A stretch of 64,000 nucleotides of DNA from assembly GCA_963678065.2 (NCBI GenBank), contig CAXXVZ010000004.1, forward strand, positions 576,001-640,000, read 5' to 3'. Each line of letters starts with the position of its first letter. The stretch's first letter is position 1. The translations under genes and the position numbers were made by a program. Of the stretch, positions 1 through 64,000 are shown in pieces. Origin of the DNA: Treponemataceae bacterium. GTDB taxonomy: Bacteria > Spirochaetota > Spirochaetia > Treponematales > Rectinemataceae. Below the pieces are notes generated by a model. It made no database searches, was not told where the DNA came from, and was given only the letters and a program-made list of their open reading frames with translations.

Positions 1-687
1 AAAGGAGGAAGCGATATGGCCGAGCCCCGACAGGGCGAGGGCGTCGGTGAAAGGGCTGGCCGCCCGCGACATCCACGACTCGAGGAGTTGGGTGAGCGCG
101 TCCATGCCGGAGGCGGCGCTGACGGTCCTGGGGCAGGACAGCTGCAGCTCGGGATCGAGAAAAACCTTGTCAGGGACGAAGTTGTCGTGACGTATCGACT
201 TCTTGAACCCGCCCTCCCCCGGTCGGGAAAGTACGGCGTTCGTCGTCGCCTCGCTGCCGGTGCCGGCAGTCGTCGGCACGCAGACGAGTGGAAGCCTGCG
301 GCCATCGGGCTTGCGGGAGCCGACAGTCTCAAGGTAGTCGAATATGGAACCTTCGAGGCAGGCTCCCGCGGCGGAGGCCTTGCCCGCGTCCATGACCGAT
401 CCTCCTCCGATGGCGAGGATGCCGTCGAAGCCGTCCGACTTCACTGCAGAGGAAATCGCGTCGACGTTTTCGGGGGAGGGCTCGCCAGAAACCACGGCGT
501 GGCCGAAGGCGATGCCGGCAGCGGCGAGCCCTGCCTCTATCCGGGGACGCAGGGGTTCGTCGGCGAAATGGCTGCCTGTCACGATCATCGCGCGCGCAAC
601 CCCGAGAGAACGGAGTGCGGCGGGGATGCCGGAAACGCAGCCGGCTCCGGCTTGGAGGGCGGGTACTCTCAGGTTCGCGAATTTCAT
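1..687 (-). CDS. Iron-containing alcohol dehydrogenase (3' end runs off the window)
   Basis: Not in the ORF track. Manual translation gives MKFANLRVPALQAGAG...GEPSPENV...ILAIGGGSVMDAGKA...VPTTAGTGSEATTNAV...GMDALTQLLE, which are Fe-ADH motifs. AGGAGA RBS at 695-700. Confidence 0.9.
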   Translation of the reverse strand, partial: MKFANLRVPALQAGAGCVSGIPAALRSLGVARAMIVTGSHFADEPLRPRIEAGLAAAGIAFGHAVVSGEPSPENVDAISSAVKSDGFDGILAIGGGSVMDAGKASAAGACLEGSIFDYLETVGSRKPDGRRLPLVCVPTTAGTGSEATTNAVLSRPGEGGFKKSIRHDNFVPDKVFLDPELQLSCPRTVSAASGMDALTQLLESWMSRAASPFTDALALSGLGHIASSF

Positions 688-806
688 AGGCACATCTCCT
701 CGACGATCGGGCAGGCTTCACTCCCTTCCCAATTCCTTCTATATCTTTTTTATGATACCGGAAAACACGGGGACAGTGCAGCGGTCTTTCGGTCTCCATC
801 GGGTAG

Positions 807-835
807 TTGAATCACAGCATAAATTGCACTATACT
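807..835 (+). promoter_or_regulatory. Sigma70-type promoter for fusA
   Basis: TTGAAT(807-812)-17 nt-TATACT(830-835). Confidence 0.6.
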
Positions 836-1013
836 GGATATAGATTAATGGTTTTCCGAAAAACGGGGGAAAACCGCACGGCTTTCAACTGGGATTGTCC
901 CTGGTGGCGATTCATCGTCCCATGCGGACCATGATACAAAAAAACCCAAGGGACAGCTCATAAAAGCCCACACGACAGGGCAATCCAAGGTAACAGGAGA
1001 GGTAGGGACCCAC

Positions 1014-3107
1014 ATGGCCAATGATATCCACCTGATGCGCAATATCGGCATCAGCGCGCACATCGACTCGGGCAAGACCACGCTTTCCGAGCGTATTCTT
1101 TTCTACTGCAACAAGATTCACGCCATCCACGAAGTGAAGGGCAAGGATGGGGCCGGAGCCACGATGGACTCCATGGACCTCGAACGCGAGCGCGGCATCA
1201 CCATCCAGTCCGCGGCCACCAATGTCCAGTGGAAAGACTTCAACATCAACCTGATCGACACACCCGGACACGTCGACTTCACCATCGAGGTCGAACGTTC
1301 CCTGCGCGTTCTCGACGGCGCCATCCTCGTCCTCTGCGCGGTCGGCGGAGTCCAGTCTCAGTCCATCACGGTAGACCGCCAGCTCAAGCGCTACCACGTT
1401 CCCCGCCTCGCCTTCATCAACAAGTGCGACCGGACCGGGGCCAATCCCTTCAAAGTCAAGGCCCAACTCAACGAGAAGCTCGGACTGAACCCAGTCTTCA
1501 TGACCCTCCCCATCGGCCTCGAGGACAAGCTTGAGGGCATCATCGACCTCATCGAAATGAAGGCCATATACTTCGACGGGGACGCCGGCACCGAGCTCCG
1601 CTACGCCGAGATTCCCGGCCACCTCATCGCCGATGCCGAGCGCTACCGCGAGGAGCTCATCGACTCCGCCTCCCTGTTCTCGGACGAGCTCGCCGAAGCC
1701 TACCTCGAAGGCGAAGTCAGCAACGACATGATAGTCCGCGCCGTGCGCACAGGCTGCATCGCCGAGCAGCTCGTGCCAGTCTTCGTCGGCTCTGCCTACA
1801 AGAACAAGGGCGTCCAGATCCTCCTGGACGGCGTCGCGAGCTACCTGCCCGACCCCACCGAAGTCAAAAACGTCGCCCTCGACCTCGACGACGGCGAGAA
1901 GGAAATCATCCTCGCCCCCGATCCTGCCGCCAAGACCGTCGCCCTCGGCTTCAAGCTCGAGGACGGCCAGTACGGCCAGCTCACCTACGTGCGCATCTAC
2001 CAGGGCGACCTCCACAAGGGATCGGAACTCTACAACACCCGCTCGCGCAAGCGCTTCAAGGTCGGCCGCCTCGTGCGCATGCACGCCAACACCATGGAAG
2101 ACATCACCCAGGGCGAGTGCGGCGATATCGTCGCGCTCTTCGGGATCGAATGCGCCTCCGGCGACACCTTCTGCCACCCCGACCTCAATGTGGCCATGAC
2201 CTCCATGTACGTTCCCGAGCCGGTCATCTCCCTCGCCATCGAGCCCAAGGACAAGAAGTCCTCCGACCAGATGGGAAAGGCCCTCAACAGGTTCACCAAG
2301 GAGGATCCCACCTTCCAGACCTTCGTCGACCCCGAGTCCAACCAGACCATAATCAAAGGCATGGGCGAACTCCACCTCGAAGTCTACATCGAGCGCATGA
2401 AGCGCGAGTACAAGTGCGAGGTCGAGGTGGGAATGCCCCAGGTAGCCTACCGCGAGGCCATCACCCAGCGCGCGGACTTCAACTACACGCACAAGAAACA
2501 GACGGGCGGTTCCGGTCAGTACGGCCGCGTAGCCGGCTTCATCGAGCCGGCTACGGAAAAAAACTACGAGTTCGTCAACATGGTCAAGGGCGGCGCCATC
2601 CCCAACGAGTTCATCCCCAGCTGCGAGAAGGGATTCAAGGCTGCCCTCGAGAAGGGTTCCCTCATCGGATTCCCCATCGTCAACACGAAGTGCGTGGTGA
2701 ACGACGGGCAGAGCCATGCCGTGGACTCCTCGGACATCGCCTTCCAGCTCGCCGCGATCGGCGCCTTCCGCGAAGCCTACCTCAAGGCCAAACCCGTCAT
2801 CCTCGAACCCATCATGAAGGTGGCCATCGAGGGACCGACAGAGTTCCAGGGAAACATCTTCGGCACTATCAACCAGCGCCGCGGCCTCATCACCTCGAGC
2901 ACGGAAGACGGCACCTTCTGCAAGGTCGAAGCCGAGGTCCCGCTCTCCGAAATGTTCGGCTTCTCCACCATCCTGCGCTCCCTGACCCAGGGCAAGGCCG
3001 AATTCAGCATGGAGTTCGAGAAATACGGCAGGGTGCCGACTTCGGTTTCCGAGCAGCTCCGCAAGGACTATGAAGACAAGCGCAGGAAAGAGCAACAGCA
3101 GAGATAA
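1014..3107 (+). CDS. fusA: Elongation factor G (stand-alone, spirochaete-type)
   Basis: [42 protein letters not shown] and [12 protein letters not shown] motifs; 697 aa. Confidence 0.97.
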
Positions 3108-3180
3108 AGCATAGTCGATGAAACGATCCGGGGAAGGACGTAAGGCGCACTACCTTTTTATGTCTTTCTCCGGATTTTCT

Positions 3181-3209
3181 TTGATCGAAACCGAAAACAC
3201 TACTATACT
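3181..3209 (+). promoter_or_regulatory. Sigma70-type promoter
   Basis: TTGATC-17 nt-TATACT upstream of ORF 3283. Confidence 0.55.
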
Positions 3210-3282
3210 GGAAATGAGAGCGCGGCTGTTCCGATCCTGAAGATCAGCGGCCGACCGCATCCTCCACAGAAAAGGAGTTCCC

Positions 3283-3990
3283 ATGCTGAAAGAGGAGCTT
3301 ATCGCCAAGAGTCCTGTGCGCCTTCTGGAGCAATCCATCGAAGGCGGTCTGAAAGCAGGCAATATTGGCGTCATCGCAAGCCGCAAAGGCATCGGCAAGA
3401 CAAGCGTACTCGTCCAGCTCGCACTGGACGAGCTCATGCAGGGCAAGAAGGTCATCCACGTTTCCTTCTCCGCGCATACAAGCTATGTTATTGCTTGGTA
3501 TGAGAATATTTTTTCAGAACTCGCCAAGAGGCGCAATCTCGAAAACCTGGGCGACATAAAGGACGAACTCGTAAAGAACCGGGTGATCATGAACTTTGCC
3601 CAGGAAGGCGTGGCCATCAGCCAGATCCTGCGCTCCCTCAAAGCCATGATCGTCGACGGCGGCTTCAAGGCTTCCACCCTCATCATCGACGGATTCGACT
3701 TCGCCCGGGCCACCCACGACCAGATCGCCGAAGTCAAGCGCTTCGCCGTAGAAATGGGCCTGGAAATCTGGTACTCCTCCACCCTCTTCGGCGAGGAACC
3801 CGTGCTCGACAAGAACAACATTCCCATCATCCTCCGCGAATACCTGGATCTTCTCTCCGTCCTCATCCTCCTCGAGCCCAAGGCCGAGTACATCCACTTC
3901 ACGGTGGTCAAGGATCATGACCGGATGAATCCCCAGGATCTCAAGCTCAAGCTCGACTCCAAGACCCTCCTCATCGCCGAGACGGTCTGA
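3283..3990 (+). CDS. RecA/KaiC/DnaB-like P-loop protein of unknown function
   Basis: GGLKAGNIGVIASRKGIGKTS (variant Walker A) and LIIDG (Walker B); AGGAG RBS. Confidence 0.7.
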   Translation: MLKEELIAKSPVRLLEQSIEGGLKAGNIGVIASRKGIGKTSVLVQLALDELMQGKKVIHVSFSAHTSYVIAWYENIFSELAKRRNLENLGDIKDELVKNRVIMNFAQEGVAISQILRSLKAMIVDGGFKASTLIIDGFDFARATHDQIAEVKRFAVEMGLEIWYSSTLFGEEPVLDKNNIPIILREYLDLLSVLILLEPKAEYIHFTVVKDHDRMNPQDLKLKLDSKTLLIAETV

Positions 3991-4052
3991 TTTCTGAAAT
4001 GGACGGAGCCGCGAGGCTCTGCAGGCCTTCTCTGGGAACGGGAAGGAGAACA

Positions 4053-4097
4053 AAAGAGGCTGTCCGCGACGCGTGTCCGGACAGCCTCTCTCTTTTT
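4053..4097. terminator. Bidirectional intrinsic terminator between convergent genes
   Basis: AAAAGAGGCTGTCC...GGACAGCCTCTCTCTTTT inverted repeat with A/T flanks. Confidence 0.65.
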
Positions 4098-4187
4098 ACC
4101 CGTTGACCGCGCGGGCTACGTTCCCGCGACTCGTGCAGGGCAGGAATAACGCGCGCGACTGGTCCGCGCAGCGCGGAAACATCGCTC

Positions 4188-5006
4188 TCAGTCTTCCTTG
4201 CAGAACAAAATTTCGGCCCCCGCGGCCAGGCGTGATGCGGGAAGGCCGACTTCACCCCCGAGCAGGCGATCGAGTATCGCAGCCTTGTCTCTGCCCCGCA
4301 CGAGGAAGACCCTTTTCGTACTCGGAGAGGCCGACAAGGCCCGGTACGTGAGAGTCATTCTCCTGTGAGGAGCAAGAGGGGAAAGCGAGGGAGCGGCGAG
4401 GCGGAGCTTTTCGTCGAGGACAGGTTCGCCAGGGAAGAGGCTCGCCGTGTGGCCATCAGCGCCGAGACCGAGGAGGACAAGGTCGAAGACGGGATCGACG
4501 CCGAGCTTCTCGCGCAGCAGGGAAGCGTAGGACTCGCAGGCCGCATCGATCCTGCGAACGGGATCGACCTCGCGCGAGTCGACCTTGTCTCTGCTGCGGT
4601 CGGAATGGGCTCTGTCATCCGGTTTGTTGCCCGCTTCTTCGGCCGGATCGATTTCAGGCCAGAGAAGGAGTTCGGGCCGGGGCGACCATACGCAATTCTC
4701 CCAGGCGCGCGCGATGGACATCCCGTTTCGCGCCGGATCATCGGCGGGGACAACCCTCTCGTCGCCGGGCCAGAGGCGGACTCTGATTCCACGGAAAGCC
4801 CCTGCGAGTTCCGGGTCGACCGACAGGTCGGCATAGACCGCGAGGGGCGTCGATCCCCCGGCGAGGCAGATATCGATGGATCCGGTGCCGGACAAAGGGG
4901 CCATACGGTCTGACACCCGGGACTCGGCGAGGCTGGCCGTGTGGAGAAATACCTCCCGTATCGCCTGGTACCACGAGTCCCGGTCGGGGAAGGTGCGCAG
5001 GTTCAT
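4188..5006 (-). CDS. pgl: 6-phosphogluconolactonase
   Basis: LAGGSTP, GDERVVP, FDLVLLGLGADGHTASLFP and RMTLT motifs; overlaps the zwf stop. Confidence 0.9.
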   Translation of the reverse strand: MNLRTFPDRDSWYQAIREVFLHTASLAESRVSDRMAPLSGTGSIDICLAGGSTPLAVYADLSVDPELAGAFRGIRVRLWPGDERVVPADDPARNGMSIARAWENCVWSPRPELLLWPEIDPAEEAGNKPDDRAHSDRSRDKVDSREVDPVRRIDAACESYASLLREKLGVDPVFDLVLLGLGADGHTASLFPGEPVLDEKLRLAAPSLSPLAPHRRMTLTYRALSASPSTKRVFLVRGRDKAAILDRLLGGEVGLPASRLAAGAEILFCKED

Positions 5007-6616
5007 GACCGCGTACGGTGGGAGCCAGGCAGGTCGAGAGGAGGAGATCCGGCGGGGTACTGGATGAGCGGGACATCGGCCGCTCCCGCCCAGGCCGCCT
5101 CCAAGGCATCCACGACCCGCCAGGCCTCGTCCGATTCGTCCGACCTGATGAACAGGGTCGAATCTCCTGCCAGCGCGTCAGCGATGAGCCTCTCGTAGGC
5201 CTCGGGAACATGCTCCCTGCCCGCGGAGCCCGAGAAGCTCAGATTGCCGAGCCGGATTCGCGAGGCTCCGGGGACCTTGCCGTTGAAGGATAGACAGACG
5301 TCGTCGTCGGGCTGGATGCGGACGATCAACCTGTTGGGCGCGAGCCGGTCCCCGCAGTGGGCGGCAAATAAGGTCGCCGGCGGTCTCTTGAAATTCACCG
5401 TGATCTCGCTCGAGACACGGTCGAGGGCCTTGCCCGTCCTTAGCGTGATCGGAACGCCGGAAAAGCGCCAGTTGTCGAGCTCGATCCTGAGACCCGCAAA
5501 GGTTTCGGTCATGGAATCGGCCGCGACTTTCTCTTCCTCGCGGTAGCCGCGCACTGCGGGAGCCTGGTCCCCTGCTGAAATGGGAGACCGGGAAGAGGCC
5601 GCATACTGCCCGCGCACCGATCTCGCGACGAAAGCCGGCGGGTCGTAGTCGGGTATCGCCTTCAGAACCTTCACCTTCTCGTCGCGGATGGCTTCCGGAT
5701 CGAGGCTGGAGGGCGGCTCCATGGCGATGAGGCAGAGGAGCTGGACGAGGTGGTTCTGCAGCATGTCGCGCGCGGCGCCCGCGGTGTCGTAGTAGCCTCC
5801 GCGGGAACCGATGCCGCTCGTCTCGAAGACGTCGATATCGATGGATTCGATGTGGTTCCGATTCCACAGGGGCTCGAAAATAGCGTTGGCGAAGCGGAGG
5901 TAGAGAAGGTTCTGCACCGTCTCCTTGCCGAGATAATGGTCGATGCGGAAAATGTCTTTTTCCCTGAATCGCTCCTGGAGGTGGCGGCTCAGCCGTCTCG
6001 AACTCTCCCTGTCGCGCCCGAAGGGCTTTTCGACGATGAGCCTGCGCCCTCCCGTCCCTGCGGCGCGATCGCTGTCGCCGTATGGCGCGCCTGTCGGCGC
6101 CGTGTCCCGCTCGGTCTCTTCACCGGCGGCGCCAGCGGTGCCCGTGCCCAGGCCAGCGCGTGCGAGCATGTCGGCTATCGTCGCGAAGAGGTCGGGGCCG
6201 ACCGCGAGATAGAAGAGTGCGTTGGCCGGCATGCCCGGCCGCGCGAGGAGAAAGGCGAGCCTCCTGTAGGCCGTGGGGTCCGAGAGATCTCCCTGTATAT
6301 AGGAGGTGGTCTTTCCGAGAGAATCGAGTGTCGCCTCTCCGGTAGCGGAGCGGGAGGGGAGCTTGCGCGAGAATTTTCGGCAGGAGTCCTTGAATACCGA
6401 CCTGAAATTCTCGTCGTCCCACTCGCGCCTGGCAAAACCGATTATGCGGGTACCAGCTGGAAGCAGACCATCCTCAGCCAAATTGTAGAGGGCGGGGAAT
6501 ATCTTGCGCATGGCGAGATCGCCCGTCGCCCCGAACACGACGATGCTGGCCGCCTCGGGCAGCAGCCCCGAATCTCCCAGGTCACATTCCTGATAGAAGT
6601 CGATGGATTCTTGCAT
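5003..6616 (-). CDS. zwf: Glucose-6-phosphate 1-dehydrogenase
   Basis: FGATGDLA, EKPFG, RIDHYLGKE and RDMLQNHL motifs. Confidence 0.97.
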   Translation of the reverse strand: MQESIDFYQECDLGDSGLLPEAASIVVFGATGDLAMRKIFPALYNLAEDGLLPAGTRIIGFARREWDDENFRSVFKDSCRKFSRKLPSRSATGEATLDSLGKTTSYIQGDLSDPTAYRRLAFLLARPGMPANALFYLAVGPDLFATIADMLARAGLGTGTAGAAGEETERDTAPTGAPYGDSDRAAGTGGRRLIVEKPFGRDRESSRRLSRHLQERFREKDIFRIDHYLGKETVQNLLYLRFANAIFEPLWNRNHIESIDIDVFETSGIGSRGGYYDTAGAARDMLQNHLVQLLCLIAMEPPSSLDPEAIRDEKVKVLKAIPDYDPPAFVARSVRGQYAASSRSPISAGDQAPAVRGYREEEKVAADSMTETFAGLRIELDNWRFSGVPITLRTGKALDRVSSEITVNFKRPPATLFAAHCGDRLAPNRLIVRIQPDDDVCLSFNGKVPGASRIRLGNLSFSGSAGREHVPEAYERLIADALAGDSTLFIRSDESDEAWRVVDALEAAWAGAADVPLIQYPAGSPPLDLPGSHRTRS

Positions 6617-6631
6617 CGACTAAATATACAG

Positions 6632-7768
6632 TCATTTCCGCTGCGCCGGGTACCAATGGAACCACTGTTCTTCGGCTCCGTTGACGATGCGCTTTTCCGT
6701 CGTGGCACTGCGGCCGAAGAAGTGTCCGAAATCCTGGCGATTGGTCACGAAACCCAAGCCCCATCCATCGAAGCGCCTGTACAGCGCCCCAAGCCGCCTG
6801 TAGAGCTCTTCGGCCTCGGCCGGAGTGCCGAGTCGCTCCCCGTAAGGCGGATTGCAGATGAGGCTTCCGGAAGACGCGAAGGGCTCTGCGTCCTCGGCCT
6901 GGCCGGAACTGAATTCCAGAAGGTCGCCCACGCCGGCGAGCCGGGCGTTGACTTTTGCCGCCGCGATGGCGTCGGGATCGGCGTCGGAAGCCCTTATCCT
7001 GAGGTCGACATCCATCCGGACGGCGGCCCTCGCCTTTTCGCGCTCGCTCCCCGGGCCGCTCCCCGAGGCAAAAGGCATGGATTCCAGCAGGAATCGCCTG
7101 CCGAGGCCGGGGGCCATGTCCAGGGCGAAGAGCGCAGCCTCGATGGCCAGGGTACCCGAACCGCAGAAGGGGTCCAGGAAGGCCTGCCGCCGCGTCCAGC
7201 CTGCGAGGAGAAGCGCCCCGGCGGCCACAGTCTCCTTGAGGGGTGCGGGGCCCGTGGCGCGCCTGTATCCGCGCTTGTGCAGGGCGTCTCCGGAGGAGTC
7301 CACTCCGACCGTGCAGATGTCCTTGTCCAGATAGATGCGGATGCCGGCCGAGAAGCCCGTCTCGGGCAGGCGTTGAACCTTGTAGGCGCGGCCGAGCCTC
7401 TCGTAGATCGCCTTGTGGGCAATCGACTGGACGGCAGTCTGGGCCGAGAGCTTCGAGTCCTTTATCCTCACCCGCTCGATGACGGGCGCGCCGTCGGATT
7501 TGAAATACAGCTCCCAGGGAATTGCGCGGGCGGACTCGAAGAGCTCGTCGAAATCACGGGCAGGGAAGGTTCCGGCCTCAATGAGGACGCGTTCGGCCGT
7601 CCTCAGCCAGAGATTGGCGCGTTCGAGAGAGACCGCCGGATCCTCGCCGAGATCGAAGCGGACCCTTCCGGCTTCCCTTCCGGTCTCCGGAAGACCGATC
7701 CTTTTTAACTCGGCGGCGCAGACACGTTCGAGTCCCAGGGCACACAGCGCTATTCCGTTTCGGGGCAT
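6632..7768 (-). CDS. THUMP-domain class I SAM-dependent RNA methyltransferase (RlmL/YpsC-like)
   Basis: SGDALHKRGYR, APLKETVAA, DPFCGSGT and NPPYGERL motifs; start chosen at MPRNGIALC. Confidence 0.88.
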   Translation of the reverse strand: MPRNGIALCALGLERVCAAELKRIGLPETGREAGRVRFDLGEDPAVSLERANLWLRTAERVLIEAGTFPARDFDELFESARAIPWELYFKSDGAPVIERVRIKDSKLSAQTAVQSIAHKAIYERLGRAYKVQRLPETGFSAGIRIYLDKDICTVGVDSSGDALHKRGYRRATGPAPLKETVAAGALLLAGWTRRQAFLDPFCGSGTLAIEAALFALDMAPGLGRRFLLESMPFASGSGPGSEREKARAAVRMDVDLRIRASDADPDAIAAAKVNARLAGVGDLLEFSSGQAEDAEPFASSGSLICNPPYGERLGTPAEAEELYRRLGALYRRFDGWGLGFVTNRQDFGHFFGRSATTEKRIVNGAEEQWFHWYPAQRK

Positions 7769-7913
7769 TTTCACGAGTGGCAGTATGCACCGGGACAGGA
7801 TTCGCAACAAGAGGCCGGGCGAACAGCAGGCGGCGAAGGCCACAGGACTGTCTGGTTTCCCATTCGGCATGAGGCGCTTTTCTTCGGATTTTTCTTCTTT
7901 TTCCCCGGATATA

Positions 7914-7943
7914 TTGACATCGGGCAGGGATTTCGGGTACTGT
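7914..7943 (+). promoter_or_regulatory. Promoter for tRNA-Ala
   Basis: TTGACA-18 nt-TACTGT with a T-rich UP-like tract upstream. Confidence 0.55.
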
Positions 7944-7958
7944 CATTTTGCTTCGAAC

Positions 7959-8031
7959 GGGGGTGTAGCTCAGTTGGTAGAGCGTTTGAATGGCATTCAA
8001 GAGGTCAGGGGTTCAATTCCCCTCACCTCCA
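7959..8031 (+). tRNA. tRNA-Ala(GGC), CCA not encoded
   Basis: GGGGGTG/CACCTCC acceptor stem with G3:U70, D arm TAGCTCAGTTGGTAGAGC, anticodon loop ATGGCAT, T arm GGTTCAATTCC. Confidence 0.96.
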
Positions 8032-8040
8032 CGATCAGGC

Positions 8041-8074
8041 AAGGCTGTCCATCGCGGACAGCCTTTTTTATTTT
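8041..8074 (+). terminator. Intrinsic terminator of tRNA-Ala
   Basis: AAGGCTGTCC-ATCGC-GGACAGCCTT followed by a T-tract. Confidence 0.85.
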
Positions 8075-8221
8075 CAGACCATAAACACAAGCTCCCGCGA
8101 GTGGGCGGGTCGTTGTCACGATCCGGCATTTTGTCGTAAACTCGATGGATACAGGACGTCTGCTCCGGCAGGATCCAGAGGATCCCGGCGAGGGCAGGCA
8201 GCTCTGCAACGGGAGCTGTGT

Positions 8222-9115
8222 GTGGAATCGATCAGAAGCAGATATGGCGAAATCATCAAGCGGATGCTGAAGGTTTCCCGCGGCAATCACTCTGTCACCG
8301 AGAAGAACGTCTTCCAGCCCGGGAACCCGGACAACCTGCCCTATATTGACTCCATCATCAGGGATCACATTCTGCCCGGATCAGGGCTCCGCGGCATCGA
8401 AAACCTGAAATCGCTCCACGAGGCCGCCTCTCATGGTGAATCCTGCCTCCTCCTCGTCGAGCATTATTCCAATTTCGACCTGCCCGTCTTCCACTACTTT
8501 TTGCGCGAGTCGGGGCCCGAGGGGACTACGATCGCGGATACGCTCATCGCGATTGCCGGAATCAAGCTGAGCGAAAGCAATCCCGCCGTCCTCGCCTTCA
8601 CGGAAACGTATTCACGGATCGTCATATATCCGAGCCGCTCCATAGAGATCATAAAGCGGAACCTCAAAGATCCCAAGGAACTCGTGACCGAGATGATGCG
8701 CAGCACCATGGTAAACCGCGCTGCGATGAAATCCATGTCCGAAGTGAAGAAAAACGGCAAGATAATCCTGGTATTCCCGGCCGGAACCCGGTACAGGCCC
8801 TGGGACCCCGAGAGCAAGAGGGGGGTTCGGGAGATCGATTCCTACATCAAGAGTTTCGACAAGATGTGCCTTGTCTCCATCAACGGAAACATCCTGAGGC
8901 TCAATCCTTCCGGCGCCATGGAAGACGACACTCTCCACTCCGACCGCATGGTTCTGAAAGCGGGCCCTGTACTCGACTGCGAAACCTACAGGGAAAAGGT
9001 GAAGCATGAACACCGCTTCCGCGACGACAAGAAACAGGCCGTCGTCGACCAGATCATGGCCGATCTCGACATCATGCACGAGGAAGTGGAGAAATACAGG
9101 CTGGATTCACAATGA
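8222..9115 (+). CDS. Glycerol-3-phosphate/lysophospholipid acyltransferase (spirochaete type)
   Basis: HYSNFD (HX4D) and VFPAGTRYRP acyltransferase blocks. Confidence 0.8.
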   Translation: MESIRSRYGEIIKRMLKVSRGNHSVTEKNVFQPGNPDNLPYIDSIIRDHILPGSGLRGIENLKSLHEAASHGESCLLLVEHYSNFDLPVFHYFLRESGPEGTTIADTLIAIAGIKLSESNPAVLAFTETYSRIVIYPSRSIEIIKRNLKDPKELVTEMMRSTMVNRAAMKSMSEVKKNGKIILVFPAGTRYRPWDPESKRGVREIDSYIKSFDKMCLVSINGNILRLNPSGAMEDDTLHSDRMVLKAGPVLDCETYREKVKHEHRFRDDKKQAVVDQIMADLDIMHEEVEKYRLDSQ

Positions 9116-9157
9116 CAGCTGCGGGGAGACGGGCATCTTTCCCGTCCCCCGGAAACC

Positions 9158-9790
9158 CTATTTTCTGAAAAATCTCTTGCCGGGATTTATGTTGAACCGC
9201 AGCACGAAGTAGACCCACCCGAAGCCGAAACCCGCAAGGTGGGCGAGATGCGCCACTGAACCGTTCACGCCGAAGACCTGAGAGAAGAGCTCGATCGCTG
9301 TGTACCCGAGGACGAGAATGGGTGCCCGCACGGGAAGAATCGCCCAGATATAGATTTCCGATTCGGGGAAAATAGTCGCATAGGCGAGAAGGACTGCGAA
9401 TACCGCGCCGGAAGCGCCGATGAGGGCCACGTTGTATGTCCCTGTAGCCAGATAGATTCCAAGAGAGAAAAGACCGGCGAGAAGGCCTGTGAGGAAGTAG
9501 TAGAGCGTGAACTCGCGGCTTCCGATCTGTCTCTCGACCTGCATCCCGAAAAAGAAAAGACCGAGCATGTTGAGCAGCAGATGGGACAGATTCGCGTGGA
9601 CGAACATGTAACTCAGGACCTGCCACACGTAACCCTGCAGCACCGCTCCGGGAATAAGAGCGAGGGAGAACTTGAGTTCCGGAAGAAGATATGTGAGGGC
9701 GAACACGAAGACGTTCGCCGCGATGATCCAGAGCGTGGCGTTGGTCATCGTGTAGCGGAAAGGGCGTCTCATCAGAGAATTGTGCAACAT
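9158..9790 (-). CDS. Rhomboid intramembrane serine protease
   Basis: HANLSHLLLNM, GASG and AHLAHLAG motifs; start uncertain (9772 or 9790). Confidence 0.92.
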   Translation of the reverse strand: MLHNSLMRRPFRYTMTNATLWIIAANVFVFALTYLLPELKFSLALIPGAVLQGYVWQVLSYMFVHANLSHLLLNMLGLFFFGMQVERQIGSREFTLYYFLTGLLAGLFSLGIYLATGTYNVALIGASGAVFAVLLAYATIFPESEIYIWAILPVRAPILVLGYTAIELFSQVFGVNGSVAHLAHLAGFGFGWVYFVLRFNINPGKRFFRK

Positions 9791-9895
9791 GAGTTCAGAG
9801 TACGAATAATCCGCGAAAACGGCAAGTATGGCGGGAGATTTTGCGCGTCGGAAAACCTTCATTCCATGCGGCGTGGCCCCTGCCCCATCCCCGGA

Positions 9896-12400
9896 TCAAT
9901 CGGTCTCCGAATGCTTCTTGATCGTCGCGACGAGCTCGTCGAGGGTGAAGGGCTTGGAGATGACGTCATCCATGCCCGAAGCGAAACAGCGCTCCCGCTC
10001 CGACTCCATGACGCTCGAAGTCATGCCTATGATGACGGGCCTTCCGGGGCCTTTCAGCTGGCGCATGCGGGAAGAACTCTCGTAGCCGTCCATGACGGGC
10101 ATCACGCAATCCATGAACACGATGTCGTACTCGTTGCGCAGGCAGGCCGCAAGCGCTTGCCGCCCGTCGGTGGCGATGTCCGCCGTGTAGGCGCGGGACT
10201 TCAACATGCGCATGATGATTTCACGGTTGACCTCGCCGTCCTCGGCAAGGAGGATGCGGGGTTTGAAGGGAAGGTCGGAACACTCGCTGCCTGGAGCGGG
10301 TTGCAAGGAGGCTCCGGTCTCCTCGCGGATCACGGGCGCACGGGCAGGTGTCCGGCCCTGGTCAGAGGGATTGAAGTTCGAGGCATCAGGATTTGCTTTA
10401 TCAGCGACTGCCGAAGAAGAACCGCCTTGGACCGTCCCCGCGGGTACATTCGCGGCCCGGGTCAGTCCGGGATCTGAACTTCCCGGCCCGGTCTTCGCGG
10501 CCGCGGAGTTCTCAGCTCGTGCCCTGCGTCCCAGGCCAAAAAACGTTTTTTTCCGAAGCGGGACTTCCGCGGCAGGAATGGTCTGCACAGCCGACAAAGA
10601 AGGCTGCGCCGCGCGCGGCTCTCCCTCAGCCGGAGGAGCGCCTGGTCCCGGTTCCGCGGCAGTCAATTCAGTCAATTCAGTCGATTCTGCCGATTCTGCC
10701 GATTCTGCCGTGACAGAAGTTTCGGGCACCGGGGCAGGTTCTTCTTCCTTCGAAAGCCTGAAGCGGAGTGTAAATCGGACCATGAGCCCCTGCCCCGACC
10801 CGGGTTCGTACTCGAGGTGCCCGCCGAGCAGGTGCACGAGGGAGCCCGCGAGGGACATGGACAGTCCCGTGGTGGCGAATCGTCTTGAAGGGGAGCCTCT
10901 GGCCGAGCTGAAGGCCTCGAAAATATTCCCCGGATTCGTCGGATCGAGGTTGGAGCCGGTATCTCTGACTATGAAGCGCAGGACGGCCCCGTTGTTGCCC
11001 ATGTCCTCCAGGATCACCGAGAGGGCCACTTCGCCCTTGTCGGTGTAGGCGATGGACTCGCCGACGAGATTGTAGAGGATGCGGCGCAGCCGGGCAGGAT
11101 CGCCGAAGAGGCTCTGGGGGATGACGGCCTCCACGGAGGTCTGGAGGTTTATCTTCTTGGCTTTGACATGCCCGGCGAAATCGTCGATGAGCTCCGAGAC
11201 GATGGACCTGATATCGAATTCGATAGACTCGGGTTTGGCTTCGAACCTTTCGAGGGAGACGGTTTCCCTGAGATCGGAGGAAAGCCTCCTCAGCATGCGG
11301 AAGGCATGGCGGGAGGCGACGACCGGAGAGATGACAGCGGTCCCGGAAACTGTCTCATCGGCGCTCGCAGCCGCGGCCTCATGGCCGTCAATGGGAGCGT
11401 TTGCTGAGGAGGAGGCAGGTTCGATACCGCCCAAGAAAGCGGCGACCGGAGCGAGAGCATTGCGGATTTCTCCGGAAACTGACTCAAGAAGGATCGTGGC
11501 ATCCGGGTCGTCGGCAGTCCGGGAGCCATTGCCCTCGCGGGAGAACAGGCCGGCGATGATGATGGCGGCGCAGGCGATCAGTCCCGCGAGGAGGATGAGA
11601 TAGTCGGTCGGAAGCGCCTTTTCCCATCCGGCGGAAGGGATTGCAGCCAGCTCCCATACCAGTCCGGGGAGATTTACCGGCACCCGGACGGGGTTGTCGG
11701 CCAGGATTTCCCTTCTTCCCCAAAACACGGATTTGAGGGAGGGGTTCTGCGCATCCGGTCCCGAAAGCGCAAATCTGACCGCGCCCGTATCGTCCTTCAG
11801 TCCTGTCTTCTTGAGCACCTTGCCGAAATCGACCGCGGTGCTTATCACACCCCACAATTTCTCGGAGCCCTTTTCCGGAATGAACACCGCGGCGCGGGCA
11901 TAGACGGAAAAACCTCCTTCCAGGGATTCCGAGGGGCCTGAGGCTACCGGTGTTTTTTTGTCAATCGCATCGACGACAGCCCGGCGCCGTTCCGGATTGG
12001 AGAGAAGATCGTGACCTATGAGAGACTGGCCTTTAGTCCTGGGATAGTACCACGCCACGATGGCGTTCGGCGCCGCGCTCACCGATGTGATTGCCGTGTC
12101 GGGCGGAAGCATAGCATAAGTGAGGGTGTCGAGCTCGGAGGATGTGACGGAAGGCTTGCGCGCGACGATCGCCGCGATTCGCTGCGCCGTTCCGAGTTCG
12201 GCATTGAACGCGCTCTCTATCCTTGAGCGGGTCATTCCAAGCTGTATGGAGAGACTCTTTTCAGTCTCGCGAGCCCTCTCGCCGATATGCAGGAAAAAGA
12301 GACCGGCAAATACTGCAGCCAGTGTGATCGCAGCAATCAGATGCGGCAGCAGCTCCGACAGCTTTTTTTTCCAGTCCATCGAGTAGGTCATCGGTTTCAT
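9896..12400 (-). CDS. CHASE-domain hybrid sensor with degenerate (pseudo) kinase core and intact receiver domain
   Basis: Two TM segments flank a CHASE-like region (IGHDLLSNPERR). HisKA/HATPase-like segments have substituted catalytic residues. C-terminal REC: ILLAEDG...IVFMDCVMPVMDG...ISKPF. Confidence 0.82.
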   Translation of the reverse strand: MKPMTYSMDWKKKLSELLPHLIAAITLAAVFAGLFFLHIGERARETEKSLSIQLGMTRSRIESAFNAELGTAQRIAAIVARKPSVTSSELDTLTYAMLPPDTAITSVSAAPNAIVAWYYPRTKGQSLIGHDLLSNPERRRAVVDAIDKKTPVASGPSESLEGGFSVYARAAVFIPEKGSEKLWGVISTAVDFGKVLKKTGLKDDTGAVRFALSGPDAQNPSLKSVFWGRREILADNPVRVPVNLPGLVWELAAIPSAGWEKALPTDYLILLAGLIACAAIIIAGLFSREGNGSRTADDPDATILLESVSGEIRNALAPVAAFLGGIEPASSSANAPIDGHEAAAASADETVSGTAVISPVVASRHAFRMLRRLSSDLRETVSLERFEAKPESIEFDIRSIVSELIDDFAGHVKAKKINLQTSVEAVIPQSLFGDPARLRRILYNLVGESIAYTDKGEVALSVILEDMGNNGAVLRFIVRDTGSNLDPTNPGNIFEAFSSARGSPSRRFATTGLSMSLAGSLVHLLGGHLEYEPGSGQGLMVRFTLRFRLSKEEEPAPVPETSVTAESAESAESTELTELTAAEPGPGAPPAEGEPRAAQPSLSAVQTIPAAEVPLRKKTFFGLGRRARAENSAAAKTGPGSSDPGLTRAANVPAGTVQGGSSSAVADKANPDASNFNPSDQGRTPARAPVIREETGASLQPAPGSECSDLPFKPRILLAEDGEVNREIIMRMLKSRAYTADIATDGRQALAACLRNEYDIVFMDCVMPVMDGYESSSRMRQLKGPGRPVIIGMTSSVMESERERCFASGMDDVISKPFTLDELVATIKKHSETD
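10661..10710. repeat. 9-bp tandem repeats in the sensor linker (encoding AES/TEL repeats)
   Basis: GTCAATTCA x2 followed by (G)TCGATTCTGCCGATTCTGCCGATTCTGCC. Confidence 0.8.
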
Positions 12401-12454
12401 GCGACTCCCGGCAGGCAGTTTTCTCTTTTCGTGGGCGCACGGGCGCTTTTTCTT

Positions 12455-12483
12455 ACTGTAGATTCTCCGACACAGACAGTCAA
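12455..12483 (-). promoter_or_regulatory. Putative promoter for the hybrid sensor gene
   Basis: TTGACT-17 nt-TACAGT on the minus strand. Confidence 0.4.
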
Positions 12484-12581
12484 CCTGAACGCGTCAAAGA
12501 TTGTCAGTATTTACCGTATCGGAAACGATGACAGGCATTCCAGCACAGCCATCGGCGGTACAATCACCGGCGTCCACGCCG

Positions 12582-12611
12582 GGCAGAGAAAGCCCGAAGG
12601 CTTTCTCTGCC
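12582..12611. repeat. Perfect 13-bp hairpin just beyond the intron 3' end
   Basis: GGCAGAGAAAGCC-CGAA-GGCTTTCTCTGCC. Confidence 0.75.
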
Positions 12612-12625
12612 ATCGGTATCTCAGG

Positions 12626-14550
12626 ATCGAGTAGGAGGGGGGCTCACGCCCCCCGTCCTCTCACACCACCGTACGTACGGTTCCGTATACGGCGGTTTCC
12701 AGAATATCACCTAATCAAACAGAGTCGATCGATCATCGAAACGAGTCCCACACTATCAAAGTATTTTTTGGGGAATGCGAAGCGTATGTGCTGAGCGCCG
12801 GAGTTCCACCACGGTCCGCGTTGGTTGAAGGCGGAACGGACTGCCGTTTCTTCCGGCAAGCCCCGCTCCATGAGCCGTTTCCGTCGCGTCCATGGTCTCT
12901 TCCATTGCCGCCAGAGGTTGCAGCGCAGTTTCCTGCGAAGCCATCCGTCCAGCTCTTCCGCGAATCGCTTCGTCTCGGCGAGGGAGTAATACTGAATCCA
13001 GCCGCGAACGAGGGGGGGTAGGGTTTCCGTGACAAACCAATAAAGATTTCGGCCCTGCGCTCCTCGAAAGAGAGCTTTGACCTTTTCTTTGAACCGATCG
13101 ATCGACGATTCCGCCACCCGTATCCTCGTCTGCCGTTCGCAGGTGAAGGAATAGCCGAGAAACTTGCGTTCCCACGGTCGGGCTACCGCACTTTTCTCCC
13201 GGTTCACTTTGAGTCTGAGTCTGCCCTCGATGAACCGCGAGATCGATGCCATCACCCGCTCCCCTGCCCGCGTGCTCGCGACGTAGATGTTGCAGTCGTC
13301 CGCGTAGCGGCAGAATGACAGTCCGCGTTTCTCCAGCTCCTTGTCCATCGCGTCGAGCATGATGTTGGACAGTAGCGGCGACAGAGGCCCGCCCTGCGGC
13401 GTTCCCTTGTCCCGATCCCTCACGACGCCGCCCTTCATGACCCCCGCTTGCAGGTATCGCCGAATCAGTTTCAGGACCTTCTTGTCCCGCACCCTTTTCG
13501 CGATCCTCGCCATCAGGTGATCATGATTCACTTCATCGAAAAACTTCGCCAAATCGATGTCTACAACCCACCGCTTCCCCGCGAGCTGGAACTCCTTCGC
13601 TTTCCGGATCGCGTCGTGCGCTCCCCGTCCAGGTCGGAAGCCATAGCTGTTCGGCGAAAACTCAGGCTCGAATATCGGGCTCAGAACTTGATGAAGTGCC
13701 TGCTGGATGAGCCGATCCACGACCGTCGGTATGCCGAGTTGCCGCTTCCCACCATTGGGTTTCGGAATCTCGACACCTCGCACAACCTCGGGCCGCTACG
13801 TACCCGCCAGCAGCCTTTCCTTGACCTCGAACCAGTGCGCTTGAAGCCAGGGCTTCAGGTCTTCAACACTCATCTTGTCGACTCCCGCCGCTCCTTTGTT
13901 CCCCACCACCCGCGCATAGGCTTCGAGCATGTTCCCGCGTTCGACCAGACGCTCGATCAACTCCGTCGTTTCGGGGTTCGTCGTTTCCGTTCCCGTCACC
14001 GAGCCCTCCACCCATGCGCTTGCTGTCGGGTTTCCGTCCCTATCCTCCGCGCACGCCGGTCTCGTCCCCGTATCCGGGCGACTCCTCCGTGTCTGTGTTC
14101 ATTGGGTCTCGTGAAGGTCCGGCTGACTCGCCGTTCTTCTGGATTCAGCCCTTCGCGTCCGGTCGTTGACGCTACTATGACCTCTGCTGACTTCTGGCCA
14201 TCCATTTCCCCGCCTCGTGACGGGAATAGCCGCTTTGGCGGATGGTCAGATCTCCCCGGGTAATGCACCGTGACTACTGTCACGACCTACCTTCACGCTT
14301 ATACCCGCCGCATCTACAGAAAGAGATTCCGTGTACGTATTGGACTTTGAAGATATTGGCCTTCTCATCCTCTCCTCCTGCCTCATACGATTCCTGTCCG
14401 TCAGGCCAGCGCTTTGCCTTCACCTTCCTTCAGATTCAGGGTCGCCCCTGACACCCTTGGCGTTCGGCTAACGGTTCCCCTTACCGGGCCCGTACGGGAC
14501 TTGGCGATTCCTCGCCGCACCCGCAAGTTGGTGCACCCTGCCGGGCGCAC
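12626..14550 (-). mobile_element. Group II intron, class C (IIC), 1925 nt
   Basis: 5' GTGCG at 14550 directly after a terminator U-tract. Domain V AACCGCCGTATACGGAACCGTACGTACGGTGGTG with CGC triad, domain VI ending CCTACTCGAT at 12626, internal RT ORF. Confidence 0.93.
12707..14011 (-). pseudogene. ltrA: Group II intron reverse transcriptase/maturase interrupted by an in-frame TAG at 13796-13798
   Basis: ORFs 13796..14011 and 12707..13783 are in the same frame: NKGAAGVD...LLAGT*RPEVVRGVEIPK...GTPQGGPLSPLL...RYADD, then X domain; no endonuclease domain. Confidence 0.88.
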
Positions 14551-14551
14551 C

Positions 14552-14587
14552 AAAAAAAAGGACGCATGGCTTTCACCATGCGTCCTT
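14552..14587 (-). terminator. Intrinsic terminator of tRNA-Cys (intron target site)
   Basis: Minus strand AAGGACGCATGG-TGAAAG-CCATGCGTCC followed by T8. Confidence 0.88.
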
Positions 14588-14589
14588 GA

Positions 14590-14661
14590 AGGCGCCGATC
14601 GGAATCGAACCGATGCATGAAGCTTTTGCAGAGCTCTCCCTTACCGCTTGGGTACGGCGCC
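14590..14661 (-). tRNA. tRNA-Cys(GCA), CCA not encoded
   Basis: GGCGCCGTACCCAAGCGGTAAGGGAGAGCTCTGCAAAAGCTTCATGCATCGGTTCGATTCCGATCGGCGCCT; U73 discriminator. Confidence 0.96.
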
Positions 14662-14672
14662 AAAGTACAATG

Positions 14673-14701
14673 AATATATATAGAACGAAAGATTTTGTAA
14701 A
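14673..14701 (-). promoter_or_regulatory. Promoter for tRNA-Cys
   Basis: TTTACA-17 nt-TATATT. Confidence 0.55.
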
Positions 14702-14790
14702 GACCTGGCCCCGGAAACTATCGATTTTCATCGCGGGGGCAGCAGAGCGAGGGCGCCTTCCCAGGTGCGGAAGACCGGATATGGGAACAT

Positions 14791-14826
14791 AAAAAGGACC
14801 GGCCGATAGTACCGACCGGTCCTTTT
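14791..14826 (-). terminator. Terminator after secF
   Basis: AAAAAGGACCGG...CCGGTCCTTTT inverted repeat. Confidence 0.7.
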
Positions 14827-14856
14827 CCTCGCATCCGTTCCGGATGCTTCGGGATT

Positions 14857-16104
14857 TTACTTCGTTTCCAGGGCCGGAGCCTTATCGTTGCCGGTCTTCC
14901 TGTCGAGGATCACGCGTTTTTCTTTCCTGTCTTCCCACCAGAGAACGAATGCGCTTGCGATGTAGAGAGTGGAATAGGTGCCGGAGATCATTCCGACGAA
15001 GAGGGCGACGGCGAAGTCCTTGATGCTGCCCGTCGTGAAGAAGATGAGAGCGAGGACGGTGAGCATCGTGCACAAGGTAGTGATGATCGTGCGCGAGAGA
15101 GTGATAGTGAGGGCCGAGTTGAGGACGTCTTTGAACCTCTCGGTCGGTCTCAGCTTGCGCTCTTCGCGGACGCGGTCAAACTGGACGATGGTGTCGTTGA
15201 TCGAGTAGCCGAGGATGGTCAGGATTGCGGCTATCGTCGAGGTGTTGAACTCCATGCGTGTCCAGACCACGAAGCAGACCATGATGAGGGCGTCGTGAAG
15301 GGTCGCGAGGACGGCGCCCATGCCATACTGGAAGCCGAACCTGAGCGTGGCATAGGCGAGGATGACGAGAACCGTCGCAAGGATCAGGGTGGCCGCGGTC
15401 CTGGAGAGCGACTCGGAGTACCGGGCACCGACGTAGTCAGTCTGCATGACGACGACGCGGGAAACGCCGAAGGTCTTCTCGAGAGACTCGCGGATGAGGG
15501 CAGGAGCAGTCTGGGAAAAATTCACTTCCTTGCCCTTGTCCTGGACGCGGATGAGATAACGCTGAAGCGATACTGGTTTGACCTGCTGCACGGAGATGTC
15601 GCCCTTGCCGTTGAGGGACTCGCGGACCTTTTCGATCGTGGCAAATTTCTCGGCTTCGTCCGCAGGAGCCCTGTGCATGACGAATGGATCCATTCCGAGG
15701 CGAGTGTCGCCCTGGAAGGTCGGAACGAGAAGCTTCGATGCGACCGCAGGCTGATCCACGACAGTCGCCGCAAGACCTGGAAGTGCGGAAATCGCTGCTG
15801 CCACGTCGGAAAGAGCGGGGGCCTTCTGATAATCGATCACGACAGTCTTGTTCTCGATCTCAGCGCCGGAAAACACAAGTGTTGCCTTGTCTTCCGCGAC
15901 CGACATCGTGACATTGCCTTTGCCGCTGTAGGTGACGTTGAGGGCCGGATACGCGAGCTGTACCGTCTGGTTAATGCCTGCCTGAAAGTCGACGCCGAGG
16001 TTGAAACCCATGGTCAGGTAGCCGATGATCCCGAGCAGGATCAGCGATGTCGACATGATGGCTGCAGGAATATAGAATTTGCTGAACTGGACGACACGTT
16101 TCAT
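14857..16104 (-). CDS. secF: Protein translocase subunit SecF
   Basis: NLGVDFQAG, GYSINDTIVQFDRVRE and TLSRTIIT motifs. Confidence 0.95.
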   Translation of the reverse strand: MKRVVQFSKFYIPAAIMSTSLILLGIIGYLTMGFNLGVDFQAGINQTVQLAYPALNVTYSGKGNVTMSVAEDKATLVFSGAEIENKTVVIDYQKAPALSDVAAAISALPGLAATVVDQPAVASKLLVPTFQGDTRLGMDPFVMHRAPADEAEKFATIEKVRESLNGKGDISVQQVKPVSLQRYLIRVQDKGKEVNFSQTAPALIRESLEKTFGVSRVVVMQTDYVGARYSESLSRTAATLILATVLVILAYATLRFGFQYGMGAVLATLHDALIMVCFVVWTRMEFNTSTIAAILTILGYSINDTIVQFDRVREERKLRPTERFKDVLNSALTITLSRTIITTLCTMLTVLALIFFTTGSIKDFAVALFVGMISGTYSTLYIASAFVLWWEDRKEKRVILDRKTGNDKAPALETK

Positions 16105-17835
16105 TTATGCTTTCCTCCAGCTGATGGAGACATGCTTCTTGCCCAGGACATCCGTCTCGAAATCGAAGATGAGGCGCGAAACGAAGAGGGCGGTGAAAAG
16201 GCTCGTTATGTTGCCGATAGCGAGCGATACGGCGAAGCCCTGGATAGGCCCGGACCCGAGCTGGGCCAGGAACAGGGCGGCGATGATCGTCGTTATGTTG
16301 GAGTCCATGACGGCCCAGAAGGCTTTGTCGAAGCCGGTGTTGATGACCGCCTTGCGAGCCTTACCCAGAACTATTTCTTCCTTCATGCGCTCGAAGATGA
16401 CGACGCTCGCGTCGACGGCCATTCCGACCGTGAGGACGAAGCCGGCGATGGACGGCAGGGTGAGTGTCAATTTGAAAGCCGTGAGGACTGCGAGCATTAT
16501 GTAGAGGTTGAGTATCTGGGCGATCGTGGCGTTGAAGCCGGCGCCTTTGTAATACGCAAACATGAAAACGAAGACTCCGAGGATTCCGACCAGGATCGCC
16601 GTCCGTCCCTGTGCGATGGAGTCCTCGCCGAGGGATGCGCCGATCGCCTGCTGGCTCACGACGGAAAGTTCGATGGGAAGCGCGGCCGTCCTGAGGAGCC
16701 GGGCCAGGTTGTTGGCTTCATCTGCGCCGAATCCGGTGATGCGGACCTGGTCGTGGATCGGCTCGGAGATCCGGGCGCTCGCCTTGATGCGGTCGTCGAG
16801 GACGACGCACATCGTCTTCCCGACGTTGTCGGATGTGAGCTTGTAGAACAAGTCGCCGCCCTGCTTGTCGAGGGCGAAATTGGTGTCGGGCTGACCGGTG
16901 ATGGAATCCGTGGAAACCTGGGCGCTCTGGACGTGAGTTCCGTCGAGTCCGGCTTCCTGTTTGATGACAAGGTAGCGACCCGTGAACTGGTCGAGGCCGT
17001 AGGTGTCCTTTTCGTAGACTTTACGGATGACGGAGCCCGCGGCGATCATTGTGGGATCGGCGACGGTCATCGTGCGCTCGTCGACGGCGAGGGGTTCTTG
17101 CTGGAGCAGAGCCTGCAATTTCGTGTTGGACTCGTCGTCGACAATATGGAAGGCGAGACTGCCACGTCCCATGATGATGGAGTTGATGCGCTCGGGGTCC
17201 GGCGTGCCGGGAATCTCGACGTAGATCTGATCCTCGCCCTGCTGGCGGATGACGGGTTCGGTGAGGCCGAAGGTGTCGATGCGGCTGTTGAGGATCTCGA
17301 TGCCGCGCTTCATGGCGTCTTCGCGCTCGGAAGCGGATAGCTGGTGGCCCACCTTCCCGGCGAGAGCCTTCATGTCGGCCTGGATGATGACGCTCATGCC
17401 ACCGGAGAGGTCGAGACCGAGCTGGATGGCGTTGCCGTGACGGTTCTTGAGGTCAAGGACGCGCTTGCGGTAGAAGCCTTCGACAGAGTCGAAGGCGGCG
17501 CGTTCGCTCTCGAAGCCGGAGAGGGTCGCCTGGGCGGTCCAGGCCTTCGGCGCAGCTTTTTTGGCGACCTTGTATGCCTTCGCGGCGAGGGCGGCGACTT
17601 CGCTGTAATCCTTGGCGACGGATTTTTCGTCTCCGGCCGCGGCGAGCTTCTTGAGTTCGGTCAGCTCGGCGTAGGCCATGCGGCGCGAATACTCGCGGAT
17701 CTGTTCGCGAGAACCGACGGCGAGAGCCTGGTCCTCTTTCGGTGTGAGGAAATACCACTGAATGGTCGGGAACAGGAAGGCGAGCGCGATGGCGAGCACC
17801 GCAAGAACGATGATGAATCGTTTGGTTTTACTCAT
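16105..17835 (-). CDS. secD: Protein translocase subunit SecD
   Basis: LGLDLSGG, RIDTFGLTEP and GMAVDASVVIFERMKEE motifs. Confidence 0.96.
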   Translation of the reverse strand: MSKTKRFIIVLAVLAIALAFLFPTIQWYFLTPKEDQALAVGSREQIREYSRRMAYAELTELKKLAAAGDEKSVAKDYSEVAALAAKAYKVAKKAAPKAWTAQATLSGFESERAAFDSVEGFYRKRVLDLKNRHGNAIQLGLDLSGGMSVIIQADMKALAGKVGHQLSASEREDAMKRGIEILNSRIDTFGLTEPVIRQQGEDQIYVEIPGTPDPERINSIIMGRGSLAFHIVDDESNTKLQALLQQEPLAVDERTMTVADPTMIAAGSVIRKVYEKDTYGLDQFTGRYLVIKQEAGLDGTHVQSAQVSTDSITGQPDTNFALDKQGGDLFYKLTSDNVGKTMCVVLDDRIKASARISEPIHDQVRITGFGADEANNLARLLRTAALPIELSVVSQQAIGASLGEDSIAQGRTAILVGILGVFVFMFAYYKGAGFNATIAQILNLYIMLAVLTAFKLTLTLPSIAGFVLTVGMAVDASVVIFERMKEEIVLGKARKAVINTGFDKAFWAVMDSNITTIIAALFLAQLGSGPIQGFAVSLAIGNITSLFTALFVSRLIFDFETDVLGKKHVSISWRKA

Positions 17836-17928
17836 TCCGGCAACTCCAGGAGATTGATGGTCATCGCGCGCCGGAGCATCCGGGGAACCGGTGCATCCAG
17901 CGGCGCAGACCTCGCGTACGTTTGAGGC

Positions 17929-18333
17929 TTATTTTTTTCCGTCCGCGGAAGGCGCGGATTCAGCCGACTTGTCGGCAATTTTGTCGACCGGCTTGTCCTG
18001 AGTCTTTTCGTCCGTCTTGTTGACGACGGAGGCGATGGCGGACTTGGAGAACTCGATGCGGGCCTCGTCGTCGACCTTGACGATCACCGTGGTTTCCTTG
18101 ACAGCGTGGACGACTCCGTGCACTCCGCCAATCGTGACGATCTTGTCGCCTTTCTTGACGGCCGAGATCATTTTTTGGGCATCTTTCTGCTTCTTGTTCT
18201 GGGGCCGGATGATGAGGAAGTAGAAAATGACGAAGACCAGGCCGAATGTCACGAGAGTGGACAACATCTGCATGGTCGAGTTGCCGCCGGCGGCGGCCTG
18301 CATCAGGGCGAGGTTCGGAAGAATAGCGTTCAT
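17929..18333 (-). CDS. yajC: Preprotein translocase subunit YajC
   Basis: FYFLIIRPQNKKQK...KGDKIVTIGGVHG; AAGGA RBS before MNAILP. Confidence 0.94.
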   Translation of the reverse strand: MNAILPNLALMQAAAGGNSTMQMLSTLVTFGLVFVIFYFLIIRPQNKKQKDAQKMISAVKKGDKIVTIGGVHGVVHAVKETTVIVKVDDEARIEFSKSAIASVVNKTDEKTQDKPVDKIADKSAESAPSADGKK

Positions 18334-18474
18334 ATAGGTTTCCTTATAAGGAAAGATTCGGAGCAAGCTAACACGGAACGGGAAGCGACGTCAAGTTTTA
18401 TCGTCCCCACTGGAGAGGATGGGCCGGCCGCGACAGAAAAGAGATTCCGTCCGCAGCCGGCACACATCGCGGGA

Positions 18475-19416
18475 TCAGGCCGTGATGATGGTTCCGGCTG
18501 CGCCGTCCACCGCCGCGCTCGCGTTTTGCATGGAAGTGATGATGACTTTTGTTCCGCCGCGCCTTATGAAGTCGCAGGCGGCCTCGATCTTCGGCCCCAT
18601 CGATCCCTTGGGGAATTGGCCTTCGGCCAGGTACTTCTCGCACTCGGCGACCGTCATCCTGTCGAAATACTTCTGGTCGGGCTTCTTGTAGTTGATCGCG
18701 ACCCTGTCAACGCCGGTCAGGATGAGAAGTTCGTCGGCCGCGATGAGGTTGGCGAGGAGGGCCGAGGCGCGGTCCTTGTCGATCACCGCGTCGACGCCGG
18801 AGAGCGTGCCGTCGGCGTCGCGCTTGACGGGGACTCCCCCGCCGCCGACCGCGATGACGACCTTGCCGTCGTCGATGAGGTCCCTGATCGTGTCCTTCTC
18901 GATCACGTCCAAGGGAAGGGGCGAAGCGACGACGCGGCGGAAACCGCGACCGGGATCGGCCTTGACGATCCATCCGCGCCTTGAGAGCGATTCGACCTGC
19001 TCTTCCTTGTAAAAGGGACCGACATACTTTGTGGGGTTGAGCATGGAGGGATCGGCGGGGTCGACCTCGACCTGGGTGACCACGGTGACGACGTCCTTCT
19101 TCACGCCCGCGAGGTGGAGGGCGTTGCCGAGGCACTGGGCGAGCATGTAGCCCATGGACCCCTGCGTGTCGGCCACGATGACGTTGAGGCTGGCGGGAGG
19201 AACCTGCCGTGAAGCCGCCTCGTTCCTTATGAGGTGGACTCCAGCCTGGGGACCGTTGCCGTGAGAAAGGACAACCTTGTGCCCTTCGGCTATCATGCCG
19301 ACTATCGCATCCATGCTCTTCCGGGTATTCGCAAACTGCTGGTCTATCGTGCCTTCGGTGCCCTCTTCTATGATGGCGTTTCCCCCGAGGGCGACTACGA
19401 TGGTTTTCCTGTTCAT
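18475..19416 (-). CDS. arcC: Carbamate kinase
   Basis: VVALGGNA, HGNGPQ, RRVVASP, AVIDKD and GSMGPK motifs; AGGAG RBS before MNRKT. Confidence 0.93.
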   Translation of the reverse strand: MNRKTIVVALGGNAIIEEGTEGTIDQQFANTRKSMDAIVGMIAEGHKVVLSHGNGPQAGVHLIRNEAASRQVPPASLNVIVADTQGSMGYMLAQCLGNALHLAGVKKDVVTVVTQVEVDPADPSMLNPTKYVGPFYKEEQVESLSRRGWIVKADPGRGFRRVVASPLPLDVIEKDTIRDLIDDGKVVIAVGGGGVPVKRDADGTLSGVDAVIDKDRASALLANLIAADELLILTGVDRVAINYKKPDQKYFDRMTVAECEKYLAEGQFPKGSMGPKIEAACDFIRRGGTKVIITSMQNASAAVDGAAGTIITA

Positions 19417-19695
19417 GCGCGCTCCTTTTCTCGGAATCCGTGATTCAGGCGGATCCGGCAAAGGGTCGATTATAGTCCGGAAATCTTTTGCAGGCAAGAA
19501 AGAAGGATTCAATCGATGAACCGCATGGATATGCAAACCGGCGGAGTATATGAGGACATTTTTCTATAAAATTCCGGATATTTCCCGAGGATGCCAGGAT
19601 TCATGAATATTTCCACTCATCGCGGGCACAGACCCGCATCGGACAGCTCTTTCTGCTTCGTCTGTCCAAGCCTGTCCGGCTCGGTCCGGCGCCCT

Positions 19696-19875
19696 TCAGT
19701 GGACGGCGTCGTCGCAGGCTTCGTCGGGGTCTTTCAGTCGCGAGTGCTCGGCGCTCTGCGCCTTCGTGCAAGGTTCGGCCGCCATGGGCGCGCCGCAGCA
19801 CTCGGGAACCGGATCTTTCTCGTCGATGGTGACATCGCCGCCGCAACTTTCGCAATAGTATGTTTTTTTTGCCAT
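19696..19875 (-). CDS. Small desulforedoxin-like Cys-rich metal-binding protein (59 aa)
   Basis: MAKKTYYCESCGG...PECCGAPM (CxxC-x14-CC); strong GAGGAGGA RBS. Confidence 0.7.
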   Translation of the reverse strand: MAKKTYYCESCGGDVTIDEKDPVPECCGAPMAAEPCTKAQSAEHSRLKDPDEACDDAVH

Positions 19876-20062
19876 GGAGTCCTCCTCGGTGATCGTTTTC
19901 AGGGCGGCTTTGAGGGCAGCCCTACGGTGACAGCGGCCGCGGCACGGGCCTTCCATTCAATATAGCCACGTTCCCGCGCAGGGTAAACGCCACAAGCGCG
20001 GAACGGATCCGCGGATCAGATCCGGCTTCACGGGAAGGCCTGGGCGCGTTTATACTGATGTC

Positions 20063-20926
20063 ATGAAAATCATCAGGGCGGCCGTGATGGGCCGCTGCAT
20101 GGGAGTCAAGCGCGCAGTCGACCTGGCCCTCAAGGCTGCGGAGGCGGCGGGCGCGAACACGGTATTCACCCTCGGCCCCCTCATCCACAATCCTCAGGCC
20201 ATAGCCGAACTCGAGCGCAAGGGTGTCTCGGTCCTCGGCGAGGAGGATCTCGACGAGAGGATATGCGGAAGCGTTGTCATCGTCCGCGCTCACGGCGCTC
20301 CTCCGGCCCTCATGGAGAGACTCGCGGAACTGGGAGCCACCATCGTCGACGCGACCTGTCCCCGCGTCCTCGCGAGCCAGAGAAAGGCGAGAGACTTCCA
20401 CGCGCGCGGATTCACCGTCGTCATCGCCGGAGACCTGAATCACGGCGAAGTCGCGGGAATCGTGGGGCAGGCTCCGGGCGCCCACGTGGTCGGGAACGCT
20501 GCCGAGGCCGCGAGGACAGCCCGACTCATCCCTCATGGTCCCGTGGCCCTTCTCGCCCAGACAACCATCAGGGCCGAGGAGTACGCATCCATCAGGAAAG
20601 AGCTTGAGGCTGTCCACCCCTCGATCGTCGTCGTCGATTCCATATGCCCCGCGACCGAGGAGAGGCAGGCGGCCCTGGCCGAACTCGCGCGCTCGGTGGA
20701 CGCCATCGTCGTCGTCGGAGGGAGAGACTCGGCCAACACGCAGCGTCTGTACCGCGAGGCGGTGAGCTTCGGCCTTCCCGCCTGGCATGTCGAGACGGCG
20801 GCCGAGCTGCCTGCCGCGGTTTCCGGATACCCGCGAGTAGGTCTCACGGCGGGAGCCTCCACTCCCGACCTCCTTGTCGACGAAGTCGAGCGGGCGCTGC
20901 TTTACCGGCAGGCCGGCGCGTGCTAG
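20063..20926 (+). CDS. ispH: 4-hydroxy-3-methylbut-2-enyl diphosphate reductase
   Basis: [32 protein letters not shown] and TAGASTP motifs. Confidence 0.95.
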
Positions 20927-20937
20927 GGTCTGTGAGC

Positions 20938-21561
20938 ATGACACCACCCAAAGTCATCGGCATCTGCGGCGGTTCCGGTTCGGGCAAGACGACCATTGTC
21001 CGGAAAATCTCGGAACTCGTCAGCGACTTCGTCTTCGTCCCCCAGGACAACTACTACAAGTCGGCGGCCCACATTTCGAACGCCAACATCACGGCCTTCA
21101 ATTTCGATCACCCCGACGCCTTCGACAACGATCTCATCATCGAACACCTGCAGAAACTCAGGAAAGGCGAGGCCATAGACATGCCGGTCTACGACTTCGT
21201 CCACCACAGGAGGACGGAGGAGACGATCCACGTCGAGGCGAAGGGCATGGTGATCTTCGAGGGCATCATGATCTTCACGAACAAGGCCGTGCGCGACCTC
21301 ATCGACCTGAAGATCTATGTCGACACGCCGGACGACATCCGCTTCATCCGCCGCCTTCTGCGCGACATCAAAGAGCGCGGCAGGACACTCGATTCCGTAG
21401 TCGAGCAGTACATGACCGTGGTCAGGCCCGGCCAGTACGAGTTCATCGAGCCGACGAAGAATTTCGCGGACATCATCATCCCCGAAGGCGGGTCGAACGA
21501 GAGAGCCCTCGAAGTACTCGTGACCTTCATGAACTCGGTCGTATCCGCGGCGCACAACTGA
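20938..21561 (+). CDS. udk: Uridine kinase
   Basis: [22 protein letters not shown] and [12 protein letters not shown] motifs. Confidence 0.95.
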
Positions 21562-21619
21562 GGCCGCCCGCGCGCGGCCCCGGGAAAGCGGAGCTTAGGG
21601 AAACGCCGGCTTCCGGATT

Positions 21620-24019
21620 TCATCTGACACGCATTCGCGCATACGCCATTTCCCGCCCCGAAACCTGGATCGACAGGCGGAAGTCCCCTCTGACGAGAGG
21701 GAGGACGATCCTTCCGCCTTCGGAGACAGGGGCCCGCGCCGCGCCGTCGACATAGAGCCACGCTGTCTTTCCCGCGGGGATGGATGAAAGCCCTTCGAGC
21801 CTGATGCCGATAGCCTGATCTGCCTGGGGCAGGGATGGGTCGATGTAGAAGAGAGCTCCGTCGCGGGGGTGGACGAAACGGAGGGCTGTCGGGACAAGGC
21901 CGGGGGATGCCGCCGCCGGGGTGGACCCCGAGGGGCTTCCCGGAATTCCGGCCGCAGGGCCGAAGGCCGAAGGATCGCCCGCCGCCACCGTCCTTCCCGG
22001 GGTGGAATGCAGATCGCAGGGGCCGGGGAGCGGAATGCCCCGCGGCATGTACTCGACCAGGGTTCCCGGGCATGCGGGAGTGGCCGCGAGGCCGGAACTC
22101 GCGCAGATTTCGACCTTCGACGCATCGGGGACGGGAGGAAAGCGGGAGTCCGGTTTCGCGATGGCATCGAGAACTTCCACGAGGACGGCGGCGGGAACGC
22201 CCGAACTCCGCGCGCCGATGAGGGTTTCTCCCGTGAAATTGCCCATCCAGATTCCGGCCGTGTAATCGGGAGTGGCGCCCAGGGCCCAGACATGCTGGAA
22301 CTGGTTGGCCGTGCCGGTCTTGAACATCGCGTCATACTCGCGCGAAAGGAGCCTGCCGTGCGCGAACCCGGCGAAGCGGCTCGGCTGGTCCGAGAGGATG
22401 TCGCGGATGATTCCGGCGGCGTAGGGCGACATGACGCGGACAGCTCCACCGGGAAAGGCCGTGCCGAGCGGGGCGGCGCCGGGAGTCGGAACGGAGAGCG
22501 GGGCCGGGGAAGGAGTCATCGCCGGAGCGGCGGTGGCCCTGAGCGAGATCGAAAGTCCTCCGCGGGGAAAGGCAGAGAAAGCGCGCACGAGCTCGAAAAG
22601 GCTCACGGGCGCGTTCCCGAGGGCGAGCCCGACGCCGGCCTCGTCCTCCATCCCCTCCATGGTGGAGAATCCGAGGCGCCTGAGGTAGCGGACAAAGCGG
22701 GGGACGCCAACCCGCTCGAGGGTGTGGACGGCGGGCACGTTGAGGCTCGAGGCGAGGGCGACGCGGAGTCTCAAGAGGCCGTTGAAGCGATTGTTGAAAT
22801 TGACCGGGACATATGCCTCCTCCGAGCCGAAATCGGCAGGCAGATCGGGCAGGATAGTCGCGGGGGTGAATCCGTCTTCCATGGCCAGCGCGTAGAGGAA
22901 GGGCTTCAGGCAGGAGCCTGGCTGGTTCGGCGCACGCACGCCGTCGATCTGTCCCTTTGCCGCGCCGTCGCTGAAGTCGACAGACCCGACCCAGGCGAGA
23001 ATTTCGCCAGTCCTGTTGTCCACGACGAGCCCCGCCCCGTTCGTCATCCTGTACTGTCGGTTTTCGGCGATTTTTTTCGCGAGAGCCGATACGAGCCTCC
23101 TCTGGATATCGGGATCGATGCTCGTCCGGAGTTCGCTCTGAGCTCGGGCCTGAGCGCCGTCCCTGCTACCAGGGAGACCGGACGCGAACCACTGCCTTAT
23201 GAAGTGCGGCGCGACGGACTCAGGATAGGAGAAGTCGCGCGCGTTCCGGGAGCTCTCTGCCGTCCCGCGGGCAAGGGCGACGAAGTGTGCGGGCGAGAGG
23301 TCGGGGACGAGGGAGGCGGGAAGTCCGAGGGAGCCGGCGAGCTTCGCCGCGGCCGCGCCTGAAGTCCCTGGATCGGAGCGGGGATCGTAGCGCGAGGGGC
23401 GTCGGGGAATCACGGCGAGTATGCACAGCTCCGCGGGCGTCAGCAGGCCTACCGATTTGCCGAAGTACAGACGCGAGGCGGAGGCCAGCCCCTCGGTCAT
23501 CGAGCCAAAGGGGACAGAGTTGAGATAGAGTCCCAGGATCGCCTTCTTCGGCATCTTCGCCTCGATCCTGAGCGCGTCGAAAGCGTCCGCGAGCTTGCCT
23601 CTCAGTCCGCCGCGGCCGGGCTTCACGAGTCGGGCGAGCTGCATTGTGATGGTCGAAGCCCCGCTCACCGTCCGCCCGGCCGAGAGGTCGAGAAAAAAAC
23701 TGCGGACGATGGCGACGGGGTCCACGCCGGGGTGGAGAAAAAACCGTCTGTCCTCGCTTCCCGTAAAAACCCGCACGGTTTCGCGCGGGAGGTCGGAGAG
23801 GGCCGCGTATTCGCGCTTCATGCCGCCGGGAGCCGGCAGAATGGCGAGGAGCTCCCCCACCCTGTCGAGGACGCGGGTCGAGTACCCGCGCGTTCTGAAC
23901 GCGGCCAGCTCGGGATAAGGCGCAAGGGCAAGGGCGAGAGTCATCCCGGCCGCGAGGCAGGCCAGGCCGACGACAGCTCCGATCAGCCTGCGCCGGCGGG
24001 GAGCCTCGCCGAAGATCAT
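21620..24019 (-). CDS. pbpC: Penicillin-binding protein 1C
   Basis: EDRRFFLHPGVD, GASTITMQLAR, SCLK (SxxK), SLN and KTGT motifs; ATGA overlap with the A2M stop. Confidence 0.92.
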   Translation of the reverse strand: MIFGEAPRRRRLIGAVVGLACLAAGMTLALALAPYPELAAFRTRGYSTRVLDRVGELLAILPAPGGMKREYAALSDLPRETVRVFTGSEDRRFFLHPGVDPVAIVRSFFLDLSAGRTVSGASTITMQLARLVKPGRGGLRGKLADAFDALRIEAKMPKKAILGLYLNSVPFGSMTEGLASASRLYFGKSVGLLTPAELCILAVIPRRPSRYDPRSDPGTSGAAAAKLAGSLGLPASLVPDLSPAHFVALARGTAESSRNARDFSYPESVAPHFIRQWFASGLPGSRDGAQARAQSELRTSIDPDIQRRLVSALAKKIAENRQYRMTNGAGLVVDNRTGEILAWVGSVDFSDGAAKGQIDGVRAPNQPGSCLKPFLYALAMEDGFTPATILPDLPADFGSEEAYVPVNFNNRFNGLLRLRVALASSLNVPAVHTLERVGVPRFVRYLRRLGFSTMEGMEDEAGVGLALGNAPVSLFELVRAFSAFPRGGLSISLRATAAPAMTPSPAPLSVPTPGAAPLGTAFPGGAVRVMSPYAAGIIRDILSDQPSRFAGFAHGRLLSREYDAMFKTGTANQFQHVWALGATPDYTAGIWMGNFTGETLIGARSSGVPAAVLVEVLDAIAKPDSRFPPVPDASKVEICASSGLAATPACPGTLVEYMPRGIPLPGPCDLHSTPGRTVAAGDPSAFGPAAGIPGSPSGSTPAAASPGLVPTALRFVHPRDGALFYIDPSLPQADQAIGIRLEGLSSIPAGKTAWLYVDGAARAPVSEGGRIVLPLVRGDFRLSIQVSGREMAYARMRVR

Positions 24020-27000
24020 CGCCGGGTACCCTCCCCGATGACCGTGACGCCTCCCGCTCCGCGTCCGAAAAACTCCGGCTCGTACATGCATTCCGCGACC
24101 GCCGGCGGAACGGGAAAGGTGCCCGCCGTGCCGGCGCGGAAGACGAACTCCATCTCCCGCTGCCCTTTTTCAAAGAAATCGATGAAATACCGGACTTCAT
24201 TGTCGAAGATCGATTGCAGGGCTTCGGGCACCCAGGCATCGGGATTCTCGACTTGCCCGCCGTCGGCTTCTCCGCCTGCGCGCGGCTTTTCCTTTACGCG
24301 CGCCGTTGTGACGAATCTCGAATCGAGAATCTCACATCCCGAAGCGACAGGCACGCGCAGGGCCACGAAGGATCTGTCCCGCGGACTGGAGACGACAATC
24401 TTCATCCGGTAAAGGGAGCCTTCGGTGAGCCGGGATCTGTCGGCCGGCTTGCCGTCAAGGGAGAGGACTTCGGTGAAGACGCCGAGCCCCTCGTCCCTGG
24501 GCAAAGCCAGCTCCTCGGGGAGCGAGTAGCGGAGAGTCGCGGCGTAGTGCAGAGGAAGTCCGCCCGGACTCCGGAAGTCGAGAGGGAGGGTCATGCCGCG
24601 GGGGAGCTCTCGCAGCGGCGATTCATCGAGGGCGAGGTGCAGCGCCGACGAGGGTCCCTCCCCGAACGTGGTTTCGAGAAGAATCTTGCCCCCCGCCGCG
24701 ACGCTGCCACCGGCGATTCCGGACGGAGCGGGCGCTGTCGCCGGAGCTGTGGCAAAGGCCGCTCGCTCCTCGTCGTCGATGACGAGAGAAAGCGCGCGCA
24801 GAGCCCAGACGGTCTCGGCCGTCGACCTCCAGTATCCGCCGGCCTGGCTGGAGAGCAGGGTTCGGGCAAGCTTCCCCGTGAGCTCGCTTTCGGGATCGAT
24901 GGCGCGGGACAGCATGAGGACGAGGCTCATGGCATCGGTATCCGAGGCGGCTTCGGAGTACCAGGACGAGGTTACGGGGGCGGGATCGGTGAGATCCACG
25001 CCGCGGAGAGAGGGCACAAGGTAGTTGCGGATCGACGAGAACACCCTGCCCGCCGAGTCCCTGTCGCCCGAAGCGGCCAGAGCGAGGCCCGCGAAGGCGT
25101 AGGGGACGATACCGCCATTGGCCCCGTCTTTCAGGATTCCCTCGAGACGGGCGCGAACATCGAAGCCGTAGAGCGACAAGACATAGTCAGCATACGCAAA
25201 GAGATAGTCCCTGCCCGCCGTCGAGCCGGGTTGCGTCCCTTTCCGCCCCGGAGAGGAGGCGACCCAGGCGAGCAGCGCGCGCGTATCCACGGTTTCGGGG
25301 ACGGCGAATCCTCGTTCCTTAGCCTCGAAGAAAAGATGGGCGACGCGTATCGAGACATAGCGGTTCGGCGTCGTCCCATCGGGCCAATAAGGGAAGCCGC
25401 CGCCCGGCAATTGGCGCTTGGCGATGAAGGCGAGCCCCTCGTCGACGACGGCCCGCGGGCCCCGGACCCGGGAATCGATCCCGTACTTCTGCGCCCGATC
25501 GCCGAAGAGGACGAGTGGCTCGAGGGCCGAAACCCTCTGTTCGATGCAGCCGTAGGGGTAGGTGAAGAGGTAGGAGAACGCGCCCCCGAGGGCGGGGAGC
25601 AGGGACCGAGAGAGCACGATGTCCAGACTGCCCGGACCGAAATCCCGCGCTGGGAGAACGAGCCCCTCTTCGGCCTTCTCCTTCGTCGATCCGATCAGGG
25701 AAACGGACTCGAAGGTCCGGGGGCCTTCCACGGTCACCGATTGCGCGAGCGTTTCGGAAAATCCTTCCGTGTGCACCGAATAGCGGACATTTCCCGCCCC
25801 TTCCTTTGTCGCCATAAGGCGGAACTCGAGGCGGGCGCTCTCTCCTGGTTTGACGAGGACGCTCTTCTCCTTCCCGCCTTCGGCCGCGAAAAGAAGGTCA
25901 GAGGAACAGGAAACCGAGACGCGCCTGTCGGTCTTTTCCAGGTTCGTGATCATCAGGCCCGCGGAAACCGTATCCCGCAGGCGCAGAAGCTCCGGCATCA
26001 AAGCCACCGCGTTCACCGGATTTCGCACCTGTATTTCGCTCTCGACGATTCCGAAGCGGTCGGTATCCGCGGCGATGGCCGTGCACCTCCAGGTCGTGAG
26101 CGAGTCGGGCCAGGGGAAGCTCGCGACTGCCTTGCCCCGGGCATCGGTCTTGAGGAATGGAAGGAACACTGCCGTCGACCTGAAATCGCTCCTCTCCTCC
26201 CCCGCCTTGCCGTTGTCGCCCGCGCCTCCCTGCAAATCTTTCAGCTCATAGGTCACAGGGTCGAGGAGGAGGGAGCGCGAATCGGCGCCCATCGTCGCCA
26301 GGGGGAAGTTCCAGGGAGCGTAGAAATGGGCATGAGGATCGGGCACGTGGTAGTCGACGAGGTCGAGGACGCCACGGTCGGCCGCCATGAAGGAGACTTC
26401 GGCTCCCTGGATCGGCCTGCCCGCGCTGTCCGAGGCCGTGACCGTGACGGTCGCCTTCGATCCGGGGAGGTAGGAAGCGCGGTCGGGCTCGACCGTGAGG
26501 AAGATCCTCCGGGAGGGGGAATCGACGGCGAGAGCCGCGAGGCCGAACAGCCCTTTCGGCTTGTCCAGGTCGGGTTCGCCCCACTTCGTGGCGGCGGGAG
26601 CGGTCCTCACGGTGTAGGAGGACAGCGAGACATAGACGATGGGGAGATACTCTTCGCGGATTGGAATATCCACCGTGGATGTGGAACCCGCGAGTTCGAC
26701 GACGCGCTCCTCGAAAATGCCCTCGCGTTCGACGGTGAGGAGATAGCGGCCGGCGGGAAGGGGGGAGCGTATGAGGAGTTTTGCGGTTTCGCCGGGCAGA
26801 TAGAGCTGCCTGTCGGGTTTCAGGTCGATGGCTTCGGATCGCTCCGGATTCCAGCGCGCGTATCCGGACCCCGTGACGTAGACCGGAAGCGCCGTGACGG
26901 CTTCCCGGCCGGACGCGTCGCGCGTCGAGATCCTGACGAGGTATTCTCCCGCGGAATCGGGCGTGAAAGAAAAGGCGGCGGGCCGACCAGCGCCGGTAGC

Positions 27001-30000
27001 GCCTGGGCCGGGAGTCGGTTCCGGGGCAGCGCCCGAGACTGCGGCGGATGCGGCGCGCGGAATGTCGACCTTGAAACTGCCGTACGGCGACTCGACTCGC
27101 TCGTACCGCGTGTGGATGCGCGACGCGGCGCCCTGCTGGCGCGCGACCTTCCATTCGATCTTCGCGATCTCGACCGAGGCCTTCCGTCCCGCCGAGCCGC
27201 CGTACTCCTTCCCCTCCGGATCGATGAGCACGGCCTCGAAGGCGGCGGGCACACCCTTCTCCGCGACGGCGAACCAGGGCCCCGCGCTCCCTTTCAGCCG
27301 GAGGCCGATGGCGAGAGAGGCGGGATGGACGAAAATGTTGCGGGAAGCGCCGACGAGGCGCCCGCTTGTGGTGTCCGAAACGTTCAGGTTGAAGGTGTAT
27401 GTCCACGGCCGGCCAGCCGCGTCGCGGGCGCTCGTCGATATCGAGTGCGAACCTTCCCCATTCGCGGACAGTGTCCCCGACTTTTCGTCGAGAGTGGAGC
27501 GGGTTCCTTCTGTCCCCGGGCCGAAGGCGAACTCCGACCAGGCAGGGCCGAAATCGAACCAGGCCGGCTCGCGGGTCCAGTAGGCATCCCAGGCGGCGCC
27601 CGCCAGGGCTCCACCGGAGAGATAGGAGGCCGAAAAATTCACGGCCAGGGGATCTCCGGCGAGGGAGGTCTTCGCGGGCGTTCCTGCCGAGACCGAAAAG
27701 AGCTGCTTCCTGAAGCGGGCGACCGTGATCCACTCTCGCACCTGAGACCTGTCCGAGAAACCCTCGGCAGGCTTGCCGTCCTCGCCGTAGGAACCCGATC
27801 CCCGCTCGTACAGGATCGAGTACTCGCCGGGCTCCGCCTCCGCGGGGAGAACGAATGTTCCGTAGAAGCCGCCGAGCTCCGATGCCGTCCCGCGCAGGGT
27901 CATGATCGGTTTTGCGTCCCATTCGGGCGGCATGAGATGGATAGTCCAGGGACCGCGGTAGGGCGAGTATCTGCCCAGACTCAGATCCCGGTCGATTCCG
28001 CGGAACCCGAGCTCCTCACCCGGCCTGTATATCTTGCGGTCGGAAAAGAGGAAGGCGACCTGACGCGGTTTTTCGACTTCGGCTATCGTCTCCGTGGCCT
28101 GCACGGGGCCGGAGTACATGTCGTGAGACTCGTTCGGCACAAACTCGATCCTGTCCGTCCCGCTTTCGACCCTGATTCTGAGCGCGTCCCGCGTGCCGTT
28201 CCGCCAGCCATTCCTCCAGTCATCGCCTTCGTCGGAGCCGGCCGCGCCGGAGCCGGGTTTTGTTCTGATGAAGGACGAACGGTACTCGCCGGGCGCGAGG
28301 GAGAAGACGGCGAGCCCGCGCGAGTCGGTTTTCCCGCTGCGCACGGGAACGCGGTCGCCCATGAGGGTGACCACTGCCCCGGAGACTGGCAGGCCGGAGG
28401 AGAGCTTCGTCACGAGGCAGACCGCCCTGTTGTAGGCGTAGCGCAGTGTGAGGCCGAGGTCCGTAACCTGGACTATGAGAGAGCCTTTCCAGTCCTTCGG
28501 CTTCGGCCCCGCCGGCCTGAAACTCCAGTCGATGCCGACAGTTCCCGTCCCTCCCGCCCCGAGCCAGGGCGCAAGGTCGATCATGCCGAAGCGCCGAAGC
28601 CTCGGCTTCACGCCCGACATGTCGTAGGGTGGAAGCTGGTCAGGCCGCGTCGTCCCGTAGGGATCGCCCGCCGGGGCGACACTGAGACCGCCCGAGACCA
28701 TGTTTTTCATGCTGAAGACAATCCGCGGCGCCTGGCCGGCCTCGAGCATGCGGGTTCCCGAGTCGGGGAATTCGACATAGGCGCGGTCCGGCCTCGTCTT
28801 CACTTTCACCTCGACGGCCTGCCCGAGCTTCCTTCCGTAGATGTCCGAGATGCCGGCCGCGAGGGTGAGCCGATACTCGCTGCCTGAAGCGAGGGAGAGG
28901 TCGTTCAGGCGCACCGTGCCGCCGTGAACGGAGATCGCCGAGGCGGGGATGGTCGGTCCGGGTGAAAGCGTGACCGCGCCCGCGAGACTTTCGGGTTTGA
29001 CGGGGTGGCTGAAGGAGAGGAAGAGCGGATTCCTGTCGGGGACCTCGTCATCGTCGAATTCCCAGGACTGTTCCGAGTATTCGGAGTATCCGAAGGGCAA
29101 CAGGGTATGGAAAGAGAGACTCCGCTCCTTTTCGCTGCCGAGGAGGCCGTACGCGGATTTCGCGCCTGCGCGCAGGGTGACGAGGAGGTCTTCGTTGAAG
29201 GGCGGCACCTGTCGCAGCTTCACCCTCAGGTATCGGTCGATGCCGTCCCGGTAGGCAAATCCTTCCTTCGCGGCGGGCGGGCGGGACAGGGAGAAAGGCA
29301 TCCTCCTCCCTCCCGCGGTCAGATCGAGCGACTTCCCGACGATGGCGGGATCGACGGCATAGTTGAAGCGGATGAGAAAATCGCCCGCGCGATCGGGAGG
29401 GATGTCCGTCATGGCCGATTCGTCGACGTAGCCCTCCCCGTAATCCGGCCGCGCGTGCGAAATGTCGCCGGGGATCAGTTCCCGCATCGCGAGGTATTCG
29501 GTATGGAAGCTGAACGAAGTCGCGCCTTCGAGGCGCGAGCCGTCGAGAGCCCTCATGTCTTTCGCGAGGCTGACCGTGTAGAGGCGCTGCGAAAGAATCT
29601 CATCCGCGGCTTCGAAGGCGAGCATGCGAGAGCCGTACCAGCGGTACAGGCCGCGGGGATGCGGTTCGATCTTCATGAGAGGGGTCGAGGTCATTGTCGC
29701 GCCGAGCTCCGAGAGCGGGACGACGGGTTTGGAGAATACGACGTAGACCGAAGGCCGCCCGATGGCTGCGGGCAGCTCGTCCCGGGGTCCGAAATCGACG
29801 ATGGTGAAGGCGCCGCCCGCGCTCTCTTTGTTTCCGGCGGCGCCGGAGTTGTCGCCGCCGGGCAGGACGCTCGGGCCGGGGGAGCTTCCGGCGGCGCCCG
29901 TGGGCACCGTGCCGCCGCGCAGGGCTGCCCGGTAATACGTGACCGGTCCCTCGGAGAGGCCCCTGTCGACCTCGCCTGCGGCCCAGGAGACTTTGCCGCC

Positions 30001-30183
30001 GGTCGGAATGGCGGGGACCGCGGGACCTCCCGGCTTCGAGCAGGACACAAGGAGGATACAGGCCAGAACAACGAGGCCCGCCGGGGAAAAAAGACGAGCG
30101 GGCAGAGAAAGCGACCAGGTGTTCCACCTGATCCCTGCGGATCCGCGGATTCGGCCGTATCCGGCCGGCGAGGACTTCAGCAT
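24016..30183 (-). CDS. Bacterial alpha-2-macroglobulin (lipoprotein)
   Basis: About 2050 aa; lipobox LLVSC, FSDRKIYRPGE, PDSLTTW, intact thioester motif YPYGCIEQ, C-terminal AECMYEPE; start 30183 or 30207. Confidence 0.92.
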   Translation of the reverse strand: MLKSSPAGYGRIRGSAGIRWNTWSLSLPARLFSPAGLVVLACILLVSCSKPGGPAVPAIPTGGKVSWAAGEVDRGLSEGPVTYYRAALRGGTVPTGAAGSSPGPSVLPGGDNSGAAGNKESAGGAFTIVDFGPRDELPAAIGRPSVYVVFSKPVVPLSELGATMTSTPLMKIEPHPRGLYRWYGSRMLAFEAADEILSQRLYTVSLAKDMRALDGSRLEGATSFSFHTEYLAMRELIPGDISHARPDYGEGYVDESAMTDIPPDRAGDFLIRFNYAVDPAIVGKSLDLTAGGRRMPFSLSRPPAAKEGFAYRDGIDRYLRVKLRQVPPFNEDLLVTLRAGAKSAYGLLGSEKERSLSFHTLLPFGYSEYSEQSWEFDDDEVPDRNPLFLSFSHPVKPESLAGAVTLSPGPTIPASAISVHGGTVRLNDLSLASGSEYRLTLAAGISDIYGRKLGQAVEVKVKTRPDRAYVEFPDSGTRMLEAGQAPRIVFSMKNMVSGGLSVAPAGDPYGTTRPDQLPPYDMSGVKPRLRRFGMIDLAPWLGAGGTGTVGIDWSFRPAGPKPKDWKGSLIVQVTDLGLTLRYAYNRAVCLVTKLSSGLPVSGAVVTLMGDRVPVRSGKTDSRGLAVFSLAPGEYRSSFIRTKPGSGAAGSDEGDDWRNGWRNGTRDALRIRVESGTDRIEFVPNESHDMYSGPVQATETIAEVEKPRQVAFLFSDRKIYRPGEELGFRGIDRDLSLGRYSPYRGPWTIHLMPPEWDAKPIMTLRGTASELGGFYGTFVLPAEAEPGEYSILYERGSGSYGEDGKPAEGFSDRSQVREWITVARFRKQLFSVSAGTPAKTSLAGDPLAVNFSASYLSGGALAGAAWDAYWTREPAWFDFGPAWSEFAFGPGTEGTRSTLDEKSGTLSANGEGSHSISTSARDAAGRPWTYTFNLNVSDTTSGRLVGASRNIFVHPASLAIGLRLKGSAGPWFAVAEKGVPAAFEAVLIDPEGKEYGGSAGRKASVEIAKIEWKVARQQGAASRIHTRYERVESPYGSFKVDIPRAASAAVSGAAPEPTPGPGATGAGRPAAFSFTPDSAGEYLVRISTRDASGREAVTALPVYVTGSGYARWNPERSEAIDLKPDRQLYLPGETAKLLIRSPLPAGRYLLTVEREGIFEERVVELAGSTSTVDIPIREEYLPIVYVSLSSYTVRTAPAATKWGEPDLDKPKGLFGLAALAVDSPSRRIFLTVEPDRASYLPGSKATVTVTASDSAGRPIQGAEVSFMAADRGVLDLVDYHVPDPHAHFYAPWNFPLATMGADSRSLLLDPVTYELKDLQGGAGDNGKAGEERSDFRSTAVFLPFLKTDARGKAVASFPWPDSLTTWRCTAIAADTDRFGIVESEIQVRNPVNAVALMPELLRLRDTVSAGLMITNLEKTDRRVSVSCSSDLLFAAEGGKEKSVLVKPGESARLEFRLMATKEGAGNVRYSVHTEGFSETLAQSVTVEGPRTFESVSLIGSTKEKAEEGLVLPARDFGPGSLDIVLSRSLLPALGGAFSYLFTYPYGCIEQRVSALEPLVLFGDRAQKYGIDSRVRGPRAVVDEGLAFIAKRQLPGGGFPYWPDGTTPNRYVSIRVAHLFFEAKERGFAVPETVDTRALLAWVASSPGRKGTQPGSTAGRDYLFAYADYVLSLYGFDVRARLEGILKDGANGGIVPYAFAGLALAASGDRDSAGRVFSSIRNYLVPSLRGVDLTDPAPVTSSWYSEAASDTDAMSLVLMLSRAIDPESELTGKLARTLLSSQAGGYWRSTAETVWALRALSLVIDDEERAAFATAPATAPAPSGIAGGSVAAGGKILLETTFGEGPSSALHLALDESPLRELPRGMTLPLDFRSPGGLPLHYAATLRYSLPEELALPRDEGLGVFTEVLSLDGKPADRSRLTEGSLYRMKIVVSSPRDRSFVALRVPVASGCEILDSRFVTTARVKEKPRAGGEADGGQVENPDAWVPEALQSIFDNEVRYFIDFFEKGQREMEFVFRAGTAGTFPVPPAVAECMYEPEFFGRGAGGVTVIGEGTRR

Positions 30184-31205
30184 GGTATCCTCCCGAGTGA
30201 TTCCCATATCGTCCGGTCGAGCGGAATGCCGGAAGCCCGGTATTCCGCCCTCGTTCTGAGACTCCTCGCGCCCGGATAGTCCACGGGCCGGGCCTTCTCC
30301 GTCGGTTCGAGACAGGCGAGCTCCCTTACGAGGGAAAGGACCTCTTCATGGAGCCTTTCCGCGTCCGGAAGTCCCGAAATGTCGAAGGCGATGAAAACTT
30401 GGGTGAGACCGAACTCTGAAGGGCGCCGGCCGACTCCGGAGACCCCGTCGCCGCCCGCGATGAGCATCCCCATGAGGTCGAGCATGAGGGAGAGCCCCGA
30501 ACCCTTCCAGTACCCCACGGCGACCGGCCGCCTCGCGTCGAGGATGGCTCCGGGATCGTCGGTGAGAGCGCCCGCGGCGTCGAAGCCACCCGCGACCGGG
30601 AGACGTCTGCCCTCTTTGCGGGCAGCTTCCATCTTCCCGTAGGAAAACTGGCTCATGGCCATGTCGAGCACGATGTGGGCCTCGCCTTCGCCCGGAATTC
30701 CGATGACGAGAGGATTGTTGCCCAGGAAGCACTCGCGGGCTCCCCAGGGCGGAAGGTTCGGCATCGTATTGGTCCAGCAGATTCCGATGAAGCCAGCCTC
30801 CGCGGCCTGCCATCCGAAGGCGCCGCCGCGCATCCAGTGGTTGGTATTCGCGAGCCCCACGCAGCCCACGCCCTGCGCCCGGGCGAGTTCCATGGCCCTG
30901 GACATCGAATCGCGGGCGTTCAGGTTGCCCGGTCCGAGGCGGCCGTCGTGCCGCTCCACGCAGCCAGACGCGTAGACAGGAATGGGCGAGGCCCCCGGCA
31001 CCACGTACCCCGCGTCGATGTACTCGAGGAAGCGGGGGAACCTGGCTATACCGTGGGAGTGGACCCCGTCGAGGTCGGTTTCGGCGAAGAGCCGCGCACA
31101 GTCCGATGCCCTGCCGGGGGAGAATCCGCGGGACTCGAGTATCCTGGCGAGCAGTCTCCACTCCTCTTCGTACGCGATCCGGATGCTGTCAGTCTTGGAA
31201 CCCAT
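30177..31205 (-). CDS. yiaK: 3-dehydro-L-gulonate 2-dehydrogenase (Ldh_2 family)
   Basis: DGVHSHG, NTNHWMRGG, GNNPLV, DMAMSQFSYG and GYWKGSGLS motifs. Confidence 0.85.
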   Translation of the reverse strand: MGSKTDSIRIAYEEEWRLLARILESRGFSPGRASDCARLFAETDLDGVHSHGIARFPRFLEYIDAGYVVPGASPIPVYASGCVERHDGRLGPGNLNARDSMSRAMELARAQGVGCVGLANTNHWMRGGAFGWQAAEAGFIGICWTNTMPNLPPWGARECFLGNNPLVIGIPGEGEAHIVLDMAMSQFSYGKMEAARKEGRRLPVAGGFDAAGALTDDPGAILDARRPVAVGYWKGSGLSLMLDLMGMLIAGGDGVSGVGRRPSEFGLTQVFIAFDISGLPDAERLHEEVLSLVRELACLEPTEKARPVDYPGARSLRTRAEYRASGIPLDRTIWESLGRIPC

Positions 31206-31330
31206 ATGAGGAAGATTACCGCGGAAAGTCTCCGGAAGCTACCTGAAGCGCGGGCTCGTTCGAGTCAAGGAGGGGGCAGACCTGCCGAATTCAGCGGGCC
31301 TCCGGCTCGCTCAGACCCGCTCCCCTACAC

Positions 31331-31804
31331 TCAGTGCCCTGCGCCCTGCGCCATCGCCCGGCCGTGTTCCAGAAGGGGGACGAGGAGGCGGGCGCAGAAG
31401 CGCGCCCCCCGCTCGCTTCCCGGCATCGTGACGATGTAACTCATGCCGCGCATTCCGGCGTAGCCGCGCGAGAAGACGGCGTTCGGCGTCTCCTTCAGGG
31501 ACTCGGCGCGCAGGTAGTCCGCGATGCCGGGCATCTCCCGATCGCAGAAAGCCCGCGCCGCCTCGGGCGTGAGATCGCGCGGCGCTGGCCCGGTGCCGCC
31601 TGTGGTCAGTATCCAGTCGGCCCCGTCGGTCACGGCGTACTCAAGGGCGGCGCGCACCGGCTCGATACCGTCGGGAACGACGGAGAGCGACAGCTCCGCC
31701 TCCGGAAAGGCCTCGCGGATGACTTCGACGACGGCGGGGCCCGACCTGTCGGCGTAGATTCCGCTCGAGGCCCGGTCAGATACAGTAATGACCGCGATCT
31801 TCAC
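31331..31804 (-). CDS. mog: Molybdopterin adenylyltransferase (MogA/MoaB family)
   Basis: ITVSDR, DRSGP, TTGGTGPAPRDLTPEA and MPGS motifs. Confidence 0.88.
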   Translation of the reverse strand: MKIAVITVSDRASSGIYADRSGPAVVEVIREAFPEAELSLSVVPDGIEPVRAALEYAVTDGADWILTTGGTGPAPRDLTPEAARAFCDREMPGIADYLRAESLKETPNAVFSRGYAGMRGMSYIVTMPGSERGARFCARLLVPLLEHGRAMAQGAGH

Positions 31805-32249
31805 GGCGAAGCTCCCCGCCTCTCAGCACCCGCGCGAAAATGCCGCGACGCGGCATGACGCAGTCGCCCACAAGAGCGCGTATCTCGCAGGCGGTGTGGC
31901 ACTCCTTGCCGATTTTCGAGACTTCGAGGAGAGTTTCCCCGAGCTCGAGCCTGGTTCCGACGGGCAGCTCGTGGAGTGCGAGTCCTCTCGTCGTGATGTT
32001 TTCCGCGAAGTCGCCCGGCTTCAGGGCGACTCCAGCCTCGGCCCTGGCGCACAGGAGGGCGGAGGCGCCCTCGATCTCCTCGACGGCGAGCATGGATACC
32101 TGGCGGTTCTCGATGATGCCCGCGTGGGCGTCGCCCTCGATGCCCAGCCCCACGGCGAGGCGGACACAGGCCACCGGCGTCTTCCGGGTGCCGGTGCGCT
32201 CGGAAACGTTGAGCGAGACGATGTCGAAATGGCCTTCAGAAGGAATCAC
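31776..32249 (-). CDS. MOSC-domain protein (sulfur carrier-like)
   Basis: GDAHAG, RQVSML, GDFAENITT, IGKECH and GDCVMPRRGIF motifs. Confidence 0.88.
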   Translation of the reverse strand: MIPSEGHFDIVSLNVSERTGTRKTPVACVRLAVGLGIEGDAHAGIIENRQVSMLAVEEIEGASALLCARAEAGVALKPGDFAENITTRGLALHELPVGTRLELGETLLEVSKIGKECHTACEIRALVGDCVMPRRGIFARVLRGGELRREDRGHYCI

Positions 32250-32707
32250 GAAAGAACCTCCTTAGTCTTCTCCTCGAGGAGGATCTCCCCGATCTTCATA
32301 GTCCTGTCGACTGCCTTGCACATGTCGTAGATGGTCAGGGCGGCCACCGAAACAGCTGTCAGGGCCTCCATCTCGATGCCCGTCTTGTCGGTGCAGGTCG
32401 CGCGGGCGCGGATGACGATGCCCGAGGCGTCGGGCTCGAGCCCGACCTCGACGTGCTCGATCTCGATGTTGTGGCAGAGGGGGATGATGTCGCTCGTGCG
32501 CTTGGCGGCCATGATGCCCGCTATGCGCGCCGTCGCGAGGACATCGCCCTTCGCGATGCCGTTTTGCCGTATCAGCTCGAGGGTCTCCGGCCCGAGGTCG
32601 ATGCGTCCGCGGGCGCGGGCCGTGCGCCTGACGCGGGCCTTTGCGGATACGTCGACCATGCGGGCCTTGCCCGACTCGTCGACGTGAGTGAGTGTGGTTC
32701 CTGTCAT
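32246..32707 (-). CDS. moaC: Cyclic pyranopterin monophosphate synthase
   Basis: LTHVDESGKARMVDVS, IPLCH, TGIEMEAL and YDMCKAVD motifs. Confidence 0.95.
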   Translation of the reverse strand: MTGTTLTHVDESGKARMVDVSAKARVRRTARARGRIDLGPETLELIRQNGIAKGDVLATARIAGIMAAKRTSDIIPLCHNIEIEHVEVGLEPDASGIVIRARATCTDKTGIEMEALTAVSVAALTIYDMCKAVDRTMKIGEILLEEKTKEVLS

Positions 32708-32709
32708 GA

Positions 32710-33519
32710 CTACCCCCCGATCTGGCCGACCTCGAGGTCGGCGCATGTCTGTCCGCGGGCTGGCTTCGCGCCGACCGCTCTTCTGATACTTCCTTCGATG
32801 TCGGCGAAATCGACGGAAAATTCCGCCTCGCCGTGGAGGCAGGGCCTGAGCATCCCGTTCGCGAGGAGCCGGAGTCTGTTGCAGTCGTCGCAGCGAGGCG
32901 GCCTGTCGTAGTCGCCGGAGTCGGTCTTCGTCTCGGTGAGGCGGTAGCGCGCGATGGTCTGCACGTTGGCGCCGACGCGGGAAGCGTACCCGCGCACCGC
33001 CTGCAGGTCGGCCTCCGAACGCGCCGCTGACTCGCCGTCCAGAACGACGACATTCAGCTTGACGGGAAAACCGAGTCCGCGGGCTGTCTCGATGCCGCGC
33101 CAGGCTTCGACGATGTCCCCGCCCCGGGTCAGCTCCCGGTAGCGCTCCGGATCCATGGTGTCGAGGGAGATGTTGACCGAATCGAGCCCCGCCGCCTTCA
33201 GCTCCGCGGCGAGCGGGGCGAGCATGGTCCCGTTCGTCGTCATGGCGAGGGTTCTGATGCCCGGTATGGCGCGCAGCATGGCGACGAAGGACACGATACC
33301 TTTCCGCGCGAGGGGTTCCCCTCCCGTGAGCCGGATCTTGTCGAAACCGAGTCCGGCGGCGGCTCGCGCGACCAGAGTCATCTTCTCGTAGGAGAGAATG
33401 CTCTCGTGGGGAAGAAGCCTGACCCCTTCCGCCGGCATGCAGTAGACGCAGCGGAGGTTGCAGCGATCGGTCACCGAGATGCGCAGGTAGCGGATGTCAC
33501 GGCCGCAGGAGTCGAACAT
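32710..33519 (-). CDS. moaA: GTP 3',8-cyclase (compact, 269 aa)
   Basis: CNLRCVYC radical SAM motif, LTGGEP, C-terminal CDDCNRLR...RPC and terminal QIGG. Confidence 0.9.
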   Translation of the reverse strand: MFDSCGRDIRYLRISVTDRCNLRCVYCMPAEGVRLLPHESILSYEKMTLVARAAAGLGFDKIRLTGGEPLARKGIVSFVAMLRAIPGIRTLAMTTNGTMLAPLAAELKAAGLDSVNISLDTMDPERYRELTRGGDIVEAWRGIETARGLGFPVKLNVVVLDGESAARSEADLQAVRGYASRVGANVQTIARYRLTETKTDSGDYDRPPRCDDCNRLRLLANGMLRPCLHGEAEFSVDFADIEGSIRRAVGAKPARGQTCADLEVGQIGG

Positions 33520-34813
33520 CGACGACCTCCCCCGCCTCGACCCTCTCGACCCCGATCTCCATGCGCAAAAGGCAATCCGCCTGCGCGAGCGCGGACAGCA
33601 TGGAAGAGCCGTGGTACGTCAACTTCGCGACCGACATGCCGCCCTCTCCCGGCCTCATTTCGAGACGGGCGGGCAGGAACTCGACCCTGTCGGAGCCGCG
33701 CCGCAGGAGGGGAGCGGAGAGTCTCGCCCGCAGCATGCGCGGCCCGAAGCCGAGGCCCATGCGCGCCATGAGGTGGGGCCGCACGAGGACTTCGAAGTTG
33801 ACGAAGGTCGAGACGGGATTCCCCGGCATGCCGAAAACGCTCTTGTCGCCCCGCCTTCCATAAAAAGTGGGTTTCCCCGGCCGCATGGCCAGACCATGAA
33901 ATATCTTTTCGACCCCGAGCTTCGCGAACGAAGCGGGAACGAAATCGAAATCCCCCATCGAGACGCCGCCCGACACGATGACGACATCGCATTCGGAGAG
34001 CGCGTGGCCGAGGGTTTCGAGGAGGCTCCCCTCGTCGTCCTTCACGATGCCGTAGGCGCGGACGAGGCAGCCCGCTGACAGGGACTGAGCGAGAAGCTGG
34101 GGTCCGTTGGAATCGTAGATTGCCCCTGAGGGCAAGGCCGCGCCCGGGGCGGCGATCTCGTCGCCCGTGGACAGGACAGCCACCACCGGGCGGCAGGCGG
34201 CGGGGACAGTCGCGTATCCGGAGGAGGCCAGGATACCTATGTCCTGGGGCGAGAGGACGCGGGGCGCGAGAAGAACCTCGCCTGATTTGAGGTTTTCGCC
34301 TCGCCTGATGATGTTGTCGGCGGTTTCCGGCCTGTCGAAGCGGACCCATTCGCCCGACAAGGCCTTGCCGGACGCGGCATAGGCCGATTCTGGCTTCGCA
34401 CCCGCCGGAGCGGACGCAAAGCTCGTCCACTCCACCCTCTGAACGGCGACGGCTCCGGAGGGAAGAGGCGCGCCCGTCATGATCCGGGCGCATTCGCCGG
34501 GCCTGAGGCTCCCGCCCTCCCCGCTTCCGGCCGCGAGCGTCCTTACGACGCGGTAAACGGTTTCCGAGTCGCGAAGGGATGGTCCCCCGGCGTCCCGCGC
34601 GGCCTCAGTACGGGGGCAATACGCGAATCCATCCATGCCCGACTTGTCGAAGGGCGGCTGATCCACCAGGTTCGGAATGGCTGAAGGCAGGGCCCGGCCG
34701 AGGCAGGAGGCCAGATCCACCATCTCGGTCCTCGCGGGGGGAATGGCGTCGAGGACGAGGGCAAGCGCCTCTTCGGGCAGAAGGGCCGTGCGGCCAGAAA
34801 CGGTAATACTCAT
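33497..34813 (-). CDS. moeA: Molybdopterin molybdo/tungsto-transferase
   Basis: PPFDKSGMDGFA, IMTGAPLP, STGDE, SGGVSMGDFD, MRPGKP and MPGNPVS motifs. Confidence 0.93.
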   Translation of the reverse strand: MSITVSGRTALLPEEALALVLDAIPPARTEMVDLASCLGRALPSAIPNLVDQPPFDKSGMDGFAYCPRTEAARDAGGPSLRDSETVYRVVRTLAAGSGEGGSLRPGECARIMTGAPLPSGAVAVQRVEWTSFASAPAGAKPESAYAASGKALSGEWVRFDRPETADNIIRRGENLKSGEVLLAPRVLSPQDIGILASSGYATVPAACRPVVAVLSTGDEIAAPGAALPSGAIYDSNGPQLLAQSLSAGCLVRAYGIVKDDEGSLLETLGHALSECDVVIVSGGVSMGDFDFVPASFAKLGVEKIFHGLAMRPGKPTFYGRRGDKSVFGMPGNPVSTFVNFEVLVRPHLMARMGLGFGPRMLRARLSAPLLRRGSDRVEFLPARLEMRPGEGGMSVAKLTYHGSSMLSALAQADCLLRMEIGVERVEAGEVVDVRLLRP

Positions 34814-35565
34814 TGGACCTCCGGCGTATTCCGCTGCCCGGCCGGAACTGGCGCACCGGACCGGGCCCCGGAAACCAGGACTGAATCGGATACCACGCTT
34901 CCGTGGCTGAATTCGAGATTCCGGTATCCACGAAGCGAAGAGAAATCGCGGATGAAGGCCGGATCGTGGGTCGACACGACAAGAGTTCTTCCCTCGCGGG
35001 CAAGGGCGAGGAGAGCATGGGCTATGAGCCGGGCCGACTCGGCGTCCGCACTCGCCGTAGGCTCGTCGAGAAGCAGAACCTTCGTCCCGGCGGCGATGAC
35101 TCGCGCGAGGGCGACTCGCTGGGCTTCGCCTCCGGAAAGCTGGCGGTGCCGGCGGGCAGAATACTCCGCGAGCCCCACAATATCCAGGGCCGCCTCGGCC
35201 CGCGCGACGACTTCCGCGTCAGGGAGCCCCGCCGCGCGGCAGGCGAATCCCGCGTTGTACCTGACCGTGCCCGAAAAAATGTAGGGGTGTTGGTGGAGGT
35301 ACACGGTCTCGCGCCGGAGCGCGTCGGGGCCTCGCCGGTAGCCGACACTCCCCGCGGCCGGATCGACGAGGGCGTTCAGGGCCTTCAGGAAGGTCGTCTT
35401 CCCCGAACCGTTCGGCCCTGTCAGGAAGACGGTCTCTCCCTCGCGGATGTCGAGAGAGGGGCAACAAAGATCGGGCTGCCCCGGCCTCTTCCGGTTGTAG
35501 CGGATTTCAAGGTCGCGGACCGAGTAGAGCAGGGCCGCACCATCGGAGGCGACCTCAGTTCTCAT
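34810..35565 (-). CDS. tupC: Tungstate ABC transporter ATP-binding protein
   Basis: GPNGSGKTT, LSGGEAQR and LLLDEPT motifs; operon context. Confidence 0.82.
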   Translation of the reverse strand: MRTEVASDGAALLYSVRDLEIRYNRKRPGQPDLCCPSLDIREGETVFLTGPNGSGKTTFLKALNALVDPAAGSVGYRRGPDALRRETVYLHQHPYIFSGTVRYNAGFACRAAGLPDAEVVARAEAALDIVGLAEYSARRHRQLSGGEAQRVALARVIAAGTKVLLLDEPTASADAESARLIAHALLALAREGRTLVVSTHDPAFIRDFSSLRGYRNLEFSHGSVVSDSVLVSGARSGAPVPAGQRNTPEVQ

Positions 35566-36226
35566 GGCGGCTCATTGCGTGGACGACAAGGTTCACCGCG
35601 AGGGCGATGACGAGGAGGACGAGGCCCAGGGAGAGGGCCCGCTCGAACTCACCCTTCGAGGCGTCCAGGGCGATGGCCGTCGTCATGGTCCTCGTGACAT
35701 GGCGGATGTTCCCGCCGAGCATCATCGAGACTCCTACCTCGCCGGTCACCCGGCCGAAGGCGGTGACGACCGCGGCTCCGAGGAGGGTCCGCGCCTCGCG
35801 CAGGGTGGCCCGCATCGAAAGCCAAGGGCCGGCCCCCAGGGTCCGCAGGGTTTCCCTGAATCTCGGATCGAGGCTCGAGAGTCCCGCACAGGTGAGGGAA
35901 GCCACGACGGGGAAGGCGAGGAAGGACTGCCCGAGTACGACCCCTGCGGGGGCGTACATGAAGCCGAGACTCCCGAGCGGGCCGGAACGTGAGATGAGCG
36001 AGTAGACGAGGAGTCCTATGACCACCGTCGGCAGGGCGGTCAGGGCGTTGAGTACGGCGATGACAGTCCTCCTACCCGCCCAGGATCCGGAGGAGAGGAG
36101 GACACCGAGCGGCAGGGCGGGGATGAGGGAAAAGGCCGTGGACAGGAACGCGAAGCGCAGGCTCGTCAGGACGACGCCCCATGTCTCCGCATCGCCAGAG
36201 TACAGCAGCATGAAAGCCTCACGCAC
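35555..36226 (-). CDS. tupB: Tungstate ABC transporter permease
   Basis: LPTVVIGL, SRSGPLG and EVGVSMMLGGNIRHVTRTMTTAIAL motifs. Confidence 0.88.
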   Translation of the reverse strand: MREAFMLLYSGDAETWGVVLTSLRFAFLSTAFSLIPALPLGVLLSSGSWAGRRTVIAVLNALTALPTVVIGLLVYSLISRSGPLGSLGFMYAPAGVVLGQSFLAFPVVASLTCAGLSSLDPRFRETLRTLGAGPWLSMRATLREARTLLGAAVVTAFGRVTGEVGVSMMLGGNIRHVTRTMTTAIALDASKGEFERALSLGLVLLVIALAVNLVVHAMSRHEN

Positions 36227-36265
36227 TCTCGGGGCCTCTCCCTCTCACCTTTTACCAGGCCGCCG

Positions 36266-37117
36266 TCAGTACAGGTAAAAACACTGTTCGCCGCCGATCT
36301 TGTAGGCGGCTATCAGCTTCTTTCCCGTCGTCCCGGTCATCCAGTCCATGAGGGCCTTGGCCCCGGCATAGTTGGTATCGGGCCATTTGGCGGGATTGAC
36401 GGTGATGATGCCGTAGGGGTTGAAGAGGTTTTTGTCGCCCTGGTGGAGGATGCGGAGCTTCGACTTGTCCTTCATGGCGAGCCAGGTCGCACGATCGGCG
36501 AGCGTGTAGCCTTCCATCCCGTCGGCCATGATTATCACCTGGCTCATGCCCTGCCCCGCCTCCCGGTACCAGGAATCGCCGCTTGCCGCGCTGGGCTTCA
36601 GTCCGGCGAGTTTCCAGATCTCCTTTTCCTTGACATCGGTGCCCGAATTGTCCCCGCGGGAGACGAAGGGCGTGCGGCTCTTCGCTATTGCACGGAAGAC
36701 TTCGACCGATGTGGCGAGTCCCGCGATGCCCGCGGGGTCGCTGGCCGGGCCGAGCACGATGAAATCGTTGTACATGACATCCTTGCGGTCCGCGCCGAAT
36801 TTCGCCGCCATGAAGGCGTCCTCGAGAGCGCGCGCGTGGACGAGAACGACATCGCAATCGCCTTTTTCGCCGATCTTGAGCGAGGCGCCCGTCCCGACGG
36901 CCACAACCTCAACCTTGTAGCCGGTTTCCTTTTCGAAAACGGGCAGGATGGCCGACAGCAGTCCGGATTGTTCGGTGCTCGTCGTGGTGGCGAGTCTGAG
37001 CCGTGCCCGGACGGGGGTCTGGGCGGTCTGGGCGGTCTGGGCGGTCTGGGCGAAGGCGGCGCTCGCCGCAACGAGGCATGCCAGTGCAACTCCGAGGAAT
37101 CGAGAGGATCGTTTCAT
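36266..37117 (-). CDS. tupA: Tungstate ABC transporter substrate-binding protein
   Basis: Signal peptide; LATTTSTEQSGLL (TTTS signature), VGTG, SRGDNSGT and NPYG motifs. Confidence 0.9.
   Translation of the reverse strand: MKRSSRFLGVALACLVAASAAFAQTAQTAQTAQTPVRARLRLATTTSTEQSGLLSAILPVFEKETGYKVEVVAVGTGASLKIGEKGDCDVVLVHARALEDAFMAAKFGADRKDVMYNDFIVLGPASDPAGIAGLATSVEVFRAIAKSRTPFVSRGDNSGTDVKEKEIWKLAGLKPSAASGDSWYREAGQGMSQVIIMADGMEGYTLADRATWLAMKDKSKLRILHQGDKNLFNPYGIITVNPAKWPDTNYAGAKALMDWMTGTTGKKLIAAYKIGGEQCFYLY
37016..37051. repeat. Perfect 9-bp tandem repeat x4 in tupA, encoding (AQT)4
   Basis: GGTCTGGGC x4 just after the signal peptide. Confidence 0.9.
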
Positions 37118-37190
37118 GGTCACTCCTTCAGGAACTGGACCGCGGAAGCGTTTCTGTCGCTTCATGCGTTCACGATTCGAAAACGAAAGC

Positions 37191-37219
37191 ATGATACACG
37201 AAGTATGTCGGGAAGGCAA
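37191..37219 (-). promoter_or_regulatory. Promoter of the tup-moe-moa operon
   Basis: TTGCCT-17 nt-TATCAT with an AT-rich upstream tract. Confidence 0.5.
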
Positions 37220-37321
37220 GTAAATGTATTTTTTTATCTATATACCAAAAAACGGACTATCGGAGACCTCACGACAACCATGCGGGCGCGCAAATCGGGC
37301 CAAAAGCCTCCACCTCCAGCC

Positions 37322-37705
37322 TCACTCGCGCCGGCTGCCGAGAATTCCGGCCACATAGGAAAGCCCGGTACGCTCGGTCAATCCCGGCCAGTCGGCCCGT
37401 ACCATCTCCTCAGTCAAGACCAGGTAGCCGGAAGGCGGCACGAGGGCGGGATTGATCTTCTTCCATGAATGAGTCAGGGGATTCTCGACGAAATCGACAT
37501 CCTCGAGCCGCTGCGATGTCGCTTCGCCCGGAGCGAGAACCCGGATGTAGCCTTTTTTCGCCCTCGAGTCCGCTATGATGCGCACGGGCAGAGAGGTCCT
37601 GTTCTCGATGCCGCCATTGAATGCGACCCAAAAGGGAGCCCGCGGGAGAATGCTGGAGCAGGCCGGAAACAGGAAAATCGGAATGCAGGCGACAAAACGG
37701 AGCAT
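37322..37705 (-). CDS. Hypothetical lipoprotein
   Basis: MLRFVACIPIFLFPAC lipobox-like N-terminus; fills the gap between tupA and hslO. Confidence 0.5.
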   Translation of the reverse strand: MLRFVACIPIFLFPACSSILPRAPFWVAFNGGIENRTSLPVRIIADSRAKKGYIRVLAPGEATSQRLEDVDFVENPLTHSWKKINPALVPPSGYLVLTEEMVRADWPGLTERTGLSYVAGILGSRRE

Positions 37706-37890
37706 ACGGACAGGAAAAGCTCCCGCAGAGCGCTCTTTCCTCTCCCGTTCACCTCTCTGTTCCGGCGCGATTCTCATGTCAACAGTATACAGAAAAAGAG
37801 AAATGCCGACGAGGCCCGTGTTGCCTCAACCAGAAAACAAACCGGAGGATGGCCTTGACCACGCGCCGGACTCCCCCTACCTTTAGCGGC

Positions 37891-38874
37891 ATGACATTGG
37901 CCCCCCTCACCGATACTGAACAGCTCTCCCATCTCGAAAGTATTCTTCCGGACGATATCAGGACTTTCAGCCTCGGCACGATTGACGGTCCCGCAGGAGG
38001 CGAACTCCGGGGCGCCATTGTCAATGGCACCCGCATGATCAGCCAGATGCGCGCCAACCACAGGCTCGGCATCCCGGAGACTCTCGTCCTCGGCCAGGCC
38101 TACCTCGGAGCGGCCCTCATAGCCTCCACTCTGAAAGGCGAGGACCGTATCGTCCTGTCGGTCCGATGCGAAGGCCCGGCCGAAGGTTTATCCGTCGAGG
38201 CGCGCGCCATTCCTTCGGCTTCGGGAAGCCGCGGGGGCGTAGGCGTCCGCGGTAGAATTTTCAACGACGCCATCGCTCTCGACAAGCCCCCTGAATCCTT
38301 CGACACGGCTCCTCTCGTCGGGTCGGGCTCGATCACGGTCGTCCGCCACACCGCCGGAACCGGACATCCCTTCACCGGCACCACAGCCCTGCACTCGGGT
38401 CGACTCTCCCAGGATCTCGCCGTCTACTACCTTGAGTCGGAACAGACCCACACGGCCTTCCGTTTCGGTATCCAGTTCGACCGCGCGGGCCGGGTCGCAG
38501 GCGCGGGCGGGATCTACCTGCAGGCAATGCCGAAGGCGCTCGCCGACACGCTCGACCGCGCTGAAGAGAGGCTGGCCGCCATGCCATCCCTCGGCGCCTG
38601 GCTCGCTCAGGGCGGAGATCCGGAGAACCTCATCGAGCACTATTTCAACCTTCTCGGTCCGACCATGCTCGGAAACATGACTGTCGCCTTCGACTGCTCC
38701 TGCTCCAAGGCAAAAATCGGCGCCTTCCTCGCGTCCGCCGATCGCAACTTCCTCGCGGAGATGGTCGAACACGGCCCCTGGCCAGTCGAGACTGTCTGCC
38801 ATAACTGCGGTTCGGTCTATGCTTTCGGGCGGGAAGAACTGGAGGACATGCTCGCGCGCGGATCTCCCGCCTGA
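37891..38874 (+). CDS. hslO: Hsp33 redox-regulated chaperone
   Basis: YYLESEQ, AGGIYLQAMP and CSC...CHNC zinc motif. Confidence 0.9.
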   Translation: MTLAPLTDTEQLSHLESILPDDIRTFSLGTIDGPAGGELRGAIVNGTRMISQMRANHRLGIPETLVLGQAYLGAALIASTLKGEDRIVLSVRCEGPAEGLSVEARAIPSASGSRGGVGVRGRIFNDAIALDKPPESFDTAPLVGSGSITVVRHTAGTGHPFTGTTALHSGRLSQDLAVYYLESEQTHTAFRFGIQFDRAGRVAGAGGIYLQAMPKALADTLDRAEERLAAMPSLGAWLAQGGDPENLIEHYFNLLGPTMLGNMTVAFDCSCSKAKIGAFLASADRNFLAEMVEHGPWPVETVCHNCGSVYAFGREELEDMLARGSPA

Positions 38875-38962
38875 GTTCCCATCCTAAAGCCTCCGCTTCG
38901 CCTTCGGGGACGAGCTCCAGATCTCCGGTCCGATTTCTCCTCATGGCCTCTGCGTCGATATA

Positions 38963-40168
38963 TTGAAACGAGTGAGTAAGTACGAGATCGCTTTCATTCC
39001 CCGGATTTCCGACATTCCGGAGAACGAGTGGGACGCCCTGTCATCCCGCTACGGCAACCCCCTTCTCAGCTGGGGCTACCTCGCGCTGCTCGAAGAATCG
39101 GGTTCAATCTGCCCGGAAACCGGATGGACTCCCGCCCACATCACGGTCAGACGCTCCGGCACCCTCGTCGCGGCCGCCCCGCTCTACATCCGAACCGATT
39201 CCTGGGGCGACTACGTATTCGATTTCGAATTCGCCGCCTACGCCGATAAAATAAAAGCGCCGTATTACCCCAGGCTCGTCGGCACCATCCCCGCGACCCC
39301 CGCTCCCGCGTGGCGTGTACTCTGCGCCGAAGGAGAATCGGGACTGGAAAAACTCTGTATCGGCGTCGCGCGCGAGGCGGCCCGCAATGCCGGACTCGCA
39401 GGCCTTCACTTCCTCTGGGTCGACCCCTTCTTCCTTCCCGCGCTGAAGGAGGTCGACGGAGGCTCCTCGGAGTGGCGGCACCAGTACTTCCTGTGGAAAA
39501 ACGAGGGCTACCGCGATCTTCCGGACTGCCTCGACTCGTGGTCCAAGAACATGCGGCGCAATGTCATGCGGGAACGAAGCTCGGTCCGAAAGGCAGGCAT
39601 TGAGACCTTTGTCATCTCGCCCCACGACTGCCCCCCGCGCTACCTCGAACTCATGGCGGATTACTACGAAGACACCAACGCGAAGTTCGGTCCCTACGCG
39701 GCCAAATTTCTGACACGGGATTTTTTTCTGCGCCTCCCCGACTTCATGCCCGCGGGATGGGCTCTTTCCGCGGCGTTTTCGGCATCGAGGGCCGAGCCGG
39801 TGGCCCTCGCTTTCCTGCTCGAGAGCGATAAGACCCTGTACGGCAGATTCTGGGGAAAGGCCGATGCCGAACTCTGGAACGGCGGCGCCCAGGTGTCCGG
39901 CCTCCATTTCGAAGTCTGCTTCTACACGCCCATGGAGTACAGCATGGCAAAGCGGCTTTCAGATTTCGATCCCGGCATGGGAAGCGAACACAAGGCGAGG
40001 CGAGGCTTTCGGGCCGAGCTCTGCTCCTCCCTCCACCTCCCCTTCGACGGGCGCCTGGCGAGGGTCTTCGAGGCTTCGATGCCGGGAATAAACGCGGCGG
40101 AAACCACAATGGTCGGAGAGCTGAACAGGGATCTGCCTTTCAGGGCAGGGAGCCCGAGCCTCCGATAG
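38963..40168 (+). CDS. FemAB-like GNAT protein (DUF482 type)
   Basis: GWTPAH, APLYIRTDSWGDYVFD, LYGRFWG, LHFEVCFY and EHKARRGF motifs. Confidence 0.85.
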   Translation: MKRVSKYEIAFIPRISDIPENEWDALSSRYGNPLLSWGYLALLEESGSICPETGWTPAHITVRRSGTLVAAAPLYIRTDSWGDYVFDFEFAAYADKIKAPYYPRLVGTIPATPAPAWRVLCAEGESGLEKLCIGVAREAARNAGLAGLHFLWVDPFFLPALKEVDGGSSEWRHQYFLWKNEGYRDLPDCLDSWSKNMRRNVMRERSSVRKAGIETFVISPHDCPPRYLELMADYYEDTNAKFGPYAAKFLTRDFFLRLPDFMPAGWALSAAFSASRAEPVALAFLLESDKTLYGRFWGKADAELWNGGAQVSGLHFEVCFYTPMEYSMAKRLSDFDPGMGSEHKARRGFRAELCSSLHLPFDGRLARVFEASMPGINAAETTMVGELNRDLPFRAGSPSLR

Positions 40169-40225
40169 CGATCATGGGTCTAGGCCGGCTCCTTCTGCAG
40201 GCGAAAGCGTACCAGCTACACCAAT

Positions 40226-40250
40226 AAAAAACCGCCCCGTGAGGGGCGGT
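40226..40250 (-). terminator. Terminator after the lipoprotein gene
   Basis: ACCGCCCC-GTGA-GGGGCGGT preceded by an A-tract on the plus strand. Confidence 0.75.
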
Positions 40251-40283
40251 CCGGATCATGCCGACGGACGGCACGACAGGCAA

Positions 40284-40874
40284 TTACTGGGCCTTGTAAC
40301 CGGCGGCTTCGAGAGCGGCCTGGGCGGCGCCGACGGAGTCCTTGAGAGTGGTGAGGCTGGCCTTGGCGGCGGCGAAATCGCCGGAGTCATTGGCGGCCTT
40401 GGCGGTCTCATACTCGGTCTTGGCGGCGTTGAGGGTGCCAGTGGTGGCGGCGACGTTGACCTTGGCTTTCTTTCCGGCCTTGGCGGCGAGGGCGAGTTCG
40501 GACTCGACGGTCGTCATGGCAGTCTGGACGTCGGTGAGGAGGGTGGCGACTTCCGCTTTGGCGGCTTCGAGTCCGGCGGCAGCGTCAGTCTCGGCCTTCT
40601 TGGACGCCTCGAGGAGGGTCTTGGCGAGAGCGGGAAGAGCCTTATAGGACTTGCCGGAGGTCTTGGCGTTCTGGGCATCGAGTTCAGCCTGAAGAGCGGC
40701 CTGGGCATCCTGGGCGGCTTTGAAAGAGTCGGCGGCGTAGACATCGGCCTTGGCAGTCTGGGCGGCGGTGAAAGCGGCGTTCGCGGCATCGATGTCTTTC
40801 TGGGGAAGGGCGGGAGCGCAGGCGAACATGAGAGCGACGAGAGCCACGGCAGCGACGATCTTGAGAGACTTCAT
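40284..40874 (-). CDS. Ala/Lys-rich helical lipoprotein (DUF4398-like), probably highly expressed
   Basis: MKSLKIVAAVALVALMFAC lipobox, strongly biased codons, GGAGG RBS, own promoter and terminator. Confidence 0.78.
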   Translation of the reverse strand: MKSLKIVAAVALVALMFACAPALPQKDIDAANAAFTAAQTAKADVYAADSFKAAQDAQAALQAELDAQNAKTSGKSYKALPALAKTLLEASKKAETDAAAGLEAAKAEVATLLTDVQTAMTTVESELALAAKAGKKAKVNVAATTGTLNAAKTEYETAKAANDSGDFAAAKASLTTLKDSVGAAQAALEAAGYKAQ

Positions 40875-40970
40875 GATTGCTTTCCTCCATGAACGGGTAA
40901 GCAAAAAAGTGATGAGCGGTAATCGAACACACAAGATGTTACGGGTTTACCTGCTTTTCAGTGCAAACGT

Positions 40971-40999
40971 ATGATACCGGGTATAATTCAAAATGTCAA
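40971..40999 (-). promoter_or_regulatory. Near-consensus sigma70 promoter
   Basis: TTGACA-17 nt-TATCAT. Confidence 0.7.
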
Positions 41000-41314
41000 T
41001 GAATGCGAAAGACCGCGCAGTACAACAAAGTATACACCTTGGCGCGAAAGTTACATTAAAATTAAAAACATCCGGTCATCCGCTTTGTCCCGAAGCCGTC
41101 GCGGCCCCGCCGGCCACTCTCTTCGAATTCACCGATTTCATGTTAAGAAAACAACATAGAAACTTAATAACGAGATGGAACTCGGTGACTTGCGGCGGGA
41201 TGAATCGGGATGCGATACTCGAAATGTCGGGAGGGGAATTCAGTTTTTTTTCTTCCCGTTCTGCAAATTCCGGAAAATCGAAGAGAAATCCCAGCTGGTA
41301 CAAGGAGGTAGCTC

Positions 41315-42430
41315 ATGCGGAGAACGACATTTATTGTCCTGATTGCCGCGATCGCCGTCATTGCGGCGGGGGCCCAGCAGTACGCGGGGCTCTCCGCCAT
41401 TGCGGCCATACCCGGCATCCAGCCCGGCTCAAGGCTGATGCTCATGGTGCGCGGCGACGCCGCGGAGGGCAAGGTCTGGGGCAGCGACATCTATTCGGCG
41501 GATTCAAGCATCGCGGCGGCGGCCGTACACGCCGGAATCCTCCAGCACGGCCAGACGGGAACAGTCACGGTCGAAGTCATTCCCGGTTCGCCGGGCTACT
41601 CCGGGAGCTCGAGGAACGGCGTCACGAGTCTGTCAGCTGGGAGCTACCGGCTGAGTTTCCGTTTCGTCGGTCAGACGACTTCCGGAGGGTTCCAGCCGCC
41701 AGGCGTTCAGCAGCCTGTCCAGCCGGCGCAGCCCCAGCCTCCCATCATCCAGGCGCCGGTCCAACCGGTTCAGCCTCAGCCTCCCGCATTCTCCTCGACA
41801 CGGATATTCGCCTTCACCGATCCGGGTACGCTCAACAGGCTCCCGGATAAAACCCCGGGGACCAGTGTGTTCTTCCTCGTTACCGGCTCTACGAGCGGCA
41901 GCATCTGGGGCACGGGAATCTATACGATCGATTCGAACCTTTCCGCCGCCGCCGTACACGCGGAAATCCTCTCCCCGGGCCAGAAGGGACTGGTCAAAGT
42001 GAACATTCTCCCGGGACAGAGTTCGTATACAGGCAGCAGCCGGAACGGAGTATCGACCGCCAACTATCCGGCTTACCCGGCAAGTTACTCGGTGGAAGCG
42101 GCCCGCGATACGGGACCCGTCACGGAAATGTCGCTGGACCCCGGCTCGATGGCGGTTTACCCGGGCGCCGCGGCCGGGCAGACTCTGGTTCTGTGGATCA
42201 AGGGCAGAAAGTCCGGGGGTTCGATCTGGGGCAGCGATGTCTACACATCGGACTCGGCCCTCGGTCTCGCGGCGGTCCACGCGGGGGTTCTCGCCGACGG
42301 CGAAAGCGCGCCCGTCATCGTGAAAGTGCTGCCGGGGCAGACCAGCTACACGGGCTCGTCGCGCAACGGAGTCTCGACCGCGGGTTACGGAGCCTGGGGC
42401 CTCAGCTACTCGCTGGAGCGGCCACACTGA
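41315..42430 (+). CDS. Secreted protein with three LCCL domains
   Basis: Signal peptide; three repeats of (V/I)WG(S/T)xxYxxDSxxxxAAVHAG...PGxxxYxGSSRNGV; P/Q-rich linker. Confidence 0.85.
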   Translation: MRRTTFIVLIAAIAVIAAGAQQYAGLSAIAAIPGIQPGSRLMLMVRGDAAEGKVWGSDIYSADSSIAAAAVHAGILQHGQTGTVTVEVIPGSPGYSGSSRNGVTSLSAGSYRLSFRFVGQTTSGGFQPPGVQQPVQPAQPQPPIIQAPVQPVQPQPPAFSSTRIFAFTDPGTLNRLPDKTPGTSVFFLVTGSTSGSIWGTGIYTIDSNLSAAAVHAEILSPGQKGLVKVNILPGQSSYTGSSRNGVSTANYPAYPASYSVEAARDTGPVTEMSLDPGSMAVYPGAAAGQTLVLWIKGRKSGGSIWGSDVYTSDSALGLAAVHAGVLADGESAPVIVKVLPGQTSYTGSSRNGVSTAGYGAWGLSYSLERPH

Positions 42431-42499
42431 GAATCGGCCGGAGAGAGCGGCCCCCTTCGGAGACCCTTCTCTCTCCGGCCGGTCCGCACCCGGCCGGCT

Positions 42500-43900
42500 T
42501 CAGACCTTCAGATATTTCCACCTGCCCGCGCGCACACGGAATCCATACATCGACGAGCGCACGACAAAATCCATCGTCACTCCCACCATCACGCCATAAA
42601 TGTCGAAACCGAAAGAATGTGTCAGAACCCAGGCGAAGCCGATGCGGAAGACCCACAGGCCGACGAGGGCCGAGACCGTGACGTAGGCGATGTCGCCCGC
42701 AGCCCTGAGGACTCCCGCGCTCACGTTCATGATGCCGAGAAAGGGACTGATGAGGGCGAATATGCGGATGATCGAGGCGCTCGTTTCCACGACGGCGGGA
42801 TCGGCGGAATAGATGGCTACGAGCGAATGGGAAAAAATGAAAATCCAGAAGCCCAGGAAAGAGATGAGGGCGACGGCGAGGAGATTGGCCTCGAAGGCGT
42901 AGATCCCCGCCTGCCTGTGATCGCCCTTTCCGAGAGTCTGTCCGACGATAGTGGTCGAGGCGATGGCGAGGCCGAAGATGGGCATGAAAGCCAGGGAATT
43001 GACATTGACGCCGACCTGGAATGATGCCGACTGGATGATGCCGAGGGAAATGAGGATCACCTGCATCGCGAGAAATCCGCCCTGCATCACGAGCTGTTCG
43101 ATGAAGGCGGGCAGCCCGACCCGGAAGATGCGCGCGATCATGTCGGGGTCCAGGGAGAAACGGTCGCCAAAGCTCAGGCGGCAGCTGCCTTTTTTCAGAA
43201 AGACGAGAAGAATCCTGAGCGTACCCGCGAAAATCCTCGTCGCCATGACGGATATTCCCGCGCCGACGATGCCGAAAGCCGGTACAACGACGGAGCCGCC
43301 GGTCCGGATCCCGAAAATGAGGATGGAGCTCAGGGCGATGTTGACGATGTTGGCCGCCAGGGTGACGAGCATCGGCGTCCTCGTGTCGCCCGTTCCGCGC
43401 ACCGCCCCCGCCACGACGAGGTCGATGACGAAGAAGGGTGTCCCTATCATCACGAGGCGGTAATACCTGAGACCTATAGCGAGGACTTCGGGATTCGCCG
43501 TACCGAAAAAGAGCCCAAGCACCTGACGCGCGAAGACGAGCGCGGGAATGGCGACACAGATGCCCGCCGCGATCCCCACCAGGAGGGATTGGGCGAGGGC
43601 GTTCTTCGCCCCCGCGATATCGCCCGCGCCGGTCTGCCTCGCGATGACGACGGTCGCCCCCGTCGCGAGCCCCGCGAAGACTGTCTGGATGAAGACGATG
43701 ATCATGTTCACGAGGCCGACAGCGGCCAGTTCGGGGGTGCCGATCCTGCCGACGAAAACGGTCGAGACGACGCCCACCATCATGATGAGGAGTTGTTCGA
43801 CGATGGCCGGCCAGGCCAGGGTGAGAATGCTGCGGTAGACTTCACGCCGGGAATATCCGGGACGGGATACACGGAGCAGGAGTTTGTGACCTGTAGACAT
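42500..43900 (-). CDS. MATE family efflux transporter
   Basis: LAWPAIVEQLL, RGTGDTRTPM, RVGLPA and RAAGD motifs; multiple TM segments. Confidence 0.92.
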   Translation of the reverse strand: MSTGHKLLLRVSRPGYSRREVYRSILTLAWPAIVEQLLIMMVGVVSTVFVGRIGTPELAAVGLVNMIIVFIQTVFAGLATGATVVIARQTGAGDIAGAKNALAQSLLVGIAAGICVAIPALVFARQVLGLFFGTANPEVLAIGLRYYRLVMIGTPFFVIDLVVAGAVRGTGDTRTPMLVTLAANIVNIALSSILIFGIRTGGSVVVPAFGIVGAGISVMATRIFAGTLRILLVFLKKGSCRLSFGDRFSLDPDMIARIFRVGLPAFIEQLVMQGGFLAMQVILISLGIIQSASFQVGVNVNSLAFMPIFGLAIASTTIVGQTLGKGDHRQAGIYAFEANLLAVALISFLGFWIFIFSHSLVAIYSADPAVVETSASIIRIFALISPFLGIMNVSAGVLRAAGDIAYVTVSALVGLWVFRIGFAWVLTHSFGFDIYGVMVGVTMDFVVRSSMYGFRVRAGRWKYLKV

Positions 43901-44041
43901 AGACCAACTGACTATAGCATCGATTCGAAGCTTGCGCAGCGGCATGCCGGGAAAACTCTTAAAAATTCATTTTTGCTTGCGCGCGCGGGATCAATCCTGT
44001 ATTTTCCCAATATATCCTGTACATCCCGCAAAGGAGCCCGT

Positions 44042-44602
44042 ATGCCGACACTCCGCGCGCTTCTCGATGGCCGTCTCGAAATTGTCAGCGGCGATATCAC
44101 TGGATTGGTGGTCGACGCGATCGTCAACGCGGCCAATTCGAGCCTCCTGGGCGGAGGCGGCGTGGATGGCGCCATCCACCGCGCCGGTGGGCCCGCGATC
44201 CTCGCGGAGTGCCAAGCTCTGAGACGCGGCGCATGGAAGGAAGGACTTCCGCCCGGCAAGGCGGCATCGACGACGGCGGGCAGGCTGAGTGCCAAGCGAG
44301 TCATCCACACCGTCGGTCCGATCTGGCAGGGAGGAGGACGGGGCGAGAGTTCACTCCTCGAATCCTGCTATCGGGAGTGCCTGGCCATCGCGGAGAGAGA
44401 AGAACTGTCTTCTGTCGCCTTCCCCGCGATATCGACCGGCGTGTACGGATATCCCAAGGCCGAGGCCGCCCGCGTCGCATTCGGCGCCGTGCGGGATTTC
44501 GTACAAGACCACAGGACTCCTGCGCGGATCGTCTTCGTCTTCTTCAAGGCTGAAGACGCGGAAGTCTTTCTGTCGGCGCTTGACGGGGAAACGCGGGCAT
44601 AG
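44042..44602 (+). CDS. ymdB: Macrodomain O-acetyl-ADP-ribose deacetylase
   Basis: GDIT, DAIVNAANSSLLGGGGVDGAIHRAGG, HTVGP and FPAISTGVYGYP motifs. Confidence 0.9.
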   Translation: MPTLRALLDGRLEIVSGDITGLVVDAIVNAANSSLLGGGGVDGAIHRAGGPAILAECQALRRGAWKEGLPPGKAASTTAGRLSAKRVIHTVGPIWQGGGRGESSLLESCYRECLAIAEREELSSVAFPAISTGVYGYPKAEAARVAFGAVRDFVQDHRTPARIVFVFFKAEDAEVFLSALDGETRA

Positions 44603-44682
44603 CGGCCAGAGTCGCAGAAGAACGGCGGACGGGAAACCACCAGCCTCTCGTCACGCCTCAGGGTTTGAAACCTACTTCCGAA

Positions 44683-45039
44683 TCAGCTTTTCTTCGCTTC
44701 CTTCCCCGGCAGGGTCGCGGCATGCCGGAGCGAGCGGACAAACAACTCTTCGATCAGGCTGCGGCTCTCCGAAGGTCCGCTTACGGCGACGTACTCCCTC
44801 ATTGTCCGGCCCTTCACGGGTTCGAACGGGCCAATCACTCCGCCCCGTCCGAGGAATTCTTCTCGGTCTGGCTCCGGCAAACGGAAAAAGAGCGATTCTC
44901 CGAACACTCCGCAGAACATGTTGCCGCGCATGAAGGCGACAGGATAGCCGAACATTGTTTTCCGTTCGCAGTCGGTGCCCCCGACGAGGGTCGAGAAAAG
45001 TTCCTTGATCGCAAGGCTCGATTTGACGAATTTGTCCAT
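44683..45039 (-). CDS. TfoX/Sxy N-terminal domain protein
   Basis: RKTMFGYPVAFMRGNMF...PFEPVKGRTMREYV. Confidence 0.8.
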   Translation of the reverse strand: MDKFVKSSLAIKELFSTLVGGTDCERKTMFGYPVAFMRGNMFCGVFGESLFFRLPEPDREEFLGRGGVIGPFEPVKGRTMREYVAVSGPSESRSLIEELFVRSLRHAATLPGKEAKKS

Positions 45040-45138
45040 GCTCTCCCCTATTCCCGTTTCCGTGTTCTGTCTTTTACAATTTGCCTAAAAGATTCAGCCA
45101 TGAAGAATGCGTCGATACCGGATCGGACTCGGAAACGA

Positions 45139-45346
45139 TTAATGTCCCGGGTTCTTGATCTTGACCCCGATCCGTCCCCGCGCGGCGTATTTCTCAAGAT
45201 ACTCCGAGGCCGATTGGCTGTTGCAGTTGTTCTTCGCGATCACGGGATCCACCCTGCCGATTGCGCGCGCCGTGACTCAGGTAGATCTTCTTCGTCCGCA
45301 CGTCGCCTTGCGCCTCGAGCCACGCGAGAACATTGTCTTTAGTCAT
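45139..45346 (-). pseudogene. Internally deleted DNA alkylation repair (AlkD-like) gene remnant
   Basis: N-terminus MTKDNVLAWLEAQGDVRTKKIYLSHGA joined out of frame at GCGCGCGC (about 45263-45270) to C-terminus AIGRVDPVIAKNNCNSQSASEYLEKYAARGRIGVKIKNPGH*. Confidence 0.6.
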
Positions 45347-45572
45347 TGTGTCTTTATACCCCCACATACCGGCTTTTCACCATGCCGCCCCGGATACTTC
45401 CGCTCCCTCATGGTGGCGCCTCCGGCTTCATGCGCGGCTCAGGCGCATCGGTTTCGATGCAGGTTTTTCTGTCTGGTTTTGTCTGTCACGATTTTTCCCC
45501 ATCGGCAGAGACGGGGCGATGGCGCCTGTGTATGCGGTCGCCGTCGCCGCTCTCCGCCGACGCGCAGTCAGC

Positions 45573-46007
45573 TCACTTTTTCTCAGGCAGCGTGTAGCTC
45601 ACCATCCACTGGACGCCGAATTTGTCGGTGAACGAACCGTAGTAGGCACCCCAGAAGGTGTTCTCGAGCGGCATCTCGACCTTTCCGCCCGCACTGAGGG
45701 CGCCGAAAATCCTGTCGGCCTCCGCTTTACTTTCGGTTTCGAGGTAAACATAGAAATTATTCCCGAATATCAGCTTCTGTCCGAAAGACTCGGGGACGTC
45801 CGAAGCCATGAGCGTAAATCCATTCGGAATCGGCAAGGCGATGTGCATGATTTTGTCGCGATCGGCCTCGGGCATCTTGGCTCCGTCGGGGGTGTCCTTG
45901 AACCGCATCACGAAAGAAAAATCGCCGCCGAACACTGACTTGTAGAATACGAAGGCCTCTTCGGCATTCCCGTTGAAATTAAGATAAACACTCGCGTATT
46001 TCATCAT
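45573..46007 (-). CDS. VOC/PhnB-family protein
   Basis: YLNFNGNAEEAFVFYKSVFGG, IMHIAL and FWGAYYGSFTDKFGVQWM motifs. Confidence 0.9.
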   Translation of the reverse strand: MMKYASVYLNFNGNAEEAFVFYKSVFGGDFSFVMRFKDTPDGAKMPEADRDKIMHIALPIPNGFTLMASDVPESFGQKLIFGNNFYVYLETESKAEADRIFGALSAGGKVEMPLENTFWGAYYGSFTDKFGVQWMVSYTLPEKK

Positions 46008-46086
46008 CTATCCTCCCGTCGTCTGATCATATCAGTATCCCCTTTCAGGGAAATGACATGCCGCCACAAGGCAGATGATAAATGTA

Positions 46087-46107
46087 CCGCCGGGCTTCGC
46101 CCGGCGG
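46087..46107. terminator. Hairpin downstream of the aminotransferase gene
   Basis: CCGCCGGGC-TTC-GCCCGGCGG. Confidence 0.5.
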
Positions 46108-46177
46108 CAAATTCGGAACGAGAAAAACGACCGTTTATTTCCGGACCGTGCAGGTCGCGGCCATGCAGATTCCGCGC

Positions 46178-47644
46178 TCAGACAGGCGTAAAGCGCGCAA
46201 GAAGGTCGGGAACGGCCACACCACCATCCTTCGGCTCGAACTCGCCCGAATCCTTGTGGAAGTCGTAGCCCGAACCCCAGTCGCGGTAGTTGCGGATGAC
46301 CTCGACGGTGGAGCGGGCGAGGTAGCGGGCTTCACCATCCGTCATCGTGGGGTGGAGGGAGATGCGGACCCATCCAGGCTTCTGCGTGAGGTCTCCCCCG
46401 TCGATCATATCGGTGATGTGGCGCGAGTTCGTCTTCTTGATGTTGAAGAGGATATGGCCGTAGGTTCCCGCGCAGCTGCAACCGCCCCGCGTCTGGACGC
46501 CGAATCGGTCGTTGAGGAGGCGCACGATCAGGTTGTGGTGCTCGCCGGGCACATAGAGCGAGAGGATGCCGAGGCGGTCCATGTTCTCCGCCTCGAGGAG
46601 CATGACGGCGGGCTCCTTGCCGAACTCCTCCATGACAATGGCTTTGAGCTCCTCCTCGCGCTCGCGTATGCGGTCGACGCCCATCGAGGCCTTGAGCTCC
46701 ATCGCGAGGGCCGCGCGTATGGCCTGCAGGAATCCGGGAGTGCCTCCGTCTTCGCGCGCCTCGATCTCGTCGACGTAGCGGTGCGTCCCGAAAGGGGTCG
46801 TCCACTTCACCGTGCCGCCGCCCGGCTGGTCGGGCACGGCGCGCTTGTAGAGAGTATTGGCGAGAACGAGGACTCCGGAGGCGCCGGGGCCGCCCAAAAA
46901 CTTGTGCGGAGAGAAGGTGATCGCGTCGAGGTGTTCGTCCGGATCGGCTGGATGCATATCGATCTCGACATAGGGCGCCGAGGCGGCAAAGTCCACAAAG
47001 CAGAGGCCCCCGTGGCGGTGCATGAGGGCGGCCATCTTCCGGTAGGGGGTGAGGATTCCGGTCACGTTCGAGCAGGCGGTGAAGGCACCGATAAGGAGCG
47101 GCCGCGCGGCGTTCTCTTTGAGCAGGCGCTCGAGCCATCCGAGGTCGGGGAGCCCCGTGTTCTCGTCGCGGGGGACGATCCGGACGTCGACATCGCACTC
47201 CTCCCAGGTGATCTGGTTGGAGTGGTGCTCCATGTGCGTGACGAGAACGAGGGGCCTCGTCCCTTCCTTGCAGGAGCGGGTGCAGCCCTCAGGGAGCCTC
47301 AAGCCCAGCATGCGCTGGAGCTTGTTGATGGCGGCCGTCATGCCGAAGCCGGAGAAGAAGAGGGAGTCGGCGGGACCGGCGCCCACGCTCCGCTTGATGA
47401 TGTCCCTGGCCCTGTGGTATGCGCGCGTCATCGCGACGCCCGTGTATGTGGTCTCGGTGTGAGTGTTCGCGACGAGCGGGCCTATCTCGCGGAGCATGAA
47501 CTCCTCGATCGGGCCGTACAGGCGGCCTGAGGCCGTCCAGTCCGCGTACACGATCGGGGCTTCGCTCCCGTCCGCGAGACGCATGGTCGCGTCGATCCCG
47601 ACAATCTTCTCGCGGTAGGGCGCAAAGTATGATTCGAGGCTCAT
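46178..47644 (-). CDS. Class V PLP aminotransferase (cysteine desulfurase-like)
   Basis: YADWTASGR, MEHHSN, SPHKFLGGPG, GGTP and RGGCSCAG motifs. Confidence 0.88.
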   Translation of the reverse strand: MSLESYFAPYREKIVGIDATMRLADGSEAPIVYADWTASGRLYGPIEEFMLREIGPLVANTHTETTYTGVAMTRAYHRARDIIKRSVGAGPADSLFFSGFGMTAAINKLQRMLGLRLPEGCTRSCKEGTRPLVLVTHMEHHSNQITWEECDVDVRIVPRDENTGLPDLGWLERLLKENAARPLLIGAFTACSNVTGILTPYRKMAALMHRHGGLCFVDFAASAPYVEIDMHPADPDEHLDAITFSPHKFLGGPGASGVLVLANTLYKRAVPDQPGGGTVKWTTPFGTHRYVDEIEAREDGGTPGFLQAIRAALAMELKASMGVDRIREREEELKAIVMEEFGKEPAVMLLEAENMDRLGILSLYVPGEHHNLIVRLLNDRFGVQTRGGCSCAGTYGHILFNIKKTNSRHITDMIDGGDLTQKPGWVRISLHPTMTDGEARYLARSTVEVIRNYRDWGSGYDFHKDSGEFEPKDGGVAVPDLLARFTPV

Positions 47645-47748
47645 TGTTTCCTCCGTGCTTCCATTTTATCGTGCATCTTTGTCAGCGCATCAAAAGGCAT
47701 GACAGGTCCGGGGCCGCGGGAAAAGCGACTGGATGTCGCGATCGACGC

Positions 47749-49254
47749 TTAATCGGCGTCCGTAAACGCCACTGCTCTTGTCTTTTTTACCACGGGCAGC
47801 GCGATGATGACAATCAGAAAGACCGTCGCGAGCAAGAGGCCGGCGGAGATCGGGCGTGTCACGAAGACCGAAAATTTTCCCCTGGACAGAAGCAGCGCCC
47901 GGCCAAAATTCTCTTCCATCATCGGACCCAGTATGAATCCGAGCAGAAGCGGTGCCACCTCGCAGTCGAGCCATCGGAACAGCACTCCGAGGATCGTGAA
48001 AAAAATCGCCACATAAAGATTGAATACACTGTTGTTCAAGGAATAGATGCCGATGCAGCAGAACATGACGATCGCAGGGTAGAGCAGCCTGTAGGGGATC
48101 GTCAGCAGTTTGACCCAGATGCCGATCAGAGGCAGGTTCAGCACGACGAGCATGAGGTTCCCGATCCACATCGAGACGATCAGGCCCCAGAACAGAGCCG
48201 GGTTCGAACTCATCACGAGAGGACCGGGCTGGATGTTGTGGATGCTCATGGCGCCAACCATCAGCGCCATGACCGCGTTGGTCGGAATGCCCAGCGTCAG
48301 GAGAGGGATGAAGGAAGTCTGGGAGGCCGCGTTGTTGGCCGACTCGGGTCCCGCCACACCTTCGATCGCGCCCTGGCCGAATTCCTCCGGGTGTCTGGAC
48401 ACTTTCTTCTCGAGCGTGTAGGCCGCAAACGAGGCGAGCGTGGCACCTCCGCCGGGCAACACGCCCAACAGACTCCCGATCCCCGTACCGCGCAGGATCG
48501 GAGCGACCATTCTCTTGAAATCTTCCTTTGTCGGCCACATTCCATTGATCTTCCGCATGGCGGTTTCGCCCTGTTTGCGCGGGCCGAGGTTCGAGATCAC
48601 CTCCGCGAAACCGAACAGCCCCATGGCGACGCAGACAAAGTCGATACCGTCGTAGAGCGGGGCGCTCTTGAATGTGAAGCGGGCGATTCCCGAGTTGACG
48701 TCCGCCCCCACAAGGCCGAGCAGCAATCCGATGATTATCATGCAGATGGCCTTGATCAGGGAACCGGACGAAAGTACGACAGCCCCGACGAGGCCGAGAG
48801 TCATCAGGGAGAAGTATTCGGTCGGCCCGAAACGGAGCGCCAGCTGGGATAGGGGCACCGAGAAAGCGGCGAGAATGAGCGTGGCGACGCATCCTGCGAA
48901 AAATGAGCCCATCGCGGCGGTGAAGAGAGCCACCCCCGCGCGCCCCTTGCGGGCCATCTGGTAGCCATCGATCGCAGTCACGACGGAGGAAGACTCGCCG
49001 GGTATGTTGACGAGTATCGCCGTTGTCGAACCACCGTACGCGGCGCCGTAGTAGATGCCCGCGAGCATGATCAGCGCCGAGACGGGATTAAGCCCGTAGG
49101 TCGCAGGCAGCAGCATCGCGATCGTAGCCACCGGCCCCAGACCGGGCAGGACGCCTATCAGGGTACCGAGGAGGCAGCCTATCAGCGAATAGAGCAGGTT
49201 GATCGGCGAAAGCGCCGTGGAAAATCCCAATGCCAGATTGGTTAGCATGTTCAT
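47749..49254 (-). CDS. tctA: Tripartite tricarboxylate transporter large permease
   Basis: GVLPGLG, YGGSTTAILVNIPGE and GPESANNA motifs. Confidence 0.93.
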   Translation of the reverse strand: MNMLTNLALGFSTALSPINLLYSLIGCLLGTLIGVLPGLGPVATIAMLLPATYGLNPVSALIMLAGIYYGAAYGGSTTAILVNIPGESSSVVTAIDGYQMARKGRAGVALFTAAMGSFFAGCVATLILAAFSVPLSQLALRFGPTEYFSLMTLGLVGAVVLSSGSLIKAICMIIIGLLLGLVGADVNSGIARFTFKSAPLYDGIDFVCVAMGLFGFAEVISNLGPRKQGETAMRKINGMWPTKEDFKRMVAPILRGTGIGSLLGVLPGGGATLASFAAYTLEKKVSRHPEEFGQGAIEGVAGPESANNAASQTSFIPLLTLGIPTNAVMALMVGAMSIHNIQPGPLVMSSNPALFWGLIVSMWIGNLMLVVLNLPLIGIWVKLLTIPYRLLYPAIVMFCCIGIYSLNNSVFNLYVAIFFTILGVLFRWLDCEVAPLLLGFILGPMMEENFGRALLLSRGKFSVFVTRPISAGLLLATVFLIVIIALPVVKKTRAVAFTDAD

Positions 49255-49264
49255 GTTCGTCCAC

Positions 49265-49735
49265 CTATCCCGCTATGCGAAGATCCGGCCAGACAAGGAA
49301 CGGCAGGCGCAATCCCTTGACGAAAACCAGGTATGCGAAAGCCATCAGGGCGACCGCAAGAATGAGCATTTCCTTGAAAGTCCTCTTCTCTTCGCTTGCC
49401 ACGGCGGATATGACCGTCATGAGGGCGATCGAAGCCATCAATCCAAGCCTCGGGAGAGCGAGCGCGAAGATGAGGATCGAGAGGCTGATCAAGGAGATGG
49501 GGCGCCATTGCCACTCCCCCATCGAAACAACGGCCGTCCGGGTGGATATTGACCTCACCGACACGACCAGTCCGAGTACGGCGAGCAAGGATCCCAATAC
49601 GAAGGGAAAGTATCCCGGTCCGATCTCCCTGGCTGTCCCGAGTTTGTAGCTCCATGACATCGACGCAAAACAGAGGCCAATGGCCATGAAGAGCAGGCCG
49701 GAAAAGAAATCGCGCTGATTACGTATCCTCATCAT
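49265..49735 (-). CDS. tctB: Tripartite tricarboxylate transporter small permease
   Basis: Four TM segments, GPGYFP motif, adjacent to tctA. Confidence 0.88.
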   Translation of the reverse strand: MMRIRNQRDFFSGLLFMAIGLCFASMSWSYKLGTAREIGPGYFPFVLGSLLAVLGLVVSVRSISTRTAVVSMGEWQWRPISLISLSILIFALALPRLGLMASIALMTVISAVASEEKRTFKEMLILAVALMAFAYLVFVKGLRLPFLVWPDLRIAG

Positions 49736-49786
49736 GACTCCGTCCCGCGGCTCTTCCGCGGATGTTGATGACGTTCCCCGCCCATA

Positions 49787-50785
49787 CTAAGGCCCGTATT
49801 CGGCGGCCTTGCGCAGGGCGTGCAGATTCTCGTGCGGTGTCCTGCCGATCTGAACCGAGCATCCCGGCCCGAGGACGAATCCTCTCCCGTGGGTCAGGTC
49901 GATGGACCGCCGCGCGGTTTCGATCACGTCCTGCGGAGAGCCATGGACGAGCGTCTTCGCGCTGACTCCGCCTCCCACTGCCCTTCCGCACAGTTCCTGG
50001 CCCTCTTTGTAGTCCGGATTGTTGCCCGCTTCGCAGTCCCAATGCATGAGCCGTACGGGATAGCCCGACAGGGCGCCCAACTGCACACGGTCCTCGCAGA
50101 GGTGGAGCATGTTGCACCACAGCGGCCTGGCCTCTTCCAGGACGCGCAGATCGAAGGGGCGGACCAGGCGGCAGTACTGTTCGGCAGTCAATTTCACATC
50201 GTTGGCCCACTTCGTCGCGAAGTAGATCCCGTCTATCCCCTCGGCCACCAGACGCCGGACGAACAGAGCGAAGGTTTCGGCTATCGCGTCCAGAGCGATT
50301 TCCAGACTCTCGGGATCCTGCTCGATATGACTCTTCAGCAAGGAGGCGTTCCGGTCGACCAATTTCTCCGCCACGTCCAGCGGCGAGAATACGGTCATGA
50401 TAACGGGCACATCGCGGGATACCCTCGCGCGAATCAGCCTCAGGGCATCCACCTGTTCCTGCAGGGCCTCCGACGTGGGAGGAAGGGGACGAATCGAGCG
50501 CCAATCGGCACTCGTGCCGATGGGATGGGACGTGCACACATGGAGCTTGTCGGGATCGTTGGAAGGTTCGTAGGTAAATCCCCACCCTTCCACATGGTAA
50601 CTCGCGCGGGAATGCACCTTCACGAAATCCCAGTCATACTCTTCGAAAAAACCGACCATTGCGTCGGCAAAGGTATCCGCCGAAGTTTCCGAGACGTAGA
50701 AATGTCCCCAGGCGCTGACGGGCACACGGTCGGGGATTTTGCCCGAGAGTGCCGCCTCGAGCCGTTGCATGCGGTTCATTCTCAT
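49787..50785 (-). CDS. Uroporphyrinogen decarboxylase/MtaA-like family protein
   Basis: PDRVPVSAWGHF, TVFSP, MLHLC and FVLGPGCS motifs; ATGA-coupled to the dipeptidase gene. Confidence 0.8.
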   Translation of the reverse strand: MRMNRMQRLEAALSGKIPDRVPVSAWGHFYVSETSADTFADAMVGFFEEYDWDFVKVHSRASYHVEGWGFTYEPSNDPDKLHVCTSHPIGTSADWRSIRPLPPTSEALQEQVDALRLIRARVSRDVPVIMTVFSPLDVAEKLVDRNASLLKSHIEQDPESLEIALDAIAETFALFVRRLVAEGIDGIYFATKWANDVKLTAEQYCRLVRPFDLRVLEEARPLWCNMLHLCEDRVQLGALSGYPVRLMHWDCEAGNNPDYKEGQELCGRAVGGGVSAKTLVHGSPQDVIETARRSIDLTHGRGFVLGPGCSVQIGRTPHENLHALRKAAEYGP

Positions 50786-51774
50786 GCCCCCCATATTTCC
50801 CTAAGGTACCTGAGCCAGTTCTCACCGAGGATCTTGCGGATTTTGGGTTCCGCCCAACCTGCCTTCACCATCGCGTCGACCAGGCGAGGGCGTTCCGATA
50901 GCGGGCCGAGCGGCTTGACGACTTTCTCGCTCCCGAAAGGAGTGAGCACTCTCGCATAGCCCTTGTCGCGGTTGCACCAATCCATGAAGGCGCTCGGGCG
51001 ACCATGTCCCTGCGATGCGTCGGAACCGACACCGACATTGTCCTCTCCCACGAGGGAAATCACATAGTCGAGCGATTCGACGTAATCGACTATCGTCGAA
51101 TCATTGCCCCTTTTCATAGCCGGACCGAACTCGGATAGTCCGATCATGCCGCCGCGCGCTCCTACCGCCTTGATAAGTTCGTCGGACTTGTTGCGCTTGC
51201 CGTCCTTGAGCCCGAGTGGCTGTATGTGCGAGAAGCAGGGCGGCTTCGGAGCGTACGCAATCACCTCGGCCGAGGTCCGCGCTCCGACATGGGAGAGATC
51301 GCAGACGATTCCGAGGCGTGCCATCTCATCCACCACTTCCCGACCGAAACCGGTAAGCCCGGAATCGTTCAGCTCGGTGTAGCCAGCCCCGGAATAGTTC
51401 TGCGTGTTGTAGGTGATCTGCATGATCTTGACCCCGAGGGCGGCGAAGATCTGCAGGTAGTCGATGCGATCCTCGATTCCGGAAGTGTTTTGCCACGACA
51501 GCACGACGGCGGTCTTACCATCGCGCTTGGCGCGACGGATGTCATTTGTCGTGAAAGCCTGGACAATGAGATCGGAGTTCTGCGAGAAAAAGCGATTCCA
51601 CGCCACGATATTGTCGAGCGAGCCCCGTATTCCTTCCCACAGGCCGCATGTGGCCGAAACACCTGTAAAACCGCCCTTTCTCCATTCTCTGAATATTTCG
51701 GGGGACCAGTTGCAGATGTTGAGTCCATCGAAAACTATCGCATCATCGTAAATTCCCGCAGAATCACGCTCCAT
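50782..51774 (-). CDS. Membrane dipeptidase (M19)-family amidohydrolase
   Basis: QITYN, GLTGFGREVV, DLSHVG, RNKSDE and VGVGSD motifs. Confidence 0.85.
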   Translation of the reverse strand: MERDSAGIYDDAIVFDGLNICNWSPEIFREWRKGGFTGVSATCGLWEGIRGSLDNIVAWNRFFSQNSDLIVQAFTTNDIRRAKRDGKTAVVLSWQNTSGIEDRIDYLQIFAALGVKIMQITYNTQNYSGAGYTELNDSGLTGFGREVVDEMARLGIVCDLSHVGARTSAEVIAYAPKPPCFSHIQPLGLKDGKRNKSDELIKAVGARGGMIGLSEFGPAMKRGNDSTIVDYVESLDYVISLVGEDNVGVGSDASQGHGRPSAFMDWCNRDKGYARVLTPFGSEKVVKPLGPLSERPRLVDAMVKAGWAEPKIRKILGENWLRYLREIWGA

Positions 51775-51832
51775 TCTCAGTACCCCTCCATCGTGGATGT
51801 TTCGTAAAATATGATGTCCAAATAGCGCGGCA

Positions 51833-52807
51833 TCATTGGTCTATTGTGATTTTCGCGGCGGTGATGACTTTCTTCCATTTCTCGATTTCAGCGCTGAAGA
51901 AATCGCGCATCTTGCCGCGGGCTGTGGTCATCTCCACGTAGCCGAGCTCGACGATCTTCTTCCTGACCTCCGGCTCCGCCATTGCCTTGTGGATTTCAGC
52001 ATCCAGTTTATCCGCGATCGCCGCAGGCGTACCGGCGGGCGCGAGCACCGTGATCCAGCCTTCAGCCGAGTAGCCGGCTATGCCGGACTCCGCCAGGGTG
52101 GGAACATCGGGGAGGAAGGGCGAGCGCTTCGATGAAGTGACAGCGAGTGCCCTGACCGTTCCGGCCTTGATCTGCGACATTATCGCGGGGATGGTCTCCG
52201 ACATGAAGGCAATCTGCCCTCCCAAAAGACCGGTCAGCGCGGGAGCGGCGCCCTTGTAGGGAATATGCTGGAGGCTGATGCCCGCCATACCGGCAAAGTA
52301 CTCGGCGAAAAGGTGCTGGGTGGAACCTTTCCCGGATGAAGCGAAGGTCACCTGGCCTGGAGACTGTCTGGCGGTCTTGATGAGATCGTTCAAGGTCTTT
52401 ATCGGCGAAGACGCGGGAACGACGAAGACCTGGGCGACTGTCGCTATTCCCGACACGGGCTCGAAATCCTTCAATGTGTCGTATTTGACGATTTCCGGCT
52501 GGAGCGTGGGCGAAATGCTCATCGCGCCGCTGGATCCCATGACGAGAGTATAGCCGTCGGCGGGCTGGGAAGTAGCCAAATAGGTACCGATCGTGCCCGA
52601 GGCTCCCGCCTTGTTATCGATCACGAAAGGCTGCCCGAGCTGTGTCGACAAGCGCTCGCAGATGATCCTGAGCAGGATATCGGCTCCCTGCCCGGGCGGA
52701 TAGGGCATGATGACCTTCACAGCCCGTGTCGGAAAACTCTGGGCCGAAGCCAGTGTGATCGCGCCAACCAACCATACCGCAGTCAGAAGCCGAGTCGTCA
52801 ATTTCAT
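51833..52807 (-). CDS. tctC: Tripartite tricarboxylate transporter substrate-binding protein (Bug family)
   Basis: Signal peptide; PYPPG, DNKAGASG, PADGYTL, HIPYKG and PDVPTLAE motifs. Confidence 0.9.
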   Translation of the reverse strand: MKLTTRLLTAVWLVGAITLASAQSFPTRAVKVIMPYPPGQGADILLRIICERLSTQLGQPFVIDNKAGASGTIGTYLATSQPADGYTLVMGSSGAMSISPTLQPEIVKYDTLKDFEPVSGIATVAQVFVVPASSPIKTLNDLIKTARQSPGQVTFASSGKGSTQHLFAEYFAGMAGISLQHIPYKGAAPALTGLLGGQIAFMSETIPAIMSQIKAGTVRALAVTSSKRSPFLPDVPTLAESGIAGYSAEGWITVLAPAGTPAAIADKLDAEIHKAMAEPEVRKKIVELGYVEMTTARGKMRDFFSAEIEKWKKVITAAKITIDQ

Positions 52808-52881
52808 ACCGATCCTCCTCTTCAAGTTCCATCGCGTGATATAGGTCATGGCCCTGACCGGCCATCTTTTCCGGAAAAAAC

Positions 52882-53640
52882 TCAGCCCTGTTCGCGTACC
52901 GCCTGCTCGAGAACGTGTTTCGCCCTGGCCAGATGCTCGCGCATTTTCTGGGAGGCCGCGGCGCTGTCTTTCGCTTTTATCAAGTCGAAAAGCTCCCGGT
53001 GGTCGCTCACCGCCTGCTCGCTCGTGCGGCTACCTTTCATGAATTGGTTTCTCAGGTAGCGCAGCCAGTCGATCAAATACCTGTTGATATCGACAAGGGC
53101 CATATTGTGGGAAGCCGCTATGACCGCCGAGTGGAAATCCATGGTCGACTCCATGAATCCAGCGCCCGCGTCGTCCTTCCTGCCCATCTCGTCGAGCGCG
53201 GCCTCGATCGTGGCAAGGTCCTCATCAGTTCGCCTCTCGGCCGCGAGGTACACCGCCTGAATCTCTATGCCTTCGCGCACCTCGAACAGATCCAGAAGCG
53301 CGTGATTCGAGTTCATCATCACGACATCGATGTTGTCGATGATGTCATTCGCGGTGATCTTCTTGACGAACACACCCTTGCCATGGACATTCTGCACTAC
53401 TCCTACGAATTCGAGGACTTTCAAGGCTTCGCGGATGGGAACACGGCTGACATCGAATATCTCAGCCAGCTCTCTTTCGGATGGCAGCATATCCCCTTCC
53501 TTGAGCCTTCCTGTCCTTATCCATTCCCGGACCCTGTCGTATATCTGGTTGTACAGAGCGCCACTCTTTTTTATCGCGACCTTATCCAGCGGTCTTGTAT
53601 CGTCTCCAAGCACGCGAGGCCCCCTTAAGCCGGATGTCAC
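52882..53640 (-). CDS. FadR/GntR family transcriptional regulator
   Basis: LPSERELAEIFDVSRVPIREAL HTH and FCD domain; start uncertain. Confidence 0.9.
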   Translation of the reverse strand: MTSGLRGPRVLGDDTRPLDKVAIKKSGALYNQIYDRVREWIRTGRLKEGDMLPSERELAEIFDVSRVPIREALKVLEFVGVVQNVHGKGVFVKKITANDIIDNIDVVMMNSNHALLDLFEVREGIEIQAVYLAAERRTDEDLATIEAALDEMGRKDDAGAGFMESTMDFHSAVIAASHNMALVDINRYLIDWLRYLRNQFMKGSRTSEQAVSDHRELFDLIKAKDSAAASQKMREHLARAKHVLEQAVREQG

Positions 53641-53646
53641 TCATCG

Positions 53647-53680
53647 CAACCAACTGGTATACTGGTATACCAGTTGGTTG
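53647..53680. promoter_or_regulatory. Palindromic FadR-type operator
   Basis: CAACCAACTGGTATA-CTGG-TATACCAGTTGGTTG, perfect 15-bp arms, directly downstream of the promoter. Confidence 0.8.
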
Positions 53681-53686
53681 AAAAGC

Positions 53687-53714
53687 ATTTTACCACAACC
53701 TTCCGGTTTGTCAA
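53687..53714 (-). promoter_or_regulatory. Promoter of the FadR-TTT operon
   Basis: TTGACA-16 nt (ending TGG)-TAAAAT. Confidence 0.65.
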
Positions 53715-53895
53715 CAAAAAAAACGCATAGATATTCAAAAAACATGCAACAATTTCACAGAGAGCACTGCGTGGACCTCGGGACGACTACGTCAATAAAA
53801 AGAAACACTCCGAGATTGACAGTCCCTCCGGTACGGGCAATACTTGCCTCAAAGAAGCCAAACGGGTCCGCGGCGACATTCCAACGGAGTTCACG

Positions 53896-55017
53896 ATGAT
53901 CAGTAAAAGCGATATCAAACGACTAAAGGGCAATCTGCAGGCTGAACGGGAAGCCGTCTATCTCTACCGCAAGCTTTCGGAATCGGAGTCCATCGGACAG
54001 CTGAAAACTGTCTATCTCAAGCTCGCGGAAACAGAGGGAAAGCATGTCGCCGTATGGGAAAACAAACTGCGCGAAGCGGGTGTCGCGCCTGATATCTTTC
54101 GCCCGGGCTTCAAAACCCGCCTCCTGTCCTTCCTCTCCAAAAGGGCGGGCGCCGGGGCCGTCGCGCCTCTGATCGCGGCGATCGAAAAAAACGCGGGGAG
54201 CGAGTACTCCGACCAGCCCGAGGCCGAGGCAGAGGGGATGGGCAGGGAAGAAAAGTCCCACGCCAGGGTCTTCAATTACCTCGCGCGGCAGTCGGGTGGT
54301 GTCGGAGGGCCCGATCTGGCCCGACTGGAGGGTCGACACAAAGCGGGTGGCAATGCCCTGCGCGCGGGCGTTCTCGGAGCCAATGACGGCCTGATCAGCG
54401 TGTTCTCCCTCGTCATGGGAGTCGCCGGCGCCGGCGTGGGCAGCAAGGAGATACTCATAACAGGAGGAGCCGGCCTGCTCGCGGGAGCCCTCTCGATGTC
54501 TCTGGGCGAATGGCTCTCGGTGCAGAACGCGCGTGAACTCTACAAACACCAGCTGAAAATCGAGTCGCGAGAGCTCGAAGAAGCGCCCGAGGAGGAGCGC
54601 GAGGAGCTGAGCCTCATCTATCAGGCCAAGGGTTTCGATCCGGAACACGCACGGAAAATGGCGGACAAGCTGCTGGAGGACAAGACACAGGCTCTCGACA
54701 CTCTTGCCCGGGAAGAGTTGGCGATCGACCCCTCCGAGCTCGGCGGGTCGGCCTGGGAGGCCGCCATCACAAGTTTCATTTTATTCGTCGTCGGAGCTGT
54801 TTTTCCGGTTCTTCCCTACTTTTTCTTTACGGGGATGACAGGAATTGTGGTGAGCGGAATCTCGTCGGCCATCGGACTCTTCATTCTCGGAATTCTCTCC
54901 AGCTTCATGAATGGCGTACACTGGGCTGTCTCGGGAATCCGCCAGGTTCTCTTCGGCGTCGCGGCCGGGCTTGTCACCTTCGGGATCGGTCACATCATCG
55001 GGGTGTCCGTGAACTGA
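53896..55017 (+). CDS. Rubrerythrin-like/VIT1-CCC1 fusion iron exporter
   Basis: N-terminal ExxH helices (EGKH, EKSH), then LRAGVLGANDGL and AGALSMSLGEWLSV. Confidence 0.9.
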   Translation: MISKSDIKRLKGNLQAEREAVYLYRKLSESESIGQLKTVYLKLAETEGKHVAVWENKLREAGVAPDIFRPGFKTRLLSFLSKRAGAGAVAPLIAAIEKNAGSEYSDQPEAEAEGMGREEKSHARVFNYLARQSGGVGGPDLARLEGRHKAGGNALRAGVLGANDGLISVFSLVMGVAGAGVGSKEILITGGAGLLAGALSMSLGEWLSVQNARELYKHQLKIESRELEEAPEEEREELSLIYQAKGFDPEHARKMADKLLEDKTQALDTLAREELAIDPSELGGSAWEAAITSFILFVVGAVFPVLPYFFFTGMTGIVVSGISSAIGLFILGILSSFMNGVHWAVSGIRQVLFGVAAGLVTFGIGHIIGVSVN

Positions 55018-55186
55018 ATCGCCACCCTTCCAGCGGTCGCCGGGTCGCTCGGAAAAGCAGTCCGTAAGGCTTCCGGCGCTTGTTCTCCGCCATTGCGACT
55101 TGGCTGTTGCGATTTAGCTGGCCCTTTCCGTGAAAGCGATCTAGAATTGCTTGTTTTCGCCTCGGAAGGACTGTCAGGAAGGTCAG

Positions 55187-55564
55187 ATGAAACGCGCTTC
55201 GCCACATGACTCGGAGAGAAAGGATCGGGCAGGGCCACTCGTTCTGCTCGCGCTCATAGCCGCCGCCTTCGTACCTTCCCTCTTCATGGAATTCGACGTC
55301 CAGACCTTCAAATCCTTCAGCCGGATGTCTGAGAGACGCATCGCCGCTCCTCTTGGCTCAGTTTATCTGTCCGCATCGGAGGTCCCGGTCTTCCCCGATG
55401 CGGAGACGGAAGCCGCCTTTCAGGTTTCCTCCTCTCCCCAGGATGGGAGCGAAGCCGTATCCCGCTCCGAGGCGCCCAGCCTTCCCGCCCCTCACAGCCC
55501 CACAGTTGCAGCCCTCCTCTGGCCTCCGGGCTCGTTTGCGCCGCGCGCTCCTCCCCTCTCCTAG
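55187..55564 (+). CDS. Putative RAPP-motif ribosome-arrest leader peptide (125 aa) upstream of amtB
   Basis: AGGAAGG RBS; hydrophobic segment LVLLALIAAAFVPSLF; S/E/P-rich linker; ends ...GSFAPRAPPLS*. Confidence 0.65.
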   Translation: MKRASPHDSERKDRAGPLVLLALIAAAFVPSLFMEFDVQTFKSFSRMSERRIAAPLGSVYLSASEVPVFPDAETEAAFQVSSSPQDGSEAVSRSEAPSLPAPHSPTVAALLWPPGSFAPRAPPLS

Positions 55565-55704
55565 CGCTTTCGCCGGCCGCCGCCGCGCGGCCGAAGAGCT
55601 ATTCGCGTCCCACAAGCCACGCCGCAGGCGCACGCGGCGCGGCCTTCCGGGGATGAGTCACCTTCGCATCGGCCATCCCCACTGAAATAAGGAGAAAATC
55701 ACAC

Positions 55705-56949
55705 ATGCCAATCGATACAGGCAGCACAGGCTTCATGCTTTTGGCGACGGCCCTCGTCATGTTCATGACGCCCGGCCTCGCATTCTTTTATGGCGGCCTC
55801 GTGGGCCGCAAGAACGTGCTCACCATCATGTTCCAGAGCTTCATCTCTCTCGGTGTCACGACGGTGATCTGGTTCATCGCGGGCTATTCGATGTGCTTCT
55901 CCGGTTCCCTGGGAAAAGGAGACCTGGGAGGCATAATCGGCAACCTGAATATGGCTTTTTTCAGAGGCGTGGACATCATGGGAGCGAGTCCCATGAATCC
56001 GAGCGTGCCGGTTTTCGTCTTCGTGGCGTACCAGATGATGTTCGCCATCATCACGCCCGCGCTCATAACGGGCGCTTTCGCGAACCGCGTCCGTTTCCCG
56101 GCTTACCTCCTCTTCCTCGTCACCTGGCTCGTCCTCGTCTACTTTCCCCTCGTGCACATGGTCTGGGGTGGCGGAATCCTCGCGGCCTGGGGCGTCAAAG
56201 ACTTCGCCGGCGGCATCGTCGTCCACACTTCCGCGGGCTTCGCCGCCTTCGCAAGCGTGCTCTTTGTCGGCAAGCGAAAGGTCTCGGACAAAGGACTTCA
56301 TTCGCTCCCCCTCGTCGCCCTCGGCACCGCCATCCTCTGGTTCGGCTGGTACGGCTTCAACGCCGGCTCGGAGTTCGGGGTGGATCGCATAACGGCTCTC
56401 GCCTTCCTCAACACGGATATAGCCGCGTCATTCGCGGGGCCGACCTGGCTCCTTCTCGACTGGATATTCACCCGCAAGCCGAGATTCCTCGGTTTCCTCA
56501 CGGGCTCGGTCGCAGGACTTGCCACCATCACGCCCTGCGCGGGCTTCGTGTCCACTCCCTCGGCGGTGATCATCGGCGTGCTGGCCTCCGGCGCCTGCTA
56601 CCTCGCCGTCCACATCAAGAACAAAGCCGGCCTCGATGACGCCCTCGATGTCTTCGGAGTCCACGGCATAGGCGGTTTCCTCGGAACCATCCTCCTCGGC
56701 GTCTTCGGCTCCGCCGCCATGACCATCCCCGGACGGGATCCTGCTCTCCTCGCCTCGGGCCTCGTGGACGGTCGCGCTGACCTTCTCGTCAAGCAGAGCC
56801 TCACGGCTCTGGGCACCGCGGCCTACGCCTTCTGTTTCACCCTCGGCATGCTCTGGCTCATCAACAAAGTGACGAAAGTGCGCGTCTCCGAGAAGGAGGA
56901 GATGGCGGGACTCGACATGGTGGAACACGGCGAGGAGGCATACCTCTGA
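55705..56949 (+). CDS. amtB: Ammonium transporter
   Basis: MTPGLAFFYGG, DFAGGIVVH, WFGWYGFNAGS, DDALDVFGVHG and GLDMVEHGEEAY motifs. Confidence 0.96.
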   Translation: MPIDTGSTGFMLLATALVMFMTPGLAFFYGGLVGRKNVLTIMFQSFISLGVTTVIWFIAGYSMCFSGSLGKGDLGGIIGNLNMAFFRGVDIMGASPMNPSVPVFVFVAYQMMFAIITPALITGAFANRVRFPAYLLFLVTWLVLVYFPLVHMVWGGGILAAWGVKDFAGGIVVHTSAGFAAFASVLFVGKRKVSDKGLHSLPLVALGTAILWFGWYGFNAGSEFGVDRITALAFLNTDIAASFAGPTWLLLDWIFTRKPRFLGFLTGSVAGLATITPCAGFVSTPSAVIIGVLASGACYLAVHIKNKAGLDDALDVFGVHGIGGFLGTILLGVFGSAAMTIPGRDPALLASGLVDGRADLLVKQSLTALGTAAYAFCFTLGMLWLINKVTKVRVSEKEEMAGLDMVEHGEEAYL

Positions 56950-56979
56950 AAGTGAAAACGCTCAGGATTGACGGGCAGT

Positions 56980-57020
56980 AACGAACGAACCTCGGAGCCC
57001 CGCTCCGGGGTTCGTTCGTT
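56980..57020 (+). terminator. Hairpin terminator after amtB
   Basis: AACGAACGAACCTCGGAGC-CCC-GCTCCGGGGTTCGTTCGTT. Confidence 0.65.
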
Positions 57021-57036
57021 CTGTAAGGAATAGATT

Positions 57037-57084
57037 GCATGCGGGTCCATACCCGACAGAGCTTCGGGGTATGGACCCGCATGC
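57037..57084. repeat. Perfect 18-bp inverted repeat after cbiB
   Basis: GCATGCGGGTCCATACCC...GGGTATGGACCCGCATGC. Confidence 0.8.
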
Positions 57085-57109
57085 GAATCGCTCGCCCCCG
57101 GAAAGGTGT

Positions 57110-58123
57110 TCAGCGCCGGATCATCGCCAGCGCGCCAACTCTGAGCGCGGCGCCCAGGACGACGAGGAGAAGAGCCTGGGCGTACATGAGGCGGACGGCA
57201 TTGGCAATCATGGCGGGAGAGGCGGGTTCGGGGCCGTCGCCCATGACAGGGTGATCGATGCGTTCGCCCTTGTAAGAGGCTGGGCCGCCGAGTCGAGTGC
57301 GCAGGGCGCCTGCGAAGACGGCTTCGGGGTGGCCGGAGTTGGGGCTCTCGTGTTTGAGTCTGTCGCGCGCAAGGATGCGCAGTGCAGATCGCGCGTCGAG
57401 CCCGAGGACGAGGGCGCAGGGGACGGTGAGGGCGGCGGCGAGGCGGGCGGGAAGGAAGGTCGCGATGTCGTCGGCGCGGGCGGAGAGGCGGCCGAACAGG
57501 AGGTAGCGCTCGCTCTTGTGCCCGAACATGGAGTCGAGGGTGTTGGCGGCGCGGTAGGCGAAGGCGGCCCAGGGGCCGAGGAGGAGTGCCCAGAAGAGGG
57601 GAGCCGAGACGCCATCCACGGAACTCTCGGCGACGCTCTCCACGCAGGCGCGGGCGACGGCGCTTTCGTCCAGCCTGTCGGTGTCCCTGCCGACCACCAT
57701 CGAGACGGCGCGCCGGGCCGCGCCGAGATCGCCCGCGAGGAGGGCGCGGCGGACGCGCATGGCGTGGAGCGAGAGGTCTCGCGGGGCGATGGAGGCCCAG
57801 ACGAAGAGTGCGTCGAGTGCGACGCCGAGGGCGGGATGGACACGAAAGGCCGCGAGCGGAAGGAGGATGGCCGCGGCCGCGGATGCTCCCACGACGGCGA
57901 GCCAGGCGAGGACGCCGGCTGCGCGGGGCTCGAGGCGCGGCCGGAGAATCGTTTCGGCCTGGGTGGCGAGATCCCCGAGGAGCCTCACCGGATGGAGGGA
58001 GAAGACAGGGTCGCCCGCGATGCAGTCTGCGGCGATTCCGAAGAGGATCGCGAGGGTGGCAGGGTCCGAGGCGATGGCGGAGGTCAAGACAGTGAGGGCG
58101 GACGCAAGGCCGGCAGGCTGCAT
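57110..58123 (-). CDS. cbiB: Adenosylcobinamide-phosphate synthase
   Basis: HPVRLLG, VGRDT, ESVAESSVDG, NTLDSMFG and HESPNSGHPEA motifs. Confidence 0.93.
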   Translation of the reverse strand: MQPAGLASALTVLTSAIASDPATLAILFGIAADCIAGDPVFSLHPVRLLGDLATQAETILRPRLEPRAAGVLAWLAVVGASAAAAILLPLAAFRVHPALGVALDALFVWASIAPRDLSLHAMRVRRALLAGDLGAARRAVSMVVGRDTDRLDESAVARACVESVAESSVDGVSAPLFWALLLGPWAAFAYRAANTLDSMFGHKSERYLLFGRLSARADDIATFLPARLAAALTVPCALVLGLDARSALRILARDRLKHESPNSGHPEAVFAGALRTRLGGPASYKGERIDHPVMGDGPEPASPAMIANAVRLMYAQALLLVVLGAALRVGALAMIRR

Positions 58124-61095
58124 CAGGATCTCGGGCCGGAGAGGGAACCTGAGTCCGCGATCGGGCGGGCGGGACCGGGAAGGAGCCCCGCGCCCTTCAG
58201 GATGGCGGGGATATCGCAGGACTCGCGCACGACTCGCGCGAGGCGGTCGAGTTCCGCGTCGAGGGAGCGGAATGCCTTCGCTCCGGAGGGTGGAAGGCCC
58301 CTGCGCGCACGCAGGGAGTCGAGGAAGTGGCCCCGGAAGGCGTCCTCATCGAAGAGGCCGTGGAGGTAGCTGCCCCAGACCGCGCCTCTCTGCCAGCCGA
58401 CGGGGGCGCCTGAAGCCTTACCTGACGGCTCACCTGAAAGTGCACCTTCAGGTGAGCCGTCAGACGCACGTAAAGACGAATCTTCAGACGAGCCTTCAGG
58501 GAGGCCGTCAGACGGGCCCTGACGCGGGTCGTTACGGAGCCTGAGGATCACGTCGCAATCGGCGGGGATGGAGGGTTCGGCGAGGTCCGCGACATCGGGG
58601 CCACCGGAGCCCTCCGGCCTTCGCGGGGCTTCGGTCGCATCCTCGACCCAGGTTTCGCCGTGGTGGATCTCGTAGCCGGTCACCCTTAGCCCCGAGGCAA
58701 GGTGGGTGGCCTCGACGCGTCTCAAAGTCTTGTCGCGCTCGAACGAGGTTACGACGGGGAGGAGGCCGAAGCCCGCGGTCTCATCGGCCATGGACTCGAC
58801 GTGGCCGGGATCGAGTATCCTCGCGCCGAGCATCTGGAGGCCTCCGCAGATGCCGACGATGGCTGTGCCCGCCGCGGCGAGGCGTCTCAGCTCGGGCTCG
58901 ACTCCGCGCTCACGCAGGTAGGCGAGGTCGGCGACCGTCGCCTTCGTGCCCGGGATGATGACCGCGTCCCAGTCGCCCGCGGCGAGCTCTGCTCCCGTCG
59001 ATACGGCGCTCACCGAAACATCGGGCTCGGCGTCGAGGGGGTCCAGGTCGGTGAAGTTGGAGACGCGACGGAGGCGCAGGACGGCGATCTTCAGAGGGGC
59101 GCCGGACTTGTCCCCGCGCAGGAGCCTGGGCTCGTCCTCGTCGGGGAGCTCGAGGTCGCGTATGTAGGGCACGCAGCCGAGGACAGGTTTGCCGGTAGCC
59201 TTCCGGGTGAGGTCGAAGGCGTCGCCGAGAAGGGCCTGGTCGCCCCGGAATTTGTTGACGATGAAGCCGGCGAGGATGTCTTTTTCGGCGGGCGAGAAGG
59301 TCGCGACGTGACCGATGAAGGAGGCGAAGACCCCTCCCCTGTCGATGTCGCCGACGAGGAGGACACTGGCCTTCGCATGGAAGGCCGCGCGCATGTTGAC
59401 GAAATCGCGGCTTTTCAGGTTGATCTCGCCCGGACTGCCCGCTCCCTCGAGAACGATGACCTCGTGCTCGGCGGCGAGAGAATCGTAGGCCGCGTAAGCG
59501 GTCTCGCGCATGAGTCGGCCGCGAGCATAGTAATCTTTCGCCGCGAGCTGCTCCACGGGTTTCCCCATGAGGACGACCTGGGAACTCGAATCGGTGGAGG
59601 GCTTGAGGAGAACGGGATTCATGCGCACATCGGCGGGGAGACCGCAGGCGGCGGCCTGGAGGGCCTGGGCACGGCCGATCTCGAGCCCGTCGTCCGTCAC
59701 CGCGGAGTTGAGGGACATGTTCTGGGCCTTGTAGGGCGCGACGTCGTAGCCCTCGTCGCGGAGGATGCGGCAGAAGGCGGCGGCGATGAGGCTCTTGCCC
59801 GCGCTCGAGGAACAGCCCTGGATCATGAGGGCTTTCGCGCGCCGGGGCGCGGCCGGAGCCGGGGCGGCAGTGGCCGCGGGCGAGCCTGGCCCGGGGGCTT
59901 CGGCTGAAGTGCAGGAGGCAGTTTGATCCGGGGCTTCGGCCGGGGTCGCCGCCGCGGCTTCCAGAACCTCGCGCAAGGCTCCCGCGACGACGTCGTTCTC
60001 TTCGGGCCTCCGCAGGCCGATCCTGATGTGCCTCGCGTCGAGGCCGGGATAGTTCGAGCAGTCGCGGACCCCGATTCCCATGTGGGCGAGCAGGCCGGCG
60101 AGGGTCGGAGCCTCCGGCCCCGACTCGATCCTGCAGAGGAAGAAGTTCGCGTCGGAGGGGAATACGGTAAGACCAGGGATGGCGCAGAGAAGCTCGCGCA
60201 CGCGCCTCCGCTCGTAGTCCACGAGGTGGCGGGAGCGCAGCGACCTCGTGCCCGGATCGGCGAAGGCGCGCAGGCCGAATCGCAGGGCGAGGCAGGAGAC
60301 GGGCCAGGAGGGAAGCGCCTCGCGGACTGCCGCCGCCACCTCGGGCGCCGCGACGAGGTAGCCGAGCCTTATGCCGGGCACGGCCCAGAACTTCGTCATG
60401 GAGCGCAGAACAATGACATTGGGCCTGAGGCGGGCGACGCTGGAGGCCCCCCTGCCCGCGGCGCGGCCTTCCGGAGCGTCGAGAAAGTCGACGAAGGCCT
60501 CGTCGACCACGATCCAGACGGCGGGGTTGGAGTCGGCCACTGTTGCGACTTCCTCCACGGAGAGAGCCAGTCCGGTGGGATTGTTGGGCCTCCCGAGCCA
60601 GAGCGAGGAGCCGGGGGCGAGCTTCGCGACGAGGTTGGTCAGGATGTCCGGCTCGAAGCGGTAGCCATTCTCGCGGCGGAGGAAAAGGGAGCCCGCCATG
60701 AAGCCCGCCGACTCGAGGGCCTCGCGGTAGCTCGCGTAGGAGGGTTCGACGATGACGGCCTTGGCCTCGTTCTCCGGCGAGGAGCCGGGATTGCGGGCGA
60801 AAGTGGAGCGTTTCAGTGTCTGTGCGAGGGCGTAGAATATCTCGTCGGCGCCGTTTCCGAAGACGAAGCATTCGGGCGGGATATCGAGGGCTCGGGAAGC
60901 CGCATCGCGAAGTTCCCGATACTCGGGGTCGGGGTAGTGTCCCGCGTCGCGCTTGACTTCCTCCCAGATGCCGTCGAGCCACTCGGGGGGACCGAGGGGG
61001 TTGAGGTTGGCGCTCGCGTCGACGATGCGGGAAGGGTCGAGTCCGGAAGCCCGGACGAGGGCGTCGACATTCCCTCCGTGGAGAGTTCGGGACAT
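58123..61095 (-). CDS. cobQ: Fused threonine-phosphate decarboxylase (CobD) / cobyric acid synthase (CobQ/CbiP)
   Basis: N-terminal HGGN, DASANLNPLG, PNNPTG, DEAF and SMTKFWAVPGIRLGY; C-terminal QGCSSSAGKS, KAQNMSLNS, EGAGSPGEINL, GICGGLQML, GYEIHHG and YLHG. Confidence 0.92.
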   Translation of the reverse strand: MSRTLHGGNVDALVRASGLDPSRIVDASANLNPLGPPEWLDGIWEEVKRDAGHYPDPEYRELRDAASRALDIPPECFVFGNGADEIFYALAQTLKRSTFARNPGSSPENEAKAVIVEPSYASYREALESAGFMAGSLFLRRENGYRFEPDILTNLVAKLAPGSSLWLGRPNNPTGLALSVEEVATVADSNPAVWIVVDEAFVDFLDAPEGRAAGRGASSVARLRPNVIVLRSMTKFWAVPGIRLGYLVAAPEVAAAVREALPSWPVSCLALRFGLRAFADPGTRSLRSRHLVDYERRRVRELLCAIPGLTVFPSDANFFLCRIESGPEAPTLAGLLAHMGIGVRDCSNYPGLDARHIRIGLRRPEENDVVAGALREVLEAAAATPAEAPDQTASCTSAEAPGPGSPAATAAPAPAAPRRAKALMIQGCSSSAGKSLIAAAFCRILRDEGYDVAPYKAQNMSLNSAVTDDGLEIGRAQALQAAACGLPADVRMNPVLLKPSTDSSSQVVLMGKPVEQLAAKDYYARGRLMRETAYAAYDSLAAEHEVIVLEGAGSPGEINLKSRDFVNMRAAFHAKASVLLVGDIDRGGVFASFIGHVATFSPAEKDILAGFIVNKFRGDQALLGDAFDLTRKATGKPVLGCVPYIRDLELPDEDEPRLLRGDKSGAPLKIAVLRLRRVSNFTDLDPLDAEPDVSVSAVSTGAELAAGDWDAVIIPGTKATVADLAYLRERGVEPELRRLAAAGTAIVGICGGLQMLGARILDPGHVESMADETAGFGLLPVVTSFERDKTLRRVEATHLASGLRVTGYEIHHGETWVEDATEAPRRPEGSGGPDVADLAEPSIPADCDVILRLRNDPRQGPSDGLPEGSSEDSSLRASDGSPEGALSGEPSGKASGAPVGWQRGAVWGSYLHGLFDEDAFRGHFLDSLRARRGLPPSGAKAFRSLDAELDRLARVVRESCDIPAILKGAGLLPGPARPIADSGSLSGPRS
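58409..58524. repeat. Degenerate 12-bp repeats containing a 42-bp near-perfect palindrome (58422-58463) inside cobQ
   Basis: CTGACGGCTCACCTGAA-AGTGCACC-TTCAGGTGAGCCGTCAG. Confidence 0.8.
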
Positions 61096-61104
61096 GATTC
61101 GCTC

Positions 61105-62028
61105 CTACAGAACTCCGAGTATGGCGAGGGCGCAGGCCAGATGGCCCAGGCTGCCGAGACAGACGGCCGCGCCCAGGGCGTCGCCCGTGTAGCCGCCGAG
61201 CTTTCGGCCGTAGGAGGCAAGCATGGGCAGGAGACCCGCGGCGACCCCGCAGACGAAGCCCACGCCGGTAGCGGTCAGCGATCGCCCGACGGCCGGGAAC
61301 CGCGCGATGATACCTGTAGCTTCGGCCGAAACGGCGGGAGCGGCTCCGGCCGCGGCGCGCGCCTCCCCCAAGAATAGCGCGGAAAGCCAGGCGATGGCGA
61401 GGCATATCGCGGCGGAAAGAGCGAGGCCGGTCCAGGCCGCGCGCTTCGAGTAGGGCTGGAGCATGGCCCCGAGGCCGCCGGGCCGGGCCGGGGCGAGGAA
61501 AACCGGAACGAGGGCCGAGGCTGCCCTGCCCGCCACCGGAGCCGCGAGGACGGCCGGGGCGAGAAAGAGCGGCAAGGCGCTCGCCCGCGCAGCGCAGTAC
61601 CAGAGGGCGCCAAGGTAGGCGACACCCGCGAAGAGGCCGAAGGAGCCGACGCGCGGGTCTTTGAGTATCTCGAGCCGCCTCTCGCGGCTGCCCCCACCCA
61701 TGAAGGCGTCGGCCGAGTCGAGGAGGCCGTCGAGATGGAAGAGGTCGAAGGCGAGGTAGAGGAAGAGAAGGGCGCAGAAGGCCCTCGCCCCGCCGGTCGC
61801 GAAGGCGAGGGATGAGAGCGCGTAGCCGCCCGCTGCCACGAGGGCGGCCGCGAAGCCGACCATCGGGAGCCAGAGTGGGACGCCCGAGAAGTCCGGCTCG
61901 CCTTTCAGCGGAACGGGAAAGCGCGAGACCAGGATGAGGGTCGACAGGGCCCTGCGCGCCGGTCCACGCCCACGCCGCGCTGAACCGTGTCCGGCCCGCG
62001 CCGGAGCGCCCTCAGTAGTTCTGCTCAT
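61105..62028 (-). CDS. cobS: Adenosylcobinamide-GDP ribazoletransferase
   Basis: HLDGLLDSADA, LEILKDPRVGSFG and GGYTGDALGA motifs. Confidence 0.92.
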   Translation of the reverse strand: MSRTTEGAPARAGHGSARRGRGPARRALSTLILVSRFPVPLKGEPDFSGVPLWLPMVGFAAALVAAGGYALSSLAFATGGARAFCALLFLYLAFDLFHLDGLLDSADAFMGGGSRERRLEILKDPRVGSFGLFAGVAYLGALWYCAARASALPLFLAPAVLAAPVAGRAASALVPVFLAPARPGGLGAMLQPYSKRAAWTGLALSAAICLAIAWLSALFLGEARAAAGAAPAVSAEATGIIARFPAVGRSLTATGVGFVCGVAAGLLPMLASYGRKLGGYTGDALGAAVCLGSLGHLACALAILGVL

Positions 62029-63091
62029 CCTCGATGCTCCTCGCCACGCCCATGGTCTCGAAGGTGGCCATCTGCGAGGCGAACTTGGCGGACAGTTCGA
62101 GCATGAATCCGCCGATGACGGCGCCCGTGCCCTCTCCGAGGCGCATCTCGAAGTTCACGATGGGCTCGAGCCCCATCGCCTTGAGTACGGGGAGGTGGCC
62201 CTTCACCTTGGACTGGTGGCCGGCGAACATGTAGGCTGCGGTCTCCGGGTCCATCATATAGGCAATCCACGCGGCGGAGGTGACAGGGAAGCCGTCTATG
62301 AGGCAGGCGATGCCCTTCCCCTTCAGACCGAGGATGAGCCCGGTCATGGTGGCGATCTCGAGGCCGCCCAGAGCCGCGAGGATCTCCTTCGGCCCGGCGA
62401 AGGGTCCGCGGTTCTTCACCGCCTCGGCGATGACCGTGAATTTCCTGGCGAGGGCGGCATCGTCGATGCCCGTGCCGCGGTCGACGATGAGTTCGGGGGC
62501 GAAGCCTCCGGCGACGAGGAGGGCGGCGGCGGCCGTCGTGTTGCCGATGCCCATGTCGCCGATGGCGACGTAGCGGTAGCCGGACAGGGCGGCGCGCTCG
62601 GCGAGCTTCCGGCCGTTCGCGAGGCAGGCCTCGAGGACTTCGGGGCTCATGGCGTTTTCGCGGGCGAAGTTCTTCGTGCCGCGGGCGGCCTTCGCGCGGA
62701 TGAGACCGGGGCTCGCGCCGAGGGGGCCCTCGCTGCCGGACTCGTGGGCGGGAAGCTCGCCGATCACGAGCTCGCCCTCGATGCCGGCGTCCACCGCGAA
62801 GACGTCGAAACCGCAGCCGCGCGCGAGGGCGTTGATGGCGGCGCCTCCCGCGAGAAAGTTGATCGCCATCTGTGCCGTGACTTCTTTCGGGAAGAGAGAG
62901 ACACCCTCCTCGGTGACGCCGTGGTCTCCCGCGATGACGAAGACGGCTTTCTTGCCGGGTTTAGGGGGAACCTGCCCCTGCACGAGGGCGAGCCTCGTGG
63001 CGAGATCTTCGAGCAGGCCGAGGCTGCCCTTGGGCTTGGTGAGGTTGTCGAGGTGGGCGCGCATCGCTGTTTCGAGCTTCGTGTCGATCAT
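62012..63091 (-). CDS. cobT: Nicotinate-nucleotide--dimethylbenzimidazole phosphoribosyltransferase
   Basis: LTKPKGSLGLLE, AGDHGV, GDMGIGNTT, GGLEI and MRLGEGTGA motifs. Confidence 0.95.
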   Translation of the reverse strand: MIDTKLETAMRAHLDNLTKPKGSLGLLEDLATRLALVQGQVPPKPGKKAVFVIAGDHGVTEEGVSLFPKEVTAQMAINFLAGGAAINALARGCGFDVFAVDAGIEGELVIGELPAHESGSEGPLGASPGLIRAKAARGTKNFARENAMSPEVLEACLANGRKLAERAALSGYRYVAIGDMGIGNTTAAAALLVAGGFAPELIVDRGTGIDDAALARKFTVIAEAVKNRGPFAGPKEILAALGGLEIATMTGLILGLKGKGIACLIDGFPVTSAAWIAYMMDPETAAYMFAGHQSKVKGHLPVLKAMGLEPIVNFEMRLGEGTGAVIGGFMLELSAKFASQMATFETMGVARSIEDEQNY

Positions 63092-63915
63092 CGTGGTTTC
63101 CTTCCTTCTATTACTCGTTTTGGATCCGCGGCTTGATCCGCGGACATGATTTCCATGCTGGACAAGAGCCTCGCGGAGGCGAGAACTGCCTCCCAGTCGA
63201 AGAGTTCGAGTTCGACGGTTCCGGCGAAGGCCTCTAGAATGGGGAAGAGCCGCCCGAGCCAGGCCGAGCCGCCTTTCAGGGGCGCGTGATCGCGCATCGT
63301 TCCGATGGAGTCCGCGGTGCCGGACCGGACCGGGAAGCTGTCCGCCCCGCTACTGGGCGCGGCCTTGCGGACAATGTCGTGCAGGTGGACGCGCGCGAGG
63401 CGCTCCCCTGCCCAGCGCGCGAAGTCGGCGGGGTCGCGGCCTTCGATGAGGAGGTGGCCCGTGTCCATGCAGATCGGAAAGTTCGACGAGGGGATTCCCG
63501 ACTCGTCGAGCAGTTCGAATCCCCTGGCAAAATCGCCCTCATTCGTATACTCGATCGCGAAGAGCTGCCCGCGAAGGGCATCGCCCGCGACAGCGCGCAG
63601 GAAGCCCGCGAAGTCTCCCTCGTCGCCCCGCTTCGGAGGATGCACGACGAAGGCTTTCGCGAAATCTTTTGTCATATCGACGAGTTCGAGAGTCCCGGGC
63701 CCCACGCGCGAGGGCAGGTGGACGGAGAGCTCGAGCTGACTCGCGGCGCGGGCAATCGCGGGCAGTTCGGCCGCAAGTGCGGCGCGCGTTTTTGCGTCGA
63801 AGTCGAAGACGAGAAGTTCGACCCCGTTCACCGGCCGCTCCACCTGGGACAGGATGAAGTCGAGGTTTTCGCCCCAGCTGCCGGGGATGACCCAGGAAGG
63901 GCAGGCGAGCTTCAC
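63088..63915 (-). CDS. AP-endonuclease-2/xylose-isomerase TIM-barrel protein, probable cobamide-remodelling phosphodiesterase (CbiR-like)
   Basis: PSWVIPG, VELL, SVHLP, CMDTGHL, VHLHD, DH and ELELF metal-binding motifs; embedded in the cob operon. Confidence 0.72.
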   Translation of the reverse strand: MKLACPSWVIPGSWGENLDFILSQVERPVNGVELLVFDFDAKTRAALAAELPAIARAASQLELSVHLPSRVGPGTLELVDMTKDFAKAFVVHPPKRGDEGDFAGFLRAVAGDALRGQLFAIEYTNEGDFARGFELLDESGIPSSNFPICMDTGHLLIEGRDPADFARWAGERLARVHLHDIVRKAAPSSGADSFPVRSGTADSIGTMRDHAPLKGGSAWLGRLFPILEAFAGTVELELFDWEAVLASARLLSSMEIMSADQAADPKRVIEGRKPR

Positions 63916-63952
63916 CGAAGGCCCGCCCGAGGCTCGGCCGGAAGGCAGGCTC

Positions 63953-64000
63953 TCACGGAAGAGAGCCCTTCACGGCGAAGGGGATGCCCGCCACCATGAG
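63953..64000 (-). CDS. cobU: C-terminus of probable adenosylcobinamide kinase/guanylyltransferase (partial)
   Basis: ...LMVAGIPFAVKGSLP* resembles the typical CobU C-terminal 'VAGIP' end; operon context. Confidence 0.55.
   Translation of the reverse strand, partial: LMVAGIPFAVKGSLP

Follow-up and report, generated by a model that had tools for sequence, protein, structure and literature searches.

The window analysed here is a 64,000-nucleotide stretch of a Treponemataceae genome (GenBank assembly GCA_963678065.2, contig CAXXVZ010000004.1, positions 576,001 to 640,000) in which a short open reading frame (ORF) lies upstream of a gene for an Amt ammonium transporter. The ORF (55187-55564, forward strand) translates into 125 residues with the C-terminus APRAPPLS, so that RAPP stands two codons before the stop, and the amt start follows 140 nt beyond this leader. 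The hydrophobic segment (KD 2.29 over 19 residues) ends 83 residues before the motif Arg. A sequence-only reading of this DNA had described an ORF of this length with its own ribosome-binding site, an N-terminal hydrophobic segment, a spacer of about 85 residues and RAPP at 55544-55555, all of which were recovered (the spacer being 83 residues), and the positions it gave for TCTCCT (55557-55562), TTTC (55568-55571), GAAA (55684-55687) and AGGAGA (55690-55695) were likewise correct. The features of the locus are as follows:

55142..55147, forward: possible sigma-70 -10 box TAGAAT for the leader-amt unit, without a good -35 (inferred; weak)
55176..55182, forward: Shine-Dalgarno (SD) of the leader, AGGAAGG (sequence)
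55187..55564, forward: leader ORF (P0001), new RAPP/RGPP leader family (ORF call, family search, strain variation)
55229..55291, forward: predicted membrane helix, residues 15-35, kinked at Pro30 (AlphaFold2 model, column counts)
55298..55342, forward: predicted second helix, residues 38-52 (AlphaFold2 model)
55397..55411, forward: acidic patch D71-E73-E75, candidate membrane-potential pull element (inferred from the family acidity peak and bioRxiv 10.1101/310698)
55544..55555, forward: RAPP codons CGC GCT CCT CCC (sequence)
55557..55562, forward: anti-SD TCTCCT, 7-12 nt past the first P-site base (sequence, folds)
55574..55680, forward: intergenic hairpins 55574-55593, 55616-55643 and 55649-55680 (RNA folds)
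55690..55695, forward: SD of amt, AGGAGA (sequence)
55705..56949, forward: Amt ammonium transporter, 414 residues (PF00909/TIGR00836 match, alignment)
56995..57013, forward: terminator-like hairpin closing the leader-amt unit (terminator scan)

The leader peptide has no Pfam or NCBIfam match. Its AlphaFold2 model has helices at residues 15-27 and 29-35 (pLDDT 93 at residues 21-30) and predicts the spacer beyond the second helix to be unstructured; the acidic patch D71-E73-E75 stands 47-51 residues upstream of the predicted P-site Pro. At least 16 differences within the ORF are listed among related strains: among those listed, all seven in codons 14-54 are synonymous, seven of the nine spacer differences alter the amino acid, and the stretch 55510-55612 has none. 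Such strain variation is what one expects of a translated gene whose N-terminus is under constraint while its spacer is free to vary. In a six-frame ORF census of the 5.27-Mb genome, combining a C-terminal RAPP with a hydrophobicity cut, 36 frames ended in RAPP and two passed the cut, the second of which looks spurious; the leader is the only clear hydrophobic C-terminal-RAPP ORF of its genome. Boxes resembling the TAGAAT -10 occur in 11 of 26 loci of the family against 0.44 expected per 300 nt, a weak signal, and the box at 55142..55147 was missed by the promoter scan. The gap between leader and amt yielded no hit in an intrinsic terminator scan, and Rfam searches returned nothing meaningful over 54900-57200 and no riboswitch, only one tmRNA, over 20 of 80 amt loci retrieved. 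A link to the upstream VIT1-family gene was rejected, since neighbours vary across 17 regions and only leader and amt are constant.

A conserved leader family linked to one Amt clade

The leader gene is conserved and belongs to a new family, which is undescribed as far as the literature was searched. Among 41 related genomes, all eight with an Amt of 74-100% identity carry a leader with the helix and R[AGS]PP. A leader profile built blind to the downstream gene was then searched against 69 genomes of the host family and matched 16 of them (E ≤ 5.5e-10), exactly the 16 that encode an Amt of the clade sharing at least 72% identity; the nine new host-family homologues recovered in this way all adjoin an amt of the same clade. 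An order-wide search with the profile gave nine matches in a second family, all upstream of an Amt of 78-86% identity (one, L240, repeats L031 and was counted once; another, L246, is frameshifted), and one metagenome locus also has the leader. The counts below rest on 26 intact loci, with L246 (frameshift, 57%-complete genome) left out; locus L146, with just 86 nt of upstream sequence, is uninformative, and the weak profile matches L127 and L128 (E > 0.001) were judged not to be leaders and dropped. The profile includes the motif, so its matches are biased towards motif carriers. It matched none of 179 other amt loci (at least 600 nt of upstream sequence in 161 of the 181 examined), none of the 143 and 142 genomes of two other families of the order, and none of 400 genomes sampled across the phylum. 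In the genomes searched, the leader-amt pair was found in two treponeme-like spirochaete families and at the one metagenome locus. At every locus examined the gene downstream of the leader is amt and never secA, secDF or yidC; it follows on the same strand at a distance of 39-264 nt in 26 of 26 intact loci.

The layout is uniform, with an N-terminal membrane helix (hydrophobic segment KD 1.6-2.6 in 26/26), 80-91 residues (26/26), and R[A/G/S]PP 1-16 codons before the stop (26/26). The arrest-peptide architecture proposed from the window sequence is conserved together with the amt gene in all 26 intact loci; that proposal had named a lack of RAPP conservation in orthologous loci as one finding that would speak against it, and R[A/G/S]PP is present in every one (16 RAPP, 9 RGPP and 1 RSPP). 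R, P and P are three of only four invariant columns, and the motif Arg is written with four different codons (CGC, CGG, CGA and CGT), so selection acts on the peptide. A protein search of 1.84 billion representatives gave 49 leader clusters at 50% identity, of which 47 end in R[AGS]PP, one in QAPP, and one is truncated. The distance from Pro30 to the motif Arg is 86-100 in 47 of 48 clusters; one cluster, P0049, has a 35-residue spacer. By column counts one helix face is kept (G16, L20, L23, A27, P30, S31), as is E35-F36-D37: G16, L20 and L23 persist in 46 of 49 clusters, S31 (S/A) in 49, E35 (E/D) in 42 and D37 (D/N) in 41. This helix face is conserved beyond what a generic Sec anchor would require, an observation that runs against the model set out below. 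The family has no conserved Cys or His; Cys number 0-6 per member and do not align, and the window peptide (P0001) has none. An N-terminal D-R-A-G-P was considered as a SecM-like motif and rejected, its Arg being kept in only 25 of 49 clusters.

The sequence-only reading had called the transporter amtB, a name that holds only in part: the protein is an Amt, above the TIGR00836 cut-off, and scores 310 against the 657 bits of the AmtB equivalog cut-off, being a glnK-less paralogue. Its ORF begins directly at the first conserved segment, and F113, W154, D166, H174, W215, F218, S222 and H320, which we take to be the Phe gate, the Trp/Ser binding site, the Asp and the twin His, are invariant in all 29 aligned Amts. 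In a tree with 25 leader rows (two leader loci with partial amt genes are absent), all Amts with a leader group together as a single clade (support 0.978), nested in a larger subfamily whose members come from many phyla; 157 sister Amts of that subfamily, at 59-69% identity, have no leader. Bacterial Amts are textbook objects of Ntr/PII control, the canonical amtB-glnK pair lying under sigma-54/Ntr. The leader-associated Amts resemble that pair in the Amt fold, the intact gate, the twin-His residues and the C-terminal tail, and differ from it at all 26 loci in having neither an adjacent glnK nor a sigma-54 motif. With flanks of 1.5-6 kb, glnK adjoins amt in 0/26 leader loci (0/17 longer regions), 1/157 sister loci and 20/22 distant relatives, and a sigma-54-like motif is found in 0/26, 1/157 and 17/22, respectively. 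An amt-glnK pair preceded by a sigma-54-type site lies elsewhere in the genome of the window. Across the 16 host-family leader genomes, a canonical GlnK is encoded elsewhere in 11, two have a weak PII-like match only and three have none; in four of five genomes picked for a single match (94-99% complete), the Amt is the sole one and no PII was found. Sister loci often adjoin sensor kinases and response regulators (a cluster in 45 of 157, with dCache and PAS domains), and outer-membrane porins are also frequent beside them. We infer that this Amt subfamily, with over 180 loci in many phyla, is not run by Ntr, and that the treponemal branch uses the leader where other branches use two-component systems. 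Literature searches on treponemal Amt, or on Amt with acid or potassium stress, found nothing specific.

Predicted ribosome arrest and the amt ribosome-binding site

Like ApdA, ApdP, ApcA and SecM, the leader has a localisation signal, a long spacer, a C-terminal RAPP/RGPP and a co-directional downstream gene, and it may also share their SD-sequestering RNA near the stall site (PMC10987492 and PMC12992588, in the parts available), and its long spacer resembles that of Sec-type, unlike YidC-type, monitors (PMC10987492, same part). It departs from them in its target, an ammonium transporter rather than sec/yidC, in matching no named domain family, and, relative to SecM, in missing the upstream FxxxxWIxxxxGI motif. 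Three of the four properties used as search criteria in the accessible text of PMC10987492 are present in the leader; the fourth is a sec/yidC target. CruR of Bordetella and CutF of Rhodobacter are exported RAPP leaders gating a non-Sec gene, a build that the present leader is predicted to share (PMC9426467; bioRxiv 2025.02.05.636593; both partial texts), and CutF melts a stem-loop over the downstream ribosome-binding site (bioRxiv 2025.02.05.636593, partial text). The leader differs from both in having no CxxC and no codon-level support for a Rho site, and in its target, nitrogen uptake. Kinship to DUF2946-type leaders, whose architecture had been likened to that of the window ORF, was rejected, given the missing CxxC and the match of PF11162, at E 0.016, to only one of the 26 members. 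Among named Atlas clusters, those of DUF2946-type, CzcI and SecM_small come closest (0.90-0.91), which provides a lead and not a test.

The closest comparison is with the RAPP/RGPP small proteins of PMC12992588 (cited here for the sections available), with which the leader agrees in size, motif position and membrane segment. All seven tested Streptomyces lividans proteins of the same build arrested, and mutagenesis in that study found the Arg of RAPP irreplaceable, whereas the second position fully tolerates Gly and partly Ser; the A/G/S variants of the present family are the very spectrum so kept. The same sections report that proteomes strongly avoid RAPP/RGPP, Spirochaetota included, and that whether RAPP arrests varies with its context and with the species that supplies the ribosome. 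Because the tested RAPP/RGPP peptides of this build arrest, the leader very probably stalls the ribosome at RAPP; with the register taken from those sections of PMC12992588, the predicted P-site codon is 55550-55552 and the A-site codon 55553-55555. Amt does not figure as a RAPP target in the main text, the top-30 RAPP target groups or the searched portions of the supplement of PMC12992588. As the sequence-only reading had supposed, no RAPP or arrest-peptide link to an ammonium transporter was found in the published literature searched, which lay largely outside subscription journals.

What such a stall would do to the RNA was first framed in the sequence-only reading as a ribosome covering an anti-SD, an idea that gains from the family and little from the window itself. 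In the window, TCTCCT pairs with AGGAGA, as that reading had proposed, at a probability of 0.89-0.97 when the fold starts at 55545-55556 but at 0.11-0.47 with more 5' context. A helix of TTTC with GAAA, also proposed, is absent (pairing ≤0.01 in 7/7 folds), and of the three hairpins, the first (0.70-0.84) and the third (0.99-1.0) held up while the second varied between 0.11 and 0.85. Removing TCTCCT lowers pairing of the amt SD to 0.47, and the region as a whole folds no better than shuffled sequence (z -0.37). For a ribosome footprint of the usual length, the anti-SD is predicted to lie inside the footprint (entry channel) of the stalled ribosome. Stalling would then ease SD opening in the window by 0.7 kcal/mol, a gain that 55% of synonymous shuffles reach. 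Across the family, blocking the footprint eases opening by at least 1 kcal/mol in 13 of 26 loci and exceeds the null in 19 of 26; the remaining 13 gain less than 1 kcal/mol, four of them negatively. Under alternative fold limits the probability of the SD pairing with the footprint is at least 0.59 in 11 of 18 loci and 0.06 in the window.

Evidence for complementarity comes from comparison among loci. CCT serves as the P-site Pro codon in 17 of 26 loci, against a share of 17% in the rest of the leaders; in 22 of 26, the hybrid of the stall region with the SD is stronger than in synonymous shuffles. Pairing of a stall region with its own SD is also stronger than its pairing with the SDs of the other loci (p 5e-5 to 2e-4), and the same test on control windows further upstream gave p 0.97 and 0.31; the loci are kin, and their kinship makes the p-values look stronger than they are. 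Keeping a single locus for each genus (11 groups) gives a median p of 0.010 (controls 0.14-0.80), and of 0.043 for a stricter, shorter footprint window. At the family level, then, the anti-SD appears to co-vary with the amt SD. The switch is energetically marginal in the window and the family case is stronger; release of the SD is probably the output of the stall.

Candidate inputs and rival explanations

Most members have basic residues ahead of the helix, which suggests that the N-terminus stays inside (N-in) and that the spacer runs through the translocon during the stall. In 43 of 48 clusters the spacer segment that has left the tunnel carries a net acidic charge, with acidic residues densest 50-54 residues upstream of the P-site (0.23 acidic versus 0.04 basic; p 0.003 against shuffling of that segment). 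The charge test left out P0049 and P0050, used sequences that are kin, and was made with the window's own patch already known; the signal is small per sequence, the net being ≤0 in the test window for 10 of 47. Exported segments are often acidic. The fixed spacer with its positioned charge pattern suggests tuning to force, and membrane potential is reported to pull acidic residues through SecYEG about 50 residues out, in arrest-peptide experiments and simulations (bioRxiv 10.1101/310698, in the part available). On balance we favour translocation force in general as the input; membrane potential or pH is the leading candidate for the specific variable, though less likely than not, and we hold this only tentatively.

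The reading that we prefer, at a probability of roughly 0.55, is that of a membrane-peptide leader on which the ribosome stalls at RAPP; the stalled ribosome would cover the anti-SD TCTCCT and leave the amt ribosome-binding site free, so that Amt is made until the stall is released by force on the nascent chain, which most likely comes from Sec translocation driven by membrane potential. It builds on gene conservation, fixed linkage, fixed spacer, conservation of the motif at the peptide level and the lack of an adjacent glnK or sigma-54 site, which are established. Neutralophiles lose electrical potential at acid pH. In a pH version of the model, acid would weaken the electrical pull on the acidic spacer residues and lengthen the stall, and the longer stall would let Amt be made when NH3 diffusion fails; in Bacillus, cells require Amt where ammonium is scarce or the pH acid (PMC10334148, partial text). 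In its fullest form, which we consider rather doubtful, the leader would act as a nascent-chain voltmeter, the acidic spacer sensing, at the translocon, the membrane potential or the pH outside the cell, setting the amount of Amt in place of PII/Ntr control and being the only visible control of the sole Amt in PII-less genomes. If Amt itself drains the membrane potential, turning it on at low potential would make an awkward positive feedback.

The same stall and SD switch could instead serve a specific ligand or partner bound at the helix face and F28-x-P-S...E35-F-D37, the ligand being NH4+/K+, or the partner a membrane protein, perhaps Amt itself in a feedback on its abundance. The strong conservation of one helix face with S31, E35 and D37 argues for this, the sensor kinases and response regulators beside leaderless sister Amts suggest a dedicated signal, and CutF and CruR sense copper, with CutF as the precedent (bioRxiv 2025.02.05.636593, partial text). 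Yet the family has no conserved Cys or His, the model predicts two short helices and no pocket, and at stalling the conserved residues would be some 87 residues away from the P-site and would probably have passed through the membrane by then; we regard such an input as unlikely. The output, too, might differ: as described for CruR (PMC9426467, in part), the stalled ribosome would hide a C-rich rut site, and upon release Rho would terminate transcription before amt. The genome has rho, the last 78 nt of the leader have C>G (0.28 in the window), and intergenic regions reach up to 264 nt with strong hairpins, some of the long ones showing no SD gain. However, the encoded residues account for the C>G skew and the YC counts, neither of which rises above synonymous shuffles (mean z -0.19 and -0.30; above the null in 10/26 and 7/26); SD complementarity, by contrast, does, and several intergenic regions measure just 39-52 nt, all of which renders a Rho-dependent output quite unlikely.

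Two further explanations dispense with a sensor. A constitutive stall at the translocon might couple Amt synthesis to membrane-docked mRNA, limiting and localising an 11-helix protein; it would accord with the variable, unstructured spacer and with the lack of visible Ntr-type control at the locus, but 157 sister Amts of 59-69% identity do without the leader, which is thus dispensable for biogenesis, and the tightly fixed spacer with positioned charges suggests force tuning, so that we deem it very unlikely. The peptide might alternatively be a small accessory subunit of Amt, its RAPP causing no arrest. Its conserved membrane helix and strict linkage would fit, as would the variation of RAPP arrest with context and ribosome species (PMC12992588, available sections); nevertheless, an accessory subunit is highly improbable in view of R, P and P making up three of only four invariant columns, the strong avoidance of RAPP/RGPP in proteomes (same sections of PMC12992588) and the conserved length of a disordered spacer.

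Implications for the control of ammonium uptake

As far as the literature was searched, the class of mechanism is known, whereas the leader family and the class of target are new. What frees RAPP peptides outside the Sec and copper systems is posed as an open question in the available sections of PMC12992588, and the present family, free of metal ligands, constant in geometry and serving a single target gene, offers a clean test case for RAPP release. A whole clade of Amt transporters is tied to a predicted ribosome-arrest leader rather than to textbook Ntr/PII control, which suggests that control of this Amt subfamily lies outside the PII/Ntr system. The leader likely switches transporter synthesis on during the stall, which would be a new kind of nitrogen-uptake control.

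Genes around the leader and amt in the window

Inspection of the window around the leader, whose 125-aa product is a proposed ribosome-arrest peptide, and the amt gene downstream of it revealed the following features:

47749-53640, minus strand: genes for a GntR regulator, TctC, an M19 dipeptidase, a URO-D-like protein and TctA
53896-55017: VIT1-family gene directly upstream of the leader, with a weak rubrerythrin/COQ7-like N-terminal part
56975-57085: two long palindromes 3′ of amt, between converging genes, the first terminator-like
57110-63091, minus strand: cbiB, cobS and cobT, all cobalamin genes, and a CobD-like/CobQ fusion

No terminator was found between the VIT1-family gene and the leader, and this neighbor is not conserved at other leader loci (17 regions compared). 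The gene content of the GntR-TctA group marks it as a putative uptake and catabolic cluster. The fusion protein of the cobalamin cluster (990 aa) joins a CobD-like aminotransferase to CobQ.

Leader starts and glnK-less Amt relatives

In at least five of the 17 regions (L130, L131, L132, L136, L139), a YegS/DAGK-like lipid kinase gene, absent from the window, abuts or overlaps the leader start, which suggests that the leader is translationally coupled to it at these loci. At five loci (L006, L116, L121, L124, L126), a -10-like box lies ~9-10 nt 5′ of the leader's first ATG, with no SD before that ATG; hence, the leader mRNA would be near-leaderless there.

The sister glnK-less Amt subfamily, which lacks the leader (L032-L110, L147-L224), is widespread across Bacteroidota, Acidobacteriota, Chloroflexota and others. 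Of 157 loci, 45 have a two-component kinase and regulator next to amt; porins of the BBP2 or Gcw_chp type are also frequent neighbors.

Variation in the leader peptide

The leader cluster P0049 is a 73-aa variant with a spacer of only 35 residues that retains the helix and RAPP, and the copy at L246, in a 57%-complete genome, has a frameshift within the spacer that leaves RSPP in the adjacent reading frame. An assembly error may account for either case.

Nine homologues (under L005-L008, L115, L116, L119, L121-L123) have 9-11 Arg/Lys within the 35 residues preceding RAPP, a stretch that is inside the tunnel at the predicted stalling point, whereas the window's branch has W-P-P-G in its place. 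Judged from these sequences, the leader family holds two differing putative upstream arrest contexts, one Arg/Lys-rich and the other W-P-P-G.
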